Shown here: in pieces, positions 1-64,000 of the stretch
Position numbering within the stretch: the first letter of the stretch is position 1
How the letters are laid out: each line of letters begins with the position of its first letter
IMG/VR virus record: IMGVR_UViG_3300028920_000052
Span: 33,596-97,595 of that record
DNA: 64,000 bases
DNA from: a virus
Strand: one strand, 5' to 3'
Notes under the pieces: generated by a model
What the model was told of the DNA's origin: nothing
What the model saw: the letters and a program-made list of their open reading frames with translations, nothing else
Database searches by the model: none
Made by a program: the position numbers and the translations under genes

Positions 1-146
1 AATTCATAGATTTCATCATATCCTCCAATAGGAGAAAATTTATGATGTATAATATCACATAGTTCTCTAAGAATTGTTAAACTTACTTTTTTTAATATAG
101 GTTTAACTTCTTCTTTTATAATATGAGGTTTTATTGTATTAATCAT
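1..146 (-). CDS. hypothetical protein, truncated by window edge
   Basis: ATG at 146 overlapping the upstream stop; open frame MINTIKPHIIKEEVKP... to position 1. Confidence 0.5.
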   Translation of the reverse strand, partial: MINTIKPHIIKEEVKPILKKVSLTILRELCDIIHHKFSPIGGYDEIYE

Positions 147-378
147 CTTTAGTATATTGATTAAAGTAATCTTCTACAGTTATGTCATCATTTATTATTT
201 CTGCTTTGCTTGTTTGCATGAATTCTTTTAAATAGCTTTTTACTTCTTCTCCTTTAATATTAGGATATTTTTCTTTAAATTCTTCTTTACATTCTCTACA
301 AATATATCCTATATCTGGAATATACGTGTCACATAAAATATTCTCACAGTCTTTTCTAGAACAGTTCATTACTCCCAT
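139..378 (-). CDS. small Cys-rich (putative Zn-binding) protein
   Basis: CSRKDCENILC and CRECK clusters; co-oriented in operon. Confidence 0.6.
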   Translation of the reverse strand: MGVMNCSRKDCENILCDTYIPDIGYICRECKEEFKEKYPNIKGEEVKSYLKEFMQTSKAEIINDDITVEDYFNQYTKDD

Positions 379-380
379 AG

Positions 381-1517
381 TTATAATTCATTAAAATTAA
401 TCCAATTAAGATATTCTGTATTAAATCCTTCTAAAGCAGTTTTAAGATATTGAGTATCCTGAGTATTCTTTACATAGAGTATATAATATTCAGGATGTTC
501 TGCACGAAGCACTCGCCCGCAGCTTTGAATAAAAGACTTCATATTATTATCTAATTGCACCATTACTCCTGCTTCAATATTGTTAAGATTCATACTTTCT
601 CTAAGCATTCTAGTAGTAAATAATTTACTAATCTTACCTTCATTAAAATCTTTTATCATATCTGCTCTTAAATCTGCAGATATATTAGAATGTACTGAAT
701 AGCCATTAGACAATATTTCAGATTGTGCTATAGAATAAGTAAAACATATTAATCTTTTATCCTTTAGTTTATGTAATAAAATTTTAGCATAAGGTGTTTT
801 AAGGTCTGAAAGAAACTTTTTTCTTGTTCCTCCAGCTCTTAACCAATTAGTTTTATCCCATTCTGTTCTGCTACTAAAAAACCTTTGTTTTAAGTACTCA
901 ATTCTATTTGACTGTAAATCATACCATTCTTGTTGTGTACATGGTTTAGATTTATCTCTACTAAATTTAAACACATATTTTTTACTTTTGGTATCTAAGA
1001 CTATTCCAATAAGATGTATTTTAGGCTCAGGTAAAATTTCTTCTTTTATAGCATGAGACATAGTAATTTTATGGTAAAACACATCTGGAATAATTTTATT
1101 TAAATTTTCTTTCTGTTTTCTACTAAGAGTAGCAGATAGTCCAACAAGTCTTTTTAGTTTATAAAAATATATTTGTTGAATAGCATTTAGTCTTTTAACA
1201 CTTAATAATCCATTATGAAATTCATCAAAACAATAATATTCATTATCTATAAACTTATGTAAAGATGCATAGCATAGAAATCTAACATTCTCTAATAAAC
1301 CTTCTTTACCATGTTTCTTAAATTCATCCTTCCAGTTTTGAATATGGTTAGTTTCTGCTACTACAATGTTCCAAAAACCACCAACTTTTTCCATTATTTT
1401 AATGAAAGTTAAAGATTTTCCCAATCCAGTTGGATGTTCATAGACAATGAAAGGATGCTTTAGTGCTAGTTCAACCGCATTGGACTGTATTTCATCTTTA
1501 AGTTGATTAGTTTTCAT
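381..1517 (-). CDS. superfamily 2 DExH helicase
   Basis: motif I HPTGLGKS, motif II FDEFH, motif III SAT, motif VI QSCGRVLR. Confidence 0.9.
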   Translation of the reverse strand: MKTNQLKDEIQSNAVELALKHPFIVYEHPTGLGKSLTFIKIMEKVGGFWNIVVAETNHIQNWKDEFKKHGKEGLLENVRFLCYASLHKFIDNEYYCFDEFHNGLLSVKRLNAIQQIYFYKLKRLVGLSATLSRKQKENLNKIIPDVFYHKITMSHAIKEEILPEPKIHLIGIVLDTKSKKYVFKFSRDKSKPCTQQEWYDLQSNRIEYLKQRFFSSRTEWDKTNWLRAGGTRKKFLSDLKTPYAKILLHKLKDKRLICFTYSIAQSEILSNGYSVHSNISADLRADMIKDFNEGKISKLFTTRMLRESMNLNNIEAGVMVQLDNNMKSFIQSCGRVLRAEHPEYYILYVKNTQDTQYLKTALEGFNTEYLNWINFNEL

Positions 1518-1732
1518 TTTTTATTAATTAAAGTTTTCATAAATAGGTAACTAAATTGTGTATTTAATCCAAAGTGATATTTACCATCTAGTTTTCCTTT
1601 ATCTATAATGTTTAAAACTTCTGCAATAATATCTTCAGATACATCTTTACCTTCTCTTAAATCATACCATTTATAAGGAGTTATAGTTCTTAAAAATTCA
1701 TAAGCTTTATGCTGTATTTCATCTTTGATCAT
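1514..1732 (-). CDS. hypothetical protein
   Basis: 72 aa ORF, 4-nt overlap with helicase start. Confidence 0.65.
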   Translation of the reverse strand: MIKDEIQHKAYEFLRTITPYKWYDLREGKDVSEDIIAEVLNIIDKGKLDGKYHFGLNTQFSYLFMKTLINKK

Positions 1733-1738
1733 TTTTAT

Positions 1739-1999
1739 TTATTTTACTATTATTTGGTTCTTTACTCTTTGTATAAAATTATCAAAGGATTCAAACCTTA
1801 TTGACACCATCTGTAATGCTGGCATTAATACTTTCCCATCAGTTGTCAATATTTCTTTACAGGTAACTTCATACTGTGTTTCCCATGTTTCAGAGGCTCT
1901 GCCATGATACCCTTCAAAGGTTCTTCTTATAGATAAATTAAATTGAAGTTCTCCACTAAACCAACCTGTCTGTTCAATGTACTTTGCTATTTCTTCCAT
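1739..1999 (-). CDS. hypothetical protein
   Basis: 86 aa, tight operon packing. Confidence 0.65.
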   Translation of the reverse strand: MEEIAKYIEQTGWFSGELQFNLSIRRTFEGYHGRASETWETQYEVTCKEILTTDGKVLMPALQMVSIRFESFDNFIQRVKNQIIVK

Positions 2000-2069
2000 T
2001 ATTCAATTAAGTTAATTACATTAAGTATGGATTAATATTATTATTATAAGTGTTATCATTTTTTTTTAT

Positions 2070-2444
2070 TTAATCTGATAAAAGGTCAGTTAATTGAGAT
2101 CTCGCTTCATTTTTTATATTAGATAAGTCTATTTCAGAAAGTTTTATTGCTTCTTTTATTAAAGAATTTAAATTAAGCCTAATAACTTTATCTAAATAAA
2201 AAGCAAGTCTAGGCATTTGATGATATACAGCATCTCCAGAGGGTATTTCTGTGGAATAACTTATCAAATATCCTAAATTTTCTCCATTGTTATACCATTT
2301 ATCTTTAGAAGTTGTTAGTTCATATATAATTTTTCTATTTTTTTTCTTATTCACAATAGAAGCTTTAGTTATGATAGAAATCATATATTCATGCTCTTCT
2401 TTTTCCTTTAAATATTTATTCATTAAATTTTCCATTATTTCCAA
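2070..2444 (-). CDS. hypothetical protein
   Basis: 124 aa, overlaps upstream stop. Confidence 0.65.
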   Translation of the reverse strand: MEIMENLMNKYLKEKEEHEYMISIITKASIVNKKKNRKIIYELTTSKDKWYNNGENLGYLISYSTEIPSGDAVYHQMPRLAFYLDKVIRLNLNSLIKEAIKLSEIDLSNIKNEARSQLTDLLSD

Positions 2445-2734
2445 GTATTTAAAAATTCAATATATTCTTTCATTTTTTCAATAGGCACATCAAATGCTTT
2501 TTTATTTACTTCATACATAAATGCCTCCATTTCATCAAATGCAAATTCAGCTTGATCTCCTTGCCTATTACATTGAAATAATAGTTCTTTCCACATTTGA
2601 GAAGCTTGTTTATGAAGAATATTTACCCATCTTTTAGCACCATGTTTGAGATCTAAGTCTTTAAGACTGTTTATAAATATAGTAAGTACTCCAAATAGTA
2701 CCATTACTTTACTTGATTCTGATATATTTTTCAT
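2435..2734 (-). CDS. hypothetical protein
   Basis: likely ATG at 2734 immediately after the polA stop (ORF track extends to an alternative start at 2773). Confidence 0.65.
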   Translation of the reverse strand: MKNISESSKVMVLFGVLTIFINSLKDLDLKHGAKRWVNILHKQASQMWKELLFQCNRQGDQAEFAFDEMEAFMYEVNKKAFDVPIEKMKEYIEFLNTWK

Positions 2735-2735
2735 G

Positions 2736-2975
2736 TTATTTGGTCCAGTAATCACTAACACTGCAATCAGCAACTATAGGTATTGTTTTGATAGATTCTT
2801 GTGCAGCTTGTATCATTAATCTTTCTAATACCTTACTCCATTCTTCAGCAAAGTCTTCTCTACATTCAGTCTGTATTTCATCATAAATACTTAATAGGAT
2901 ATATACAGGGTAGTTATGTTTATCAATTTCATTTTGAACTAGACATAAAGCTCTCTTAATAATATCTCCATTTGT
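2736..2975 (-). CDS. polA: DNA polymerase family A, exon 3 (motif C)
   Basis: TNGDIIKRAL continues the PIQG of exon 2; motif C LLSIYDEI; ends DYWTK. Confidence 0.9.
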   Translation of the reverse strand, partial: TNGDIIKRALCLVQNEIDKHNYPVYILLSIYDEIQTECREDFAEEWSKVLERLMIQAAQESIKTIPIVADCSVSDYWTK

Positions 2976-3825
2976 CATTTTTGTTATCCTAAAGGCTCTT
3001 TATCCTTTAGTTCTATAGGTTCTTCATTTCCTATAGTTCGGACTATATCATTAATATTTAAATAATTTATAATATTTTCTGTAAAAATGTATAATTGTTC
3101 TATAGTTGCAGAATTTTTCATAGTATTGGCTAAAGTACTTATAACTTTAACATTCCCTTGTATATATCCTTTAGTATTATCAATTCTATCTAAAGATGGT
3201 GAATTTTGATAATTTCCTTTTGTACCTGTAAATAAAGGTATTTTCAGAATTGGGCATATTTCAGGAATTACTATATCATCTAATGTTATATCAAAAAGAA
3301 TATCTTTTTTCAATGCACGTATTTGGGCATTTTTTAATAAACGCTTAGCCACATATCTAGGATATCTTTCTCGTTGTTTATTATTTACATTTTCCCGTAT
3401 AATACTGTCGTCCATTCTATCTTTATAATACTTGCGCTTATTAATATTAACTTTTTCTTTATTTTCACGTCTGTATTTATTTAAATATGCTTTACGTGAG
3501 TTATTATAACATTTTTTGCAACAAGACATATACGATATTTTACCTTTATATTCACCAACTTTATAAAAATCAATTAAAGGCTTAATTTCGCTACATTTTT
3601 TACATTTTTTCATAGTATCTACATTAGTTTATTTACTAATGTAAATATAATAAAATTATTTGAATATTATTCCATTTTCGTGGGAAAAATATACTCCTAT
3701 AATTTATAGGTATCATTTCCTAGTCTCTGCACCTTCAAAAATATTACTATTTAAGCTTGGCTCAAGATTGGCATCTCAGCTTTCCTTGAATTTATGGAAT
3801 TTAGACAGGGCACAATTTAGCATCT
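2976..3825 (-). mobile_element. group I intron 2 in polA (850 nt)
   Basis: 5' exon ends ...CAGGGT and pairs with IGS GCCCTG (U.G at splice site); TTGT pairs with exon 3 start ACAA (P10); P AAATTCAAGGAA (3782-3793), Q AATCTTGAGCCAAG (3756-3769), R GAAGGTGCAGAGACTA (3721-3736), S AATGATATAGTCCG (3039-3052); terminal G at 2976; splicing restores NSPIQG|TNGDIIK. Confidence 0.93.
2984..3613 (-). CDS. intron-encoded HNH/His-Me-type homing endonuclease with N-terminal Zn finger
   Basis: CKKC...CKKC N-terminus; CPIL...SLDRIDNTKGYIQGNV...AN core; lies between R and S, and its 3' end overlaps S/P9. Confidence 0.85.
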   Translation of the reverse strand: MKKCKKCSEIKPLIDFYKVGEYKGKISYMSCCKKCYNNSRKAYLNKYRRENKEKVNINKRKYYKDRMDDSIIRENVNNKQRERYPRYVAKRLLKNAQIRALKKDILFDITLDDIVIPEICPILKIPLFTGTKGNYQNSPSLDRIDNTKGYIQGNVKVISTLANTMKNSATIEQLYIFTENIINYLNINDIVRTIGNEEPIELKDKEPLG

Positions 3826-4317
3826 ACCCTGTATCGGACTATTTTTACTTTTTCTTTCAATACTACCTAAAGATTTATAATCTTCTTTATTTAAAGAAAG
3901 ATTTTTATAATTTTTAAAATAAGATTTCCACTCAGGAAAATATCTTAGTCTTCTATATGGAGCACCTGTTCTAATATATCCTCTTGTTTTACCTAATTCT
4001 CCTAAATGCACTAGAAATGAATATACTTGTGATACTCTAGAAAAGAAGGTTTTAATAAGTTTTTTAGCATCATCTACTGATACTTGTATTGTATCTGCTA
4101 ACTTATATTCTGACATTCCAAAAGCCAATCCAAAATTTATAGTCTTTTGTACATCTCTGTATGTAAATGTAGGTTTTGGTGGAAATGGTTTTTTTACATC
4201 CTTTATAGGAATATTAAATGTCATTGCACATAGTTTAGAGTGCAAATCTTCCCCGTTCTTAAACGCATTAACCCAGGTTGGATCTTGGCTGAATTCTGCT
4301 ATAATTCTGAGTTCCAT
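3826..4317 (-). CDS. polA: DNA polymerase family A, exon 2 (end of motif A, motif B)
   Basis: MELRIIAEFSQD, DLH, RDVQKTINFGLAFG, ERKSKNSPIQG. Confidence 0.92.
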
Positions 4318-5283
4318 CAACAGGTTTTCTTCCTGCTGGACTTTATCTTAACCATATACAATTATATTGTACTTAGGTAATCTCCGTTAAGTCTCTACAC
4401 CTTCCTTATTTCACACAAGGCTTGGCTCGGTATTCCCAACGCTGGTTCACCGAATTTGAAGATTTTGTACTTTAAATGTTTCCAAATAAAGAGGCATATA
4501 ATCTGTTATATTTTCTTTCTAGATAAACAGATGCGTTTTTGTATATTAAATTATATAAAGAAGCTATGTCTTTTTTAGAATATATTCCTATTATGTAAAT
4601 ACTATCTTTTCTACAAGAAACTGTACAATGAATATTATTTTGGGTAAACCACTCTACAAGTTGATTCTTAAATTCTACAGATTGGGTAGCAATTTCAGTC
4701 CTACCAGTAGTTTTTCTAATAAACCCATCTCCATCTATTACTCCTCTAATAAAAGAAGGTGATAGTGAAATATTCATTTTAATAGTTTTACTTTTTCTGG
4801 GAGTTATTCCAAGATTTCTCAAGAATAAATTACAAGATTTATTTTTGAATACGACTCTATATTCAATAGAATTAAACTTTTTACTAAAAACTGTTCTTAT
4901 AGGTACCTTTGAAAATTTTGAATACTTTTTTATATGTTCTAAATCTTTTTCTTGTAATCCTAAAGATACTACATATTCTTTATCTCCTATAGTTCCATCA
5001 GAAGCAAGCATACCTAACCAATATTGCACTTCTTCATTTTCTAAATCTAAAAATGGATTAAGTACTTTACTTTGAGCTTCTGATTGATTTCTTGGAATTA
5101 TTCTATTTCTTAATAATATTCTTCTAATAGTAGTATTATAAGTTTTTAACTCTAAAGCTAATTGTTTCGTAGTCTTACCCTGTAAATATTCTTTAACTAT
5201 TTGTTCTTCATTATATTTTAACATACGTATAATTATTGATTCGGCAATATATACCACAATAATCATACCAATTTTTATCTTCT
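4318..5283 (-). mobile_element. group I intron 1 in polA (966 nt)
   Basis: interrupts motif A DYSG|MELR; exon ends in T, intron ends in G (4318); P AAATTCGGTGAA (4446-4457), Q AATACCGAGCCAAG (4421-4434), R GAAGGTGTAGAGACT (4390-4404), S AAGATAAAGTCC (4338-4349). Confidence 0.92.
4472..5266 (-). CDS. intron-encoded double-motif LAGLIDADG homing endonuclease
   Basis: YWLGMLASDG and FIRGVIDGDG motifs, N-terminal HTH-like segment; real start may be ATG at 5224. Confidence 0.9.
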   Translation of the reverse strand: MIIVVYIAESIIIRMLKYNEEQIVKEYLQGKTTKQLALELKTYNTTIRRILLRNRIIPRNQSEAQSKVLNPFLDLENEEVQYWLGMLASDGTIGDKEYVVSLGLQEKDLEHIKKYSKFSKVPIRTVFSKKFNSIEYRVVFKNKSCNLFLRNLGITPRKSKTIKMNISLSPSFIRGVIDGDGFIRKTTGRTEIATQSVEFKNQLVEWFTQNNIHCTVSCRKDSIYIIGIYSKKDIASLYNLIYKNASVYLERKYNRLYASLFGNI

Positions 5284-6465
5284 ACCGCTGTAGTCTCCAC
5301 CAACAATTTTATATCCTTCTCTAGGTATAAAAGCACTTCTAATTTCTTTACCAAATTCTCCATGTGAAGGGATTTGATTTAGGTTAGGTTCTGATACTGA
5401 GATTCTTCCAGTTGCCAATATTTGCCATACATTATAATGAACTCTTTTAGTAACAGAATTTATATGTTTTAAAAAGTTCATACCAAAAGCATCAGCAAGT
5501 TTATTATGTTTACTGTAATTTATTAATAGGGAAACTAATGAATGGCTAAACTTATTTTTTTGCAGTATTCTATCTCCTACAGAGTCAATTTTTAATCCTA
5601 ATTCTCTTAATATTTCTAATTTCTGTTGATTTGACTTCCAATTTATGTAAGTATCTCTTTCTGTATTATCAAAGAAAAGATTTCCTTGTTTATATATTGT
5701 ACAATATTTAGTTAAAGCATTAGTATTCGGTAAATCTTTAGTACCTAATTTATAAATTAAAGTATCCATTTCTTTTTCTACATCATCTCTAATTTTTGAA
5801 GCTTTAATTGCAACATTTTTCCATTTATCAGTGTCTACTCTAATCCCAGTGTACTCCATCCTAGCAAATACTTTTACTACTTCATTTTCTAAATTTAATG
5901 TGTTTTCTAACCCTAAAGTTTTTATTTTTGGCAATTGTAAGTCTTTGATTTTACCTAAATACTTTACATCATTACATCCATAAACTATTACTCTATCTGA
6001 TAATCCTTCAGAATGTATTTTTCCTCTTATTTCTTTATCTAATTCAACATTAAGGTACTTCTTTGCTATACCTTTTAAACTTACATCTCTTTCTTCATCT
6101 GAATATCCAGTAGTTAGAATGCATTCAGCAAGAAATGTATCATAAATATTTTCTACAACTAGATTATTATGATAAAGAAATTTTAAATCAAATTTTGCGT
6201 TTTGAAATAAAAATAACTTAGACTTATCTGCAAATAAAGGTATAAAAACTGAAGAATCTATACTACTCCAATCAATAAAAAATTGATTATCATAATCTCC
6301 TAATTGTAAAGATATTACTCTTTTAGTATAAGGGTCAAATCCTTCAGTTTCTGTATCTACTCCTATTTCTTTTAAACTATTACAATATTCAAGACAATCT
6401 TGAATACTTGCTAGTTTTATATCTTCATTTTCAATTCTTTTTTGATTACTGACTAAGTATATCAT
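5284..6465 (-). CDS. polA: DNA polymerase family A, exon 1 (3'-5' exonuclease and N-part of polymerase); spliced product about 637 aa
   Basis: ExoI VDTETEG, ExoII QNAKFDL, ExoIII YGCND; TGRISVSEPNLNQIP; motif A start GDYSG. Confidence 0.93.
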
Positions 6466-6866
6466 ATCTTCTTTATAAATAAAAGTATTATTCTTTCCTC
6501 TATTAGTATTTCGTAGGATAGTATTTTATTTTCTGTTACTAGTATATATTCAGTAGCAGATACTTTAATAAAGTCTTTATCATTATTAAAAGCTTTTAAC
6601 ATATTACCTAGTATAGATATTTCATAAGCATATACTTGCATATCACAAATATCTTTTTCATTAAAATACATCCATACTATTACTTCTTCTTTTTCAAGTA
6701 TTAAATACTTAACACCTTCTTCTGTATATTTAGTTATTGCTTGTGAATATTCATCTTTAATTGTAGTGTAATCTACATCAAGCTTTAACTTTATATCTTG
6801 TGCAAAAGTATTACCACTTAAACATAAGATTATTATTATAATTAAATTTTTCATTAATTTATACAT
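6462..6866 (-). CDS. putative secreted/periplasmic protein
   Basis: signal-peptide-like MKNLIIIIILCLSGNTFA-QD. Confidence 0.65.
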   Translation of the reverse strand: MYKLMKNLIIIIILCLSGNTFAQDIKLKLDVDYTTIKDEYSQAITKYTEEGVKYLILEKEEVIVWMYFNEKDICDMQVYAYEISILGNMLKAFNNDKDFIKVSATEYILVTENKILSYEILIEERIILLFIKKI

Positions 6867-6901
6867 AGTTATTCTTTGGTTTAATCATACCTACTAGGTA
6901 G

Positions 6902-7216
6902 TTAGCGTCCAGTTTGCCATTGTTCATTGCAATCATCACACTCAAATGTATTCTCGTTTACCCAATAATAAACTAATTTACTTCCGCATCTAGGGCAAAC
7001 CGTACCCTTACCCACAGGCTCAACGCTCTCGCTAACAGCGGGTATAGAACAGTTTTTTAACCCTGCTTTTACCAATGGAATTAAGCCATCAACAATTTTG
7101 GTCAAACTTTCTCTTGGTATATATTCATATCCTGTTTCATTCTCTGGCATATATTCATACACTTTGTGTTTCCAAAATTGTTTATCCAAATAATCTACTA
7201 TTTTATCTCTATTCAT
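6902..7216 (-). CDS. cassette 1 ORF, C-terminal Zn ribbon
   Basis: CPRCGS...CDDC; stop TAA lies within the GTTA core site at 6901. Confidence 0.75.
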   Translation of the reverse strand: MNRDKIVDYLDKQFWKHKVYEYMPENETGYEYIPRESLTKIVDGLIPLVKAGLKNCSIPAVSESVEPVGKGTVCPRCGSKLVYYWVNENTFECDDCNEQWQTGR

Positions 7217-7270
7217 ATTTCTACTTTTAAGTCGTTAAAAAACCGATTCCATACCTGAGTACCGTTAGCG
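7030..7270 (+). repeat. attC-like site 1 (241 bp)
   Basis: left arm CGCTAAC-AGC-GGGTATAGAACAGTTTTTTAAC; right arm GTTAAAAAACCGATTCCATACCT-GAGTACC-GTTAGCG. Confidence 0.8.
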
Positions 7271-7477
7271 GTAATACTGGTTTAACGCTAAGTTTCGTTC
7301 GCAAAATGCACATATCTTTTTATGTTGTTTACTAAACACAACATATTTACATCTATCGCAAGGGTCTTCATCATTTTCTGTCAGAGTAGGTGTTCCATAT
7401 TTGTAAATGGAAGTACTACCGCTAACAATGCGTATAATCCATTGCTTGCATTCTGCTAATTTGTTAAGTATCTTCAT
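7265..7477 (-). CDS. cassette 2 ORF, Cys-rich small protein
   Basis: CDRC...CAFC; stop within core site at 7264; reads through attC left arm (WIIRIVSGS). Confidence 0.7.
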   Translation of the reverse strand: MKILNKLAECKQWIIRIVSGSTSIYKYGTPTLTENDEDPCDRCKYVVFSKQHKKICAFCERNLALNQYYR

Positions 7478-7547
7478 TTTATAATTTTTAGTTGTTAATT
7501 AAAGTTTCGGCTATTAAACGCAACGTATCATACGCTCACCGTTGTGG
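7420..7547 (+). repeat. attC-like site 2 (128 bp)
   Basis: CGCTAAC-AAT-GCGTATAATCCATTGC ... GCAACGTATCATACGC-TCACC-GTTGTGG. Confidence 0.8.
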
Positions 7548-7571
7548 TGCATTAAAACGTTCGCTCCGCCA

Positions 7572-7747
7572 CCACAACATGCAATATACTGCATGGCTTT
7601 GTAGTGGCTTCGATTAAACGTCTGTGCCAATTTACCGTAATTAAACATTTTTATATCGCACAAATAAATATTTCCAATGCCTTTGTCCAGTATCGTCAAA
7701 CACATAATGCATCTAATCCGCAACTAATCTTATACAAACCGTTATGC
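7572..7747 (+). repeat. attC-like site 3 (arms poorly matched, probably chimeric)
   Basis: inverse core CCACAAC at 7572, core GTTATGC at 7741; inner arms ATATACTGCATGGC and GCAACTAATCTTATAC do not pair well. Confidence 0.6.
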
Positions 7748-7754
7748 GTAATAG

Positions 7755-7997
7755 CTATAACTTTTCCAATTGTCCTATACAGTGTTTCAAACACATTAAA
7801 TTCCATTCTTTCCAATACCTAGCATCCTCTTTATTTGTTTTTATTACAGTTCTTAAAGTTCCATTTACGTATTTAATCAAACCTTTAGGTTCGCTACTAC
7901 GCATAACACCGTATAAAACAAATAGCTCTTTATCTGCTTGTTTTGGTGTTATTTTACCTTCTGCAACTTTCTGTAAAATTTTAATTCTATTTTTCAT
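7755..7997 (-). CDS. cassette 4 ORF, hypothetical protein
   Basis: 80 aa; start in attC loop, reads through left arm (ELFVLYGVMRS). Confidence 0.7.
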   Translation of the reverse strand: MKNRIKILQKVAEGKITPKQADKELFVLYGVMRSSEPKGLIKYVNGTLRTVIKTNKEDARYWKEWNLMCLKHCIGQLEKL

Positions 7998-8031
7998 ATC
8001 TCGCTACTTGTCTTATACATCAACGTTATGG
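7901..8031 (+). repeat. attC-like site 4 (131 bp)
   Basis: GCATAAC-ACC-GTATAAAACAAATAGC ... GCTACTTGTCTTATAC-ATCAAC-GTTATGG; 14/16 arm match, both mismatches become G.T on the bottom strand. Confidence 0.82.
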
Positions 8032-8067
8032 CTCAATCCCTCCTGCAATTTACAAACATTTTCATAT

Positions 8068-8107
8068 AAAAAAAATAAGCCCTACACACATTACTGTATG
8101 TAGAGCT
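8068..8107 (-). terminator. intrinsic terminator
   Basis: minus strand AGCTCTACATACA-GTAA-TGTGTGTAGGGCT followed by TATTTTTTTT; GNRA loop and G.U pairs. Confidence 0.8.
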
Positions 8108-8123
8108 ATATTTAGTTTATGGT

Positions 8124-8609
8124 TTATTTACGTGCTGCAAATTCAGTATTTGCTTCTGTTTTTGAAGCAACTGGCTCCCTATCCATACCAAGTTTTACAT
8201 CTTCTTCTACTGAACTTTCAGGAAGAACTAAAGTATTCCTATAAACAGGAGCACCTTCAAATGTAATAGTTTCATTAGTACTAGGGTTAATTTTTGGGCT
8301 ATGTCCTTCGTAAGCTGGTTCAAAAGATTCTTTAATAACCAATTTAACAGGAAACATTTTCACTGAAAAATCCATTCCTTCTTTTAGTCCATAAGTTTCA
8401 ACATCTTTTACAAGATCTTCAACTTTACCTACATACCTACCTACTCTTTTTTCTTCTTGCCTAAATCCGCCATCATTGATAGATAGAGTATTACTACGTA
8501 ACATAATAAATCCAAATTCAGGATTATTAGCATTTACAGTAATAATAGGATACTTCTCATGTGGAGTTGAGTTGTTGTAATTTTCGGGTTTTGAAATAAT
8601 TGCTTTCAT
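8124..8609 (-). CDS. conserved crAss-like early protein, possibly ssDNA-binding
   Basis: likely ATG at 8609; beta-rich, PKINP...GAPVYR motif; function inferred from recollection of crAss-like proteins only. Confidence 0.5.
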   Translation of the reverse strand: MKAIISKPENYNNSTPHEKYPIITVNANNPEFGFIMLRSNTLSINDGGFRQEEKRVGRYVGKVEDLVKDVETYGLKEGMDFSVKMFPVKLVIKESFEPAYEGHSPKINPSTNETITFEGAPVYRNTLVLPESSVEEDVKLGMDREPVASKTEANTEFAARK

Positions 8610-8750
8610 TTTTGTAAGAGTTTTGATTAGTAATTTATTTAATTTTGTAAAGTTTTGTTGAAGTTTTGTCAGAGTATTCAACTTTCCTCTGTCATTTCTA
8701 TCTCAGTATTATATTTACTGCAAGAGTAGAATATGAATTAGTATTTTTAA

Positions 8751-9461
8751 TTATTCTTTAATCCAACTTATAAATGTTGGAAGATATGTATCTAATTTTA
8801 AATCTTTGATAATCTTTGCTCTACATTTATATTTTTCTATAAAAGCTGCTTCATTAAATTCTTTATAAGCCATAACATTATGAAGAGCTTCTAATATTCT
8901 AGATGTAACAATTTCGTATTTATCTAATTTAGAAGCAAGTTTTAAAGTCTCTTTTGTTTCTTCTAAAAGATTTATTCTAAAATTACCATCTTTTACTATA
9001 TATAAAGTATTTTTATTACTACTTCTAGAATGTAGCAATCTACATATAGTATCTATAGTGTATCTTGTTCTACTTTTAACAGATACTGCTTGTACATAAT
9101 CTGCATAACCCAACATAGCATACGCTTTAACATAGTCCATTGTAGCCCATCTTTTTTGAGTACTATTCAAAGTAGAAACAAAATTAACTAATTTTGGCAC
9201 AGATTTGAATTTTAAATCCAATACATTTGCGTAAAAAGGAATATCCATAGATAATGCAGTAGCCATTCTATGTTGACCGTCTACGACATAACTTTCTTTT
9301 TCTCCAGTTATTATGTCGGTTTGAATAACTAAAATAGGATGAATAAATCCATATTTATGCATACTTTCTTGTAAGACTTTTCTTACATGGAATTCTCTGT
9401 TAAAAGGTAAAACTTTTAAATCTTTCCCAGTTGTGTACTTTACTAATTTTATGTTTTTCAA
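8751..9461 (-). CDS. ParB/Srx-like N-terminal domain protein
   Basis: GFIHPILV...VVDGQHRM signature. Confidence 0.75.
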   Translation of the reverse strand: MKNIKLVKYTTGKDLKVLPFNREFHVRKVLQESMHKYGFIHPILVIQTDIITGEKESYVVDGQHRMATALSMDIPFYANVLDLKFKSVPKLVNFVSTLNSTQKRWATMDYVKAYAMLGYADYVQAVSVKSRTRYTIDTICRLLHSRSSNKNTLYIVKDGNFRINLLEETKETLKLASKLDKYEIVTSRILEALHNVMAYKEFNEAAFIEKYKCRAKIIKDLKLDTYLPTFISWIKE

Positions 9462-9582
9462 ATTTTATTATTATTAAAAGTTTAAAAAGAAATCCTCTGA
9501 GGCTTTATATAATTGAATTGTCGCTCGCTACTAAAAACACTCCATGATTACGCTTCATGTAACGGCTCAGAGGATTTCATGT

Positions 9583-9870
9583 CTAACCTAACCTTTCCAT
9601 TTGTTCTCTCATCTCTTCAATATTCCAAAGAGACTCTTCTATTATTACATCATCAATATCTTTTAACGCTAAAAAGATATGATTGTCAAAATTTTCATCA
9701 GGTATTATAGCCTGAAGAATTTGTCTTATTGTTGCTCCAGTCTCTGCATTTTGGTACTCTACTAATATGTTACCATTAACTACATCATAAGATGTAACTG
9801 CAGTAAAATCTCCCATAGTTGCTTCTATAGAAGGCTTTAGATTATGATAATAAGTCATCAGCATCTTCAT
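9583..9870 (-). CDS. hypothetical protein
   Basis: 95 aa, operon packing. Confidence 0.65.
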   Translation of the reverse strand: MKMLMTYYHNLKPSIEATMGDFTAVTSYDVVNGNILVEYQNAETGATIRQILQAIIPDENFDNHIFLALKDIDDVIIEESLWNIEEMREQMERLG

Positions 9871-10153
9871 TTGTTACATTATACAATTCTTTCTGATTAT
9901 CTAAAAATATTTCTTCACATAACAATGGTTCTGTACCTAATATTTTTAATAATTCAGATTCATATCCTTTTGGAATTATTTCATCCAAAGTAGTAATTGC
10001 CTTGCTGTAGAATTCACACTCTAACCAAAATCTAATTGCAGATTCTACATCATCAAACTCTTTTTCCATTTGATGATAACCATGTTTAGTAATATGCTTT
10101 CTATCTTCAGGTAAATCTATATTACCATTATATACTACTACAATTTTACTCAT
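9842..10153 (-). CDS. hypothetical protein
   Basis: likely ATG at 10153 overlapping upstream stop. Confidence 0.65.
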   Translation of the reverse strand: MSKIVVVYNGNIDLPEDRKHITKHGYHQMEKEFDDVESAIRFWLECEFYSKAITTLDEIIPKGYESELLKILGTEPLLCEEIFLDNQKELYNVTNEDADDLLS

Positions 10154-10427
10154 GGTATAATTTGTTATTAAAGTAAACTTTATTAATAATATATCCAGCA
10201 TCTCTAAGAGACTGTAGATGAGTTGATACTTCACTTTTATAACATACAAATGAGTGAGTAGATCTATACTCTTTTACTTTAGGAGAATGTTGAGTATATA
10301 CTATTAGCCTACATTTATATTTCTCATAAGGTGTATAAAAACTACCTACTAATTTTTCCTTATGAAGTGATTTCATAAGTTTAATTTGCTTCCTTTCTTC
10401 AGGAGTTTTTTGAATTGTATTGCTCAT
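10146..10427 (-). CDS. hypothetical protein
   Basis: 93 aa basic ORF. Confidence 0.65.
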   Translation of the reverse strand: MSNTIQKTPEERKQIKLMKSLHKEKLVGSFYTPYEKYKCRLIVYTQHSPKVKEYRSTHSFVCYKSEVSTHLQSLRDAGYIINKVYFNNKLYHE

Positions 10428-10448
10428 AATTTGAGTCTTTAGTGTTAG

Positions 10449-10841
10449 TTAATAAATATCAAATCTCCAAGTATACTTTGAAGTATTATTTTTTCTTGTT
10501 CTTACTGTTGTAGATTGAATATATCCAAATAAAGATTCTATTGCTCTTTCAATAGGAGTTTCAGATGTTCTTACTATTCCTTTGTAAAAGCTATCATTAA
10601 AAATAGTTAGTATATCATTATAGTATCCTGTATTTTCTCTAATTTTCATATATAGTTCAAATAGATTTGTAAACATACAACTTCTAAACTCATATAAATA
10701 TTTTTTAGGGTCTAAAGCATAATGTTTTTTATAATACTTCTCTAATAATCCTATTATTGTGCCATCATTTTTGAAAGGGTGTCTTCCTTTACATAGTCTT
10801 AATAATCTCTTTTCACGCTTATTTAAAATTATTTTGCTCAT
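10449..10841 (-). CDS. hypothetical protein
   Basis: 130 aa basic ORF. Confidence 0.65.
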   Translation of the reverse strand: MSKIILNKREKRLLRLCKGRHPFKNDGTIIGLLEKYYKKHYALDPKKYLYEFRSCMFTNLFELYMKIRENTGYYNDILTIFNDSFYKGIVRTSETPIERAIESLFGYIQSTTVRTRKNNTSKYTWRFDIY

Positions 10842-11045
10842 AATTTTGAGGCTTTATTATTAGTTTAATTTGTAAAGAGAGTGTTATACCTTTTTCAGGC
10901 TCTACAACACTCTCTCTGTCTGTTTAAAGGTTAGACTTTACCTTTTATGTTATAATATTAAAAAGACATGGTAGAGATAATTATAAAAATGAACCAGGGA
11001 TTAGTTAATAATTAAGATAACTATAGTTCTACCATGTCTTATAAG

Positions 11046-11372
11046 TTATTCAATAGTAAAGTAATACTCAAAAAATTCACTATTTGGCCAACATACTATT
11101 TGATAGTCTGCTGGTGTTAAATAAAACTCTAATTCAAAAAAATCAATTCCAACATAATCAACTTTACCTGTTGTTAAATTTAGTACAGCAAGTTCACTTA
11201 CTTCAAAATTAGAAATAATCTCAATTTTGTTGTTAAAAGGATAAATATGCATTAATATTAAGTCTTCTCCACTAGAATAAAGAGTAGTAGTTTCATACTC
11301 TTTATCTACTTCTTGTTTCTCGCATGCTACAACTGTTATTAACAGGAGCATTATAAATAGTAGTTTTTTCAT
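11046..11372 (-). CDS. lipoprotein with Ig-like (T9SS-CTD/DUF3244-like) domain
   Basis: MKKLLFIMLLLITVVA-C lipobox followed by charged EKQEVDKE; IYP...VLNLTTGK...LTPADYQI...FTIE pattern. Confidence 0.65.
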   Translation of the reverse strand: MKKLLFIMLLLITVVACEKQEVDKEYETTTLYSSGEDLILMHIYPFNNKIEIISNFEVSELAVLNLTTGKVDYVGIDFFELEFYLTPADYQIVCWPNSEFFEYYFTIE

Positions 11373-11394
11373 TTTTTGTTGTATTTATAAATAA

Positions 11395-11619
11395 TTATCT
11401 TGTAAATTCTGATACAAAGAACCAATTGTATTCTCTGTAATTACAAAGAAAATCAATTTTTCCCCAAGATTTATTACCTAAATCATTAGCTTTTGGAAAT
11501 TTTTTATTTTTTCCATTTAATACTTGAATAGTTTTAGTGGTACTATTCACATTTACATCATGTTTTTTGGATAAGGCTTTAAGCACTTCATCCTCTGTGT
11601 ACCGTTGTTTACGTGCCAT
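11395..11619 (-). CDS. hypothetical protein
   Basis: 74 aa, DLGNKSWGKIDFL motif. Confidence 0.7.
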   Translation of the reverse strand: MARKQRYTEDEVLKALSKKHDVNVNSTTKTIQVLNGKNKKFPKANDLGNKSWGKIDFLCNYREYNWFFVSEFTR

Positions 11620-11880
11620 AATTGTAATTTTTATTATTAATAAACAAAATAAACCTCTCCTAACCTAATTTAATAGGTAACTCTCATCAAGGTTATTTCT
11701 TGAGTTTTATAAATCACCTTTCTCCTAACTAGATGCTGGTGATTATTTGAAATCCCAATTCTTAACTTCTTCTATTGGAATTAGATTACCCTGTATTAAT
11801 ATATACATGATTAAATGTATTTAGCCGTTTATATTATTTCTACAGTTAAGTCTGGCTAAGGCTAGATTGTAGAAATTAAT

Positions 11881-12009
11881 TTACTTATTAATAGTCTTTT
11901 CATATTTCTTCCATTGATATCTTTCTACAAGATAATCAACAAGAAGAAATCCAAAAACAATGCCTAGAGCTACTCCAAGCATTAAAAGTAAACCAGTAGT
12001 TTGAGACAT
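11881..12009 (-). CDS. 42 aa single-TM membrane protein (below ORF-track cutoff)
   Basis: MSQTTGLLLMLGVALGIVFGFLLVDYLVERYQWKKYEKTINK; A-rich leader. Confidence 0.65.
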   Translation of the reverse strand: MSQTTGLLLMLGVALGIVFGFLLVDYLVERYQWKKYEKTINK

Positions 12010-12032
12010 AGTTTTAATAAGAATTTAGTAAT

Positions 12033-12188
12033 TTAACTTAGATAATAAAATATACTCCAAAGAATACAAGTTGGAATATAAATAAACCAATGTACCCAAT
12101 TTGAAATATTTGTTTCAATTTGTTCAAATGCATACATTCTTATAGAAAGAATAGTAAATAATAAACAAAAGAATAATAAGATTGCCAT
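12033..12188 (-). CDS. 51 aa two-TM membrane protein (below ORF-track cutoff)
   Basis: MAILLFFCLLFTILSIRMYAFEQIETNISNWVHWFIYIPTCILWSIFYYLS; CTAACCT leader motif. Confidence 0.65.
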   Translation of the reverse strand: MAILLFFCLLFTILSIRMYAFEQIETNISNWVHWFIYIPTCILWSIFYYLS

Positions 12189-12346
12189 AGTTTTAAGTAT
12201 TAGGTTAGTAATGTTTTTTATAACTATTGCAGGTTAATCACTCCTACTGCACAATGTTTAATACTTCCTAGTTGGTTCATACATCAAATATTACCTATAA
12301 GACTAGTACTGGATTAAACTACTATACTTGTATTACTACAAGCAAG

Positions 12347-12904
12347 GCATATTAAAACAGATAGTTGTAGCTATCACTCTTTTATGAGTTGTTATAATAT
12401 GCTGCCACTACAATAATAGGAATAATTTCTGTACCTATTGATTAAATAGGCTATTATTGCTTTATACTTCTCTACCAATTATGAGGCTAATCTCAACAGC
12501 TAATAACTGCTTTATTGGTATGAAGATATTAAATAAGTGAAATTGGTAGCTTTTTATAGTTTTTATTTAAGCCACTCTACTCTTCTGTTAGCACTGCCAA
12601 TATTCACTTATATTATCAAATAGTTTGTAATTATGTGGCTACGTCACATACCTCTTTAGACTTCCATAGGCTATATTACAAACTTCCATTACTGGTTTGA
12701 TAATTTGTAAAAACTCTTTCTATCCACAATGCTAACTGTAGAATATAATTAAACGTAGGCTCATCTCTACTATGGGTTTGTACACCAAGTTTTATTATTA
12801 ATTATATCTTACCTCAGACAACATTCTGTTAGCTTAAAATTAAATAGTAGGTGTCGCAACTGTTTTATCCTAGTATTTTTATCTGCATTCAGTAGAAAGA
12901 GTTT
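12347..12904. ncRNA. candidate array of back-to-back structured modules
   Basis: six adjacent closing stems of 7-12 bp with inner hairpins; no ORF. Confidence 0.5.
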
Positions 12905-12912
12905 AGTTAGTT

Positions 12913-13185
12913 TTAAGGTTTAAATGTATAAATGTAAGTAGTATCTGTTACTGTTTTGCTGTCTTCAATAGTATTAGTAATTACTACTTTAGGAATAACT
13001 CTGTATTTTACTTTGTATTCAGGGGCAATATTTATGGCTGCTGTTAATATTATTGTAAATATAACAACAATTATAATTGCTGCCATTCCTACTCCTACAA
13101 AGTCATCTTCTTTTAAACATAACAAATTAGCAATTATTCCAAAAACTGCTATTAGTCCTAAAAATACTATAAATGCTGTTATCAT
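12913..13185 (-). CDS. two-TM membrane protein
   Basis: two hydrophobic segments; likely ATG at 13185. Confidence 0.7.
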   Translation of the reverse strand: MITAFIVFLGLIAVFGIIANLLCLKEDDFVGVGMAAIIIVVIFTIILTAAINIAPEYKVKYRVIPKVVITNTIEDSKTVTDTTYIYTFKP

Positions 13186-13298
13186 AATTGTAAGTTTTAA
13201 TTGATAAAATTTAAAGGTTAGCACTAGTTTATAAAATAAGTTTTCACACCTTTGATGCTATCTCAGGTGGGAAACTAAATACTATTTTTGTAGTTTAA

Positions 13299-13646
13299 TT
13301 ATTCACTTTCTTTCTGTCCTTCCCGTTCTACTTTAGACACCATTCCACTACTAGTTCTAAAAACAGCATTACCACATTTTATTTTAATATCTTGTAAGTA
13401 AACTATTTTTGTGTTCCTTGTAAAGGAAGGATCTATTGCTATTTTATTGGTTATATTAACTTTTAAAACTATACAATCAATAAATTTAAGTTTTTTGTGT
13501 ATTCCTGTAAGTTTTGGATAAGAAAAGACAATATGACATTTTTTTTCTTCATGTGTTAATGCAGAACCATCTATTAATCTTACTATATCTCCTACTTTTA
13601 TAGTAGGGTCAATATAATGTTTAATTGTTGCTGTAAAAGTTTCCAT
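13299..13646 (-). CDS. hypothetical protein (SH3/KOW-like start)
   Basis: IKVGDIVRL motif. Confidence 0.65.
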   Translation of the reverse strand: METFTATIKHYIDPTIKVGDIVRLIDGSALTHEEKKCHIVFSYPKLTGIHKKLKFIDCIVLKVNITNKIAIDPSFTRNTKIVYLQDIKIKCGNAVFRTSSGMVSKVEREGQKESE

Positions 13647-13935
13647 TATAATAAGTTTTTAGGTTAGTATTAGGTTAATCCACTCTGTATTTATCAGGGC
13701 TTGTGACCTGCTATCATAAGATAGGCTACATTAGATTATGTTATATATATTTGATGTGTCAAATAATAGTGATGTTGGAAAAAGGGGAAAAAGGTATAAG
13801 TGGTAATAGAGCCACATACTTACACCTTTATTTCTCAAACATTTTCAAGCATTTTCAAACAATTTACTTGATACATCAAATACTTTTGAACAAAATGTCC
13901 TATATATATAAAGGTATACATTATGTTAAATAGAA

Positions 13936-14371
13936 ATAAACTCTCACAAGGTTGCACCTTGAAGATATGCACCAAAACACCTTATAGATAGCTCCGAACC
14001 CTTTAGGTATTATACTGGAGATAGTGCATTATTAGCTATAAGTTCCTGCAATTGGATGAGAGTTTATCAGAAAAATACTGTAAATTCATGGGAATCAGCT
14101 TTACTGCCTAGATTAAGACAGACCCAAGTATCCTTTATTAATATAAGCTGCGAAACCTATAAGCCCCTTTAAAGATAAAACTAGGTAAAGGCATTTTACA
14201 GTATAAGAAAGAAACACTCAAACTGTATAGTACATAAGGAAAAACATTAAAAACCCTTATAATACAACAGTAAGAGTGTTGTGAATATTTAAAAGGTACA
14301 CAACTCCACTAATCCTGCGCACTACTCTATCACTATATTTCTCTGTATATAGTAGTGGAATTGCGTACCTT
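13936..14371 (-). ncRNA. candidate array of four structured RNA modules
   Basis: closing stems 13936/14067, 14075/14204, 14213/14280, 14293/14371; the last has two G.U pairs only on the minus strand. Confidence 0.55.
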
Positions 14372-14400
14372 ATATTATGTCTAATAAAAAAAGAACTAGC

Positions 14401-14646
14401 CTAATAGGCTAGAACTTTCAGTGGTGAGCCATCCTTGGCAGCTCTTACTTCCCCAGTTTCTGCATCTACCATATCAACTATGATAAATCCATCAGGGATT
14501 GGAAACTCTTCCCCTTCCTTGATACCTTCAGGTAATGCAGTCTTAGGGATATAAACTGGAGTTGCACTGAATACAAATGCATTAGCCTTAATCATTACTA
14601 ATGCAGATTTTTCCCCACGTAGGGAATGGAATTTAGCAAGTGCCAT
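14401..14646 (-). CDS. hypothetical protein, first gene of the leftward (early) unit
   Basis: 81 aa, CTAACCT leader motif. Confidence 0.75.
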   Translation of the reverse strand: MALAKFHSLRGEKSALVMIKANAFVFSATPVYIPKTALPEGIKEGEEFPIPDGFIIVDMVDAETGEVRAAKDGSPLKVLAY

Positions 14647-14954
14647 AATTTTGAGTTATTAGGTTAGACAATTTGATGGGGGCTATATCCCCCTTGCTAG
14701 AAGTTAGTGGGGGTTATTGAGTAGATACATCATATTTTCGTCAATGAAAAAAATTTAAAAAAAAATTATAAAAAAAATATTTTTTACATTTTTATTAATG
14801 ATGTATTTTTGCATCATAAAGTATGAATATTGTACTTAATGTTGAATATTTGCTACTTTAACATAAAGGATAAATTTGAGAAAAGTATTAAAATTTTTAA
14901 ATTTTCTAAAATTTTTACTAAAATATTTGGAATTGTCAGAAGTATTGTTTTACT

Positions 14955-15290
14955 TTGCACAATACTTCCCAAAGCTCAGGACTGTTCACGAGTTGATCCT
15001 GGTCCACAAGCTGAGGGCATGAATACCCTCTGAGGTAGCCAAAGTAAGAGGAGAACAGGGCCAAGTAGATGCACTCTTGAAATAATAGAGAAACATAGTG
15101 TTAAGGAAGTCCTGTAGTATGAAAGATGATACATAGCAATGTGTAAAGGAGATAAAGGCTAGGGTGAGATTGAGATGCCTCTCTACAATTTAAAAGTTGG
15201 ACGGGATAACCAAGACGGCGCATTGTGAAAGTTGAAATTAAGTAGGAAGCCTGAAAACCTAGTTTTCTCAGGAAGTTTTCTATTTAAATA
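14955..15290 (+). ncRNA. candidate non-coding RNA
   Basis: raised GC, no credible ORF, promoter-like TTTG...TTACTTTG just upstream, TACATA-GCAA-TGTGTA GNRA hairpin at 15130-15145. Confidence 0.35.
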
Positions 15291-15375
15291 AAAGGTAATT
15301 AATCACTTAATTCAAAACACTTATTGTTAAGTTTTAACAAAGGGAAGGAAAAGTTGTAAAATTTTTCCTTTTTTA

Positions 15376-15407
15376 TTTGGATATTATGCGTAAGTTACAT
15401 ATCTTTG
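15376..15407 (+). promoter_or_regulatory. Bacteroidota sigma-A type promoter
   Basis: TTTG-N20-TATCTTTG upstream of the methylase. Confidence 0.8.
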
Positions 15408-15430
15408 TTTAGAACTAAAATTAAAATGAT

Positions 15431-15850
15431 ATGAAAGATAGAAATTTAAAACATAGTGATAATTGGGCCACTCCAAGAGAATTTTTTGACAAATTAAACA
15501 AAGAATTTAAATTTGATTTTGACCCTTGCCCTCTACACAGTACATTTGATGGGCTAAAAATTGAATGGGGTAATTCTAATTTCATCAATCCCCCATACTC
15601 AAAGAAATTAAAAGAACAGTTTGTTATAAAAGCTATTGATGAAAGTTTAAAAGGTAAATTATGTGTGATGTTACTACCAGTATCCACAAGTACAAAATTA
15701 TTTCACCAACATATTTTACCCAATGCTAAAGAGATAAGATTTGTGGAGAAAAGAATAAGATTTTTAGGAATAAATACCAAAGGGGAATACGTTACAAATA
15801 AAACACCAATGCATGATAGTATGGTAGTTATATTCGATGGTAGAAATTAA
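15431..15850 (+). CDS. phage DNA N6-adenine methyltransferase (Dam-like)
   Basis: WATP, FDFDPCP, FINPPYS catalytic motif. Confidence 0.9.
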   Translation: MKDRNLKHSDNWATPREFFDKLNKEFKFDFDPCPLHSTFDGLKIEWGNSNFINPPYSKKLKEQFVIKAIDESLKGKLCVMLLPVSTSTKLFHQHILPNAKEIRFVEKRIRFLGINTKGEYVTNKTPMHDSMVVIFDGRN

Positions 15851-15865
15851 TTAAAACTATAATAT

Positions 15866-16075
15866 ATGACAAAGAAAAGAGTAGACATTGAACTAAAAGT
15901 AACTACATTAGCCTGGGCAGCATCTGAATCTACTAAGTTGGGGATTAGTAGAAGGCAGTATTTAGCTAGAGTAATAGAAAGATTTTATGCAGAGGGTTTA
16001 TATGGTAATCCTTCTTTAGCGCAAGCAGCTTATCCTTTAACATATGATGAAGCTTATACAAAGAATAATGGATAA
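15866..16075 (+). CDS. putative ribbon-helix-helix DNA-binding protein
   Basis: KKRVDIEL strand followed by helix-GISRRQYLARVIE. Confidence 0.55.
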   Translation: MTKKRVDIELKVTTLAWAASESTKLGISRRQYLARVIERFYAEGLYGNPSLAQAAYPLTYDEAYTKNNG

Positions 16076-16125
16076 TTTAAAGATAGCTTTTAAAGAAGAA
16101 TTTAAACTTTTAAAAATAGAAGAAG

Positions 16126-16485
16126 ATGACACCAGAACTAAAACTTGAAAAATTAAAAGAACTAGTAAATACTTGGGTAAACTACCTAGATTTATGGAAA
16201 AATGTAACAGTTCATACAGTTACTAAGACTGAAAAGAATAATACTACTACAGTAACAATTAGAGATGAATATGGAAGAGAAAGAGAGGGTATTCATACAG
16301 TAGTAGAAGAAGTGCCTCCAACAACTTTTGTTAGAGTAATATGGCATACTCCTAAAGGAAAATGGAAGAATATATTACACCCTAAAGGATTTGAAGCTAA
16401 AGAATTTCCATTATCTGATATAGATAAAAGAATAGATCATTATAAATATAAACTTAGGAGTATTAAAGAAAAACTTGCACAGTAA
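16126..16485 (+). CDS. hypothetical protein
   Basis: 119 aa ORF. Confidence 0.7.
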   Translation: MTPELKLEKLKELVNTWVNYLDLWKNVTVHTVTKTEKNNTTTVTIRDEYGREREGIHTVVEEVPPTTFVRVIWHTPKGKWKNILHPKGFEAKEFPLSDIDKRIDHYKYKLRSIKEKLAQ

Positions 16486-16505
16486 ATAAAAAGTATATAT
16501 ATTTG
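16474..16505 (+). promoter_or_regulatory. Bacteroidota sigma-A type promoter
   Basis: CTTG-N20-TATATTTG upstream of the GroES-like gene. Confidence 0.75.
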
Positions 16506-16527
16506 TCAAACTAAAAAATTAAATTAA

Positions 16528-16833
16528 ATGGAAAGAATTAAAGACTTGAGCAAAGTTACACTTCAGATGCATACAGTATTACTGAAGATGACAGAAAAGA
16601 AAACTAACATTATTATGCCTGAAGAAGCAGAAGAGGGCAATAAGATGAATTTTAAGCACGGTATTGTTATTGCTAAAGATGCTAGTGTAACTAAACTAGA
16701 TGTTGGGGATGTAGTTTTAGAATTTCCAGGAGGAAGAGTATATGACTGGAAAGGTAATAAGTATGTTATGGTTAGAGCAGATGCTATAACTTTAGCAGTT
16801 AAGCCTGATAATATTGAATTAACAGAAGAGTAA
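16528..16833 (+). CDS. groES: GroES-like co-chaperonin
   Basis: TVLLK...IIMP mobile loop, GIVIA, LDVGDVV, KYVMVRADAI pattern. Confidence 0.75.
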   Translation: MERIKDLSKVTLQMHTVLLKMTEKKTNIIMPEEAEEGNKMNFKHGIVIAKDASVTKLDVGDVVLEFPGGRVYDWKGNKYVMVRADAITLAVKPDNIELTEE

Positions 16834-16865
16834 CTTACCAATTAGTAACTTAAACATTAAAAATT

Positions 16866-17183
16866 ATGGCAGAACAAGAGCAAGCACCGAGAGTATTAAC
16901 TCAAAAAGAATTAAATGAGAGAAGGAAAGAAATTAATAGACGTAAAAAAGAGATGAAAGAAGAAGTTGAACTATTAAAGTTAGAATATGACTTTATGCAA
17001 CTTAATATGATACTTCCTGAAAAGAGGTTAGAATATATGGAGTTTCTGAAAGAAAGGCAGAAAGCTATGAAACAACCTGACAAAAAGACTGAAAACCCTT
17101 TAAAAGGCTCTAAAGAAAAAGTAGATTTAAGTGTTGGCACAAAGATTGAAGAAACTTCAGAAGTTGAACTTAAAAAAGAATAG
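16866..17183 (+). CDS. coiled-coil hypothetical protein
   Basis: 105 aa, charged helical. Confidence 0.7.
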   Translation: MAEQEQAPRVLTQKELNERRKEINRRKKEMKEEVELLKLEYDFMQLNMILPEKRLEYMEFLKERQKAMKQPDKKTENPLKGSKEKVDLSVGTKIEETSEVELKKE

Positions 17184-17185
17184 TT

Positions 17186-17434
17186 ATGAAATATTATGTA
17201 AATGGGTATCTTGTATATTCAGATGACAGTGAATATCAGTGGGTAGATACATCAAAATATGATGTAGTAGAGAAGAAAGAAGCTAAGATTGAAAGATTGG
17301 AGCAAGAAGTTAAGGACAAAACAGAGCAGATGGATTCTTGCAGAAAATCTGCAGAGAAGTACATTAGATCAGAATTAAACTTAGATAAAGAGATTAAAGA
17401 ACTTCAAAAAGATTTGAGTGAGTTAAAAGGTTGA
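17186..17434 (+). CDS. coiled-coil hypothetical protein
   Basis: 82 aa, heptad-rich C-terminus. Confidence 0.7.
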   Translation: MKYYVNGYLVYSDDSEYQWVDTSKYDVVEKKEAKIERLEQEVKDKTEQMDSCRKSAEKYIRSELNLDKEIKELQKDLSELKG

Positions 17435-17460
17435 TAGTTGGTATGTTAGTTAGTTGAGTG

Positions 17461-17501
17461 AGGCCCTAAGTAAATTATTTTTTGCTTAGGGCTTGTTTTT
17501 T
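17461..17501 (+). terminator. intrinsic terminator
   Basis: AGGCCCTAAGTAAA...TTTGCTTAGGGCTT then GTTTTTT. Confidence 0.8.
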
Positions 17502-17523
17502 ATTAAAACATTTTATATATTTG
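17492..17523 (+). promoter_or_regulatory. Bacteroidota sigma-A type promoter overlapping the terminator
   Basis: CTTG-N20-TATATTTG. Confidence 0.7.
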
Positions 17524-17546
17524 ACAAGAATTTAAAAGCAAAGACA

Positions 17547-17906
17547 ATGGAACTGACAGCAAATGTAACAAAAGAGCAAAAGTTTATGTGGATTGTGGAG
17601 GTATTAGGTAGTGTAACTACCCCTTTTAACCTTCTTAGATTAAAAGAAAGACAGGTGTTAGCACAGTTATATTATCATAATACACTACACAATGATGTAC
17701 CAAAAGAATATAGAGATAAAATTACTTTTGATAAAGAAACTAAGCAATTGATATGTGACAGACTTAATATTACTATGGAAAATTTGTATAATATCATGGT
17801 AGTACTTCGTAAAAAGAAACTCTTACAAAAAGAACCTGTAGGGTTTAATCCTAAATTTATTATTGAAGATACAAACAATTTAACATTAAATTTTAATGAA
17901 GGTTGA
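17547..17906 (+). CDS. winged-HTH (RepL-like) DNA-binding protein
   Basis: ICDRLNITMENLYNIMVVLRKKKLL...NPKF pattern; likely ATG at 17547. Confidence 0.6.
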   Translation: MELTANVTKEQKFMWIVEVLGSVTTPFNLLRLKERQVLAQLYYHNTLHNDVPKEYRDKITFDKETKQLICDRLNITMENLYNIMVVLRKKKLLQKEPVGFNPKFIIEDTNNLTLNFNEG

Positions 17907-18144
17907 TAAAAGTTTAACTGGGTTATTTATTGATTTAGTAATGACTCATTATGGCTTTATAGAGCATTTTAAAGATAACAACAAGTATATATATAAAGGT
18001 AACAGCATTCTTTACAAGAAGAATGAAGATATATACTCACTTAATTACACACTAACTAATACAACAGAAGATAATGAATACAGAGAAAATTACAGAACTG
18101 ATACAGTTTTTAACCAAGAACCCAGGTTACTTAAAACGTGGTAA
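17896..18144 (+). CDS. hypothetical protein
   Basis: 82 aa, overlaps both neighbours. Confidence 0.5.
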   Translation: MKVDKSLTGLFIDLVMTHYGFIEHFKDNNKYIYKGNSILYKKNEDIYSLNYTLTNTTEDNEYRENYRTDTVFNQEPRLLKTW

Positions 18145-19396
18145 AGAGAATTTAGCAGCATTATTAGACAGTACTACAGACGAGGTACAAGAAGCAAAAG
18201 ATATAGTTAATGGTAAAAAATTAGATTGGGCTACTAATGAAAAAATTGGAATAGGTTGTCCTCCGCCACCTTATAATATATCAATAGGAAGCACGGGTAT
18301 TGGAGTAGAATGCCCTGAGGGTATACTAGACTTATCATCAAAACTACATAACGATTTAAACAATAAAAATGAATCAGAGATAAAAGAATTCTCTCAGCAT
18401 TTAGAAAAATTAGGATTAAAAGAAGAAGATGTTAAATCTGTTAAATTCTGGCAAACTCAGGGTGGAGATATAAGATACAGTATAGTAACAAAAAATGATG
18501 GGTTAGAATTACCTTCCTTAGAAGATGTAACCAAAGAGTTAGTTACTAAAATAGAACCTACTCAACTTCCTAAAGTTAAAGAAACAACTGGTGATATCTT
18601 GGTTGTATTCCTCTCAGATAAACATATAGGAGCATTAACAAAACCAGAAGCAATGTATGATAATCCTTACAATGAAGAAGAACTACAAAATAGATTAATT
18701 AAAGTAGTATCTGAAATTGCTAATACTTATACAAATAGAAGTGAATTTGCTTTTGAAGAAATAGTATTAATAGACTTAGGAGATGCATTAGATGGGTATA
18801 ATGCACAAACAACCAGGGGAGGACATACATTACCACAAAATATGACAAATAAAGAAGCCTTTGAAGTATTTATCAGACTTCACAAGGCTTTTTATAATGC
18901 ATTATTTCTAAGTGGATTTGCTAAGTCTTATTCAGTATATCATGTGTCAAATAGTAATCATGGTGGAGAATTTGAACATTTTGCCACAAGGTGTCTACAA
19001 GAATATTTAACCTGTTCATATCCAGAAGTAAAATTTGAACTTTTAGATAAATTTATCACTCCAATAAGTATTAGTAATCATACGTATCTTCTATCACATG
19101 GTAAGGATACAGAAGATATGAAGCAGGGATTACCTTTGTGTTTAGATGCTAAAACTGAAAATTACATTAAAGATTATGTGCTAGAGAAAGGAATTTCTAC
19201 TAAAAATCTTCATTTTGTAAAAGGAGATTTGCATCAAGCTGGTACACAATGGGGCAAGCATTTTAGATATAGAAATGTACCTAGTATGTATGGCAGTTCT
19301 AAATGGATTATGACTAATTTTGGATTAACTAAACCAGGATGTAGTTTTGACTTGATAGAAGGAAATAGTATTAAGCAGTGGGAATTGTGGTTTTAA
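18074..19396 (+). CDS. calcineurin-like metallophosphoesterase
   Basis: SDKH, DLGDALDG, SNH, SHG, GDLH motifs. Confidence 0.85.
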   Translation: MNTEKITELIQFLTKNPGYLKRGKENLAALLDSTTDEVQEAKDIVNGKKLDWATNEKIGIGCPPPPYNISIGSTGIGVECPEGILDLSSKLHNDLNNKNESEIKEFSQHLEKLGLKEEDVKSVKFWQTQGGDIRYSIVTKNDGLELPSLEDVTKELVTKIEPTQLPKVKETTGDILVVFLSDKHIGALTKPEAMYDNPYNEEELQNRLIKVVSEIANTYTNRSEFAFEEIVLIDLGDALDGYNAQTTRGGHTLPQNMTNKEAFEVFIRLHKAFYNALFLSGFAKSYSVYHVSNSNHGGEFEHFATRCLQEYLTCSYPEVKFELLDKFITPISISNHTYLLSHGKDTEDMKQGLPLCLDAKTENYIKDYVLEKGISTKNLHFVKGDLHQAGTQWGKHFRYRNVPSMYGSSKWIMTNFGLTKPGCSFDLIEGNSIKQWELWF

Positions 19397-19408
19397 AAAC
19401 AAAGGATT

Positions 19409-19591
19409 ATGAAAGAGATATACTGCATATCATGTGAAATAAAAGGTAAAAAGAAAAGGAGGAAAGGAGTGATACCTGTAAAAGATCCTACCACAGGAGA
19501 AATTAACTATATGTGTGAAGAATGTTTTGATGAATGGCAACAGTTAAAATTAATAGCAGAATACAATGGAAATACTTACACAGAGGATTAA
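19409..19591 (+). CDS. small Zn-ribbon protein
   Basis: CISC...CEEC. Confidence 0.7.
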   Translation: MKEIYCISCEIKGKKKRRKGVIPVKDPTTGEINYMCEECFDEWQQLKLIAEYNGNTYTED

Positions 19592-19821
19592 CACTATCAG
19601 TATAAATCTTATTCAAGATATTGATGATGATATAGATGATATCACTCCATTTGCAAGTTCTTTGCCTAAACTTAAAAAAAATTATTAATGAGGCAGGATA
19701 TAAAAATAAGTTTACTAAAACAGAGAGAGAATTTTGGAATGAAATATTTGATACATTTATAACTGAAGATGCTCCTGAAGGAACAGTTTATATTCCAGGA
19801 GATAAAGTTTCTGTAGAATAA
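19566..19821 (+). pseudogene. hypothetical protein split by a frameshift at an A8 run
   Basis: MEILTQ...LPKLKK in one frame continues as IINEAGY...KVSVE in the +1 frame at A8 (19674-19681). Confidence 0.5.
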
Positions 19822-20096
19822 TGAAACATTTACAGACAAGAGGAGTAATAAGAGAGTTGGCTCTAAAACATGGTATAAGTATTAAACAGTTGGAGAATAT
19901 AGTTGGAATATTCTCAGAATTTATACAGCTTAAGATAAAAGAAGATGTAGACAAAGTTAATGGTAAGTATCCAGTCTTTTATGTTAAAGGACTTGGTACT
20001 TTCCATGTTAAAGATTCAGTAAAAGAAGCAGTAATGAGAGCATATAAAAGAAAACAAGAACAACAAGATGAATCTATTCCAATTCAACAAGAGTAG
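19821..20096 (+). CDS. HU/IHF-like DNA-binding protein
   Basis: IRELALKHGIS helices and FYVKGLGTFHVK strand. Confidence 0.8.
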   Translation: MKHLQTRGVIRELALKHGISIKQLENIVGIFSEFIQLKIKEDVDKVNGKYPVFYVKGLGTFHVKDSVKEAVMRAYKRKQEQQDESIPIQQE

Positions 20097-20637
20097 TTTT
20101 GAGGTAGAAATATCTCCAGAAGTATTAACTATTGACAAGTTTAAAACTATTGTTAATAGGGATAAAAATAAAAATAAAAGTAAAGCCATAAAGGAGTTAT
20201 CTTTAATATATCTATATGTAGATGTTAGATCTGACTATATGTATATAACAGATGAAGAACAGAGGCTAGAAGAGATTAAACATGACTTAGATTTACCTAA
20301 AGATTGGAAGATAGATAAAACATTAGAAGAAGCTATAAATTTATACAAAGAGAGGTCAATTACTGTAAATTCTGCTTTATACAAAGGAGCATTAGTAGCA
20401 GCAAATGCTGTTAATGAAGTTTGTATGAAGGCTAAGGAACATATTAAAAATGCAGAAGACCCTATTACAGCAGCCCAGAAAATAACAGGTATTTTAGAAA
20501 AGATACCTAAAGCAATGGCTAACTTATCTGCAGCATATCAAGAATTAATTAAAGAACAGAGAATAACAGAAGGTAGAAGTAAGGGAAGTAGAGTATTCAA
20601 CATGTACGAGGACGGACTAGATGATAAAGATGAATAA
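20068..20637 (+). CDS. conserved crAss-like protein upstream of TerL (possible small terminase subunit)
   Basis: position and helical composition; function inferred. Confidence 0.55.
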   Translation: MNLFQFNKSSFEVEISPEVLTIDKFKTIVNRDKNKNKSKAIKELSLIYLYVDVRSDYMYITDEEQRLEEIKHDLDLPKDWKIDKTLEEAINLYKERSITVNSALYKGALVAANAVNEVCMKAKEHIKNAEDPITAAQKITGILEKIPKAMANLSAAYQELIKEQRITEGRSKGSRVFNMYEDGLDDKDE

Positions 20638-22930
20638 ATATCAAACAGTATTTACAGAAGAAGATTTTAAAAATTTGCCTAGAGAGATACGTAGTGAATA
20701 CTATGAAGCTCTTTCTACCATAAAATTTGTTAAATGGTTAATAGAACCAGAAGAGGTTAGAGGATTTGCTAAGAATAGAAAAAGGTGGGATAACCCTAAT
20801 GATTTAGAATATAGAAAAGAAGATCCCAATGGTAGAATTTGGGTGGATTTATCAAAGCCTCATATTTTAGAAGACTTAGATTTTTTTAGAGAAAGGGCTT
20901 TATTTTTTAACAAATATAAAAAATACACAGGTATTCCTCCTAATCCAAATCCTAAATCTGCATATGCTGCATTTTGGAGAGAGGAACTAAGAAGATGGAG
21001 GTATGGACTTGTTAGACCCTCTGATGGAGAATGGATACCTGGAGGATTATACTTTTATTGGAACTATTCTCCTATATGGTTAACAAAGAGTGATGACAAA
21101 GCAAAAAGAAAAGGTAAGAGCAGGGGAACAAGAATAAGAGCTTTTCCTCATCCTTGGTTAGGAGATTATTTATTCTATCATTATAAAGAACAAGCTAGAG
21201 ATAATGGACAGCATGGAAAAGTACTTAAAGCTAGAGGTATGGGTATTAGTTTTAAGATGGGTTCAGAATCTCCACGTAATATGTATGTTTATCCAGGATC
21301 AGGTAATCCAAACTTCCATTTAGCTTCTGATAAGACTTTTCTTACAGGGGATAAAGGTGTATTTGGTAAAGCTATAGATACTTTAGACTGGGTAGCTGAG
21401 CATACGCCATTGCCTAAATTAAGATTAACTGACAGTAAGCAGAAGATGGAAATACAGTTAGGATATTTAGATGAATACGGTGGTAGGAAAGGGCTGCTTT
21501 CAAGTGTATATGGTATATCTTTAAAAGATAATCCAGATAAAGCTAGAGGTATTAGGGGACCTTTAATACATTATGAAGAAGATGGATTATTTCCTCATCT
21601 TGAAGATGCCTGGAATATAAATAGGAAAGCTGTTGAAGATGGAGATACTGTATATGGCATTATGCTTGCTTTAGGCACTGGAGGAGTTGAAGGTAGTGAT
21701 TTTGCTGGTTCTGAAAAGTTATTTTATAATCCAAGTGTATATAATATATATGGTATTCCAAATGTATTTGATAAAAATGCTAATGGAGAATCCCTGTGTG
21801 GATTTTTTTGGGGTTCCTATCTAAATAGAAATGGTTGTTATGATTTAAATACAGGAGAACCAGATGTTACTAAAGCAATCTTTGATATTCTACAGGATAG
21901 ATATCTTGTAAAAAAAGGTGCTGCAGATGCTAGAGCAATAACTCAGAAAAAAGCAGAAGAGCCTTTGACACCACAAGATAGCATAATGAGAGTAGAAGGT
22001 AGTATATTTCCCATATCAGATTTAAAAGATTGGTTGGCTGACATTACTCCTAACATACAACGATTTATATCTCCTCACTATGTAGGAACTCTTAATGTGA
22101 ATTCTTCTGGAGAAGTTGATATAAATGTTTCTGAAAATTGTTATCCTATAAGGGAATATCCTGCTATAGACAATAAATTAGGAGCTGTAGAAATATTTGA
22201 ACTTCCTAGTAAAGTTACTGATCCTTTTAGATATATTTTAGGTACGGATACGTATGATGATGATGATGTAAGTTATTCTGACTCATTAGGTAGTGTGTTT
22301 GTATTTGATAGATGGACTAGAAGAATAGTTGCTGAATATACAGGTAGACCACAAACAGCTAATGAATTTTATGAAATAGTGTATAGACTTGCCTTATTTT
22401 ATAATGGTACAATAATGTACGAGAATAATAAAAAAGGATTATATGCTTACTTTGCTAATGTTAAAAAGGCTTTACATTTATTAGCAGATACACCTAAAAT
22501 TATTACAGATAAACAAGTATTTAAAGCAAGAAGTGAGATGAGTAATACCTCTAAAGGTATTAATGCTACTACAGCTTTAAATGCTTATGGAAGAAGATTA
22601 CAAGCAGACTGGCAAGTTGAAGAAGCTTATGATGAAAGTAATAAAAATGTTGCAATGGATGAGGAAGCTGAGAAGCCTCCTTTTATACCTAATCTTCGTA
22701 AAATAAGAAGTATTGGATATATAAAAGAATGCATAGCGTGGAATTCTGATATAAATACTGACAGAGTTTCTGCTATGAACATGGTAATGATATATGATAT
22801 AGAACTTACTGAATATGGTACTAATAAATCTAGAGAAAGAGTAAAAACTTTAGCTGATGATCCTTTCTTTAATAGGTTTGGTAAGAATGTTGAAAAGACT
22901 TCTTTAGCAATGAAAGGTTGGAATATTTAA
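20621..22930 (+). CDS. terL: terminase large subunit
   Basis: Walker A-like KARGMGIS, Walker B IHYEEDG, GTGG, nuclease ILGTDTYD, MYENN, DRVSA. Confidence 0.92.
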   Translation: MIKMNKYQTVFTEEDFKNLPREIRSEYYEALSTIKFVKWLIEPEEVRGFAKNRKRWDNPNDLEYRKEDPNGRIWVDLSKPHILEDLDFFRERALFFNKYKKYTGIPPNPNPKSAYAAFWREELRRWRYGLVRPSDGEWIPGGLYFYWNYSPIWLTKSDDKAKRKGKSRGTRIRAFPHPWLGDYLFYHYKEQARDNGQHGKVLKARGMGISFKMGSESPRNMYVYPGSGNPNFHLASDKTFLTGDKGVFGKAIDTLDWVAEHTPLPKLRLTDSKQKMEIQLGYLDEYGGRKGLLSSVYGISLKDNPDKARGIRGPLIHYEEDGLFPHLEDAWNINRKAVEDGDTVYGIMLALGTGGVEGSDFAGSEKLFYNPSVYNIYGIPNVFDKNANGESLCGFFWGSYLNRNGCYDLNTGEPDVTKAIFDILQDRYLVKKGAADARAITQKKAEEPLTPQDSIMRVEGSIFPISDLKDWLADITPNIQRFISPHYVGTLNVNSSGEVDINVSENCYPIREYPAIDNKLGAVEIFELPSKVTDPFRYILGTDTYDDDDVSYSDSLGSVFVFDRWTRRIVAEYTGRPQTANEFYEIVYRLALFYNGTIMYENNKKGLYAYFANVKKALHLLADTPKIITDKQVFKARSEMSNTSKGINATTALNAYGRRLQADWQVEEAYDESNKNVAMDEEAEKPPFIPNLRKIRSIGYIKECIAWNSDINTDRVSAMNMVMIYDIELTEYGTNKSRERVKTLADDPFFNRFGKNVEKTSLAMKGWNI

Positions 22931-22984
22931 GTTATTATAAATGAAAAATAAAATTGGAGTGGTATATATATAAACTTAACTTTG
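22931..22984 (+). promoter_or_regulatory. promoter with upstream near-palindromic box, before portal
   Basis: GTTATTATAA at 22931; TTG(22954)-N20-TAACTTTG. Confidence 0.7.
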
Positions 22985-23003
22985 TAAATTAAAATACATA
23001 TCT

Positions 23004-25526
23004 ATGAGTACATTTGGGATTAACCCTACATATTTTCCAGCACAAAAGAAACTTGAGTCAGAAAAAACAGAAAAATGGTTTAAAGAGTGTATTGATGTTG
23101 GAGTTGGAGTATGTCAATGGGGACAAAATAGTGTTAGAACAGCAAATGTAAGATCATCTAGAAAGAACAAAATTTCTAATTATAATCTTATAAATGATAT
23201 AGTTGATCCTACTGAAGTTGAAAGAGTAGTCAATCCTTATAAAATTCAAAATGAGGATTTTCCAAATAATTACAAAAACTACCCTTTAATAAATCCAGCA
23301 ATAAATTTACTATCTGGAGAGGAAAGAAAAAGAATATTTACTCCTATGGTGTCTGTAATCAATAGTGATGCTGTTACTAGTAAGTTACAGCAAATTGATG
23401 AAAAGTTTACAGACTTTGCAATGCAGAAAATTACTGCTAAAGGATTTGATGAAGAGAAAATAAAACAAGAAATAGCTGATTTTGAGAAGTGGAGGAAGTA
23501 CACTTTTAAAGATAAGAAGGAGAGAATGGGTAATCAAGTACTTAAGTATTTGTATTATACTCAAGATCTAGCAGAGGAGTTTAGCAGAGGATTTGCAGAT
23601 ATGCTTATTGCTGCAGAAGAAATATATGTAATAGAGATTGTTGGTGGAGAACCTATAATGAGAAAAGGTAATCCTCTTAATTTCTATACTATGAGAAGTG
23701 GTAGTTCTTGGAAGATTGAAGATAGTGATGTTATTGTAGAAGATGTATTTATGCCTATAGGTAAGATAATTGATAGATACCACGACAGTCTTACTCCTAA
23801 TCAAATAAAATTTTTAGAGAATGGGCATCGTACACAAACTTCTTCTGGCTCAACTATGTTCTCTAATCAGATCACAACAGGTATAGATGTGAATTCTATT
23901 ATACCAGATGTTGAGCTGGTAGAAGATTGGAATAATATAGTAGGACAGTATAATGGAGCATTTGATCCTGAAGGTAATGTTAGGGTAACTAGAGTACTTT
24001 GGAGAGGAATGCGTAAGATAGGCTTTATTACTAACTATGATGAATTTGGAGAAATGGTAAAAGATATAGTTCCAGAACAATACAAACCTAATAAAGAAAT
24101 TGGAGAAGAAGTTAAATGGGAATGGATTAGTGAGTGGTATGAAGGTACTAGAATAGCTGGTGAAATAGATGTTAATACTCGTCCATGTGAAATTCAGATG
24201 AGGCATAGAGATAATCCTTCAATTTGTAGTCCTGGTATTGTAGGTACTGTATTTAATGTAAACAGCAATGTTGGTAGAAGTTTAGTAGATGAGGCAAAAG
24301 ATTTACAATTCCTATTCAATTTATTCATGTATAGATTAGAATTAGCCTTTACTAAATATAAAGGTAAGATAGGTAAATTGCCTTTACACCTTATTCCAGA
24401 TGGCTGGACTATTGATAAATGGCTATATTATGCAGAATACTTAGGGTGGGCTGTAGTTGATGCTTTTAATGAATCACAGAAAGCCGCATTTAGAGGTAAA
24501 CCTGCAGGACTAATGAATGAGAGTTCTCCAGTAATAGATCTTGAAATGGGTAACTATATACAGAACCATTTGATAATGCTAGATTTTATTGAGAAAAGGT
24601 TAGATAATCTTACAGGAATAACTCCTCAACGTAAAGGTGCTATAGATAATAGAGAGACTGTAGGCGGAGTAGAAAGATCTGTTATGCAATCTAGCCATAT
24701 TACTGAGAAGTGGTTTAGTGTACATGATAATACTAGGAAACGTGCGTTAAGAGCATTACTTGAAGCAGCTAAAATAGCTTGGAAAGATAAATCTTTTGTT
24801 AAAGAATTTGTATTAGATACAGGAACTAGAGAAATATTAGAGTTTGAATACAATGAGTTTATAGAAGCTACTTATGGTGTAGATGTTACTAACAGTTCTA
24901 ATGATATGCAAACACTGCAAGCACTTAGATCTTTAGGTGAAAGGTTCTTACAGAATAATGGCTCATTATCTATTGTAGCTGAACTTTACAGAACTGGTAA
25001 TGTTGGAGATATGCAACGTAAGATTGAAACTTATGAAGAAAACTTACAAAAAGCTGAGCAAGAAAGAATCCAACAAGAACAGCAGTTACAACAGCAACAG
25101 ATACAGGCTGCTCAAGAAACTGAAGCTCAAAGAGTACAAATGCAGCATGACTTAGAGATTGAGAAGCTGGATAGAGAAGATATGAATAAACAACTTGATA
25201 GAGAAAATAAAATATATCTAGAAGAGATTAAGGCTATGTCATATGATCCAGAAAAAGATGTTGATAATGATGGTATTCCAGATGTTTTAGAACAGGGTAA
25301 ATTAGCTTTAGAAAATACTAGAGTTTCTTTTGAACACGGTATTAAAGAAAAGGAGTTAACTTCTAAGCAAGATCTAGAAAGAAAGAAGATTGCTTTGGAA
25401 GAGAGAAAGTTAGAAGCAGCTAAAGAATTACAGAAACAAAAAGATAAAGCTGCTATGGAAAGAGAGCAATTAAAAGCTAAAACTGCTCTTAAAAATAAAG
25501 TTGCAGGAGAAAGTAAAAGAAAATAA
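23004..25526 (+). CDS. portal protein
   Basis: 840 aa after TerL; FPAQK, NYPLINPAINLLSGEE, GITPQRKG...ETVGGVERS, long coiled-coil C-terminus typical of crAss-like portals. Confidence 0.9.
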   Translation: MSTFGINPTYFPAQKKLESEKTEKWFKECIDVGVGVCQWGQNSVRTANVRSSRKNKISNYNLINDIVDPTEVERVVNPYKIQNEDFPNNYKNYPLINPAINLLSGEERKRIFTPMVSVINSDAVTSKLQQIDEKFTDFAMQKITAKGFDEEKIKQEIADFEKWRKYTFKDKKERMGNQVLKYLYYTQDLAEEFSRGFADMLIAAEEIYVIEIVGGEPIMRKGNPLNFYTMRSGSSWKIEDSDVIVEDVFMPIGKIIDRYHDSLTPNQIKFLENGHRTQTSSGSTMFSNQITTGIDVNSIIPDVELVEDWNNIVGQYNGAFDPEGNVRVTRVLWRGMRKIGFITNYDEFGEMVKDIVPEQYKPNKEIGEEVKWEWISEWYEGTRIAGEIDVNTRPCEIQMRHRDNPSICSPGIVGTVFNVNSNVGRSLVDEAKDLQFLFNLFMYRLELAFTKYKGKIGKLPLHLIPDGWTIDKWLYYAEYLGWAVVDAFNESQKAAFRGKPAGLMNESSPVIDLEMGNYIQNHLIMLDFIEKRLDNLTGITPQRKGAIDNRETVGGVERSVMQSSHITEKWFSVHDNTRKRALRALLEAAKIAWKDKSFVKEFVLDTGTREILEFEYNEFIEATYGVDVTNSSNDMQTLQALRSLGERFLQNNGSLSIVAELYRTGNVGDMQRKIETYEENLQKAEQERIQQEQQLQQQQIQAAQETEAQRVQMQHDLEIEKLDREDMNKQLDRENKIYLEEIKAMSYDPEKDVDNDGIPDVLEQGKLALENTRVSFEHGIKEKELTSKQDLERKKIALEERKLEAAKELQKQKDKAAMEREQLKAKTALKNKVAGESKRK

Positions 25527-25528
25527 TT

Positions 25529-26158
25529 ATGAGACCTTGGCTACAAATACCTACTAAAACTAGGATGGGATTGTTGAGGGAGTATAAGAAGATGGGGTAT
25601 TCTTATAATCAAGCTATTAATGATTTTGAAACTAGTTTACCTAAGTATGAAGAAGGAGGAGAAATAGAAAAACCTCAAACATCTGAAACTTTTTCTAATT
25701 TAGCACAAAATTTAGGTACTTATTTTTTGAATACTCCTCATACTGGTAGAATAAAAGCAACTTATTCCCCAACAGTAAGTATAAATAAAAATGCTGAGTA
25801 TTATACCTATCCTAATTTAAAAAATGATGTTTTAAAAGATTTAAAAAGTGATATAACTGTAGAAAATATAAATACACAGCAAAATAATTTTAAAATGCAA
25901 AAAGAAGAATATGCTCCACAGTACATAAAAAATAAAACATTTGAAGAATATTATAATTATTTAAACAATTCTCCTAAAAGTGGAAGACTTCAAGGTAGTT
26001 CTATAAACTTAGGTAAATATAAAGTTTCTGCAGGAAAAGATGAAAAAGGTAGATATATTTCTATATACGATAAATATGATTGGAACTTACTTGAACAGTT
26101 AGGGGTTAAAGGTAATTCTTGGGAGATATATGATAGAATATATGAAAATGAATTTTAA
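25529..26158 (+). CDS. putative virion cargo protein
   Basis: N-terminal helical segment ending PKYEEGG, a motif shared with 52889-54733. Confidence 0.55.
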   Translation: MRPWLQIPTKTRMGLLREYKKMGYSYNQAINDFETSLPKYEEGGEIEKPQTSETFSNLAQNLGTYFLNTPHTGRIKATYSPTVSINKNAEYYTYPNLKNDVLKDLKSDITVENINTQQNNFKMQKEEYAPQYIKNKTFEEYYNYLNNSPKSGRLQGSSINLGKYKVSAGKDEKGRYISIYDKYDWNLLEQLGVKGNSWEIYDRIYENEF

Positions 26159-26165
26159 ATAGCCT

Positions 26166-26360
26166 ATGTGGATATCTTTACAAAATGGGCCTGTTAATTT
26201 TGATTTGATATTGAGATATTATATAGAAGGTAAAGTACTTACCTTAGTGACAATAAATAAAGACTATGTTCCTTTCTTTTATGCATCTGAAGAGAAAGTA
26301 AAAAGAGTTAAAACATTTTTAGACAAAACTTTAAATTATATAAATGATGAAGAGAATTAG
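26166..26360 (+). CDS. hypothetical protein
   Basis: 64 aa ORF. Confidence 0.6.
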   Translation: MWISLQNGPVNFDLILRYYIEGKVLTLVTINKDYVPFFYASEEKVKRVKTFLDKTLNYINDEEN

Positions 26361-26841
26361 TGATAAGATACACATGGCTTTGAAGGCTCAGTTAAAAAAT
26401 GAGTTGGATAGTTCAAGGTTATATCTTGCTATGAGTCAATGGTTAGAATTTAATGGCTGGTTTGGAGCAGCTAAACTGTGGAAAAAATATGCTGATGAAG
26501 AATTAGTACATGTAGATAGGTTTTACAAGTACATGCAAGATAGAAATGCTATGCCTTGTACACCTGTTGCAAAAGAACAGCCTACAGAATTCAAAGGAAT
26601 AAAAGAAATTGTTATTGCTAGTTATGAACATGAAGTACAAGTGAGTAATTGGATTAGAGATATAGCATTAGCAGCTTTAAATGAAAAAGATTTACATACC
26701 TATGACTTTATGATGGAGTTAATTAGAGAACAGACAGAAGAAGAAGCTAAAACTTTATATTGGGTAGATAGAGTAGAAATGTTAGAACAGCAAAATGTAT
26801 CCTTATTTTTCTTAGATAAGGAATTTAGTAAAGGGGCTTAA
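26344..26841 (+). CDS. ftnA: non-haem ferritin (FtnA-like)
   Basis: ferroxidase residues in NELDSSRLY, DEELVH, YEHE, EQTEEE. Confidence 0.88.
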   Translation: MMKRISDKIHMALKAQLKNELDSSRLYLAMSQWLEFNGWFGAAKLWKKYADEELVHVDRFYKYMQDRNAMPCTPVAKEQPTEFKGIKEIVIASYEHEVQVSNWIRDIALAALNEKDLHTYDFMMELIREQTEEEAKTLYWVDRVEMLEQQNVSLFFLDKEFSKGA

Positions 26842-26852
26842 CTAATCTTTAT

Positions 26853-26907
26853 GTTATTATAACAAAAATAAAAATTTGGTTAAGTCAATATAATCAAAGT
26901 ATATTTG
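26853..26907 (+). promoter_or_regulatory. promoter with upstream palindromic box, before scaffold/MCP operon
   Basis: GTTAT-T-ATAAC at 26853; TTTG(26875)-N21-TATATTTG. Confidence 0.75.
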
Positions 26908-26934
26908 TATAACCTGAATTTAAAAGACAATTTT

Positions 26935-28149
26935 ATGAGCAAAACAAATGATGAAAGTAAAGGACTGTTAGGAGAAGTTGATTTTGGGGATCTTATTGAG
27001 CCTCATTCATCTATAGCAGCCGATGAAGAATTTCCTAGTATGGGAAATGATTTTTTTGAACAACCAGCATTTCAAGATATAGATGCTGGTACTGATGCAG
27101 ATAGTTCTTTGACAGATGATATTGAGTTAGATCTGGATAAAGAGGATAAGAAGAAAGTTGAGAAGAAAGTTGAGACTACCAAGGAAAACTTGGAAGATGA
27201 TACTGAAACAGAAAAAACACCTCCTTCTCACGATGATGCTGAGTCCAACTCTCAGCTTGCTCTTGTCTTTGCCAGGTTTCTAAGTGAGAAGGGGGTTATT
27301 TCTGATGTTAATGAAGATGAGTTCAAAGAGTACGTAAAAGAAAATGGAGATGATGCTGGTCTTGAATATCTATATAATACAGAGGTTGAGACTAGAGTTG
27401 AATCTATTAAAAGTATGTATGAACAAGATGTTAAAGACTATATAGAGTTTAGAGATGCTGGTATTTCACCAGAAACTGCAAAAACTCTAAGTTTCTCTAA
27501 AAGTAAATTTGAAAGTATTACTGAAGATGATTTAGAAGAAAATGAAGATTTAAGAAAAGAAGTATTGGAACAACATTTAAAAAATACTACTAAATTTACT
27601 AAAGAAGAGATTGAAGATACAATAGATTCTATGGTTGCTACAGGTAAAGATGCTACTAAAGCTAAAACAGCTTTAAAAGCAATTAATCTTTATAATAAGG
27701 AACAGGTAGAATTAGAGAAGAAAAAGATTAAAGAATCTGAAGAAATACAGTTAAAACAACAAGAAGATAATATTAATAAGTTTAAGGCTGCTATCTATGA
27801 AAAGAAAGAGATACTTGGTCAAACTGTTAATAAGCAAACTCTTCAGAAGATAGAGAAATTTTTACTAAACCCTGCAGAAAAAGATCCTAATGGTAATCCT
27901 GTAGATGGTATTACAGCATGGTTTATGAAAGATCCTGTTAATGCTAGAATTAAATTAGCATATGGTATTATGACAGGACTACTTGATGGTAAGATTGATA
28001 ATTTGAAAACTAAGGCTAAATCAGCAACTATCAAGGATATTGAAGCTGCTCTTAATGGTAAGGGTGGTATGTTAGATGGACAGTCAGATAGAGGTGGTGA
28101 GAAGGGAGAAGGTTTATCAGCTCTCAAATCAGCATTTAGACTAGATTAA
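26935..28149 (+). CDS. acidic head assembly/scaffold-like protein
   Basis: very acidic N-half, directly upstream of MCP as in crAss-like phages. Confidence 0.7.
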   Translation: MSKTNDESKGLLGEVDFGDLIEPHSSIAADEEFPSMGNDFFEQPAFQDIDAGTDADSSLTDDIELDLDKEDKKKVEKKVETTKENLEDDTETEKTPPSHDDAESNSQLALVFARFLSEKGVISDVNEDEFKEYVKENGDDAGLEYLYNTEVETRVESIKSMYEQDVKDYIEFRDAGISPETAKTLSFSKSKFESITEDDLEENEDLRKEVLEQHLKNTTKFTKEEIEDTIDSMVATGKDATKAKTALKAINLYNKEQVELEKKKIKESEEIQLKQQEDNINKFKAAIYEKKEILGQTVNKQTLQKIEKFLLNPAEKDPNGNPVDGITAWFMKDPVNARIKLAYGIMTGLLDGKIDNLKTKAKSATIKDIEAALNGKGGMLDGQSDRGGEKGEGLSALKSAFRLD

Positions 28150-28189
28150 TAATAGAAACTATTTACTAACAATTTTTAAAAAATAAAAA

Positions 28190-29692
28190 ATGAGTGTTAA
28201 AATGTCAAAACTCCAAATTCTAGATCCTTCATACTGGGGAAAACTTACCAGAGAAGAGCATTTAGGTTGGATGGGTATGCAAGACCCTCAGTGGATTTCT
28301 AAATTCATTGATAGGGTATATGAAGTGAACTATGGGGCTGATAATATCGTGTCTTTTATTGACAGGTTCCCATTAAGGTATCTTGATGATGATACTCCTT
28401 TCCGTTGGGCTTTACAAGGTTCAGAAGAAAGGAATATACAACTTATTGCTGCTACTGTAAGTGCCAGTCCTACTGGTACACAAATTACAGATTCTACACA
28501 AGCAGGACTAGGTTTTGGTGAATTTTATATGTGGTTTGCTGAAGATTTCTTTAGTGCAACTTCTGTAATGGTAGGTCATCACCCTGAAAAGTATTCAGTG
28601 CGTGTAATGACTGATGCAATACAAGCTGGTGGATACTATGGTTATAGGTGTCAATTAGTAACTGGAGATCCTACTAAGTATATTGATGGAGACGAAGTTG
28701 CTGCTGGTACACTGTGGTCAGAAGAATATGGATTAGTTGAACAGACACTTTCTGTTCGTGGTAATGAACCTAAACATGCTAGTCACTTTGTAATGGAGAA
28801 TACTTTCTCTATGATTCGTAAGAATTATGAAGTTCCTGGTAATATGATTCGTAAAGGTAAAGTTGCTCCTCTAGCTTTCAAATTTCTAGATCAGAATGGT
28901 AAAGAGCATGCTGCTTGGATTTCTAAACTTGAGTGGGATTTCTTAACTCAATTCCGTAGGGATAAAGCACGTTTACTTCTGGGTGGTAAATCCACTAAAA
29001 TGGATGATGGTAACTATTCACTGAAAGGTGAAAGTGGTAATGTTATCAAAGCTGGGTTTGGATTGTATGAGCAAATGGAAGGTTCTAATCTTCTTTTCTA
29101 CAATGACTTTTCACTGAAGGCTATTACTGACTTTGCTATGGATATTTCTGTAGGTAAAGTACCTGAAGACAAAAGGATGCTAGTTCTTTCTACTGGTGAA
29201 TATGGTGCATATCAAGTTCATACTGCTTTAGCAGAAAGAGGTGGAGAAATTCCTTGGCTACGTAGTGATCATAACCTTGCAAAAATTGAAGGTAATAAGA
29301 TGAAACTTGCAGAAGGACAATTTATTGAGTATGAATTTATCAACGGAATTAAGTTTAAGTTGATGATTGACCCAATGAAAGATGATCCTGTACGTAATAA
29401 GATTCGTCACCCTAATGGAGGTTTGGCTAGTTCTTATATTTATGATATTTGGGACTTTGGTACAACTAACGGTAAAGCTAATATTCAAAGAGTAGCTGTA
29501 AAAGGAGATGAAGAAATCTACAGGTTTATTCCTGGAATGCGTGACCAGTTCACAGCATATAACAATCTTTCAGCTCCTGCTGCTACTTCTTCTTTGAAGG
29601 ATGGATACGTAGTTGGTAAAATGTATCAAGGCGCAATTCAATTGAACAATCCTCTTAAGGCTGGTAGGATTATTCCTACTATCTTACGATAG
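28190..29692 (+). CDS. major capsid protein
   Basis: 500 aa, WGKLTREEHLG N-terminus, biased codon use, followed by a strong terminator; crAss synteny. Confidence 0.88.
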   Translation: MSVKMSKLQILDPSYWGKLTREEHLGWMGMQDPQWISKFIDRVYEVNYGADNIVSFIDRFPLRYLDDDTPFRWALQGSEERNIQLIAATVSASPTGTQITDSTQAGLGFGEFYMWFAEDFFSATSVMVGHHPEKYSVRVMTDAIQAGGYYGYRCQLVTGDPTKYIDGDEVAAGTLWSEEYGLVEQTLSVRGNEPKHASHFVMENTFSMIRKNYEVPGNMIRKGKVAPLAFKFLDQNGKEHAAWISKLEWDFLTQFRRDKARLLLGGKSTKMDDGNYSLKGESGNVIKAGFGLYEQMEGSNLLFYNDFSLKAITDFAMDISVGKVPEDKRMLVLSTGEYGAYQVHTALAERGGEIPWLRSDHNLAKIEGNKMKLAEGQFIEYEFINGIKFKLMIDPMKDDPVRNKIRHPNGGLASSYIYDIWDFGTTNGKANIQRVAVKGDEEIYRFIPGMRDQFTAYNNLSAPAATSSLKDGYVVGKMYQGAIQLNNPLKAGRIIPTILR

Positions 29693-29701
29693 ATTAATAT
29701 T

Positions 29702-29744
29702 ATGCTTGGAGAGTGGGATTTTTTCCCACTTTCCTTGCATTTTT
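29702..29744 (+). terminator. intrinsic terminator after MCP
   Basis: GGAGAGTGGGA...TCCCACTTTCC stem extended by ATGC/GCAT, then TTTT. Confidence 0.8.
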
Positions 29745-29802
29745 AAAATAAAAGTTATAACTTGGCAAAAATTTTAGTATTACTAATTTTAATAAATTTA
29801 TT

Positions 29803-30687
29803 ATGATTTCAACAGAGCAAGCAGTGAAGCAAGGATTTTTAGAAGACAAAGTGGTTTATTTAAAGCCTGTACCTCGTGGAGGAGAAATGATAAAAGATCC
29901 TACACACATAGCATTTTTTAAAATGGAAGGAGCTTCAGATACATATCCACTAAAGATGGATGACGTTACTAAAAGAATTATAAACCCTTTTCGTAACGCT
30001 AAAGAAATGGAATACTTCTCAGAAGTTATGGGAGAGGATTTAAATCCATATAAAAAAAAGAATGAATTTTGGATGGGATTTTCTGTTAAGATTACAAAGA
30101 GTCCAGAATTAATGCAAATAGGAAAAAGATTTGATTTATCTGAGCCTAGAGAAATGTTAGAATATCTTGTACTAAGAACTTGGAAGAAAGAAATTGGTAC
30201 AGATTGGGAAAAAAGAATGAATGGATTTAGATATTGTTTTGTAGATTCTGATTATGAAGAACAGAAAGCTGTAAGTGAAATGGATTTTACTTTAAAAGTA
30301 GGAGAAATTTATGGAATGCTACAGAGTAAACCTTCTGAAATGAAAGACTTTATTAATATATATTACCAAACTAAGCACAAGAATAAAATTGTTCCAGAAG
30401 ATGCTGAAATGAACTTCTTGAAAAAAGAACTAAAGACCATCATTGATGATGATAAGCAGGGATTTGTAAAAATTTATGATGATGCACAATATGCTACAAA
30501 AGTACTTATTGCTAAAGCTATTGCAAAAGGAGCTATTTTAAGAAAAGGTGTTGGTATGTATACTATTACAGGACTTAATGTGGAATATAATTATAATGAA
30601 TTAGTAGCACAGATGGATGAGTGGGGCAAAACTAAAACTGAACCTATCTATGCCAGAATTATAGCAACTGTAAAGAATAAAAACTAA
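29803..30687 (+). CDS. conserved crAss-like protein downstream of MCP
   Basis: 294 aa; synteny. Confidence 0.65.
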   Translation: MISTEQAVKQGFLEDKVVYLKPVPRGGEMIKDPTHIAFFKMEGASDTYPLKMDDVTKRIINPFRNAKEMEYFSEVMGEDLNPYKKKNEFWMGFSVKITKSPELMQIGKRFDLSEPREMLEYLVLRTWKKEIGTDWEKRMNGFRYCFVDSDYEEQKAVSEMDFTLKVGEIYGMLQSKPSEMKDFINIYYQTKHKNKIVPEDAEMNFLKKELKTIIDDDKQGFVKIYDDAQYATKVLIAKAIAKGAILRKGVGMYTITGLNVEYNYNELVAQMDEWGKTKTEPIYARIIATVKNKN

Positions 30688-31343
30688 TGACTGCTGCTGA
30701 ACTAAGTACAAGGTTTGATATAGAGTTAGATGCTGTTGCAAGTGCAGCAGCACCTGGCTTTACTGATGATGAAAAGAGTTCTCTTCTTACTAAAGCTCAA
30801 AACATACTTATTCAAGAGTATGCTAGAGCTAAGAATTGGAATGCTATTTATACATTGGTACAAACAAGTACTACTTCAGATATATCAAGTATTACTGCTT
30901 ATGGGACTAAAGCCACTTATATAGATTTAAATACAGTATATTCTGATTTTAGATATTATGTTTCTTCTAGAGCGCAACTTACAAGAACTTATCCGACAGT
31001 TTCAGAACAAAAGGTAGAGTGTGAACTTATTGAAAGAGATGCTATTTCTAAATTTATAGTTGCTACAGGAATAAATACACCATACTTTAAATATCCTAAA
31101 GTAGTTTTAGAATATAGTTCTGGTAGTAGTTATCCTATTTTAATTATATTAGTTGATAATTATACTACAGTAATAGAAGCAAATTTTGAACTTACATATG
31201 TAAGAATTCCTAATGATATTGATATTGATGAAAGTGTAACATCAGAATTACCAGAAAATTTACATAAGGATATAGTAAGTTTAGCAGTACAAGAAGCAGT
31301 TAGGTCACTTTATATTTCAAAAACACCTTTAACATCTAAATAA
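30687..31343 (+). CDS. tail ring protein (paralogue 1)
   Basis: MTxxE...F start, YVRIP, ELPENLHKDIVSLAV end. Confidence 0.7.
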   Translation: MTAAELSTRFDIELDAVASAAAPGFTDDEKSSLLTKAQNILIQEYARAKNWNAIYTLVQTSTTSDISSITAYGTKATYIDLNTVYSDFRYYVSSRAQLTRTYPTVSEQKVECELIERDAISKFIVATGINTPYFKYPKVVLEYSSGSSYPILIILVDNYTTVIEANFELTYVRIPNDIDIDESVTSELPENLHKDIVSLAVQEAVRSLYISKTPLTSK

Positions 31344-31345
31344 TA

Positions 31346-32047
31346 ATGACAGGATTAGAAATGCAAATAGAGTTTGAGAGGTTACTTTATACCTCTAATC
31401 CAGAGTACTCAACTTCACAGAAGTTGGATACTGAAGAGATATTTGCATACCTTAACATAGCACAACCTAGAGTTATGAAGGCTAAGTATTTTCCTACTTC
31501 TAATATATTAGAGAATGTTAAGATTATTCAGAGTAATGTTGAGGATTTGAGAAACATGATAGTGAGGGAAACTTTAGATATAGATGATCCATCTGGTGTA
31601 CTTGACACACAATATGGATTTTTAGTAGCGTTACCAGATGATTATTTACATTATATAAGGAGTGATAGTAGTATTACTAGGAGTGGTGTACTTCCTACTT
31701 CTGGAGAAACTACTTCTGTAGTACCTAACAAGGTACTAGATTATAGTGAAGTAGATAAAGTAACCACTAATGTTTTTAATAAACCTATACTTAGAAAACC
31801 CTGTATAGTATTTGAAGAAGATAGTATTGTTATATTTAGAGATGCTTATACATCTTTTGTTGGTACGGCAGATAATTTATTTTTAACTTATCTGAAAACG
31901 CCTGATGACATATCACTGTCTGCTGAATGTGAACTAGCGGAATATCTACATGAAGAAGTTGTTGCTACAGCAGTAGATATATTTAGAAGAGAAAAGTACT
32001 TATTAACCTCAAAGGAGAATAAAGATGACAATAGGGGAAATGCATAG
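31346..32047 (+). CDS. tail ring protein (paralogue 2)
   Basis: MTGLEMQIEFER, YLKTP, ELAEYLHEEVVATAV. Confidence 0.7.
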   Translation: MTGLEMQIEFERLLYTSNPEYSTSQKLDTEEIFAYLNIAQPRVMKAKYFPTSNILENVKIIQSNVEDLRNMIVRETLDIDDPSGVLDTQYGFLVALPDDYLHYIRSDSSITRSGVLPTSGETTSVVPNKVLDYSEVDKVTTNVFNKPILRKPCIVFEEDSIVIFRDAYTSFVGTADNLFLTYLKTPDDISLSAECELAEYLHEEVVATAVDIFRREKYLLTSKENKDDNRGNA

Positions 32048-32663
32048 TGAGTTTGAAAGAAAACTTAGGAATTTAGATGTTGTCATAGATGCACCAACTT
32101 CTGAAATATCTAATATTTTCTATGAGGCACTATATAAATTTATAGACAAATACTATGAAACTTTTGAGGAAGATGAGAGAAGCAGAAAAGCTTTGAGTCT
32201 TCTTACTATAAATGATGCAGATGTAACTATTACAGATGCATCTCCTCAGATTGTACCAAATTCTTATAAGGCTACTATACCAACAGATCCAGAATTATTG
32301 TATACAGTATTAGAACTTGCTACAATAGATAGTAATGTAGTTATGGTAAAGCCTATAACTTTAGATGCTTACAGAACAAATTTGAATAATCCTTTTAGAA
32401 AGCCTTGGAAAAATTTAGTGTGGAGGTTAGATATTATTCCTAATGGAGATACTAAATATCATATATTAGTAGCAGATAGTACAGCAGAAATAACTAACTA
32501 TCAGTTAGGATATATAAAAGTACCAACTAAATATACTATAGAAGATGATTATGATGAAGAAATGGAAGTACCTGAGATATTTCAATACGAAATTATAGAT
32601 ATGGCTATAGAGATGTTTTTACAGAGCCATAATATTTTAAATAGTAACAAACAGAATGTTTAA
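32025..32663 (+). CDS. tail ring protein (paralogue 3)
   Basis: MTIGEMHSEFER, NPFRKP, YIKVP, EVPEIFQYEIIDMAI. Confidence 0.7.
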   Translation: MTIGEMHSEFERKLRNLDVVIDAPTSEISNIFYEALYKFIDKYYETFEEDERSRKALSLLTINDADVTITDASPQIVPNSYKATIPTDPELLYTVLELATIDSNVVMVKPITLDAYRTNLNNPFRKPWKNLVWRLDIIPNGDTKYHILVADSTAEITNYQLGYIKVPTKYTIEDDYDEEMEVPEIFQYEIIDMAIEMFLQSHNILNSNKQNV

Positions 32664-32680
32664 TCTAACAATTAATAAAA

Positions 32681-33496
32681 ATGACGTTAAGTAAAATTAA
32701 AAAATTTGGTACTAATTATGACTCTGATGAGATTGTAGCTAGAGCCAAAGATGTGAATCCAATTATAGATGTGGTTAATGCCATGACAGATGGTACTAGT
32801 ACTGCTGGAGCATTCTCTTCTATAACTGTGGATACAATTGCAGAAACTACTAGTGGTGGTGGAGTAACTATTGATAGTGTAGCATTAAAAGATGGTGGAA
32901 TTACTTTAACTACTTCTGGTGCAGGAACTGGATTTGCTGTAACATCTACAACACAAACAGCAACCAATCTATGTACTATTACTACAGCAACTGCTGTTAC
33001 CACAGCTTCTTCTTTGAGGGCAATGAATGTGGCTATGACTTCTTCAGGAGTTTCTACAACTAACATGATAGAAGTTGCTAAGTTTTCATTGACTTCTGCT
33101 GTTAAAAATGGTAACTGGATTAATGCTGTTGTTGGTCAGATAGATCTATCAACTGCTGGATATGCAACAGGACTTGCTGGTGTAATTTGTGGCGAACTAG
33201 ATTTACCTTCAACTAATCCTGCAGGAGGTGCTGGCACTTATACTGTATTTGAAGGGGAATTAAGTGTTCCTGCTACATTTACAAGTGATGTTCCTGTATC
33301 ATTTATTAACTTAAATGTTTGGGGAGATGGTGCTGCTACTTTTGATACCAATGGTTATATTATGGATATAACAGGTGTAACAGTGGCTTCAGGTAAAGTA
33401 TTTCAAGCAAATACAGCTGCGGCTGCAACTCATGCATTAAGAATTAGAGTAGCAGGAACACCTTACTACATAATGTTGACTGATTCTGGTGCTTAA
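32681..33496 (+). CDS. putative head/tail fibre protein
   Basis: T/A/G/S-rich beta-structured sequence. Confidence 0.6.
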   Translation: MTLSKIKKFGTNYDSDEIVARAKDVNPIIDVVNAMTDGTSTAGAFSSITVDTIAETTSGGGVTIDSVALKDGGITLTTSGAGTGFAVTSTTQTATNLCTITTATAVTTASSLRAMNVAMTSSGVSTTNMIEVAKFSLTSAVKNGNWINAVVGQIDLSTAGYATGLAGVICGELDLPSTNPAGGAGTYTVFEGELSVPATFTSDVPVSFINLNVWGDGAATFDTNGYIMDITGVTVASGKVFQANTAAAATHALRIRVAGTPYYIMLTDSGA

Positions 33497-33519
33497 TATT
33501 AACTAAAAACAAGAGCAAA

Positions 33520-33834
33520 ATGAAATTAAATGTGTTGGAAAGAATAGTAAGTTTAAGTGTACTTACTGAGTATAAAGAAGGAAATTTTATTACCTTTAAG
33601 ATGATTTCAGAATTAAAAAATAAACTAACTGTTAGTGAACAGGAAATAAAAGATTTTGATTTGAAGATTGATGGTAATAATTACACTTGGAATCATAAAG
33701 GAAATAAAGAAGTAGATATTGACATAACTGAAGGAGAGAAGAATTTAATAAAAGATTTACTTATTGCAAAAGATAAGGATAATAAACTTCTTGAACAGCA
33801 TGTGAATGTTTACAAAAAATTTGTTTTAGAATAA
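33520..33834 (+). CDS. hypothetical protein (possible fibre chaperone)
   Basis: 104 aa immediately after fibre-like gene. Confidence 0.6.
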   Translation: MKLNVLERIVSLSVLTEYKEGNFITFKMISELKNKLTVSEQEIKDFDLKIDGNNYTWNHKGNKEVDIDITEGEKNLIKDLLIAKDKDNKLLEQHVNVYKKFVLE

Positions 33835-33868
33835 TAATTTTTATTGTTGAATTTAATACTTTTAAAAA

Positions 33869-35419
33869 ATGATTAATGAAAAAAATGCAACTTACTGCTT
33901 TGTAGGAAATGTTGCAAATGGAATTGCTGATGATGCTGTATATACAGGAATGGCTGCTGGCTCAATTGCTGTAGTAAAAGCATTAGATAACAAAAATGAG
34001 GAGGATGCAATATCAGGATCTACTCCTGTACGTATAGTGCAGAAAAATACTGATGGTACTTATAAGTTCTCTCCTATATTTAGTTATGAAGATATTCAGA
34101 CAAAAGAGAGTGAAGATTTTGCTGCTAATACCCAGCAAGTAAGTTACTTTGGCTATGATGGTACAAGTAATACTACTGGATTTGGAACTCTTGTAGCTGG
34201 TGATACTTATACTCTAAGTATTATACTTAACCATAGTAGGAATACTTATAATAATGCTCCAGAGATTAAGACTGTACCTTTCCGTGCAACTTCAACTTCT
34301 CAAGCTGATTTAGCTAAAGGACTTCAAGAAAGTTTTATTCGCCAGTTTAGTACTCTTAGAGAGCCTAATCCAGTTATTAGGTGTGAAAGGGTTGCTGATG
34401 TTGCTAGTGTTGCTGTTTTAACTGATGATGCTACAATTTATAAATTAACTAAAGGTTCTACTTCAGTATCAGCTTATGTAAAAACTTCTGAAGCTAGTGC
34501 TGCTATGACAGCTAGTGAAGTTACTTTAACCGCTGGGGATATTATACATGTTGCTTCTAGTGGTGCAAGAACTTTTACATTTGATGCTACAGATGCCGAC
34601 CATGTAATTTTTATAGGAGAAACTTCTTATATAGTTGCTGATGCAGGTACTGCTGGAGATGGTAGTGATAACCAGGATGCTATTGTTGCTGCTATTAATG
34701 CAGGAACACAAGCTACTGCTGCTGCTAGTTCTACAGCTACTGTTACTATTACCTATTTGCCTGATACATATGCATTACCTCCAATGGTAATTTCTGATGC
34801 TGATGGTACACCTGCAACTGTGGCTGTTACTGCTGCTAGTGGGGATACTAAGCCTGTTTTATATAAAGTTGCTGCTAGCGTAGCTGATTCTGCTACTTTT
34901 GAATTAGATGTTCCTTTTCAGGGAGAAACTGGATATTTATGGGAAGGTACTGGAGCAACTACTACTAGTTCAATAGGGGCTGCTACTCTAACTACTGGTT
35001 ACTGGGGACTTAAATTTTCAGGACTTACACAACCATTTGATCCTATTAATGATAGTATGGTTAATCAATTGGTTCTTTTTGATGTTGTTTCAGCTGACTT
35101 TACGGATGTTACTGAGTACAAATCACAGAAACCTAAGTATGGTACTGGTACATGGCAATCAGTTGCTTATCAAGAATTCTATTCACAGTTCTTAACTCGT
35201 GATAGCATTAGGTCAACCAGACCTCTTACTAAGTACACCTTAGAAACTGACACGAATTCTGGATATGATGTTATTACAATAGCTGTTAGAGCATCTTCTA
35301 TTCAATTTGAAACAATTGGGCAAACTGTTAATTCTAATTTCAGATTAGTTATTGCTACTAAAGCAACTCCAACTGATCTTGATGGGGATGCTTTGCAAAC
35401 TGTGTTTGACGTATCCTAA
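33869..35419 (+). CDS. structural protein, possibly auxiliary capsid protein
   Basis: 516 aa, A/T-rich residues, followed by a terminator; position after ring proteins. Confidence 0.55.
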   Translation: MINEKNATYCFVGNVANGIADDAVYTGMAAGSIAVVKALDNKNEEDAISGSTPVRIVQKNTDGTYKFSPIFSYEDIQTKESEDFAANTQQVSYFGYDGTSNTTGFGTLVAGDTYTLSIILNHSRNTYNNAPEIKTVPFRATSTSQADLAKGLQESFIRQFSTLREPNPVIRCERVADVASVAVLTDDATIYKLTKGSTSVSAYVKTSEASAAMTASEVTLTAGDIIHVASSGARTFTFDATDADHVIFIGETSYIVADAGTAGDGSDNQDAIVAAINAGTQATAAASSTATVTITYLPDTYALPPMVISDADGTPATVAVTAASGDTKPVLYKVAASVADSATFELDVPFQGETGYLWEGTGATTTSSIGAATLTTGYWGLKFSGLTQPFDPINDSMVNQLVLFDVVSADFTDVTEYKSQKPKYGTGTWQSVAYQEFYSQFLTRDSIRSTRPLTKYTLETDTNSGYDVITIAVRASSIQFETIGQTVNSNFRLVIATKATPTDLDGDALQTVFDVS

Positions 35420-35426
35420 TTTCTAC

Positions 35427-35460
35427 AATAAAGGGAGATTAAACCTCTCCCTTTATTTTT
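35427..35460 (+). terminator. intrinsic terminator
   Basis: AATAAAGGGAGA-TTAAACC-TCTCCCTTTATT then T-tract. Confidence 0.85.
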
Positions 35461-35498
35461 ATTTTCTTTTCTTTAATACTTAGTTAAACAGTAAAAAC

Positions 35499-35837
35499 AT
35501 GTCAAAAGACAATCATACACATATAGAATCTGTTAGCAAGTATGCTTCAGATGCAATAACAGGAAAATCCTTTGGGGACAGAGGTACTGTATTATTAACA
35601 TCTACTTCTAATTATGGAGCAGGTGCTGGAGTAGCTCCTAATGGAAACTATTTTGGATTTATAGTAGGTTCAGACGGAGTAACTCTTACTTCAATAACTT
35701 TTAACAATAATATACATCAAACTTATTCAACTGAAACTATAGCAGATTTAGGCTTAGTTGAAGGACAATTTTATCCTTTAGAGGGAATACAAACATTAAC
35801 AATAACAGCAGGAGCATTATTACTGTATAAAATGTAA
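35499..35837 (+). CDS. small structural protein
   Basis: 112 aa beta-rich. Confidence 0.6.
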   Translation: MSKDNHTHIESVSKYASDAITGKSFGDRGTVLLTSTSNYGAGAGVAPNGNYFGFIVGSDGVTLTSITFNNNIHQTYSTETIADLGLVEGQFYPLEGIQTLTITAGALLLYKM

Positions 35838-35840
35838 AGC

Positions 35841-37271
35841 ATGTTAAGACTTGGATTAGGATTAAACATAAAAAGAGCTTTAGCAAATATTGTAAAAAAA
35901 TTAACTGCTTTGTATATTGCTAGAGTTACTACTGATAGTGGTACAACTAGGAGTGAAAGCAGTGTGTTAGATATATACCAATGGTTTAAAGACAATAATC
36001 TTTTAGACTACATCAAATTCCTATGGTTTGCGGAAGCAGGTATAAAAGTTGCTAATCCAACTGATACGTTAAAGAGGATAAGTAAAGGATACTCACTAGA
36101 TGCTACACCTAATGATTGGACACAAGGCACTGAAGGTAATCAACCCTATCTAAGTGGCGACATAGCCCCAACCGAAAAGTATGCGTTTAAAAACGTTGCA
36201 GGGTCGGAGCGATTTTTGGAGTTTACCGATTTAGTTTTTGGTAATGGCGACCCGTGGACGGTTACATTCGTGGGTAACTGGGATGGCTCGAACAATGCCG
36301 ATGCTGGATTAATAGGAAAAGGTAATGATAGTGCAGGGCTAATTTCTTTAAGAGATAGTTCAACCAACCGTTTCCGTTTCATTAATGATGCGGGGGCTTC
36401 AGTTGCGGGAAGTTTGCCAATTAATCATATTATAGGACAGAACACAATCGTTTCATTCGTGGCAGCTGGTGACGGTAGTCTAAAAATCTACATGGAAGGA
36501 GCCTTGTTTGAAACGTTGACGGTAGCAACGGGTGTAACTTTTGATAGATTTTTAAAGGCATTCAGCACAGCCAGCCGTGAGTTCTTTGGGAGGTGTCACC
36601 ATATCGAGGTGATGCACTATGCGTTAACCTCACTTATTAGCTCTTACCATGCTTTACTTAGGACTAAGTTTGCCAAGTTTGAAACAGTGCAAATCGGTAG
36701 CCAGTACTGGACAACAAGTGACTTTAATGGAGTTTGTGGGGCGAATGGAACGCTGATTCCTAATGTAACTGATGGAACGACTTGGGCGGGATTATCTACT
36801 CCTGCATGGTGTTACTATAATAATGACCCTGCTACTGGTGCAATATATGGTAAGTTATATAACTGGTATGCTGTAAAGCAATTACAGGATGATATTGATG
36901 CTTGGAATACTGCTAATCCTACTAATACGTTTGGGTATCATATACCTTCAAAAACGGAAGTTGAAACATTATCAACATCATTAGGAGGAGATTCTGTTGC
37001 AGGGGGCAAAATGAAGTTAGCAGGTACTACATTTTGGACTACTCCAAATACAGGGGCAGATAATGCCAGTGGATTTACAGCATTAGGAGCGGGAGTTAGG
37101 CTATTAAATGGGAATTACTCATTACTAAATCAAAGAGCATATATTTGGGCATCTGAACAATATAATGCAAGTAATGGATATTATTCCAGAGTTTTTTATG
37201 ACCAAGCAAGTTGTGAAGTGAATAATGTCGAAAAAATATATGGTTTTTCAATCAGACTACTAAAAGACTAA
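35841..37271 (+). CDS. fibre/receptor-binding protein: LamG-like domain plus C-terminal FISUMP (Fib_succ_major) domain
   Basis: TVQIGSQYW, PAWCYY, YGKLYNWYAV, HIPS, AGGKMK, SGFTALGAG, GFSIRLLKD. Confidence 0.82.
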   Translation: MLRLGLGLNIKRALANIVKKLTALYIARVTTDSGTTRSESSVLDIYQWFKDNNLLDYIKFLWFAEAGIKVANPTDTLKRISKGYSLDATPNDWTQGTEGNQPYLSGDIAPTEKYAFKNVAGSERFLEFTDLVFGNGDPWTVTFVGNWDGSNNADAGLIGKGNDSAGLISLRDSSTNRFRFINDAGASVAGSLPINHIIGQNTIVSFVAAGDGSLKIYMEGALFETLTVATGVTFDRFLKAFSTASREFFGRCHHIEVMHYALTSLISSYHALLRTKFAKFETVQIGSQYWTTSDFNGVCGANGTLIPNVTDGTTWAGLSTPAWCYYNNDPATGAIYGKLYNWYAVKQLQDDIDAWNTANPTNTFGYHIPSKTEVETLSTSLGGDSVAGGKMKLAGTTFWTTPNTGADNASGFTALGAGVRLLNGNYSLLNQRAYIWASEQYNASNGYYSRVFYDQASCEVNNVEKIYGFSIRLLKD

Positions 37272-37273
37272 CT

Positions 37274-37792
37274 ATGAATAAAGCAATATTCAATACAATA
37301 GAATCCTACCTAGACAAGCTAGTTGAGATTAATCAGTTACTAGGCTATCCTGATGATAGGGGTACAGTAACCTATGCGAGTTTTGAACCTGAACCTGTGG
37401 AAATATATGAACAGGATGAAGAAGGTAATGATATTCTAGTTAGAACATACTACGAGATGCAGATAGAACAGAGTGTGCTACACCTGTTTCATAATCATAC
37501 AGAGTTTACAGAAGGATATGCTAAACTAATTGCTAAGAAAGCACAGGATAAACCTGTTAGAGTATTAGTACCTATTGATGTATTTAAGGATTGGCAAGAG
37601 AGTAGTCATCCTGAGGTTATAGCGTTAATGCAGTATTGTAATGCTAATGGTATAACAGAGGCAGCCTTTGAAGAAGGTTTTACTGAAGGTTATGATGTTG
37701 AGAATATACTTCCAAAGCAGGTGTACTTAGAATTTATTTACCCTATTCATGCAGAGCTAGCAGTAAAGCATGGAGCAATAATTGAGGAATGA
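37274..37792 (+). CDS. hypothetical protein
   Basis: 172 aa acidic ORF. Confidence 0.7.
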   Translation: MNKAIFNTIESYLDKLVEINQLLGYPDDRGTVTYASFEPEPVEIYEQDEEGNDILVRTYYEMQIEQSVLHLFHNHTEFTEGYAKLIAKKAQDKPVRVLVPIDVFKDWQESSHPEVIALMQYCNANGITEAAFEEGFTEGYDVENILPKQVYLEFIYPIHAELAVKHGAIIEE

Positions 37793-38235
37793 TTATGTGG
37801 ACGGAAGCATCTTTACTTTTGATAATAATTTATGCTATTATAGTAGTAAGTTGTTTTGGATTACAGGACAGTTTTAGCGCAAGTTATAAAGAAGTAGGAA
37901 ATTGGTTTACTGTGTGGTGTATTTCAGTAGGAATACTCTTATTTATAGGATTAGTTAAAGAAAATCCTATAGTATTATTTCCTACATTTGGATTTATAGT
38001 AGTAGGACTTGCTCCTAAATTTGATGAGTGGCAGAAACCTATTCATTACCTAGGTGCTTTATTTATAATATTAGGAGGATGTGGTGTTATAGCTTATGAA
38101 AAGTTTTGGTATGGGTTAATTGCTTTAGGCATTATAGCAAGTTTTACTTTGTTAACTAGAAAGATAAAAAGAAAAATATTATGGTTGGAGATAATATCAA
38201 TCATTACTATATATAGTTTTATTTTAATAAAATAA
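37789..38235 (+). CDS. multi-pass membrane protein
   Basis: five to six hydrophobic segments. Confidence 0.75.
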   Translation: MIMWTEASLLLIIIYAIIVVSCFGLQDSFSASYKEVGNWFTVWCISVGILLFIGLVKENPIVLFPTFGFIVVGLAPKFDEWQKPIHYLGALFIILGGCGVIAYEKFWYGLIALGIIASFTLLTRKIKRKILWLEIISIITIYSFILIK

Positions 38236-38260
38236 ATATTAACATTTTATACAAAGAACA

Positions 38261-38659
38261 ATGGAAGGAAAAGAGGCAGACCTTACTAAGAAGGTAGAAG
38301 AATTACAAGAAAGTAACATTAATTTAAGATTTAATACTGTGGAAAAAGAACTGCTTGAAATAAAAACTCTTCTTAGAGAATCTATCAATAAAGCAGAGTT
38401 AAACCATGAGTTAGCCCTGAAAAATATTGATGTAGTTAAAGGAAAAATAACTATACTTGAAGAAAAATACAGGAACTGCCCTATCAATACTTACAAAAGT
38501 GAATTAAAAAGATATGCTTTAGAAACTAGATTTTTACGGGCTGTATTTACTAATCCCATTAAAGGAACATTAGCCTTAACTGCTTGGATAACATTAGTTA
38601 TAGTTTTATTAGCAGCATTTGGACTAGAACCTCTTTTAAAATTAATAGCTTTATTCTAA
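38261..38659 (+). CDS. coiled-coil protein with C-terminal TM (holin-like)
   Basis: heptads then TLALTAWITLVIVLLAAFGL. Confidence 0.55.
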   Translation: MEGKEADLTKKVEELQESNINLRFNTVEKELLEIKTLLRESINKAELNHELALKNIDVVKGKITILEEKYRNCPINTYKSELKRYALETRFLRAVFTNPIKGTLALTAWITLVIVLLAAFGLEPLLKLIALF

Positions 38660-38663
38660 TATT

Positions 38664-39134
38664 ATGGCAAACTTTACAATAAGTCAAGCAGTAGATGGAT
38701 CAACTATAACTATTACAGATACTAGAACTATAACTACTACCTATGTAATTACAGTTCAATCTGATAGTATGGATGATACTGAAACTCAAACTCTAAGTCT
38801 ATCAGGAGCACAAATTGAAGATTTGGCTACAGGACTTTCCTTAGAACCTAGTGATGTAGGATATGATAATACTACATGGGTTGATGGAGTATTTACTTTT
38901 AATGTTACTACTAACGATTTAGATGCTGAAGAATTAGTAAAAGCTTTCATGGAAATAGCAGCAGGAGAAGTATTTGCTAATGCTTTAAATTATAGACTTT
39001 ACTTAGATACTAAAGAGAAAAGTGCTATATTAGAGCAAATGAGGCTACTAAATAACATGGGCTATGCAGCAGAAATTGGAAGCCCTACAGCTTTTTCAGA
39101 GAATTTAGAACTATTACAAGACCTACTTGAATAA
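38664..39134 (+). CDS. putative tail hub/fibre attachment protein
   Basis: beta N-half and helical C-half; synteny inference. Confidence 0.45.
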   Translation: MANFTISQAVDGSTITITDTRTITTTYVITVQSDSMDDTETQTLSLSGAQIEDLATGLSLEPSDVGYDNTTWVDGVFTFNVTTNDLDAEELVKAFMEIAAGEVFANALNYRLYLDTKEKSAILEQMRLLNNMGYAAEIGSPTAFSENLELLQDLLE

Positions 39135-39421
39135 TGACAGCAGAAGAATTAGCAACAGTAATATCTACATTGAAATACAATTACTTAATTGTAAATGGTG
39201 TTTATATTAATAAAGTAAGAATAGGAAGTTTTACTACAGTAAACAGACTTAGAGAACTTCTTGAGGCTGTGGATATATTCCTACAGATATTAGATTACTA
39301 TGCTGATATACCTTCTGATGAATTAGAAGATGCAGAAATTGATGAGGATGATATACTCATTATTATAGCAGAAGCAGATAAATTACTGGATACATATAAA
39401 CTATACTATGGCTCTAGATAA
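39134..39421 (+). CDS. putative tail hub protein
   Basis: 95 aa helical; synteny inference. Confidence 0.45.
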   Translation: MTAEELATVISTLKYNYLIVNGVYINKVRIGSFTTVNRLRELLEAVDIFLQILDYYADIPSDELEDAEIDEDDILIIIAEADKLLDTYKLYYGSR

Positions 39422-40994
39422 AGATTACTCGCCAGACTTTAGTACTGGAAGTACTTACACAACTGATAGTCCATTATCAATAGACCCTGATTCTATAGGG
39501 GCTAGTGATGGTTCTCCTAGTTTTGTAGTACCAGCAACAGGAGGAGGAACTACTATTACTGATTATGTATCAGCTTCAACAGGAGGTACTTTTAGTGGAT
39601 TAGTTAGTTATAATAATGCTAAAACTTTATCAGGAGATTATAACTTTACTTATAAATCTTGGGTTGAAAATGCCATAGCTACTGCCGTATCTTCTGGGGC
39701 ATTTACAACTTTATTCACTACCCTGTTTGAATCAGCAGATTTAGCAGATTTGGCTGTAAAAAAACACAATGATTTAACAGATCATCAAGGAGGGCAAACT
39801 GACCAATATTATCACTTAAATGCTACTTGGTATGCTAATGCCTCAAGATTTGCTACAGCTGCTGTATCAGGAATATTGAGTACTACAGATTGGAACACCT
39901 TTAATAACAAACTCTCTAGTGTTACAGCTGGTACAGGAATATCTGTTACAGGTAGTACTATTAGTACTAATGATAGTGAAATAGACCATGACTCCTTAAG
40001 TAATTTTTTACCTGAAGAGCATATACCTAAAGATGATACTAAAACTACTACAGCTTATGTATGGTCAGCCAGTAAAATTATATCTTATGTAGGAGAACAA
40101 ATTCCTGCTACTCTTACAGATTATGTATCTAAAGCAAGTGGAGGAGTATTTAGTGGTACTATTTCTTACAACGATGAAAAATCTATTACTACTAATTTCC
40201 AAATTCCACATAAAAAATACGTAGATGATGCTATATCTGCAGCTTTAACAGATTATGCTACAGATACTGATGTATCAGATGCTATAAGTGCAATAACTAT
40301 TGTCCATGCTGATACAACAGGTAAACAAGGAGGAACTAGTGGACAATATTATCACCTAACTCAAGCACAACATACTATAGCAACTCAATCTGCTACTACT
40401 GCTAGAGATGGTTACTTAACTAAAGAGAATTTTGATATATTTACTGCTAAACTAGATAGCTTTAGTGTTAGTGTAAGTTCCACACTTACAACTTTTTTAG
40501 AATTTACTGGAGGAGTATTATACTGGGATCCTTCTGTATTAGACCACGATGCTCTACTTAATTATGAAGCGGATGAGCATACCCCCCTTGATGATTCATC
40601 TACAACAGATTCTAATCTTTGGTCAGCAGAAAAGATAGTTTCCATTGCGGGAACTATATATACAGTTACTTTAGCCCCTGGTACAAGTTTAGCAACTACT
40701 GCAGGAGGAAGATTATATGTGGCAGGAGGAGTAGTTGTTCCTTCTGGATGGACAGTAACTAATCCTAGTGGTAATGATTTACTTATAACGCATAGTCTTG
40801 GTAAAAAATTAAAGTCTATTTCTATATGGGTTTCTGAGGGGGATACTGATGATACTATTAAACTTGAAGGGACTATAGGATATACAACCTGTACTAATAC
40901 ATATGGTACTGGGTATAATGCTCTTACTTTGACAGATATAAACTGTTCTACTGCATTTTCAGGCAAGAAATTAGATATACAACTTATATTTTAA
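39408..40994 (+). CDS. tail fibre protein with internal duplication
   Basis: two copies of TDYVS..GGxFSG...QGG...QYYHL...DHD...WSAxKI. Confidence 0.75.
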   Translation: MALDKDYSPDFSTGSTYTTDSPLSIDPDSIGASDGSPSFVVPATGGGTTITDYVSASTGGTFSGLVSYNNAKTLSGDYNFTYKSWVENAIATAVSSGAFTTLFTTLFESADLADLAVKKHNDLTDHQGGQTDQYYHLNATWYANASRFATAAVSGILSTTDWNTFNNKLSSVTAGTGISVTGSTISTNDSEIDHDSLSNFLPEEHIPKDDTKTTTAYVWSASKIISYVGEQIPATLTDYVSKASGGVFSGTISYNDEKSITTNFQIPHKKYVDDAISAALTDYATDTDVSDAISAITIVHADTTGKQGGTSGQYYHLTQAQHTIATQSATTARDGYLTKENFDIFTAKLDSFSVSVSSTLTTFLEFTGGVLYWDPSVLDHDALLNYEADEHTPLDDSSTTDSNLWSAEKIVSIAGTIYTVTLAPGTSLATTAGGRLYVAGGVVVPSGWTVTNPSGNDLLITHSLGKKLKSISIWVSEGDTDDTIKLEGTIGYTTCTNTYGTGYNALTLTDINCSTAFSGKKLDIQLIF

Positions 40995-40997
40995 ATT

Positions 40998-43900
40998 ATG
41001 AGTGACTATTTACCAGAAGTAGCATGGACTGTACGTGTTACTAGTTCAGAGTATTATAATCCTGTAGCTTGGAGTAAACCACCAACTACGTCATTCTACT
41101 ATATTGTTACAGTAGAACCTATTGATTATAATGACCCAGGAGTAGAAACTTGTGCTATTGGAGATTATTTAATAGATTTTGCTGGTTATGTATTTGAAGT
41201 TACTGAGATAATAAGTGCTACTGCCCCATTTCAGTATAAAGTTTATGATGTTAATGAAAGGGAATTGGCAGAAAACTATGGTAATGCTGGACCTTATGTA
41301 GGTAGAGTAGGTTATATTTATAGACCTAAAAATGGCGCAATTATTCTTACTCAAGCACAACTTAGAAAGTTAGATAGTTCTGCTGCTGATATTATCCAAC
41401 CCATAGAAAAAGGAATTATCTGGGCGCATGATTTTTGGGAACTAGATGAAGATGAAAATATTTACCAGTTAAATACAGGAGATGTAATAGTTAATAGAGC
41501 CATTGAGTTTCCTATAGATGAAGATAATCCAGATTATAAAGAAGGAGTATTATTTTATGATAAAAGTAAAAATGCCCTTTCTTATTATAATGAAAAAGAG
41601 GATGTAACTGTCAATATGGGTCAGGAAGTATTAATTCCTGTTTACAATAATACAGAAGACACAATTCCAAATGGAGCAGTTGTTTATCCTACAGGCTCAT
41701 TCCTATGCCCCGATGGGATAACTCGACATACAATAGACTTAGCAGATGCTCATCTATTTGAGAAATCAAGAATGGTGGCAGTAGTTACTCAAGAACTAGG
41801 AGTAGAAGAAAGTGGGTATGTAACAAGAGTAGGCTCTGTTGGAGGGTTGGATACTTCAGGGCTTACAGGAATCCTTTATTTATCTGCAACTACTCCTGGT
41901 ACTTTTACTAATGATATACCTGATGATGGTTCATATATTATACCAATAGGTGCTGTAAAAGTAATAGATGCTACTGATGGTTCTATTACAGTAGATCCAA
42001 AATCTTCTGCTTTAACTGTAGAAGTAACAGATACTAATGGATTCCCTCCATCACAACGTACTAATACAACATTATCTTTTGATAATGGTACAAGAACACT
42101 TACTATATCTGCTAGTTCATACCCATTTCATTATTATGATGAAGGGCTTAAATATGAAAAGACTTCTTCAGATTCTGTACAAATAGATGATAACGAAGGA
42201 TTACATTTAATATACTATGATGGTGATACATTAACATCAGAATTTAATCCAGGAAATACTGAAATAGATATTATAATAAGAACAGGTTGTTTAGTAGCTT
42301 TTATATACTGGAATGAAACAGATCAAGAACAAGTATTTTTTGGTGATGAAAGACATGGTATATCTATGTCTCCAGAAACACATGCTTATTTACACTTTAC
42401 AAGAGGTGCTCAATATCTTTCAGGATTAGCTCTTGACAATATTGATACAGGTCAATCAGGTGATTTAGATGCTCATGCTCAATTTAGTATTGGTCAAGGA
42501 TTAATAACAGATGAGGATTTAAAATCATTCTTCTCTGGTAACGATTCTGCAAGTGCATGGACTACATGGAACTATCCAATTTATTATTTAGAAGGTGCTG
42601 GAGCTAATTTAAGAAAAAGATACAGAACTGGATTTCCTGTTGATACTATAGATGGTACTAATACAACAAGACTTTCTTATAATGAATGGACTGGTTCTGT
42701 ATGGCAAAGGACGGAAGTAGATAATAATGATTTCGTATTATGCCATGTTTTTGCTGTAAATAGTAATGATCCTAATGAACGAATTATTATTATAATGGGA
42801 CAAAATGAGTATAATACTACAAATGCTGCAAGACAAGGAGCTAATCAGGAAATTTCAAATTTGTTATTTTCATTACCTTTTGCAGAAATGGTTCCATTAG
42901 CTACTGTAATATATCAGACAGGTGACGGTAAAAGTAACGCAGTTAAAGCTGAAACTGTGACTACAGATACAGGAAATGATTATATAAATTGGATAGTTAC
43001 TGAATTGGCACAAGGAGCTAGTCCTAGTTCTCATAGTAATTTAACAGGATTAGCGAATGATGACCATTTACAATATCCTTTACTAGCAGGAAGAACAGGA
43101 GATACACTGCATATAGATGACATAGCAGAGTTTACAACAGATGCGGGAATAACATTTGCAGATAAGATAATATTAGGAGATAATATTCAGACAGGTGCTA
43201 ACTATATAAGTTATGATGGTGATTCTGAAGGACTTCATTTTGATAGCAGTAATAATGCAAAATTTACTGAAAAGATAATATCTGAAGGTGATGTAGAGTT
43301 ACAAATATCACATGAGTTTTTAGACGATGAACATGGGTTGGTAGATAGTACACATGATGTACTTATAGCAGGGTATGTTGAATATGGAGGTTCAGATTAT
43401 TATCAATATGGAAGTTATCCAGCATCTTCAGGTGGAGTTATAGTTGATAGTTCTGGAAATGTAGGAATAAAAGGATTACCAAGTGGAAGTTATGCCTTTG
43501 AAACAACAGGAGCAGGGTACTTCTCAACATCTTTAACAGTAGGAACATTAGCAGGATATATAAAAGGAACAGCAGGTTTATTAAGTGCACAAGCAGTTCC
43601 TATTCCTGTAGAAGATGGAGGTACAGGAACAAGCACAGCATTCACAGCAGGGTCAGTAATATTTGCAGGAGCAAGTGGAGTATACTCACAGGATAATGCC
43701 AATCTATTTTGGGATAATGCTAATAATAGGTTAGGGATTGGGATAACTCCATCATATACAGTAGATATTACGGGGAATTTAAGAAGTTCATCTTATGCGA
43801 AATTGGGAGGATCACTTTATACATCTAATTCAAATTATTCATATCATACATTAACAAGTTTACTTAAACCTAATACCAATAATTTAACTGTAGTAGGGAC

Positions 43901-45419
43901 TGATATAGTAACACAGGCAAATGAAGATTTTGCGAACATAACGTCAGTAATTGGATTAAAGGTAAGTACATCAACAAGCGGGACATATGCAACTACTAAC
44001 GCTTATGGATTATATGTAACAACACCAACAGGTGCTACAAATAATTATGCAGCAATATTTGATGGTACTGTTGGTATTGGTATAGCATCTCCATCTCTAT
44101 CTTACAAATTAGAAGTTGCAGGTAGTGCTAAATTTGGCTCGAATGATTATGTATATGTTGGAACAACAGGTGCTGGAATTGGATATATTCAAAGTGCTGG
44201 AACAAATAATGAATTAGCAATTTATACAGGTACGAGTGAAAGAATTAGGATAGATGATAGTGGTAATGTTGGTATAAATGATACCACCCCCTCTTATAAA
44301 CTAGATGTAAACGGAACAGGAAGATTTACAGGAGCACTCACTTTAGATTCAACATTGGGATTTAGTACGGCAGGAGTTACTAATATAGATAGAATACTAG
44401 ATGAAAACACATTAGCATCGGATAGTGATACGGCTCTTGCTACCCAGCAAAGCATAAAGGCATATGTAGATGCTTTAACTATAAAAGATTTAACAGATGT
44501 TTACAGCTCTATGTCTCCTAGTACAGGCCAATTATTAGTTTATAATGGGTTAAGAAGTCCTGGAAGTTGGCAAAATTTAGCTGTTGGGTGTGGTGGAAAA
44601 AGTTTACATACTAGAGGATCAGGGGCAACTCCTGTTTGGGAAGACGTTAGTAGAAGATACTCTTTTCAAGAAGTAACAAATACTTTAGCCACTACTACAG
44701 TTAATGTGTATCAGGATACTATTTATAGAATAATGATAGATAATTCAGGGGCACCTGTAGATATAAACATACAGCCAGTAGTAAGTTCTTTGACTAACAG
44801 AGCTTGGGAGAGCACTTTAATAATATCTAGTGCAGATGCCCACACAGATGTTGATTTCTATGTTGGTAGTAATGAAATACCTGCTGGTAGATGGGTACCA
44901 TCACAACTAACCTCTTTATCAGCAGATACTATTTACATAGTTAAAGTTACTAGACTTCCTGGAAGTAGTACAGCAGATGTTGTTATGGAATATGCAGTAT
45001 CTTCAAGTACAATAAGTTCTAGTTATATAAATGTTCCTTCAGAAGTTATAGTAGGATCTACCAATGGTAGCACTGCTACCTTTGATGTAGAATCTAATGT
45101 AGCGTGGACATCTAGTGAGTCTACAGGTTGGTTTAGTATTTCTCCTACTACAGGTAGTGCTGGTACAACAACAGTAACTGTTACTACTAGTGAGGCGTAT
45201 ACAACCGATGGATTTAGGAGTGGGGAACTTACAATAACTGGTTCTGGAATCTCACAAGTAATTAATGTAAGACAAGCAGGAGTTTCTTCTGGAAGTTATA
45301 GTTCAGATTGTGCAGCAATGCTTTGGGAAGTATGTTTACAATACTGCGAAGATAATCCTACAGGTGAGCCTTGTACAGGATGTGTAAGTGATAATACAAC
45401 ACTTATTATGGAATGTTAA
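40998..45419 (+). CDS. large tail fibre/spike with BACON-like domain near the C-terminus
   Basis: GNVGI repeats; FDVESNVAWT...WFSISPTTG...RSGELTIT...INVRQAG; Cys-rich tail. Confidence 0.8.
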   Translation: MSDYLPEVAWTVRVTSSEYYNPVAWSKPPTTSFYYIVTVEPIDYNDPGVETCAIGDYLIDFAGYVFEVTEIISATAPFQYKVYDVNERELAENYGNAGPYVGRVGYIYRPKNGAIILTQAQLRKLDSSAADIIQPIEKGIIWAHDFWELDEDENIYQLNTGDVIVNRAIEFPIDEDNPDYKEGVLFYDKSKNALSYYNEKEDVTVNMGQEVLIPVYNNTEDTIPNGAVVYPTGSFLCPDGITRHTIDLADAHLFEKSRMVAVVTQELGVEESGYVTRVGSVGGLDTSGLTGILYLSATTPGTFTNDIPDDGSYIIPIGAVKVIDATDGSITVDPKSSALTVEVTDTNGFPPSQRTNTTLSFDNGTRTLTISASSYPFHYYDEGLKYEKTSSDSVQIDDNEGLHLIYYDGDTLTSEFNPGNTEIDIIIRTGCLVAFIYWNETDQEQVFFGDERHGISMSPETHAYLHFTRGAQYLSGLALDNIDTGQSGDLDAHAQFSIGQGLITDEDLKSFFSGNDSASAWTTWNYPIYYLEGAGANLRKRYRTGFPVDTIDGTNTTRLSYNEWTGSVWQRTEVDNNDFVLCHVFAVNSNDPNERIIIIMGQNEYNTTNAARQGANQEISNLLFSLPFAEMVPLATVIYQTGDGKSNAVKAETVTTDTGNDYINWIVTELAQGASPSSHSNLTGLANDDHLQYPLLAGRTGDTLHIDDIAEFTTDAGITFADKIILGDNIQTGANYISYDGDSEGLHFDSSNNAKFTEKIISEGDVELQISHEFLDDEHGLVDSTHDVLIAGYVEYGGSDYYQYGSYPASSGGVIVDSSGNVGIKGLPSGSYAFETTGAGYFSTSLTVGTLAGYIKGTAGLLSAQAVPIPVEDGGTGTSTAFTAGSVIFAGASGVYSQDNANLFWDNANNRLGIGITPSYTVDITGNLRSSSYAKLGGSLYTSNSNYSYHTLTSLLKPNTNNLTVVGTDIVTQANEDFANITSVIGLKVSTSTSGTYATTNAYGLYVTTPTGATNNYAAIFDGTVGIGIASPSLSYKLEVAGSAKFGSNDYVYVGTTGAGIGYIQSAGTNNELAIYTGTSERIRIDDSGNVGINDTTPSYKLDVNGTGRFTGALTLDSTLGFSTAGVTNIDRILDENTLASDSDTALATQQSIKAYVDALTIKDLTDVYSSMSPSTGQLLVYNGLRSPGSWQNLAVGCGGKSLHTRGSGATPVWEDVSRRYSFQEVTNTLATTTVNVYQDTIYRIMIDNSGAPVDINIQPVVSSLTNRAWESTLIISSADAHTDVDFYVGSNEIPAGRWVPSQLTSLSADTIYIVKVTRLPGSSTADVVMEYAVSSSTISSSYINVPSEVIVGSTNGSTATFDVESNVAWTSSESTGWFSISPTTGSAGTTTVTVTTSEAYTTDGFRSGELTITGSGISQVINVRQAGVSSGSYSSDCAAMLWEVCLQYCEDNPTGEPCTGCVSDNTTLIMEC

Positions 45420-45424
45420 CTAAA

Positions 45425-45456
45425 TTTGTATAATAAAATAAATTGTTATATATTTG
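45425..45456 (+). promoter_or_regulatory. Bacteroidota sigma-A type promoter before lysis genes
   Basis: TTTG-N20-TATATTTG. Confidence 0.8.
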
Positions 45457-45477
45457 CATAAACCAAAAATTTTTATT

Positions 45478-45711
45478 ATGAAAAAGTTTAGTGTCCAGAA
45501 TTGGGAGAAAAAGACAGATAGGAACTGGAACCTTATTGCAAATACTTTGGTATATACTCTCCCCCTATATAATAGTGTTATTCTTAAAATGCCTATACCT
45601 GATAATGTTAAAACTTGGGTATTAATAGGTTTAGATACTCTTGTTGTTATTTTTAAAATGATAAGTAGATTAACTTTAGATTCAAAATATTATGAACAAA
45701 CATCTGGTTAA
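45478..45711 (+). CDS. putative holin
   Basis: small, two moderately hydrophobic segments, directly upstream of amidase. Confidence 0.55.
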   Translation: MKKFSVQNWEKKTDRNWNLIANTLVYTLPLYNSVILKMPIPDNVKTWVLIGLDTLVVIFKMISRLTLDSKYYEQTSG

Positions 45712-46330
45712 TAGTAAAACTTTAGTTATCTTAGATAATGGGCATGGTAAAGATACTCCAGGAAAGAGAAGTCCTGTATGGGATGATGGCAGCCAATTAT
45801 TTGAATGGGCTTATAATAGAGTACTTGTAAAGTATATAAGTGATTACCTAAAAGTACTTGGAGTATCATATGTTATACTTGTTCCAGAAAATGAGGATAT
45901 TAGTTTAAAGGAAAGAGTAAAAAGAGCTAATAACATATACTCAACTTATAAAGAAAACTATGACTTAATCTATTTAGTATCTATACATGGAAATGCTTTT
46001 ACAAAACCTACAGTTAAAGGTATAGAAGTGTTTACTAGTGTTGGGCAAACAATGGCTGATCCTATAGCAGATATTTTCTACACAGAATTAAAAAATGTAG
46101 GTTGGAAAATGCGTAAAGATATTCAAGATGGGGATAATGATAAAGAAGAAAAGTTTTATATTCTAATGCATACAACCATGCCTGCGATACTTACAGAGAA
46201 TGGATTTTATACAAATGAAGAAGAGTGTAAGAAGATGTTACTTTTTAATTGGAACATGGAAATTGCTAGAGCACATTATAGAGCTATATGGAATATTGAA
46301 AAACTTTATATTAAAGGAGGAAGTTTATAA
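45692..46330 (+). CDS. N-acetylmuramoyl-L-alanine amidase (Amidase_3) endolysin
   Basis: ILDNGHG, E, VSIHGNA, PAILTENGF. Confidence 0.92.
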   Translation: MNKHLVNSKTLVILDNGHGKDTPGKRSPVWDDGSQLFEWAYNRVLVKYISDYLKVLGVSYVILVPENEDISLKERVKRANNIYSTYKENYDLIYLVSIHGNAFTKPTVKGIEVFTSVGQTMADPIADIFYTELKNVGWKMRKDIQDGDNDKEEKFYILMHTTMPAILTENGFYTNEEECKKMLLFNWNMEIARAHYRAIWNIEKLYIKGGSL

Positions 46331-46905
46331 TGAAAAGTAATATAGTGTTTTTACTATTGGTAATTCTTGCTGCTGTAATTATAGGTTACTTAATAACTTA
46401 TTTTTTTCCCCAGGAAGTTGTTACTACTACAGTAGAGTATAGAACTAGAATAATTACTAAGAATGTATATTTAGATGCAATACCTACTATAAAAGGAGTA
46501 ATACTACCAGAAGACACTATAGAAATTCCTGCAGATACTGCAGAGTTAATAGCAAGATATAGAAAATTGTGGTACAGTTATTATAGTAGGAATTCATACA
46601 GTGATACTTTATCTTTTGATACTTTAGGATATGCTGTAGTAAATCAACAGATATTTATGAATAAGATAGATAGTTTAAATTATTCTTATCTACTTAAAAT
46701 ACCAGAAAAAACTATTACTAACACTGTAGTAAAAAAATATAATTTTTATGTTGGTACAGAGTTAGGAAAAAATAACTTTAGTGTAATAAGTAAGTATAAC
46801 AATAGTAACAGGTATGATTTATTTCTTAGGTACAATATTCTTGATAATAGTGTACATGGAGGAATTCTTGTTAACGTAAATGAGATAAAAAGATTATGGC
46901 AGTAA
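46330..46905 (+). CDS. membrane-anchored lysis-cassette protein (spanin-like)
   Basis: N-terminal TM, DTI/DTA repeats, C-terminal amphipathic beta strands. Confidence 0.5.
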   Translation: MKSNIVFLLLVILAAVIIGYLITYFFPQEVVTTTVEYRTRIITKNVYLDAIPTIKGVILPEDTIEIPADTAELIARYRKLWYSYYSRNSYSDTLSFDTLGYAVVNQQIFMNKIDSLNYSYLLKIPEKTITNTVVKKYNFYVGTELGKNNFSVISKYNNSNRYDLFLRYNILDNSVHGGILVNVNEIKRLWQ

Positions 46906-47606
46906 AAACTCTTAATCAATTAGTATATGAATTAATTGATTTATACAGGGCAACTTATAAAGTAACTGACTCTTTGGATGTCAGATTAGTTGCAGCTTGG
47001 ATTCAACAAACTAGAGCTAAAATTCTTAAACAGAGATTTGATGAAAACATGAGGTCTATTGATGAGCACAATGTACAAGATTTAGGATACTTAGAACTTG
47101 AAAGAGTTGATGCTTCTAGCTATAGTAGCATTGATGTAAATAGAAGTATATTAAGAACTGTTAAAGATATTCCAAGTACCATTGATAGAAAAGGTTGTAT
47201 AGGAACATTTACTAGAATATCTAGTGCTGATAGATTACAACCTAAAATTAATTTAGTTAGTATGGAGAGAGCATTAGTTAGTGGTAATGGGAAATTTAAC
47301 CATGATGATATTTATGCATATCTTGATACAAATAAACTATGCTTCATTTCTAAATCTGGAATACATTTAGGATTAAAGTATGTTAATGTTAAGGGAGTTT
47401 TTGTTAATCCTATGGATGCTTGGGGCACTATAGGTACTAACGATGTAGATGATTATGATTGGGATACTGAATATCCTGTATCAGAAAGTGTAGTAAGAGA
47501 TATTATGGATATAATTGTTAAAGATAACTTTAGATTTGTACTTACACCTTTAGAAGATTCTGAAAATAATGCTACAGATGATTTAACTAATATAGCACAA
47601 AAATAA
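46896..47606 (+). CDS. tail ring/tubular protein
   Basis: 236 aa, VKGVFVNP...EYP pattern; crAss synteny. Confidence 0.65.
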   Translation: MAVKTLNQLVYELIDLYRATYKVTDSLDVRLVAAWIQQTRAKILKQRFDENMRSIDEHNVQDLGYLELERVDASSYSSIDVNRSILRTVKDIPSTIDRKGCIGTFTRISSADRLQPKINLVSMERALVSGNGKFNHDDIYAYLDTNKLCFISKSGIHLGLKYVNVKGVFVNPMDAWGTIGTNDVDDYDWDTEYPVSESVVRDIMDIIVKDNFRFVLTPLEDSENNATDDLTNIAQK

Positions 47607-48157
47607 TGCATTTTAAAAGAGGAAATAGAAAATTAATTGCTGATTATAGAACTAAAGACTTCTATGAGTATTATAAGAATAAGTATAAAGATAGAGCTGT
47701 AGATTATGCAAAGTTTGTAAAGGTGTGGGATGATTTTATAGATCTTAGAATGCAACTAGTTGTTTATAATAATTTAGAATTTCATATGCCTAATAGATTT
47801 GGTTCCATCGGAGTTAATATAATTGGAGATGTTATCAGAGTTAGAAAAGATGGTAATTTAAGAACTCTTCCTAATTGGGGAGAATCAAAGAAACTGTGGG
47901 AAACTATGTATCCAAACAAAAGCTCAGATGAAATTAAACTTATAAAAGATAAACCTATTGTTTATTATACTAATGATCATAGTTCAGGAAAATATGTAAA
48001 AATTATGTGGGATAAGACTTCATGTAATTTTAAATGTCATAGCCATTACTCTTTTAAACCAGTTAGAAAATGGTCAGTTAAAGTAGCACAATTTATTAAA
48101 AAAACCAAAGCTTTACATTATTACGAAAAGTTTACTTACGTAAAAAGTAAGGTATAA
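47606..48157 (+). CDS. divergent IHF/HU-like protein
   Basis: FHMPNRFGSIGV...NWGESKKLW...YYTN...YSFKP; crAss synteny. Confidence 0.6.
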   Translation: MHFKRGNRKLIADYRTKDFYEYYKNKYKDRAVDYAKFVKVWDDFIDLRMQLVVYNNLEFHMPNRFGSIGVNIIGDVIRVRKDGNLRTLPNWGESKKLWETMYPNKSSDEIKLIKDKPIVYYTNDHSSGKYVKIMWDKTSCNFKCHSHYSFKPVRKWSVKVAQFIKKTKALHYYEKFTYVKSKV

Positions 48158-48169
48158 AACCTATTAATT

Positions 48170-48991
48170 ATGTTTAATGGAAAATACACACACATTAATG
48201 AAATTCTTGAAAGAGTTAGAAGAGACTATGCTCTTGAAGAAGTTTATATAGACGAAGCAAAGGAATGGGTATGGGATTGTATAGGCTACTTTGGAAGACC
48301 TGAAATATTAGTTAATTCTATTGAAGAATTAAAAATAGAAGATAATAGAGCTTTACTTCCAGTAGATATGTATGAATTCATAGGTTGCAGAGAGAAGTCA
48401 TCTAAGATGCCATTAATTCCTACAACTGATAGATATTATAGTTCTAATCTAGAAACTACAAATTCATTAGGTCAAGCTATTGTTCAAGGACAAAGTATTA
48501 ATATTGAAACTACTAAAGTAGGAGATAATATTGTAGATGAACTTGAAGATAGTACAATATTTCTTGAGTTTATTCCTAGAATAGATGTAGACATTGACAC
48601 CAAATATACTTATCAAATAAATGGATATTATATTTTTACAGGATTAACAGATGTTACTATAGAAGTTGCTTATAGAGCATTTCCTATGTGGGAAGACAAT
48701 ACTCCTAAAATTCCAGATGACCCTAAAGTAGTTAGAATGGTTACTCTTTTTATAGCAGAGAAAATAGCATTTAGATTAATGCTACAAGATAAATTGAGTG
48801 AAAGAAAGTGGGGATATATTAAAGATGAACTTGAGTGGGCTGTAGGCTCTGCACAAAATAGAATAAAAATGCCTGATGAAGATACTATGGAAAGTATTAA
48901 AAATAGTCAAATGAGGCTAAGACCTAAACCTAATCAATGGAGTACAGGATTTAGGAACTTGAATACTGGAGAAGGACTTAAAAGAATCTAA
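48170..48991 (+). CDS. tail tubular/ring protein
   Basis: RALLPVD, IEVAYRAFP...PKIPD; precedes muzzle gene. Confidence 0.7.
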   Translation: MFNGKYTHINEILERVRRDYALEEVYIDEAKEWVWDCIGYFGRPEILVNSIEELKIEDNRALLPVDMYEFIGCREKSSKMPLIPTTDRYYSSNLETTNSLGQAIVQGQSINIETTKVGDNIVDELEDSTIFLEFIPRIDVDIDTKYTYQINGYYIFTGLTDVTIEVAYRAFPMWEDNTPKIPDDPKVVRMVTLFIAEKIAFRLMLQDKLSERKWGYIKDELEWAVGSAQNRIKMPDEDTMESIKNSQMRLRPKPNQWSTGFRNLNTGEGLKRI

Positions 48992-48994
48992 CAT

Positions 48995-51900
48995 ATGGTA
49001 ACTGAAATCTATAACACATTCCTTAAAGGACTAGATACTGATACTAATCCAGTAAACTATTCCAATGATAACTACTACAGCGCTAATAATTTTAGACTTA
49101 TAGTAGATGAAGAACTGTCTTCACTTACTCTTACTAATGGTAAAGGGTTAGAACTTACTTTTACTACCTATCCAAATAAGGTAGGTACTGTTAAAATTAA
49201 AGGGGCATGTGAAATAGATGAAAATTTAATTCTATTTGTTGGTAATGGGGAAATACATGTTATACCAATTGCAAGTTTAAATACAGGAACTATTATAGAT
49301 TTAACAGCAACAACAACTTATAGAATTGTAAATAAAGCATTTGCTTTTGGTGATAGAGTTATAGCAATACCAAAACATGAAAGAACTAATCTTAGAAAAG
49401 TATATTGGGCTGATGGAGACAATCCTGTAAGAGTTATTAATATTGATGAAGATGATACTACATTAGATGGCATGGCTGTAGGGGAATTTGCATTAGTGAG
49501 AAGATGCTTACTTTCAACTCCTGAATTAGAATCTGTAACAGGAGGAAGTTTAAAATCTGGAGTATATAGATATGCATATTGTCTATTTGATGAATATGCT
49601 GGTCAAACTTCTTATTCTTCATTAAGCCAAGCAATACCAGTGGTATCTGAAGATTTTGTTGATGCTACTAGTAATAAAAAAGGATGGACTTTTAGAGGAG
49701 AAGAGTCTGGAGTTACTACGTCAAAAGGGTTACAAATTAAGATAACTCAAAATACTAATCTTAGTACACACCAAGAAGAATTTTCTAATATAAGAGTAGT
49801 ATCTTTATACTACACTTCCCAAACTTCAATACCTGAAGTTACTATAATATATGAAGGACTTAATGTTTCAGAAGTATATGTAGAAGATATGGGGACATTA
49901 AATTTAGGTACTCTTGCTTATGAAGAATTTACAGCAATGAATATGTACCTTATTCCTCAAACTATAGAGACTAAAAATAATTATTTATTCTTTGGTAATG
50001 TAACTGAAAGTGCTTATGATGTAGATTATGATGCTAGAGCATATAGATTTAATTCAGATGGTGAAGCTCTTATTTGGGATGCTTCTGATTTCAGTGTTGA
50101 TGCAGAAACAGATGTTTCAGATTATGATGTAGATGAAGATGCCGATTGTGCTAATAAATATAATGTACTAGATTATGACAGTTATACTGGAAATACTTCA
50201 TCTAGCACTACTCCTAGAGTAACTGCAGAAGATTGTAAATATCAATCTGATGGTGAGACTTTAGGAGGAGAAGGTTTAAACATAGCATATGAATTCATAA
50301 CAGACACAATAACTGGTGGAGATCCTGCAAATAGTAATCAACCTTATCTTAATCCTACAGATTATATTAGTATAGGATATCAAAGAGATGAAATATATAG
50401 ATTTGGAATAAGGCTATTTAATACCTATGGAGAAGGAACATTTGTTAAATGGATTGGAGATATAAGATTTCCAAGTGTTGAAGAAAAACCTATTTATAAC
50501 TCAGGTACAGGGTATATTAATATTTTAGGGATTAAATTCACTGTTAGTAATTTACCTACAGGTGTTACAGGTTATCAAATAGTTAGAGCAACAAGAAATA
50601 CTGGAGATCAAACAGTTGTTGATACTGGATATATAGGACATTTACAAATAGGTGATTCAAATATAGGGTATTATTTTGGAGGTACCTATAATAGCTATAG
50701 CTCAACTAAAGATTCAAATCTTTATTCTAGACCTAAATTATACTCATCAGCATTAACTGGTGCTCCTCAACGAGATATTGTGGAATATATTTCTCCAGAA
50801 ACTACTTACAACAATATCGCATCTACTAATTATAATAGGATTGATAGTTATGAAGGAACAAATACTTCTGATTGGTTAAGAACAGGACTAAGCACTCCAT
50901 ATGATAATGATAATGTATCTTTAACATATTTAACCCAAGCATATGATTCAGGAGAAACTCCTATAGTAACAAAGATAAAAACTATAGACTGTTTTAAGTA
51001 CAGTGGTGTACATGATGATGATTACAGTGTTATTATGGGAGGAAGGTTTGGTTCCATAAAATTAAATTCTGAGAGTAATAATAATGATGAACTTGACCAA
51101 TATAATATAGATGGAGTGTATGCTAAAGGTAACAGGGGAGTTAAAGGAACTACTCTTCTCTTAAACCTTGTAACTAATTTAACTAAAAATGATGATAATG
51201 ACTATCTAAATTATCCAGCATATGCATTAAGAAGAAATCATATTAAACCTTATGGAGGATTTACTTATGGAGCTATTCAAGCTACAGAATATATACCATG
51301 TACTTCCATACAAGATTCAACAACTTCTTATGTAGATACTTGGGGAGGAGATACTTTCATTACTTGGTATGACTACTTAAGAGTAGGCTGGTATGATTAT
51401 GTAGGTTCTAAAGATGAAGAAGACACAGTAGATAAATATAATAGTAATAAGTATGCTCAAATAGTTAGATGTTTAGTTGAGAGTAAAATAAACTTAACCT
51501 ACACAGTTAGTCCTACTATTCTTTACTACAACTTATTTACACAAGCTACAGCAAACCTAGCACAAGCAGAATATGACTATTTAGCTATGTGGGAAACTGC
51601 AGGAAGTTATTTATTAGCAGATGACCCTGCTGGAGATGCTGACAGAAAATATTTTGAACAGGATTTTAATATGTATACTTATAACCCTGTGTTCTCTGCA
51701 TTGAACTATGCTACAACTTATATAGCAAAACCTAATTATTTTTCAGAAACTAATGTATTTCCTAACCGTATTTATAGAAGTGATAAAAAAATTGATGGAG
51801 CTGTTTCGGATAATTGGGGAACAGTTAAAGCTTTTAATTTCTTAGATGTTGATAGTTCATATGGGGAAATAACTAGACTTTACACGCATAATAATACTTT

Positions 51901-52837
51901 GCTATGTTTCCAACCTAAAGGTATTTCAGTACTTCCTATAGAAGAAAGAGAACAAGTAAGTACAACTAGTGGATCAAGTGTTGCTATAGGTACTGGAGAT
52001 GTTTTAAGTAGGTATGATTATTTGAGTAACACTTCAGGTACTGCATTCCATGATTCTATAGTGGGAACTAATAATGGAATTTATTATGTTGATGGTATCA
52101 ATAAGAAAATAGCTGTACTTGCACAAGGAGTACAGTTTATTTCAGATACTAAAAAGATAATGTCTTATACAGCTAACAAAGATTTTTCTACTGCAGTAAT
52201 GTTGTATAATCCTAAATATTCTGAACTATGGATTAATATAGATGATGATACAATAATATTTAATGAATACCTAGGATACTTTACTTCTACATTAGATACA
52301 ACTTTTGAATTTGGCTTTACTATAAATGGATTAACTCATTGTGTAGATAGTGTTACAAGAGGAATTTATACTAATAGCAATATGCTTATATTAGATCAAG
52401 GTAATTATGGGGCATATGATTCTAGTTCAAACTATTATAATACTGAGCTAACTCAGCCTACTATAGATTCCAGTGAAATAAAATTTGTTGTTAATCCTGC
52501 TAATGGTATGAAGAATAGATTTGATAGTATTGATTTAAACACATATACTTATGTAGATGATGTTAATGCTAGTCATTCTTATACTTTTAATGGATTAGTT
52601 GCTAAGACTTTATATCAAACTTGCACTCAAACATCTTTACATGCTAATGCTAAAAGGAGATTTGGTACTTGGAGATATAATAACCTTAGAGGAGATTCTA
52701 ATGATAGATTGCACGATAACTACCTAAAGTTAGAGTTGACCTTTAGCCCTACAACAATTGGATTTAGAGATGGAGATGATGTTAAGTTTGTAGTTAATGG
52801 AATTAGTACTAATTTTATTCCAACTTTTATTAGATAA
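48995..52837 (+). CDS. muzzle / tail stabilisation protein (P22 gp10-like)
   Basis: 1280 aa; NTFLKGLDTD, KVYWADG, GVYRYAY, YQRDEIYRFGI, GGDTFI. Confidence 0.8.
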   Translation: MVTEIYNTFLKGLDTDTNPVNYSNDNYYSANNFRLIVDEELSSLTLTNGKGLELTFTTYPNKVGTVKIKGACEIDENLILFVGNGEIHVIPIASLNTGTIIDLTATTTYRIVNKAFAFGDRVIAIPKHERTNLRKVYWADGDNPVRVINIDEDDTTLDGMAVGEFALVRRCLLSTPELESVTGGSLKSGVYRYAYCLFDEYAGQTSYSSLSQAIPVVSEDFVDATSNKKGWTFRGEESGVTTSKGLQIKITQNTNLSTHQEEFSNIRVVSLYYTSQTSIPEVTIIYEGLNVSEVYVEDMGTLNLGTLAYEEFTAMNMYLIPQTIETKNNYLFFGNVTESAYDVDYDARAYRFNSDGEALIWDASDFSVDAETDVSDYDVDEDADCANKYNVLDYDSYTGNTSSSTTPRVTAEDCKYQSDGETLGGEGLNIAYEFITDTITGGDPANSNQPYLNPTDYISIGYQRDEIYRFGIRLFNTYGEGTFVKWIGDIRFPSVEEKPIYNSGTGYINILGIKFTVSNLPTGVTGYQIVRATRNTGDQTVVDTGYIGHLQIGDSNIGYYFGGTYNSYSSTKDSNLYSRPKLYSSALTGAPQRDIVEYISPETTYNNIASTNYNRIDSYEGTNTSDWLRTGLSTPYDNDNVSLTYLTQAYDSGETPIVTKIKTIDCFKYSGVHDDDYSVIMGGRFGSIKLNSESNNNDELDQYNIDGVYAKGNRGVKGTTLLLNLVTNLTKNDDNDYLNYPAYALRRNHIKPYGGFTYGAIQATEYIPCTSIQDSTTSYVDTWGGDTFITWYDYLRVGWYDYVGSKDEEDTVDKYNSNKYAQIVRCLVESKINLTYTVSPTILYYNLFTQATANLAQAEYDYLAMWETAGSYLLADDPAGDADRKYFEQDFNMYTYNPVFSALNYATTYIAKPNYFSETNVFPNRIYRSDKKIDGAVSDNWGTVKAFNFLDVDSSYGEITRLYTHNNTLLCFQPKGISVLPIEEREQVSTTSGSSVAIGTGDVLSRYDYLSNTSGTAFHDSIVGTNNGIYYVDGINKKIAVLAQGVQFISDTKKIMSYTANKDFSTAVMLYNPKYSELWINIDDDTIIFNEYLGYFTSTLDTTFEFGFTINGLTHCVDSVTRGIYTNSNMLILDQGNYGAYDSSSNYYNTELTQPTIDSSEIKFVVNPANGMKNRFDSIDLNTYTYVDDVNASHSYTFNGLVAKTLYQTCTQTSLHANAKRRFGTWRYNNLRGDSNDRLHDNYLKLELTFSPTTIGFRDGDDVKFVVNGISTNFIPTFIR

Positions 52838-52888
52838 AATTTGGATTTCTCAAATATATGTTTTAATTTTACTGAAATATAGCAACTT

Positions 52889-54733
52889 ATGAAAACAAAA
52901 AGATATAGAACTCCTAAAAGAAAAGATTATATTACCTATGATGATTTAGAACAACTAGGTTTTGGAAGTTGGCTTAAAGACAATGCTGGTAATTTAATAC
53001 AAGGAGCTGCAGGTACTGCAATGATGTTTGTGCCTGGTGGACAAGTAGCCGGGGCAGGGATGTTAGCTTCTTCAGCAGGAGGTTTTGCTAATACAGCAAT
53101 ACAAAATAAAGAGCAAGAAGAAGCAGAAAAAAATGCTGCTAATCAACAAGCTTTAATGAATCAAAAAAATAAAACTGCTGTAGGAGATGCCCTTGTATCA
53201 TTTGTGCCTACTATGAAACAAGGTGGTAGACTAAAGAGAATGGCTAATGGAGGAGTTCCAGAATTTACTTATAGTACAACTTCAAGCCCACAAATTTTTG
53301 GATTTCATCAAAGACCTAATAATCCTCCATATGAAATTCCTAAACCAGATCCTAAAAAATTAGATACTTTACAGGAATATAAAATTACTAATCAAGAATT
53401 TGCAACAATGGAAAGTCCTGCAGGTAGATACCATACATTTGATATACGTAGAATTGATGATTCAGGAAAAGCTTATTATGATAGTAAGACTGTTTCTGAT
53501 AGAGACTACAGTAAGTTTATAGAAGAGAATTCTGAAGTAATAGGTAGAAATCCAAAGTATAAACACCTCATAAAAAAAGCTAAAGGTGGATCTGTAACTA
53601 GAAATTATACTGGACAGTTTCACAGTGGGCCTGATGGGGGAGATCCTGTAGATGCTAATGGCAATATTAATCCTATTAATCCTGTAGCATTAGTTTCAAA
53701 AAAAGAAGTTGGATTTAATGACTACATACTTTCAGAAGACTTAGGTTTTGCTGATGAAGCAAGAAAACTTCAAAAGAAGTACAAGCTTAGAATGAAAGAT
53801 GGTAAGATAAGAGATAGTATTTCTTCAAAAGGATATGATATGGAAATGGAGAAATTAAAAGCTAAACAAGAAGAACTTAGAGATAAAATGGGTTTAAATG
53901 AATCTGAACAACCTATGATGAGTAGAGGTGGAGGATTACCTAAGTATGATGGAACTAATTATTCACAATATTTATTTAATGCGGGAAATCAACTAGAAGG
54001 ATTAAACACTGGACAGTTAAGAAGTTCTTACATGCAGAAACCAGTTCTACCTGATTTTAATTACACACCAAAAGATTTCAATGCTCCTATTCCAGCATCT
54101 TCTTCAGAAACTACACCTTATGAAGGAATGTCTCCTTGGGCAGCAGCAATACCTTCTTTAGTTAGTATGGGAAGTAATCTTTATCAAGCTTCAAGAGTAG
54201 ATAAAGATGCTCCAGCAAAACTTAATTTTGCGCCACAAGTTGCTGAAAGGATTAGTTTAGAACAGGATAGACAAAGATTAAGAGAACAGGCTGCTTTAGC
54301 AAGAACTATGAATAAAAGAGGATTAACAAACTCAGGTGCTTCACAGGCTCAACTAATGGCAGGTACTACCGCTGGTAATATAGGAGTTCAGAGAAACTTA
54401 AATGAAGGATTAGTTCAACTAGGTACTACAGAGGCATTAACTAATATGCAAAATAGACAACAGGCTAATCAGATGAATGCTGAAATGGATATGCAGGAAC
54501 AAATGTATAATTCACAAATAGGGGCACAATCAAGAAACTTAAAGAATCAATATATAACAAATGCTATGACTGCTCCAATGTTAGGAATGCAAGATTACTT
54601 ACAGTCTAGGGGAGATGCTGCTAAATTACAAATGTCTCAACCCAATGTACAGTTAGCATGGGAAAGAGATCCTCGAACAGGTAGAAGAAGGCTGGTTAAG
54701 AAGGAAGTTAATACAGGTAATATATTAGATTAA
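52889..54733 (+). CDS. virion cargo/ejection protein
   Basis: G/A-rich amphipathic N-terminus, repeated xxxGG motifs, Q/N/M-rich C-terminus. Confidence 0.65.
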   Translation: MKTKRYRTPKRKDYITYDDLEQLGFGSWLKDNAGNLIQGAAGTAMMFVPGGQVAGAGMLASSAGGFANTAIQNKEQEEAEKNAANQQALMNQKNKTAVGDALVSFVPTMKQGGRLKRMANGGVPEFTYSTTSSPQIFGFHQRPNNPPYEIPKPDPKKLDTLQEYKITNQEFATMESPAGRYHTFDIRRIDDSGKAYYDSKTVSDRDYSKFIEENSEVIGRNPKYKHLIKKAKGGSVTRNYTGQFHSGPDGGDPVDANGNINPINPVALVSKKEVGFNDYILSEDLGFADEARKLQKKYKLRMKDGKIRDSISSKGYDMEMEKLKAKQEELRDKMGLNESEQPMMSRGGGLPKYDGTNYSQYLFNAGNQLEGLNTGQLRSSYMQKPVLPDFNYTPKDFNAPIPASSSETTPYEGMSPWAAAIPSLVSMGSNLYQASRVDKDAPAKLNFAPQVAERISLEQDRQRLREQAALARTMNKRGLTNSGASQAQLMAGTTAGNIGVQRNLNEGLVQLGTTEALTNMQNRQQANQMNAEMDMQEQMYNSQIGAQSRNLKNQYITNAMTAPMLGMQDYLQSRGDAAKLQMSQPNVQLAWERDPRTGRRRLVKKEVNTGNILD

Positions 54734-54744
54734 TAAATATAATT

Positions 54745-56853
54745 ATGGCAAGAAGACCTTATGGGTATCCTAGATATCCAAATATGCAACAACAAACACA
54801 AGTTTCTAGTGTACCTTATATTAGTATGCGTGATCCAAATGCTTATGAAGATTATTCTAAAATATTAGAAGGTGCACAGCAAAGATATGATACTTCTCAA
54901 AGTGCTATTGCTAGATATTTAGATGAATATAGTAATGCTAAAGTTTCAGATAGGAATGCCCCTGCATTAGATGAAATAGTTGAAGGAAGACTAGGAGAAT
55001 TAAAAGAAACTATAAAAGATAAGTATGATGGACAATATGGCAATGCTGCTAATGAGATAATTCAGAGATTAGCTTCTGCTAGAAAACCTGTTATGCAAGC
55101 ACAACAAGCTTATGAATTAGAACAACAGGCTAAAAAAGAATACCAAGCTGCATTAAATAGTGGTAATGCCCCTAGAGATATTGTAAGAGATGAAAATGGA
55201 AACTATGTAGAAAGAACCTTATCTTTTGAAGATTACTATAAATTACCAGAATCAGATTTCTTAGAAGGAAAGTTTGCAATGCCTGAATTTAGAGCTTTAA
55301 GAGGAAGAGGTAAACATGACGAATGGGTACAAAAGAATATAAGTTCTCCAATAATGAGCATGATTAAAGAAGGAGATCTAAAACAAATGGAAGGTATTTT
55401 TGGGGGGCTGGCAGAATCTATAAAAACTAGAGGAATGTCGGATGCTGATGTAGATGCTTATATAGATAATACTCCTGAATTAGTAGACTCTTTTATGGCT
55501 AATTCTACATTTGCACAGGAAGAATTTAATGGGGATAGAGAACTCGCTAAAGATTATTTAAAAGATTTAGTCAAAGCACAAACTGTATTATCAACAGAAA
55601 AAGGACAAACAGGTATACCTGGATATAATCCTAATCCTGTTGAACCTTCTCCTACACCTGGTTCTAATGCTCTAGTCTTTGAAAGTAGATTAGGAGCAAA
55701 CCAAGATGCTTATACAACGGATACTTTTTATGATAATAGCCCTAATGCTAGAAACAGAATTATAAGTAAGCAAGCTAATTCTCCTTTAGTAGGAGAAAGT
55801 ATTACTGTACAAGATTTAACCGAGGGCAGAGCTACATATGAGCAGTATAGAACTAATTTTATAGAAAAAACTATTAGGAATAATGTACCTGAATTAAAGA
55901 CATTATGGGATATTGGAAGTAAAACAGATGATGATTTAGCAAAAGAAGTTGGATATTCTTCTTATTCAGCTTTAAAAACAGCAAAACAAAATGAGGCTAA
56001 ATCAGAATCAGGACAGTCTATAATGTCTACTAGTGATAATCCTTTTGCCAAAGCTTCTGCTGCGAGTTGGGCAAAAAAAGAAACTTCTAATAGTATAAGT
56101 CAATTTGATAAATTTGATAAATTGAAGAAAGAAAGAAATGATGCTGCAAATAAATATTCAGAAACATTGCAAAATAATGCTGAAAAATTTATAAAAGATT
56201 TTGGATTGGATGCAGATTTTAATGTAAGTTTATATCAACCTAATCTAATGAATATGGAAGAAAAAACAGCAACTAAATATAATTATTGGAAGAAAAACAT
56301 AGAAGAAGATTATTCTGTTCCAGGACAATTTAGATTTTTAGATGGGGATTTAAAAGGAGAAACCTCATCTGATATAAATAAAGAATACACAAATAAAAAT
56401 GGAAGTAGAAAACCTTTTAGTATTTCTGGTGTAGGTAATTTAGGAGGAGAAGAACTAATTTGGAATGTTAGAAATCCAGATGGTACTTTTAGTATGGCTG
56501 TATGGGATACTGGATATAAGAAAAAAAGAAGTTACTTAGAATTTTTAGGAGAACCTGAATTATTAGAGACTTTAAATGCCTCAGCAATATCTATTTCAGA
56601 AGATGGCAAGCTAAAACCTACTATGCCTGATACACCAATACTAGAAAACAACATTCAAAAATATAAAATAACAGCGGAAGCTTCTCCTGTAGATCCATCT
56701 ACACAAAAGTTAAAAACTTCAAAAGGATATATAAAAGTTAGAATTAGAGAAGATGGGAAAAAAGTAATGAGCTTTACAAAAAATTCAGATGAAGCAACTT
56801 TTATGCCTAAAGCATTAATGTTTGATGTTATTAATGGATTACCCACAGAATAA
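54745..56853 (+). CDS. ejection protein
   Basis: 702 aa, between cargo gene and giant protein. Confidence 0.6.
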   Translation: MARRPYGYPRYPNMQQQTQVSSVPYISMRDPNAYEDYSKILEGAQQRYDTSQSAIARYLDEYSNAKVSDRNAPALDEIVEGRLGELKETIKDKYDGQYGNAANEIIQRLASARKPVMQAQQAYELEQQAKKEYQAALNSGNAPRDIVRDENGNYVERTLSFEDYYKLPESDFLEGKFAMPEFRALRGRGKHDEWVQKNISSPIMSMIKEGDLKQMEGIFGGLAESIKTRGMSDADVDAYIDNTPELVDSFMANSTFAQEEFNGDRELAKDYLKDLVKAQTVLSTEKGQTGIPGYNPNPVEPSPTPGSNALVFESRLGANQDAYTTDTFYDNSPNARNRIISKQANSPLVGESITVQDLTEGRATYEQYRTNFIEKTIRNNVPELKTLWDIGSKTDDDLAKEVGYSSYSALKTAKQNEAKSESGQSIMSTSDNPFAKASAASWAKKETSNSISQFDKFDKLKKERNDAANKYSETLQNNAEKFIKDFGLDADFNVSLYQPNLMNMEEKTATKYNYWKKNIEEDYSVPGQFRFLDGDLKGETSSDINKEYTNKNGSRKPFSISGVGNLGGEELIWNVRNPDGTFSMAVWDTGYKKKRSYLEFLGEPELLETLNASAISISEDGKLKPTMPDTPILENNIQKYKITAEASPVDPSTQKLKTSKGYIKVRIREDGKKVMSFTKNSDEATFMPKALMFDVINGLPTE

Positions 56854-56859
56854 TAAACT

Positions 56860-59800
56860 ATGCCTAAAGAAATTATATTTGAATCATCAGTTCCATTGGA
56901 ACAACCTAAAATGAATGCGCCTGTAATTGAAGAACTTGAATTTGAATCAACTTATACAGGTGCTTCAACTCCAAAACAATCTCAGTTTAAAGAAAAAGAT
57001 TTTGGAAGAAGGTATTTTAAAGAATCTGCGGCTAACCCTTTATTTAAAGATATTGAATGGGAAAGAGCTGAAGGGCAGCCTTGGTATGAACAACTTGGTG
57101 CTGCAACTACTCAAGCTGTAGTAGGTTCAGTATTAGGACAAACTATTCAAGGTATGGGTACTTTACTTGCTATACCTGATATGATTGGTGGAGATATGTC
57201 TATGGATAATCCTATCTATGATTTAGGTAAAGGAATATCAGATTGGGCTGCAGAAACTACTCCTATATATCAAACGGGGGATAGATTTACAGATAGTGGA
57301 TATTGGTTTCAAGGATTAACTAGTGCTGCGAGTGCTGCTTCATTTTTACTCCCAGGTTGGGCATTTACTAAAGTAGGTAGTGCTATTGCCAAAGGATTAA
57401 AACTAGGAACTACTGCAGGAAAAATGTTAACAACTGGAGTAGGTGCTTTTGGAATGAGACATATTGAAGGAGCTATGGAAGCAAATGATGTGAGAAATAA
57501 GTTTCTTCAAGAAGGAATGTCTGGATATCAACAAGGCAAAATTGATATAGAAAAATTAAGAAATAGTTTATCTGATGAAGAGTTACAAACTTTACATCAG
57601 GAAATGCAGCAAGAAATTCAATCTATTCCTTTACAATTACCTAATCCTGAAACTGGAGAAATGGTAGATAATAGTGAAGCATTAGATGCTGTAAGGAAAA
57701 AATATCAAGATATTATTGCAGAAAAAGCCATTACTAAATATGCAGATGAAGCTGCTAAACTTACTTATATTGCAGACTACAGTAATCTTATTTTTGATAT
57801 TGCACAACTAGGAGCTTTAACTAAGCCTTTATCTAAACTTACTAGAGGCACAAAAGCAATGGGTAAGGTTGCTACAGCAGAAGGTATGGGAGCTAAAACT
57901 TGGTATGGTAATATAGGACAAAGAATGCTTAATACTAGTAAAGTAGGTTTGATTGAAATGACTGAAGGTATTGAGGAGCAGGTTAACTATATATCAGCAC
58001 AAGAAGGAGAAAGACACGGTAAAATATTAGCTGGATTACAAGAAGATGATGGTAGTGATTTGGCTACTAGAGTTGGAAGTAAATATGCTAAAGAAGATGA
58101 ATTTTGGGATTCATTTATATTTGGTGCTATTGGTGGTGTAGGATTTAGAATGATAGGTGATGCAGTAGGAATGGGAGAAAGTTCTAAAGTAGAACAAAGA
58201 AAACTTGCTGAAATACAAAGTAGAACTGAAACATTAAAATCCCATGCTGCTGTAATTGGTGACATTGTTAATAATCCTAATATGTCCAAAGAAGATAAAA
58301 AATCTTCTATTTTAGAACAAGCTGATGCTATGGGGCATGAAATAGGATTAAGAGGCTCTCTAGCAGGTAATATGGAATATGTAGAGAAGTGGCTAAATAA
58401 ACCTGAACTTGTTAAAGAATTACAAGACTTAGGTTTTGGGGAAGAATCAGATGTTAAAGAAGTTATTGATAGGGTAAAAGAATCTGCATTACTTGCAGAA
58501 AATTTGTATAAAAAACATTACACAAATTTATATGAGCAAAATATAGATGAAGGTGTTAAACAAGTAATGGTACAAGATAGAATGGCTCTTGATGCTACCA
58601 TACTTGATAACTTTAATGAAATTCAAGAACTAGAGGCACAATACTCTAAACTATCAAGTAAAGATTTATTTATGATGCAAAGAGGAATTAATCCTCAGAA
58701 TGTAGCAATGTTAAATAAATTTGCTGTAGATAGGGCTATCAATGAAATGAATAGAACTCTTAAAGAAGAAAAGTTAACACCTGAAGCAAAAGCAAGAATT
58801 GAGAAAGTTCTTAGTAAATTACAAGAAACATCTAATGAACAAAGTAGAGTTATAGAGAAAGCAAGAGAAGAAGCAGCAGAAGCTGGTGTAGAGTTTGCAT
58901 TTCCAAAGTTAACAGATTTAAACTTAGTAGATCCAAGAATAGTTTATAACATAGGTAGGAAACAATACCTTAGTAAAATGAATGAAACTCTTACAGAAGA
59001 GTTGTCTGAAAAAGTTGATCCTAAAAATATAAAGAAAGAAGCAGCAAAGGCTAAAGAAAAAATAACTAAACCTGTAGAAGAATTTATACAGAATGATAAA
59101 GACAAAGAAACTACTAAGGCTACAGAAGAAGCAGAAAAACTAAGAGATAGCAAGAAAAATAAAGAAGAAGCTACTAAGCCTGAAGGTACTAAAATTGCTA
59201 CAGATGTTAATCCTGAAGCAAGACAGCAGTTAAATACTATGGGATATAAAGATTCTCAGATAGATGAGCTGTCTAGAGAAGAAAGAGAGGGTATACTAAC
59301 TAATGGCACTCCTGCAGAAGAGTATTTTGCAGAGACTGTAGAAGAAGAGTTTATCTCTAAAGAAACTACTGCAGAAAAAAGAAATAGATTATTAAAAATA
59401 AGAGAAAAAAGAGGAGAAGAATTTAATTTAGATATTATACCAGATACCCCTCAAAAATTTACAAATAATGTTGCAGAGTTATCTTTACCTCTTGCCCCAA
59501 GCATACCAGGAGCTACTATAGATTTAGATGCTTCATTTGGAGAGTCAGATTATGATTTAGATATGTCTAAAGTAAGACTTTTAGAGATACGTGGAAGAAA
59601 TAGTGATGGTAGAATAACAGGAACTGTTAGAATTAGTGATAAGAATAATAATTCTTTTAATGCTGAAGTAATATTTAAAGATGATGCTGAATTAGCAGAA
59701 TTAACTAAAGTAACTCCCACAGAACAAAATACTTCAGATGTATTAGATAGCAATGAAGAAACTACTAATAAAGATGGTGATACTCCTGCAGAAGCTGAAG

Positions 59801-62800
59801 GTGAATTTAGTACACCTGATAATATATTTAGAAAAGAAAGTGCAATAAGTATTAACTACTCTGCAAGTAATTCAGTAATAGTTGATAAAGAGGGTAGAAG
59901 AGGCACAGTAGATTATGATGTAAGTCCTATAGCACTAAGTTTATCAGATTGGGAAACTTTGCAGACTGGAGATAAAGTTGAAGTTAGTTTAGATACAGAA
60001 TATGATGGACCAGTATTAAGATATGATGCTGATGGTAAACCTATACGTAATGCTAAAGGAGAAGTTCAAACAGACACTAAAACTTATGCTCAGTTAGATG
60101 TAATGAATAAACCCATTAAAATACAGAAACTAATTAATGGAAATAAAGTTACTATTGGGTATTTGCCTACACTAGATTGGGTTAGTGCTAAAACTGATAC
60201 TGGAGAATATCTTAATATTGCTAATGAAGATGGGTTAAATGCAGAGAAGCAGATAGAGAATTTAAAGAAAATAAGACAGGCTATATTTGATGCGGGTACA
60301 AGTAAAGTACACAGCTTTAAAGTTAATAAAGGTCATGGGCATCTTACTAAAACTACTGAAAGGGTAAAAACTTCTGAAGGTAAATGGGTTAGAGTAAAAC
60401 AACCTGTTAACGAGGCACTGCCTAATACATTAAAGTCTAAGAAGTATAAAGATGATTTTAAACCAATTGTAGTATTTACAGGACAATTTAATACTGGAGA
60501 AAATACACATTTTCCTGAAGAAAACATTGCTACTAATGATATAGAGAAATTAAAAGATAGTAGGAATAAAGGGGCTGTTATCTTAATGTTACCAAGTGCT
60601 GTTAAGGATATGTTTATACCCACTGCAGTAACTATTCCTAAATTAGATAATGAAGTTGCTAAAGGATTACATTATATTATTACTCAAGTTGCTTTAGGTA
60701 ATACAGAAGTTATAAATAATGTGAGTAAAACCACAGGTAAAGATATAAGTACTAGAAAAGGACTTAGAGACTTTTTACATCAGTATATATTCTTTTCTTC
60801 AGATGCTGGTAAAAATGCTAGTAAAGATGTACCTAGAATTGTATTTTCAATAAAGAACAGTACGATAGATGTGCATTTTAAAGGTAAAAGAGTTCATAGA
60901 GTGAGTTTAAATATTAAGAAAAGTTTAGAACAACAACTAAAAGACTTACTTCCCTATATTGAACAACAAAGGATTACAGTAAGAAGTGAAAATATTAATA
61001 GTGAAGATAAATTTGTTATACCTACTCTAAAAACTAATGAAGCTGGAGAAGGGATACTAGACCTTAACAATGATGGCACTTTCAATGGCTATTTACTTGA
61101 TAGAGCAACAACAGATATTATAGAAGTAAAAGTAACAGATGATAATTATGTTACAGTAGTTCAGCCTACTATTAACTTAGAAGGAAGTATAGAAGTTATT
61201 CCTATAGGCACAGATGAAACTACAACTACAAAACCTAAGAATAAAAAAGTAAGTAGATTAAAGCAACGTGCTGAAAATTTAGCAGGTATTACTGATGAAG
61301 TAGATGTTAATAGTGTTACCGCAGCTAAACCTGAGGAAGGTATATATAATGAAGGTGAAGACATGTCTATGTCTGAGCTATCTGCTCCTGTATTTTTAAC
61401 TCTTAATGATAGTAAAGAGTTATATGCAAAATATAAATTACTTACTAAAAAAGGTACAATAAGAACTCTACCATTTAAAACTGAAGAAGATATAGCAGAT
61501 GCTGAAAGGCAGCTAGAGTCTTTAAATAGAAGTTTTAGATATGGATTTATGCTACGTAAAACTAGTGATGGTAAACGCAGAATTTTAATGTTTGATAAAT
61601 ATGCGCAAATTCCCCAATCCACTAGTGATGATGCTATCAGTGAACTTAAAAGAGAGGAAATAAAGCTTAATGCTACTTCACTATTAGTTAGTGATGGAGA
61701 TTATGTGTTTGGTGCAGAAAGACAGAGACAAATTGTAGGTAATATTAAATATCTTGTATACTCAGATTTATTAGAAACTGCTTCACAAGGTAAAAGGATG
61801 TCTGTTAATAAAGCTTTTGCTAATGCTTTGGAAGATTTTGAAATCCTTAGAGATGATATTATTGAATTATCTGAAATGTCAGAAGAAGAATTTGCTAAAC
61901 AAAATACTTTTATTAAGACTTTAGGATTTGCTAAAATGGTTGCTGAAGATTTAAAAAGAATTACTAAACCTGAAGTATGGCAACAATTTAGAGGGCAGAC
62001 TATACAAGATTTAAAAGCTTTAGGAATTGAAGTTAGAAAAGATGTTCTAAGAGAAGAAAATAATTTTTTACTTGAAGATGTAGATGTAGAAGAAAATGAG
62101 TTATCTGTTAATGAAAATGACCATCAAAATGAAAAGAACTATTCAATAGAAACTTTTCAAATTAATCCTAAAAATACAGCAAGCATTAATGTTAAATTAA
62201 TGCTTTCAAAGATACCTGATAGTAGACCTAATTATCTAGGATTAGAAAGCTATATTCCTTTTGATACTGCATTTGATGAGTTAACTATGATGTTATCTCC
62301 TGAAGAAGGAAAGTTAAGTAGCTATTTGGAACAAATGAAACTTGCTGCTAATAATAATTCTTCTAAGGCATATTTGAAGCATGTTATAGAGTATCTACAA
62401 GATGAAAATACTACAACACAATTAAAAAACCAGTTTACAGCAGTAATGAATAAAAATGCTGGAAATTTTTTAATGGTACTTTGGAAGAAAGAAAATAATG
62501 GCTATTCTACTACTATTATAAATTCAAATAGAAATTCTGCACATTTTAGAGTTATTGAACAATGGGCTGAAAATATAAAAAACTCCCCTTTAGCAACAAT
62601 GAATGAAAAAGGAGAGAAAGTTATTAATAAAGAAAAAGCTAATGCTCTAAAACAAGAGATGCTAGAATTAAAAGGTAAATCTAAAGAAGAGCATACTAAA
62701 TTTCTTAATAAACTTCTTTATGAATTAGCCATTGATATTCCTCCAAGTGCTTTAAAAATACTTACTGAAACTACAGCCTATTCAAAATTACTAAACAATG

Positions 62801-64000
62801 AGTTTAAAAGAAAAGGAACTTTTATTAACCAGTTTAGTTGGACTGAAGATGGAAAACCTAGTGGAGTATTTTCTGCACTAGTACACGCACTTACAAGTAA
62901 AGAAGAAGTAGACAGTTCACAGGAAGTAACTGAACCTATAGAAGTAAATAATCCCTTTGAAGGTAAGCATAAAGAAAGTGCTGCAATGTTTCTAGCAAAA
63001 CTTTCTGCACAACATTCAGAGACTTTATTTTCTTCTTCACACAGAAATGTAGAAGGCAAGACTATATATGATTATAGTTTCCACATACCTCTTACAAGTA
63101 GATTAAAGGAGTTTAATAATGGTACAGAATTAAAAAATAAATTAAAAACTCAAGCTTTTTCTAGAAATGCATTCTGGTTAAAAGATAGTAATAGAGGACA
63201 TAAAATCCATTACAATGATACTGATGGGTTAAAACAAAATGCTAAAGGTAGAGATGGTATAGTTAGAGATAGGATGTCTAACAGAGAACAAGAGTTTACA
63301 TCTATGATGCTGTTTCAACAGCCTAATAAAGAAGGTACTGCTAAATTTTTAGGATTAACAATGTCAGATAAAACTAGAAGTCCTATTATTGAAGCCCCCA
63401 AATTTAAATTTAATCTATTAACTTCAGGTGTTCAGAAAGATGGTACTATAACTAAAGAGGCTTTACCATTTCAAGTTAGAAATGAAATAGGAAATATAGT
63501 TAAAGCTGAAGCTGCTCGTATCAGAGAAATATATGGTAAGATTAAAGAGCATACTGAGAATGGCACTTTAGAAGAATATAAAAGAAATGTTGGAGAACAA
63601 TATTTTTATGGCTCACAATATTTCTATCTATTTCCAGAACTAAATGATATTATTTGGAAAGATGGTGTGGTAGATACTACTTTTTTAGTGGGTAAACAAT
63701 TAGAGGCTCTTATTGATAGTGCTATGAATAATATAGTAGATGTTGTAAATAATACTATAACTCAATGGCAAAATGATGGAACAACTAAACTAGATTCAAA
63801 AGGTAAATTAGAACATCAATTTAATTTATCATATGTAAAAGAACACACAAGTAGTTATAAAGGACTAAACTTGGCAGCATTTGCAGCAGCAGACTTAGAA
63901 ATAAATAACTTTATTTTTAATGCTAATATGCTTCAAATAGTGCAAGGAGATCCTGCATTATATTATAATACTAAATGGAACAAATTAAGTCCTAGAGAAA
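56860..64000 (+). CDS. giant ejection / virion RNA polymerase-associated protein, truncated by window edge (>2380 aa)
   Basis: ATG at 56860 (MPKEIIFESS...); the same frame still reads as protein at the window end (...IVQGDPALYYNTKWNKLSPRE); absent from the ORF track, consistent with no stop in the window; no RNAP catalytic motif seen within the window. Confidence 0.75.
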   Translation, partial: MPKEIIFESSVPLEQPKMNAPVIEELEFESTYTGASTPKQSQFKEKDFGRRYFKESAANPLFKDIEWERAEGQPWYEQLGAATTQAVVGSVLGQTIQGMGTLLAIPDMIGGDMSMDNPIYDLGKGISDWAAETTPIYQTGDRFTDSGYWFQGLTSAASAASFLLPGWAFTKVGSAIAKGLKLGTTAGKMLTTGVGAFGMRHIEGAMEANDVRNKFLQEGMSGYQQGKIDIEKLRNSLSDEELQTLHQEMQQEIQSIPLQLPNPETGEMVDNSEALDAVRKKYQDIIAEKAITKYADEAAKLTYIADYSNLIFDIAQLGALTKPLSKLTRGTKAMGKVATAEGMGAKTWYGNIGQRMLNTSKVGLIEMTEGIEEQVNYISAQEGERHGKILAGLQEDDGSDLATRVGSKYAKEDEFWDSFIFGAIGGVGFRMIGDAVGMGESSKVEQRKLAEIQSRTETLKSHAAVIGDIVNNPNMSKEDKKSSILEQADAMGHEIGLRGSLAGNMEYVEKWLNKPELVKELQDLGFGEESDVKEVIDRVKESALLAENLYKKHYTNLYEQNIDEGVKQVMVQDRMALDATILDNFNEIQELEAQYSKLSSKDLFMMQRGINPQNVAMLNKFAVDRAINEMNRTLKEEKLTPEAKARIEKVLSKLQETSNEQSRVIEKAREEAAEAGVEFAFPKLTDLNLVDPRIVYNIGRKQYLSKMNETLTEELSEKVDPKNIKKEAAKAKEKITKPVEEFIQNDKDKETTKATEEAEKLRDSKKNKEEATKPEGTKIATDVNPEARQQLNTMGYKDSQIDELSREEREGILTNGTPAEEYFAETVEEEFISKETTAEKRNRLLKIREKRGEEFNLDIIPDTPQKFTNNVAELSLPLAPSIPGATIDLDASFGESDYDLDMSKVRLLEIRGRNSDGRITGTVRISDKNNNSFNAEVIFKDDAELAELTKVTPTEQNTSDVLDSNEETTNKDGDTPAEAEGEFSTPDNIFRKESAISINYSASNSVIVDKEGRRGTVDYDVSPIALSLSDWETLQTGDKVEVSLDTEYDGPVLRYDADGKPIRNAKGEVQTDTKTYAQLDVMNKPIKIQKLINGNKVTIGYLPTLDWVSAKTDTGEYLNIANEDGLNAEKQIENLKKIRQAIFDAGTSKVHSFKVNKGHGHLTKTTERVKTSEGKWVRVKQPVNEALPNTLKSKKYKDDFKPIVVFTGQFNTGENTHFPEENIATNDIEKLKDSRNKGAVILMLPSAVKDMFIPTAVTIPKLDNEVAKGLHYIITQVALGNTEVINNVSKTTGKDISTRKGLRDFLHQYIFFSSDAGKNASKDVPRIVFSIKNSTIDVHFKGKRVHRVSLNIKKSLEQQLKDLLPYIEQQRITVRSENINSEDKFVIPTLKTNEAGEGILDLNNDGTFNGYLLDRATTDIIEVKVTDDNYVTVVQPTINLEGSIEVIPIGTDETTTTKPKNKKVSRLKQRAENLAGITDEVDVNSVTAAKPEEGIYNEGEDMSMSELSAPVFLTLNDSKELYAKYKLLTKKGTIRTLPFKTEEDIADAERQLESLNRSFRYGFMLRKTSDGKRRILMFDKYAQIPQSTSDDAISELKREEIKLNATSLLVSDGDYVFGAERQRQIVGNIKYLVYSDLLETASQGKRMSVNKAFANALEDFEILRDDIIELSEMSEEEFAKQNTFIKTLGFAKMVAEDLKRITKPEVWQQFRGQTIQDLKALGIEVRKDVLREENNFLLEDVDVEENELSVNENDHQNEKNYSIETFQINPKNTASINVKLMLSKIPDSRPNYLGLESYIPFDTAFDELTMMLSPEEGKLSSYLEQMKLAANNNSSKAYLKHVIEYLQDENTTTQLKNQFTAVMNKNAGNFLMVLWKKENNGYSTTIINSNRNSAHFRVIEQWAENIKNSPLATMNEKGEKVINKEKANALKQEMLELKGKSKEEHTKFLNKLLYELAIDIPPSALKILTETTAYSKLLNNEFKRKGTFINQFSWTEDGKPSGVFSALVHALTSKEEVDSSQEVTEPIEVNNPFEGKHKESAAMFLAKLSAQHSETLFSSSHRNVEGKTIYDYSFHIPLTSRLKEFNNGTELKNKLKTQAFSRNAFWLKDSNRGHKIHYNDTDGLKQNAKGRDGIVRDRMSNREQEFTSMMLFQQPNKEGTAKFLGLTMSDKTRSPIIEAPKFKFNLLTSGVQKDGTITKEALPFQVRNEIGNIVKAEAARIREIYGKIKEHTENGTLEEYKRNVGEQYFYGSQYFYLFPELNDIIWKDGVVDTTFLVGKQLEALIDSAMNNIVDVVNNTITQWQNDGTTKLDSKGKLEHQFNLSYVKEHTSSYKGLNLAAFAAADLEINNFIFNANMLQIVQGDPALYYNTKWNKLSPRE

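Follow-up and report, generated by a model that had tools for sequence, protein, structure and literature searches.

A foreign array of attC-like gene cassettes in a marine crAss-like phage, probably the orphan part of a phage-borne integron analogue

Does a tight row of small genes in a crAss-like phage represent a cassette array of the integron type, and if so, which enzyme could move its cassettes? The genes in question lie on a 97.6-kb virus record of IMG/VR (IMGVR_UViG_3300028920_000052, judged 99% complete), of which a stretch of 64,000 nucleotides, here called the window, was analysed. The record encodes a large terminase, a portal protein and a major head protein of 500 aa that all match phage families, and the head protein finds 103 matches, mostly Crassvirales records (crAssphage as well as crAss-like phages of Bacteroides and Cellulophaga), with 32–36% identity to Crassvirales records among the matches listed. 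The DNA of this distant, marine crAss-like phage is found in marine-sediment metagenomes. A Megablast search for close relatives found none, a 185-aa neighbour protein has no relatives among viral contigs, and the relatives recognized by PolA, with at most 49% identity, are devoid of array-type sites.

The array (positions 6901–8031) comprises four small-gene cassettes within 1.1 kb, with all genes on the minus strand (table 1). The five GTT sites and four complementary AAC partners listed in an initial annotation are all present, and each unit forms two long-range stems on the minus strand, i.e. an R stem of 7–15 bp with GTT/AAC at its base and, except in cassette 3, an L stem of 14–20 bp. 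In gene sense, a cassette extends from just past one TAAC through the next TAAC. The R stem forms between its last 7–15 nt and an arm of the same cassette that begins with GTTA and lies further upstream, while the L stem joins a segment located after the preceding TAAC (G, N5–9, GTATGA...) to ...TTATAC, which precedes the GTTA arm by N3–5. Described from the AAC arm, the L-stem motif consists of a 3–5 nt spacer and GTAT[AG]..., with the partner ...[CT]ATAC standing 5–9 nt before the next GTT. The arms of units 2 and 4 reach 15 nt with one mismatch, which, as anticipated, is A.C on the plus strand and G.T on the minus strand, and every non-Watson–Crick position is G.T on the minus strand. In cassette 2, as in cassette 4, this G.T stands at position 11 of the R stem, the stems of units 1 and 3 being shorter. 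The unpaired base that had been ascribed to site 1 turns out to be a one-base bulge in its L stem.

Table 1. Position of sites, cassettes, stems and reading frames of the array within the window.
Feature	Position	Strand	Description
Downstream border (gene sense)	6885–6900	minus	L'-type half site TCATAC plus spacer, abuts first GTT
Site pair, unit 1	6901 / 7030		GTTAGCG / CGCTAAC
Cassette 1	6902–7264	minus	R arms 6901–6907 / 7030–7036 (7 bp)
Cassette 1 L stem	7042–7061 / 7234–7255		about 20 bp, one-base bulge
ORF1	6902–7216	minus	104 aa, C-terminal zinc ribbon (PF12760, 3e-6)
Site pair, unit 2	7264 / 7417		GTTAGCGGTA / TACCGCTAAC
Cassette 2	7265–7541	minus	R arms 7264–7278 / 7412–7426 (15 nt)
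Cassette 2 L stem	7431–7444 / 7521–7534		encloses 5' UTR, start codon and 17 codons
ORF2	7265–7477	minus	70 aa, CxxC..CxxC
Site pair, unit 3	7541 / 7570		GTTGTGGTG / CACCACAAC
Cassette 3	7542–7741	minus	38-nt hairpin 7541–7578: 9-bp R stem, 20-nt loop
ORF3	7514–7723	minus	doubtful
Site pair, unit 4	7741 / 7898		GTTATGCGTA / TACGCATAAC
Cassette 4	7742–8025	minus	R arms 7741–7755 / 7893–7907 (15 nt), G.T at position 11
Cassette 4 L stem	7911–7926 / 8003–8018		16 bp, two G.T on minus strand
ORF4	7755–7997	minus	80 aa
Upstream border half site	8025–8031	minus	GTTATGG; gene sense ..GCCATAAC↓G
Intrinsic-terminator-like hairpin and T run	8068–8107	minus	alignment shows stem and U run

Sites and genes overlap in this array. 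All ORFs run antisense to the top strand as defined by G↓TT (here and below, the arrow marks a boundary), with the start inside a site, and the partner arms sit within the ORFs, about 45–55 codons ahead of the stop. At sites 1 and 2, GTTA corresponds in reverse complement to the stop codon TAA, which in ORF1 lies inside the R arm. ORF3 is doubtful because its reading frame runs through the hairpin and over the cassette border, and cassette 3 probably contains no real gene. Nor does this cassette have a convincing L stem, which counts against the explanation preferred below.

The composition of the array sets it apart from its surroundings, and does so more sharply than the CpG-rich block in a CpG-poor genome first described. 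The CpG observed/expected ratio is 1.21 in 6885–8045 and 0.21 in the whole window, and CpG is dense from 6906 to 8024 and sparse outside, i.e. exactly from the first GTT to the last. An island with the same limits as the array marks the block as foreign to this phage, and the array was most likely captured whole from a phage of different composition. At the downstream border, where the island stops, the half site has no partner arm beyond, and the GTTATGG at the other border, next to the end of the island at 8024, likewise has no complementary partner. The terminator-like hairpin further upstream terminates the preceding gene (8124–8681), so that the array opens a new transcription unit.

The sites of the array are not due to chance. 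Inverted repeats of the general form GTT...AAC are not in themselves enriched in the 97.6-kb genome (23 versus approximately 20 in shuffles). When arms of 9 bp or more are required, both flank motifs ([CT]ATA[CT] upstream and [GA]TAT[AG] downstream) occur only in units 2–4; a threshold of 7 bp adds unit 1 and one AT-rich match elsewhere in the genome, and units 1–4 are clustered within 1.1 kb. The site family provides 25 distinct arm pairs; their positions 1–3 are GTT/AAC, and stem positions 4–10 are paired in 148 of 175 cells, as compared with 86 ± 7 for permuted partners (maximum 113 in 2000 trials). In these arm pairs, a Watson–Crick pair is hardly ever seen at position 11; in 78 of 81 sites this position is G.T on the gene-sense or recombinase-sense strand, and it is never A/C. 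Compensatory changes are found in the L stem between cassette 2 and its relative in the viral contig L033 as well as between the hairpin stems GTTGTGGTG/CACCACAAC and GTTACCATG/CATGGTAAC. Four more contigs were retrieved with a gapped search pattern that represents the arms of unit 2 and unit 4; in these contigs, a variable triplet covaries (GCG/CGC, TGC/GCA, TAA/TTA) and identical arms flank unrelated interiors. Direct repeats between units do not exceed 21 nt, with 74–83% identity; units 2 and 4 do not align outside their arms, and the ORFs are not flanked by near-identical direct repeats of the PeSL type.

The predicted folds favour one strand. As RNA, the minus strand of 7255–7590 folds with −84.3 kcal/mol (z −4.16; 0 of 100 shuffles) and shows precisely the hairpin and the L and R stems described above; for the plus strand, z is −1.61. 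With DNA parameters, the bottom strands of circularized cassettes 2 and 4, for which pairing of R and L boxes had been expected, fold with an MFE of −21.9 and −19.8, respectively (z −4.7 and −4.6), into a single hairpin with an R stem of 15–18 bp, an asymmetric internal loop, an L stem of 14–17 bp and a variable end. This is an attC-like layout, i.e. R box, internal loop, L box and variable part. The integrated hybrid forms of the same cassettes reach just −13.0 and −12.9, and the top strands are also weaker. Cassettes 1, 2 and 4 thus combine attC architecture with better folding of the bottom strand, at a length of 130–240 nt that exceeds the usual attC range. A search of Rfam, which holds no attC model, at E up to 10 gave only chance-level matches and one terminator-like match.

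Do such units move? The 38-nt hairpin of unit 3 recurs with 97.5–100% identity in Nonlabens phage P12024L, in three other viral contigs and in two MAG contigs, one of which has phage-type genes, and the flanks of these copies are unrelated. A homologue of cassette 2 in L033 (78% identity) starts at CAAC↓GG and ends at CCGCTAAC↓, i.e. with both ends on sites, and its neighbours on both sides are unrelated. Two further contigs, L005 and L006, share three blocks of 98.6–100% identity in different order, with each of the six block ends at TAAC↓G or TGTT↓. Smaller modules are exchanged as well. In an 11-kb contig of a bioreactor metagenome, similarity is confined to 7422–7543, which is the segment from the inner arm of cassette 2 to the next GTT, and homologues of ORF2 retain the part that starts at V18, whose codon is the GTT of the inner arm, and continues up to the stop, with unrelated N-termini. 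Module ends lie at TAAC↓G (equivalent to G↓TT on the other strand) at nine junctions and otherwise on or near TGTT↓; at 10 of 10 junctions the ends are exact to the nucleotide, with 3–5 nt being invariant. From these boundaries—in L033, L005/L006, the bioreactor contig and the ORF2 homologues—it follows that both arms of the R stem serve as exchange points. The cassette exchange at G↓TT put forward in the initial annotation is therefore borne out by boundaries in other phage contigs, but is incomplete, because it did not include the second arm. Exchange at two arms is not predicted by the single-crossover mechanism of attC sites, which speaks against a simple attC analogy. Overall, these comparisons support the view that the units behave as exchangeable cassettes bounded at GTT/AAC triplets. 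At the locus itself, no excision, circle or inversion joints were seen in assembled contigs, which are silent on rare excision.

The enzyme that might act on these sites is encoded elsewhere. No tyrosine or serine recombinase (PF00589, PF00239) is found in the 99%-complete genome of the window phage, and no recombinase gene lies directly downstream of its array. We call the array orphan because a small recombinase gene of the Xer/IntI clade, as found in other phages, is absent from this genome; this absence, together with the lack of joints among contigs, counts against the explanation preferred below. Three contigs (L005, L028 and L029) encode homologous tyrosine recombinases of 264–273 aa next to a site, i.e. 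the gene is present in 3 of 12 element-bearing loci, all of them partial, and no protein family common to all of these partial loci was found. The best solved relatives of this recombinase are archaeal XerA (2e-36) and IntI4 (1e-31). With IntI4 it aligns in two pieces, without approximately 48 IntI4 residues located between conserved blocks, and against TIGR02249 it scores 151–179 bits, below the integron-integrase threshold of 265.

The link between enzyme and sites becomes clear when the direction of search is reversed. In 79 viral loci (799 kb) fetched by the recombinase protein alone, 129 signature sites are present, as compared with 4 in shuffles and 0 in 258 kb of PolA loci used as controls. 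Where 6 kb are available on either side of the recombinase gene (40 loci), 97 sites precede the gene, co-oriented with it, and none follows it; in 25 of 35 loci with upstream sites, the last site ends 33–74 nt before the recombinase start. A recombinase-proximal site reads ..ATAAC↓TATNATATAT. In one locus, the recombinase gene stands among phage replication genes (methylase, ligase) and not at a prophage end. This link is statistical rather than universal, since 30 of the 79 loci have no site by the strict signature, and sites without a recombinase occur in complete virulent phages, e.g. Nonlabens P12024L. A model (R1) trained on 67 sites from the recombinase loci (consensus ..AGCWAT..TTATAC-N3–5-T↓GTTA-N6-G..) recognizes the window array on the minus strand at 7895–7932 (E 2.8e-5), 7412–7447 (E 0.005) and 7027–7059 (E 0.015); nothing else in the window falls below E 0.3, and unit 3 (7541–7578) gives no match.

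Could the array instead be a true CALIN, i.e. consist of bona fide integron attC sites that come from, and are served by, a bacterial host IntI, with the phage Xer-type recombinase being irrelevant? A CALIN is defined by at least two formally called attC sites within a few kilobases and no integron integrase nearby; the array has four sites that are attC-like by architecture, and no integrase. The R''/L''/L'/R' layout with its conserved AAC/GTT triplets, the complementarity of the first bases of a cassette to its own inverse core and the better folding of the bottom strand all agree with such an origin. So does published evidence. Clusters of attC sites without an integrase have been described in virulent phages (Qi et al. 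2023, PMC9892861). For two sites of Polaribacter phage P12002L that were described as 'divergent', the same study found that IntI1 recombined attC2, but not attC1, with attI1 (PMC9892861). When located from the published primer table, these two sites end in 9-nt arms (GTTAGGCAC/GTGCCTAAC) that bracket the methyltransferase gene gp35, and further family members surround gp37, gp40, gp54, gp55 and gp56 of the same phage. On sequence grounds, the window array can therefore be placed in the same site family as this published phage CALIN, a member of which was called attC by HattCI and Infernal and recombined by IntI1 at G↓TT (PMC9892861). On the other hand, IntI1 failed at the second P12002L site (PMC9892861), the gene direction is opposite to that of canonical cassettes, and R stems of 15–18 bp as well as sites of 130–240 nt that contain ORF starts are atypical of attC. 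In addition, the site family is tightly linked to a recombinase that is not IntI, with its 97 sites upstream and none downstream, and no bacterial integron source is visible: among approximately 185,000 species genomes, the 21-nt hairpin core occurs in only two, and the contig examined (L027) has phage-type genes. A true CALIN served by a host IntI is thus unlikely.

A different kind of explanation would take the stems as RNA elements of an early polycistronic mRNA, i.e. as RNase III-type processing or stability stems or as devices of translational control at start codons, with exchange being a by-product of homologous or short-homology recombination at regulatory junctions, as in PeSL-mediated shuffling, for which there is published precedent (PMC2839356, PMC4122927). 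Much of the structural evidence would be accommodated: all wobbles are G.U on the mRNA-sense strand, the fold is significant (z −4.2) only on this strand, L stems enclose start codons, and the ATG of the junction motif GTATGA is a real start in some cassettes. The G.U/G.T bias and the stems around a start codon or the 3' part of an ORF in fact fit a function at the mRNA level equally well as one in recombination, which counts against the explanation we prefer. What such elements do not explain is the exclusive position of the sites upstream of a tyrosine recombinase gene and the identical arms around unrelated interiors. Moreover, the junctions are not near-identical direct repeats, 3–5 invariant nucleotides are too few for homologous exchange with exact ends at 10 of 10 junctions, and there is no match in Rfam. 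We therefore regard the explanation by RNA elements as quite unlikely.

Invertible switches of the inverton or shufflon type, in which a tyrosine recombinase would flip each inverted-repeat pair and thereby switch a gene, or the C-terminal part of one, on and off, would fit inverted repeats around genes and gene ends, the recombinase adjoining arrays in relatives and an arm identity within pairs as needed for identical crossover regions, but are highly improbable, since 0 of 81 recombinase-side cassettes are flipped (position 11 being G/T in 78 and never A/C), the variation seen is reordering and replacement rather than inversion, and contigs contain no strand-change joints at the locus.

Several other readings were tried and discarded. 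Mimicry of a CRISPR repeat by the 38-nt hairpin finds no arrays in approximately 185,000 species genomes, where the 21-nt core appears as two single copies on MAG contigs. A known RNA family was rejected with the chance-level and terminator-like Rfam matches. The resemblance of the unit 4 junction CGCATAA..TGTATA to dif is apparent by eye only and is not general, an alternative C-terminus of ORF2 made by inversion was likewise a reading by eye and is unsupported, and a riboswitch-like pairing of the hairpin with upstream sequence is not kept in the relative on L027.

We consider it fairly probable that the window array is the orphaned part of an integron analogue borne by Bacteroidota phages and entered this CpG-poor crAss-like genome recently. 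In a cassette excised as a circle, the R and L stems would stack into one bulged hairpin of the attC type. With the gene-sense strand being single-stranded, a small tyrosine recombinase of the Xer/IntI clade would cut at the conserved GTT/AAC triplets that form the R-stem base and could excise, insert and reorder cassettes; less often, the halves on either side of the inner arm would be swapped, generating new combinations of N- and C-terminal protein parts. The stems and their covariation, the strand bias, the junction positions, the foreign composition and the link to the recombinase in other phages are observed, whereas the single-stranded substrate, the exact point of cleavage, the role of this recombinase as the enzyme and any activity in the window phage are inferred. 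Such activity would at present depend on an enzyme acting in trans, i.e. the array could change only with the help of a co-infecting phage or a host integrase.

More tentative, and something we would stop short of calling probable, is the wider proposal that Bacteroidota phages run an integron analogue of their own, in which a compact Xer-type recombinase and folded single-stranded sites that overlap genes would move whole accessory genes between unrelated phage families (crAss-like phages and flavobacterial siphoviruses), crossover at inner arms would build new small proteins out of N- and C-terminal halves, and orphan arrays would be updated in trans. If so, the single-gene mosaicism of phage early regions with their anti-defence and host-takeover genes, so far mostly ascribed to illegitimate or short-homology recombination, would acquire a defined enzyme and site, and the principle of structure-recognized cassettes would extend to a simpler recombinase and to viruses. 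The published 'divergent attC sites' of the Polaribacter phage would be accounted for as well. With sites inside ORFs, such a system could assemble new proteins from parts. Finally, the exact CpG island would reflect recent uptake of the array by the crAss-like genome, and cassette borders could be used as cargo markers in uncultured phages.

Gene modules bounded by recombination sites are known in several forms. In the pdif modules of Acinetobacter plasmids, alternately oriented Xer-type sites bound gene modules that are exchanged between replicons. The window array would share this principle of modules bounded by sites of an Xer-type recombinase. However, pdif sites are 28-bp double-stranded XerC/XerD sites, whereas the window sites are long folded structures with only a slight resemblance to dif that is seen by eye. 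PeSL cassettes of T4-type phages depend on near-identical direct repeats used by homologous recombination (PMC2839356, PMC4122927). Both systems shuffle small accessory early genes of lytic phages one gene at a time, as modules with composite junction elements, but here the junctions have only short motifs in common, the two arms of a stem covary and the family is linked to a site-specific recombinase.

The closest parallel in design is the integron. In both cases, sites are defined by structure, with only AAC/GTT being fixed, and consist of R box, unpaired spacer, L box and a variable end; the first bases of a cassette are complementary to its own inverse core, one of the two strands is the better folder, and cassettes are gained, lost and reordered at the triplet. 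In contrast to integrons, there is no IntI here, and the linked enzyme, with its 264–273 aa, lacks approximately 48 residues of IntI4 and is encoded downstream of the array (at the 3' end), co-oriented with it. Also, genes are reversed and start inside the site, whereas integrons have promoterless ORFs upstream of their attC and attI and Pc at the integrase end, R stems extend up to 18 bp with a fixed G.T at position 11, and exchange occurs at both arms. What remains of the array of integron type proposed in the initial annotation are thus attC-like sites, exchangeable cassettes, the role of the bottom strand and the foreign origin; with no IntI, reversed genes, sites that overlap ORFs and two exchange points, the array is not an integron in the strict sense.

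The novelty initially suggested for such arrays is likewise confined by the published attC clusters of virulent phages, including a flavobacterial phage with the same site family (PMC9892861), whereas our literature search found no paper linking such arrays to Crassvirales or to an Xer-type enzyme. Phage CALINs and the window array have in common small accessory genes between folded sites of the attC type and no integrase in the phage. In the published study, the sites are read as components of bacterial integrons and their 'divergent' directions are left unexplained (PMC9892861); in our interpretation, the two divergent sites are the two arms of one R stem. Beyond the phages described there, the site family of the window is linked to a phage Xer-type recombinase, and its carrier is a crAss-like phage.

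In the viral loci that had been retrieved by their Xer-type recombinase protein alone (L046-L123), the junction next to the recombinase, i.e. directly after the last site, always reads ..ATAAC/TAT[TCA]ATATAT.. in place of AAC/GG... An attI-like site is one candidate for this recombinase-proximal junction, a promoter another. The terminal junction of the window array, ..CGCTAAC/TACC..TAAACCAA, is similar to the junction in L005, a viral contig with the same site family that encodes an Xer/IntI-clade tyrosine recombinase. Just 3' of this recombinase gene, opposed repeats (three TACAACA and four TGTTGTA) cluster at L005 2250-2400 on the minus strand; such a cluster could represent a binding array, an attP-like site or an origin.

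Within the cassette 3 hairpin of 38 nt, the loop (window 7550-7569) contains a G-N-A mini-hairpin motif, GCGAAGC, which takes the form GCGGAGC in the window. In the L005 variant of this hairpin (about 5600-5690, minus strand) the loop motif is retained in the form CCGAAGG, its first pair having changed in a compensatory way, and the loop carries an extra insertion of 44 nt. Further perfect inverted repeats of 12-13 nt with large interiors occur in early intergenic regions of the window (9489-9578, 10963-11040 and 12711-12904), and the flank motifs of the cassette-site family are absent from all three.

On the minus strand, mini-ORFs of 5-9 codons open at the junction motif GTATGA upstream of real genes; in other phages the ATG of this motif is the true start codon (block 3 of L006, a further contig with these sites). 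The gene for the family A DNA polymerase (4472-6465), also encoded on this strand, is split. Since its reading frame breaks inside motif A and a LAGLIDADG ORF adjoins it, the interruption points to a putative intron carrying the endonuclease.

Open reading frames at the split polymerase gene and at junction motifs (window positions)
Feature	Position	Strand	Details
Polymerase ORF	5275-6465	minus	last residues ..GGDYSGRR, within motif A
LAGLIDADG homing endonuclease ORF, next to polymerase ORF	4472-5266	minus	PF14528 6e-6; phrog_4645 1e-32
Mini-ORF MIRCV*	7525-7540	minus	start in GTATGA
Mini-ORF MESVF*	7250-7262	minus	start in GTATGA
Mini-ORF MIKPKNNYV*	6866-6892	minus	start in GTATGA

Across the window, CpG is strongly depleted in the phage genome (CpG o/e 0.21) with normal GpC (1.15), which fits avoidance of a restriction or methylation target containing CpG. 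With respect to cargo, one cassette of a recombinase-linked array (L077 4257-4769) encodes an ADP-ribosyltransferase domain (PF18760), predicted cargo of the kind typical of host takeover or anti-defence.

Follow-up and report, generated by a model that had tools for sequence, protein, structure and literature searches.

A probable orphan array of protein-coding hairpin sites, integron-like but probably not an integron, in a phage genome

We analyzed a 64,000-nucleotide stretch (the window, to which all coordinates refer) of a 97.6-kb phage genome, IMG/VR record IMGVR_UViG_3300028920_000052. A motif scan found seven copies of a two-box motif, ATAC-N2-10-GTTA[GT][GC], between positions 6901 and 8031. 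The copies alternate strictly between strands, and the cluster is the sole array of its kind in the whole genome. One form of the second box, GTTAGCG, occurs four times in the 64 kb against an expectation of 0.69; all four lie inside 6901-7426 on alternating strands, and none of 100 shuffles matched this count. The motif copies are the paired feet of hairpin sites with the layout TAAC-spacer-GTAT-stem-loop-stem-ATAC-spacer-GTTA. An earlier note on this DNA had described a cassette array bounded by attC-like hairpins, and our analysis bears that description out. The following features are listed in the order in which the minus strand is read.

8078..8107, minus strand: intrinsic terminator, a 13-pair stem followed by a T run
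8025(+), 7907(-), 7741(+), 7426(-), 7264(+), 7036(-) and 6901(+): the seven motif copies, from a wider-motif scan
7901..8031, minus strand: hairpin site S1, 131 nt, with 16-nt arms that are 88% complementary
7755-7997, minus strand: ORF4, 80 aa, start codon at 7997
7741..7907, minus strand: cassette body C4, with complementary ends GTTATGCGTAGTAGC / GCTATTACGCATAAC (15 nt, 93%)
7420..7748, minus strand: site S2, decayed, 329 nt
7514-7723: ORF3, doubtful
7540..7579, minus strand: ORF-less 40-nt unit ('empty cassette'), made of GTTGTGGTG, a 20-nt loop and CACCACAAC
7265-7477, minus strand: ORF2, 70 aa, start codon at 7477, a small CxxC...CxxC protein
7264..7426, minus strand: cassette body C2, with complementary ends GTTAGCGGTAGTACT / AGTATTACCGCTAAC (15 nt, 93%)
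7030..7270, minus strand: hairpin site S3, 241 nt
6902-7216, minus strand: ORF1, 104 aa, start codon at 7216
6901..7036, minus strand: cassette body C1, whose ends have only the 7-nt core in common (4/14 positions complementary)
6887..6907, minus strand: terminal half-site at the end of the array, CGCTAAC, a 10-nt spacer and GTAT, without a partner arm

The terminator follows a 185-aa ORF (8124-8681) and immediately precedes the array as transcription runs. On the minus strand, S1 opens with CCATAAC (8031-8025), a 6-nt spacer and GTAT with its 16-nt stem (8018-8003), and closes with the returning stem and ATAC (7926-7911), a 3-nt spacer and GTTATGC (7907-7901). Its 76-nt loop contains the start of ORF4. 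The stem has 10 Watson-Crick pairs, 2 G·T pairs and 0 A·C pairs, and the site is 88% identical to one in phage contig L045. When S1 was folded in isolation (137 nt), the free-energy optimum was a competing local hairpin, not the S1 stem. S3 carries CGCTAAC, a 9-nt spacer and GTATGGAA on its TAAC side, and TTCTATAC, a 5-nt spacer and GTTAGCG on its GTTA side. A perfect 10-bp stem (7243-7234 with 7061-7052) encloses a loop of ~172 nt that holds the ORF1 start codon and the N-terminal module of ORF1. The predicted fold of S3 has an energy of -26.5 kcal/mol (z = -3.6; 0/200 shuffles as stable), and its long-range stems are present in both the optimum and the centroid folds.

S2 has boxes at both ends (CGCATAAC-GGTTT-GTAT at 7748-7732 and ATAC-GCATT-GTTAGCG at 7435-7420), and its arms beyond the boxes are complementary at just 3 of 14 positions. 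It contains ORF3, the ORF-less unit and the start of ORF2. We rejected ORF3 as a gene: its most conserved 40 bp lie in another frame in a Nonlabens phage. The 40-nt unit is flanked by a GTT box and an AAC box. An intergenic site of Nonlabens phage P12024L matches it at 97.5% identity, and the annotated ORF that overlaps this site uses a different reading frame. Five IMG/VR contigs carry the unit, including the P12024L genome itself, and in contig L017 it is placed exactly between two cassette joints. blastn searches of cultured phages with this region returned matches limited to the 40-bp unit. tblastn searches of cultured phages with ORF1, ORF2 and ORF4 gave no matches, nor did single-protein locus searches.

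ORF1, ORF2 and ORF4 start in hairpin loops and read through the 3' arm, and the sites are hence protein-coding, as had been proposed. The start codons, quoted peptides, core stop codons of ORF1 and ORF2, and 241-bp span (7030-7270) given for them were all reproduced. ORF4 starts in the S1 loop and crosses the ATAC/GTTATG arm as LYGVMRS; the longer peptide LFVLYGVMRS spans CGCATAAC at 7900-7907. Its stop codon, TAG at 7755-7757, lies one base inside the arm 7741-7755 and is not a core TTA. ORF2 starts in S2 and reads ATAC-GCATT-GTTAGCG as IIRIVSGS (WIIRIVSGS across CGCTAAC 7420-7426), and ORF1 reads NCSIPAVSES across CGCTAAC 7030-7036. Both of these ORFs stop at the TTA within GTTAGCG, the TAA of CGCTAAC (7265-7267 for ORF2 and 6902-6904 for ORF1).

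At the level of protein sequence, homologues of the window ORFs are chimeras of N- and C-terminal parts joined at the site inside the ORF. The N-module of ORF1 (residues 1 to ~60) is encoded by the S3 loop, and its C-module, a zinc ribbon matching the Zn_ribbon_IS1595 profile (27.4 bits), is encoded by cassette C1. The same N-module, at 71-89% identity, is found in 14 proteins with unrelated or absent C-termini, and the zinc ribbon reappears behind other N-termini in proteins P0017 and P0018. Protein P0027 carries the ORF2 C-module behind another N-module of ~50 aa, with the joint at IFDV/SGS. ORF4, which has a weakly SHOCT-like N-terminus, has six homologues with 71-93% identity across the matched part; in P0025, an ORF4 homologue, a different N-terminus is joined just before EPKGL. 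The earlier note had predicted that unrelated proteins would share a site-coded peptide, and the pattern [IL]-x-x-V-[SM] is indeed found as IPDVS, IFDVSGS, LYGVM, IYDVSQRS, LYVVSSS and IYRVSGS. Its expectation that homologues of these ORFs would always be accompanied by the arms failed in part, for the ORF1 N-module: distant homologues of this module occur without hairpin arms. The N-module is therefore an ordinary small domain that in this phage was captured in a loop.

A shared peptide could also mean that these are ordinary small paralogous genes with a conserved motif and that their inverted repeats arose by chance. In its favour, both ORF1 and ORF2 have a C-terminal zinc ribbon, and hydrophobic-x-x-V-S/M is common to the three ORFs. 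We find this explanation scarcely credible. The modules that flank the motif are of unrelated sequence, and reverse-complement copies of the motif lie at or after stop codons. The ATAC box is read in two frames, as Tyr with a 3-nt spacer or as Ile plus Pro/Arg with a 5-nt spacer, and is found in non-coding DNA too; the conserved signal is therefore nucleic acid and not peptide. Counts of motifs, tail matches, block ends and covarying pairs (below) far exceed chance. The two-frame and non-coding occurrences of ATAC, the complementarity of cassette ends and the covariation of stems refute the paralogous-gene explanation.

We identified ~30 sites of this family in phage contigs L045, L051, L014, L016-L018 and L003, and the family is also present in Polaribacter phage P12002L and in bacterial and MAG contigs. 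The surveyed contigs are metagenome assemblies, except for two cultured phages. A 17-mer scan of bacterial genomes gave 53 matches compared with ~140 chance matches by a rough uniform-composition estimate, and we retained a locus only if it had an array or a complete hairpin as well; matches in a 15-mer scan for the C4 arm were mostly chance. In Parapedobacter the same hairpin stands alone between ordinary chromosomal genes. Compact relatives mostly measure ~90-125 bp from core to core, compared with 131, 329 and 241 bp for the window sites. An in-frame ATG within the site followed by at least 30 open codons beyond it was found in 6 of 30 sites.

The aligned sites behave as folded elements. 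TAAC/GTTA is invariant in all 20 aligned sites, and 88.3% of stem cells are paired, compared with 66.8% in shuffles (0/500 reach the observed value). Double-sided stem changes number 113, against 43 in shuffles, and compensatory change occurs at 15 of 20 stem pairs. Two G·T pairs are fixed, on the coding strand. Over all sites we counted 231 Watson-Crick, 44 G·T and 2 A·C pairs (p = 3e-11), and the strand that folds is therefore a single one, the coding strand. In nearly all sites the spacer of the TAAC arm exceeds that of the GTTA arm by 1-7 nt (commonest 8/5, 6/3 and 5/3), and the extra unpaired nucleotides of the folding strand are on the AAC-bearing arm.

We compared the sequences flanking the boxes across sites and across cassettes. 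The 10 nt after GTTA match at 73% of positions across a cassette and at 38% across a site (background 37%), whereas the 10 nt before ATAC match at 62% across a site and at 24% across a cassette (P ~5e-4 for each). The two ends of a cassette are complementary to each other over 8-15 nt. Homology between contigs also breaks at the cores: 31 of 156 internal homology-block ends lie within 10 nt of a core, compared with 3.5 expected. Three blocks, 98.5-100% identical, are arranged differently in contigs L016 and L017, and their joints fall within CGTTAG or at AAC. The core common to these joints is just 5-6 nt, although conserved blocks of 13-17 nt adjoin it. The window and L045 also have a block in common, which begins at the GTAT box of S1 and extends slightly beyond the TAAC and GTAT boxes at the end of cassette C4. 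Boundaries occur at both box types, at TAAC in these contig comparisons and at GTTA in the protein chimeras, which an integron-type reaction with cleavage of one strand at one box would not predict.

We searched for an enzyme that might act on these sites. The 97.6-kb phage genome contains no tyrosine (PF00589), serine or HUH recombinase that we could find, and its array is therefore an orphan. Some related phages encode a 267-274-aa Xer-like tyrosine recombinase beside the array (267 aa at L131:1468-2271 and 274 aa at L132:1456-2280, both on the minus strand). Sites lie no more than 700 nt upstream of the recombinase gene in 5 of 10 homologous loci, and the GTTAGCGGTA box of cassette C2 also adjoins the recombinase gene of a related phage (L146, L147). 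Any tyrosine recombinase is encoded in only 3 of 10 array-bearing viral records, and the link between recombinase and site is thus partial. An integron integrase was defined as a TIGR02249 match of at least 265 bits that includes the IntI-specific insertion. Recombinases encoded beside related arrays reach 148-161 bits and leave the IntI-specific region unmatched. In five hairpin-bearing bacterial genomes the best TIGR02249 score was 122 bits, with model positions 180-240 (IntI-specific) unmatched. No IntI was found in 301 sampled genomes from the family of a hairpin-carrying Flavobacterium MAG, a search run without a positive control.

The hairpins could instead act in early mRNA, as processing, stabilizing or translation-start signals that present an A-rich leader and start codon in a loop. 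Module exchange would then be a by-product of short conserved sequences, as in the PeSLs of T4-type phages, documented regulatory cassettes that drive shuffling; these promoter-plus-terminator units act as direct repeats in homologous recombination (Arbiol et al. 2010, PMC2839356). Like PeSLs, the hairpins are short conserved stem-loops that separate small, variable genes in the early region of a lytic phage and mark where related phages swap modules. It is the transcribed strand that folds, and its helix, which otherwise covaries, keeps two wobble pairs fixed; invariant G·U-type pairs on that strand suit an RNA role and recombination equally well. By eye, the loops hold A-rich leaders, TAnnTTTG-like strings and start codons, and an array that follows directly after a terminator may need signals of its own. 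A sigma-70 scan gave no excess of promoter-like sites (9 compared with 11.2 expected), Bacteroidota promoters being outside the model of that scan. The use of both boxes as boundaries and the scarcity of recombinase genes, lacking in this phage and most relatives, also fit a role in mRNA. We nevertheless consider such a role unlikely as the explanation of the array, while ranking it above the other alternatives discussed here. The joint core of 5-6 nt is shorter than homologous exchange requires and recurs too regularly to be an accident, and an RNA signal gives no prediction of cassette ends complementary over 8-15 nt. No Rfam family matches the window region or seven loci that were searched, and the Xer-like gene adjoins arrays in some relatives. 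Unlike PeSLs, the elements here have covarying stems, complementary cassette ends and such a short joint core, and can be coding. Their hairpins lack T runs, and the sites are inverted rather than direct repeats.

We compared the array to integrons. Integron attC sites are roughly 55-141 bp long, a range that S1 and the compact relatives fit and that S2 (329 bp) and S3 (241 bp) exceed. As in attC, each site is an imperfect hairpin with an R box, an unpaired central spacer, an L box and a variable terminal structure. As in integrons, a cassette start complements its own inverse core and the sites of the array are hybrids. Of the consensus RYYYAAC...GTTRRRY, AAC/GTT is invariant; the remainder fits some copies only (e.g. 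GTTAGGC), and GTTAGCG and GTTATGC of the window deviate at one or two positions. Crossover in integrons takes place in the AAC/GTT triplet of one box only (PMC5027507); the joints here lie inside CGTTAG or at AAC, with both box types serving as boundaries. The units are small and carry single genes, their sites are closed by AAC/GTT with joints at GTT, stop codons often fall in the AAC box, and G·T pairs favour one strand. No integrase lies nearby, which is also the defining trait of CALINs. The array might therefore be a true integron cassette cluster without integrase, its attC sites acquired from a bacterial host and recombined by the IntI of that host. Boxes, site layout, complementary cassette ends and GTT joints all mirror attC (PMC5027507). 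CALINs have been reported from virulent phages including Polaribacter phage P12002L, in which attC2 recombined with IntI1 and P12002L_attC1 failed to do so (Qi et al. 2023, PMC9892861). In P12002L the methyltransferase gene gp35 lies between the published attC1 and attC2, and we found the window's box type in this phage at the gene ends gp42 and gp58.

Several observations make a CALIN improbable, and we rate it below a role in mRNA. IntI is absent from the phage and, by the searches above, from the five bacterial genomes and the 301 family genomes (the last without a positive control), and the recombinases beside related arrays fall far under the IntI cut-off. The sites have a GTAT/ATAC box of their own, unequal spacers and two fixed G·T pairs, and two of the three window sites are far longer than attC. 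In integrons, the G:T-rich strand antisense to the ORFs is recombined, and extra-helical bases lie on the arm opposite AAC (PMC5027507). Here the G·T-rich strand is the coding strand, and the extra bases lie on the AAC arm. There is also no promoterless ORF wholly between sites: ORF1, ORF2 and ORF4 start inside the upstream site, and the loops hold leader sequences, start codons and as many as 60 codons. The identification of the sites as integron attC in the earlier note was not supported. Its view that the layout is inverted is upheld by the G·T bias, with folding and coding strands coinciding in opposition to canonical attC, and contradicted by the arm that bears extra unpaired bases, which implies the canonical ORF direction. 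The R boxes are symmetric and uninformative on polarity.

Other mobile systems share some traits with the array. The pdif modules of Acinetobacter plasmids are bounded by XerC/XerD sites, which are 28-bp double-stranded sequences with two 11-bp arms and a 6-bp spacer. They resemble the array in their discrete modules, the alternating orientation of their sites and an Xer-type tyrosine recombinase as presumed agent, but the sites here are hairpins of 80-330 nt. We rejected a double-stranded dif/pdif-type site because the stems covary rather than stay conserved. Shufflons and phage tail-fibre segments (R64 Rci/sfx, Mu Gin/gix) invert within one genome under a resident recombinase and encode alternative C-termini on both strands. 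They too place a site inside coding sequence, which allows a given N-terminal part to be combined with alternative C-terminal parts. Here no recombinase is present and the variation occurs between genomes. An invertible segment was rejected: there is no invertase, and the reverse frames of two of the three cassettes meet a stop after 21-30 codons. A MITE with target-site duplication was rejected for lack of direct repeats beside the arms. IS200/IS605-type hairpin ends were rejected since there is no HUH transposase and the arms are inverted, not direct. A diversity-generating retroelement or retron was likewise set aside, as analyses aimed at other elements brought up no template repeat and no reverse transcriptase.

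We conclude from these sequence comparisons that 6887-8031 is probably an orphan array, with three cassettes and decayed units, of a hairpin-site shuffling system of Bacteroidota phages that is integron-like yet not an integron. On the coding strand, a site in this model would run from (tail')YTAAC through a 5-10-nt spacer to GTAT with a 10-16-bp stem and the loop, and then from the stem and ATAC through a 3-5-nt spacer to GTTAKS(tail). DNA would be cut and rejoined inside the TAAC/GTTA cores, and sites in an array would therefore be hybrids, in which the stem is the site's own and the outer tail belongs to the neighbouring cassette. Cassettes would pass through a joined (circular) form, and complementary cassette tails are as expected for such an intermediate. 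The folded form would be single-stranded DNA rather than RNA, and the likely enzyme is the 267-274-aa Xer-like tyrosine recombinase. Since this phage lacks the gene, its array would either be frozen or be acted on in trans. Several observations weigh against the model: block boundaries at both box types, the partial link between recombinase and site, the lone hairpins of Parapedobacter and the competing local fold of S1.

Coding sequence has colonized the loops of the window's sites. ORF4, ORF2 and ORF1 each begin in a loop, cross the ATAC-GTTA arm and finish in a cassette, with the stops of ORF1 and ORF2 in the next TAAC. Since GTT is in every case a Val codon, exchange at the GTTA box would keep the frame and could fuse the N-module of any loop to the C-module of any cassette. 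We suggest, more tentatively than for the array itself, that Bacteroidota phages may run their own IntI-independent shuffling through folded single-strand sites and a small Xer-like recombinase. Such a system would swap protein halves as well as genes and would be a natural device for exchanging domains among early (host-takeover or anti-defence) proteins.

If the sites recombine as proposed, phages would trade small early genes in the manner of integrons and without the integron integrase. The recombination site would lie inside a reading frame, and a single exchange would create a new two-part protein. It would be a compact, structure-specific site that tolerates translation. The box pair and the encoded peptide x-x-V-S/M would provide a handle for finding cassettes. 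The finding also bears on the published reports of attC sites in virulent phages: gene ends in P12002L are marked by similar TAAC/GTTA-closed hairpins and by the window's box type, and the published P12002L sites may therefore belong to a separate family. Shuffling of this kind would partly account for the mosaics of very small, uncharacterized genes in the early regions of phages.

Window positions 6900-8030 belong to a block of small early-type genes on the minus strand and follow immediately on an intrinsic terminator (8107-8078). The G+C content of this stretch is 29-40%, against roughly 23-31% in the AT-rich flanks. The minus-strand ORFs that the earlier note had claimed for this stretch were found as described, and they are accompanied by copies of a two-box motif:

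6902-7216, minus strand: ORF1, 104 aa
7265-7477, minus strand: ORF2, 70 aa
7755-7997, minus strand: ORF4, 80 aa
6901 (+), 7036 (-), 7264 (+), 7426 (-), 7741 (+), 7907 (-) and 8025 (+): seven copies of the two-box motif

The stop codons of ORF1 and ORF2 are the TTA of GTTAGCG, and ORF4 ends in a TAG one base inside an arm. GTTAGCG occurs four times in the 64 kb (0.69 expected), on alternating strands and always within 6901-7426; none of 100 shuffles reached four copies. Taken with its flanks, it forms the two-box motif ATAC-N3-10-GTTA(T)GC, which has no second cluster anywhere in the whole genome. What occupies 6900-8030 is an orphan array of cassettes bounded by hairpins; it is real and non-random.

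The parent IMG/VR record (97.6 kb, the window being bases 33596-97595) is rated 99% complete; its genes include those for a large terminase, portal and major head proteins, a helicase and a family-A DNA polymerase. The polymerase gene is split (window 2984-6465, minus strand) into pieces at 5275-6465 and 3817-4320 and further ones downstream, with a LAGLIDADG endonuclease ORF (4472-5266) and an HNH/endonuclease VII-like ORF (2984-3613) lying between them. This splitting looks like intron or homing-endonuclease insertion. A ParB-like protein (phrog_12305, 1.3e-18; 8751-9461) adjoins an uncharacterised 185-aa protein (8124-8681) that matched no Pfam or PHROGs family and for which the viral contig scan gave no close relative.

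The motif copies mark the feet of a hairpin site, one on either side. On the coding strand the site reads (tail')YTAAC, spacer, GTAT plus stem, loop, stem plus ATAC, spacer, GTTAKS(tail). We collected about 30 sites from the window; from locus L006 (the same as L045), which carries an 88%-identical ORF4 homologue and 12 motif copies; from Nonlabens phage P12024L (L014); from other IMG/VR contigs (L003, L016-L018, L051); and from bacterial and MAG contigs (L062-L112), mostly of Bacteroidota. Compact sites mostly span about 90-125 nt from core to core, and the TAAC-arm spacer exceeds the GTTA-arm spacer by 1-7 nt in nearly all sites (commonest 8/5, 6/3 and 5/3). To test the structure, 21 sites were aligned (A5), and 88.3% of cells were paired compared with 66.8% in shuffles; none of 500 shuffles equalled it, and sliding the partner columns lowered pairing to 27-48%. 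Double-sided changes in the stem numbered 113 versus 43, and 15 of 20 stem pairs showed compensatory change. Two pairs, spaced five base pairs apart, stay G·T in 15/20 and 17/20 sites. Across 24 distinct stems we counted 231 Watson-Crick, 44 G·T and 2 A·C pairs (p = 3e-11). This excess of G·T over A·C indicates that one strand folds, namely the coding strand. No Rfam family matched in a search.

One 117-nt hairpin variant is 86-100% identical among L107:3478-3613, L062:6-141, L080:5191-5326 and L094:385-520. It occurs at 1-3 copies per genome in a Parapedobacter isolate and in MAGs labelled Flavobacterium, Thermaurantimonas and Deltaproteobacteria, and its loop has a conserved inner sequence with GCGGGCTAC twice. 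In Parapedobacter it lies between genes for an ABC-transporter permease and a Crp-like regulator, with a tyrosine recombinase gene about 3 kb away.

The window's own sites are as follows:

8031-7901: S1, 131 nt; 16-nt stem (inverted repeat I7) and 76-nt loop with the ORF4 start
7748-7420: S2, decayed; contains a 40-nt ORF-less unit (7579-7540)
7270-7030: S3, 241 nt; 8-bp GTAT box helix and perfect 10-bp stem (inverted repeat I22)
6907-6887: half-site at the array end

Genes that start inside a site loop, as the earlier note proposed, are real: the ORF4 start lies in the S1 loop, and the S3 loop (about 172 nt) codes for approximately the first 60 residues of ORF1, its N-module. In 6/30 sites an ATG is in frame and at least 30 codons stay open past the site. 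Both the optimal and the centroid fold of S3 contain its long-range stems (z = -3.6). Folded by itself, S1 takes up a competing local hairpin at minimum energy, and its character as a site rests on comparison, not folding energy. A nested local hairpin inside the 5' part of ORF4 (7903-7952; arms 7903-7924 and 7931-7952), whose internal ATAAC pairs with the site GTTAT, rivals S1's long-range stem and is conserved in L045. The 40-nt unit of S2 shares 97.5% identity with an intergenic site of P12024L, where the annotated ORF overlapping it uses a different reading frame. In L017 this unit is placed exactly between two cassette joints.

Homologues of the encoded proteins are chimeric. Fourteen metagenome proteins match the N-module of ORF1 at 71-89% identity and have unrelated C-termini or none; those with a C-terminal part diverge immediately past ...IPDV. 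The ORF1 zinc ribbon reappears behind other N-termini. In protein P0027 the cassette-coded C-module of ORF2 is preceded by a different N-module, about 50 aa long (joint IFDV/SGS), and in P0025 the C-module of ORF4 follows another N-terminus. These chimeric homologues of ORF1, ORF2 and ORF4 therefore bear out the prediction of a shared site-coded peptide, and the inside-out layout has the consequence drawn from it. The tie between ORFs and arms is looser than proposed: distant homologues of the ORF1 N-module do occur alone or with other tails, without the motif. The module is an ordinary small domain, here sitting in a loop. Free-standing versions of 58-66 aa are found on other viral and metagenome contigs (L004:3986-4186, L007:1672-1848), and the module (...YECMPENETGYEYIPRE..KIVDGLIP...) constitutes an unnamed small domain family.

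In every one of the ORFs the motif's GTT is read as a Val codon. The ATAC box gives Tyr with a 3-nt spacer (LYGVM, IYDVS) and Ile plus Pro or Arg with a 5-nt spacer (IPAVS, IRIVS). The motif is found 5' of start codons too, and reverse-complement copies lie at or after stop codons. The signal resides in nucleic acid rather than peptide. Among regulatory elements, the nearest analogue is the promoter/stem-loop (PeSL) cassette of T4-type phages (PMC2839356), and the array could be primarily an RNA-level element that also seeds recombination, a reading we consider rather doubtful.

Several comparisons are evidence that recombination takes place at the cores. The 10 nt after GTTA match in 73% across a cassette versus 38% across a site (background 37%; P ~5e-4), and the 10 nt before ATAC match in 62% across a site versus 24% across a cassette (P ~5e-4). 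Array sites are thus hybrids, and a cassette's own ends are complementary. Integron cassettes passing through a joined form leave this signature. When the loci were compared all against all by BLAST, 31 of the 156 internal block ends fell within 10 nt of a core (3.5 expected; maximum 9 in 200 trials). L016:3348-5671 and L017:411-1697, from viral contigs of different samples, have three common blocks at 98.5-100% identity in differing order, with joints inside a common CGTTAG or at AAC despite longer conserved blocks adjoining. Nothing else in the data points as clearly to recent cassette shuffling as these permuted blocks. The block common to the window and L045 runs from the S1 GTAT box through ORF4 to just beyond the TAAC and GTAT boxes at the cassette end.

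We compared the array to integrons, which it resembles in hairpin architecture, AAC/GTT cores, hybrid sites and joints at GTT. Canonical attC sites recombine through a G:T-rich strand that runs antisense to the genes and has its extra-helical bases on the arm opposite AAC (PMC5027507). Here, in contrast, the coding strand is the G·T-rich one, with the extra bases on the same arm as AAC. The sites are thus "inverted", as the earlier note held, by the G·T mark and not by that of the extra bases, and the R boxes are symmetric. Both boxes of array sites act as boundaries, and two sites of the window lie well above the attC size range. The array works like an integron in several tested respects but fails defining features.

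Integrase-less attC clusters (CALINs) have been described in virulent phages, including Polaribacter phage P12002L, whose attC2 recombined with IntI1 while attC1 did not (Qi et al. 2023; PMC9892861). Both flank the methyltransferase gene gp35 (L013 29160-30100). In P12002L the window's box type is present where gp42 and gp58 stop, TAAC/GTTA-closed hairpins adjoin methyltransferase genes, and the gp36 stop seems to fall within the TAA of attC1's GCTAAC. The attC1 loop and the window's 40-nt unit have CGTTTTAATG in common. We found no integron integrase (IntI) in five hairpin-carrying bacterial genomes (best TIGR02249 match 122 bits, cut-off 265, IntI-specific region unmatched), nor in 301 sampled genomes from the family of the hairpin-carrying Flavobacterium MAG G004, a search run without a positive control. 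Despite the P12002L precedent, a true IntI-serviced CALIN is improbable.

No tyrosine, serine or HUH recombinase was found in this phage; the window's array is an orphan. Three of ten array-bearing viral records encode a tyrosine recombinase. On the contigs of L016 and L051, genes for a 267-aa and a 274-aa recombinase (35% identity) lie a few hundred bases from the array. Both best match an archaeal XerA-type NCBIfam model (175-193 bits, cut-off 220) and score 148-161 bits on the IntI model, under its cut-off of 265. Among loci with homologues of these recombinases, 5/10 have sites at most 700 nt upstream of the gene, and the GTTAGCGGTA box of window cassette C2 also occurs in one pair of them. 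The link between array sites and a small Xer-like recombinase, the putative enzyme, is real but partial. Setting aside other readings, which take up the remainder, we think that the array probably belongs to a DNA-level, integron-like recombination system that is independent of IntI.
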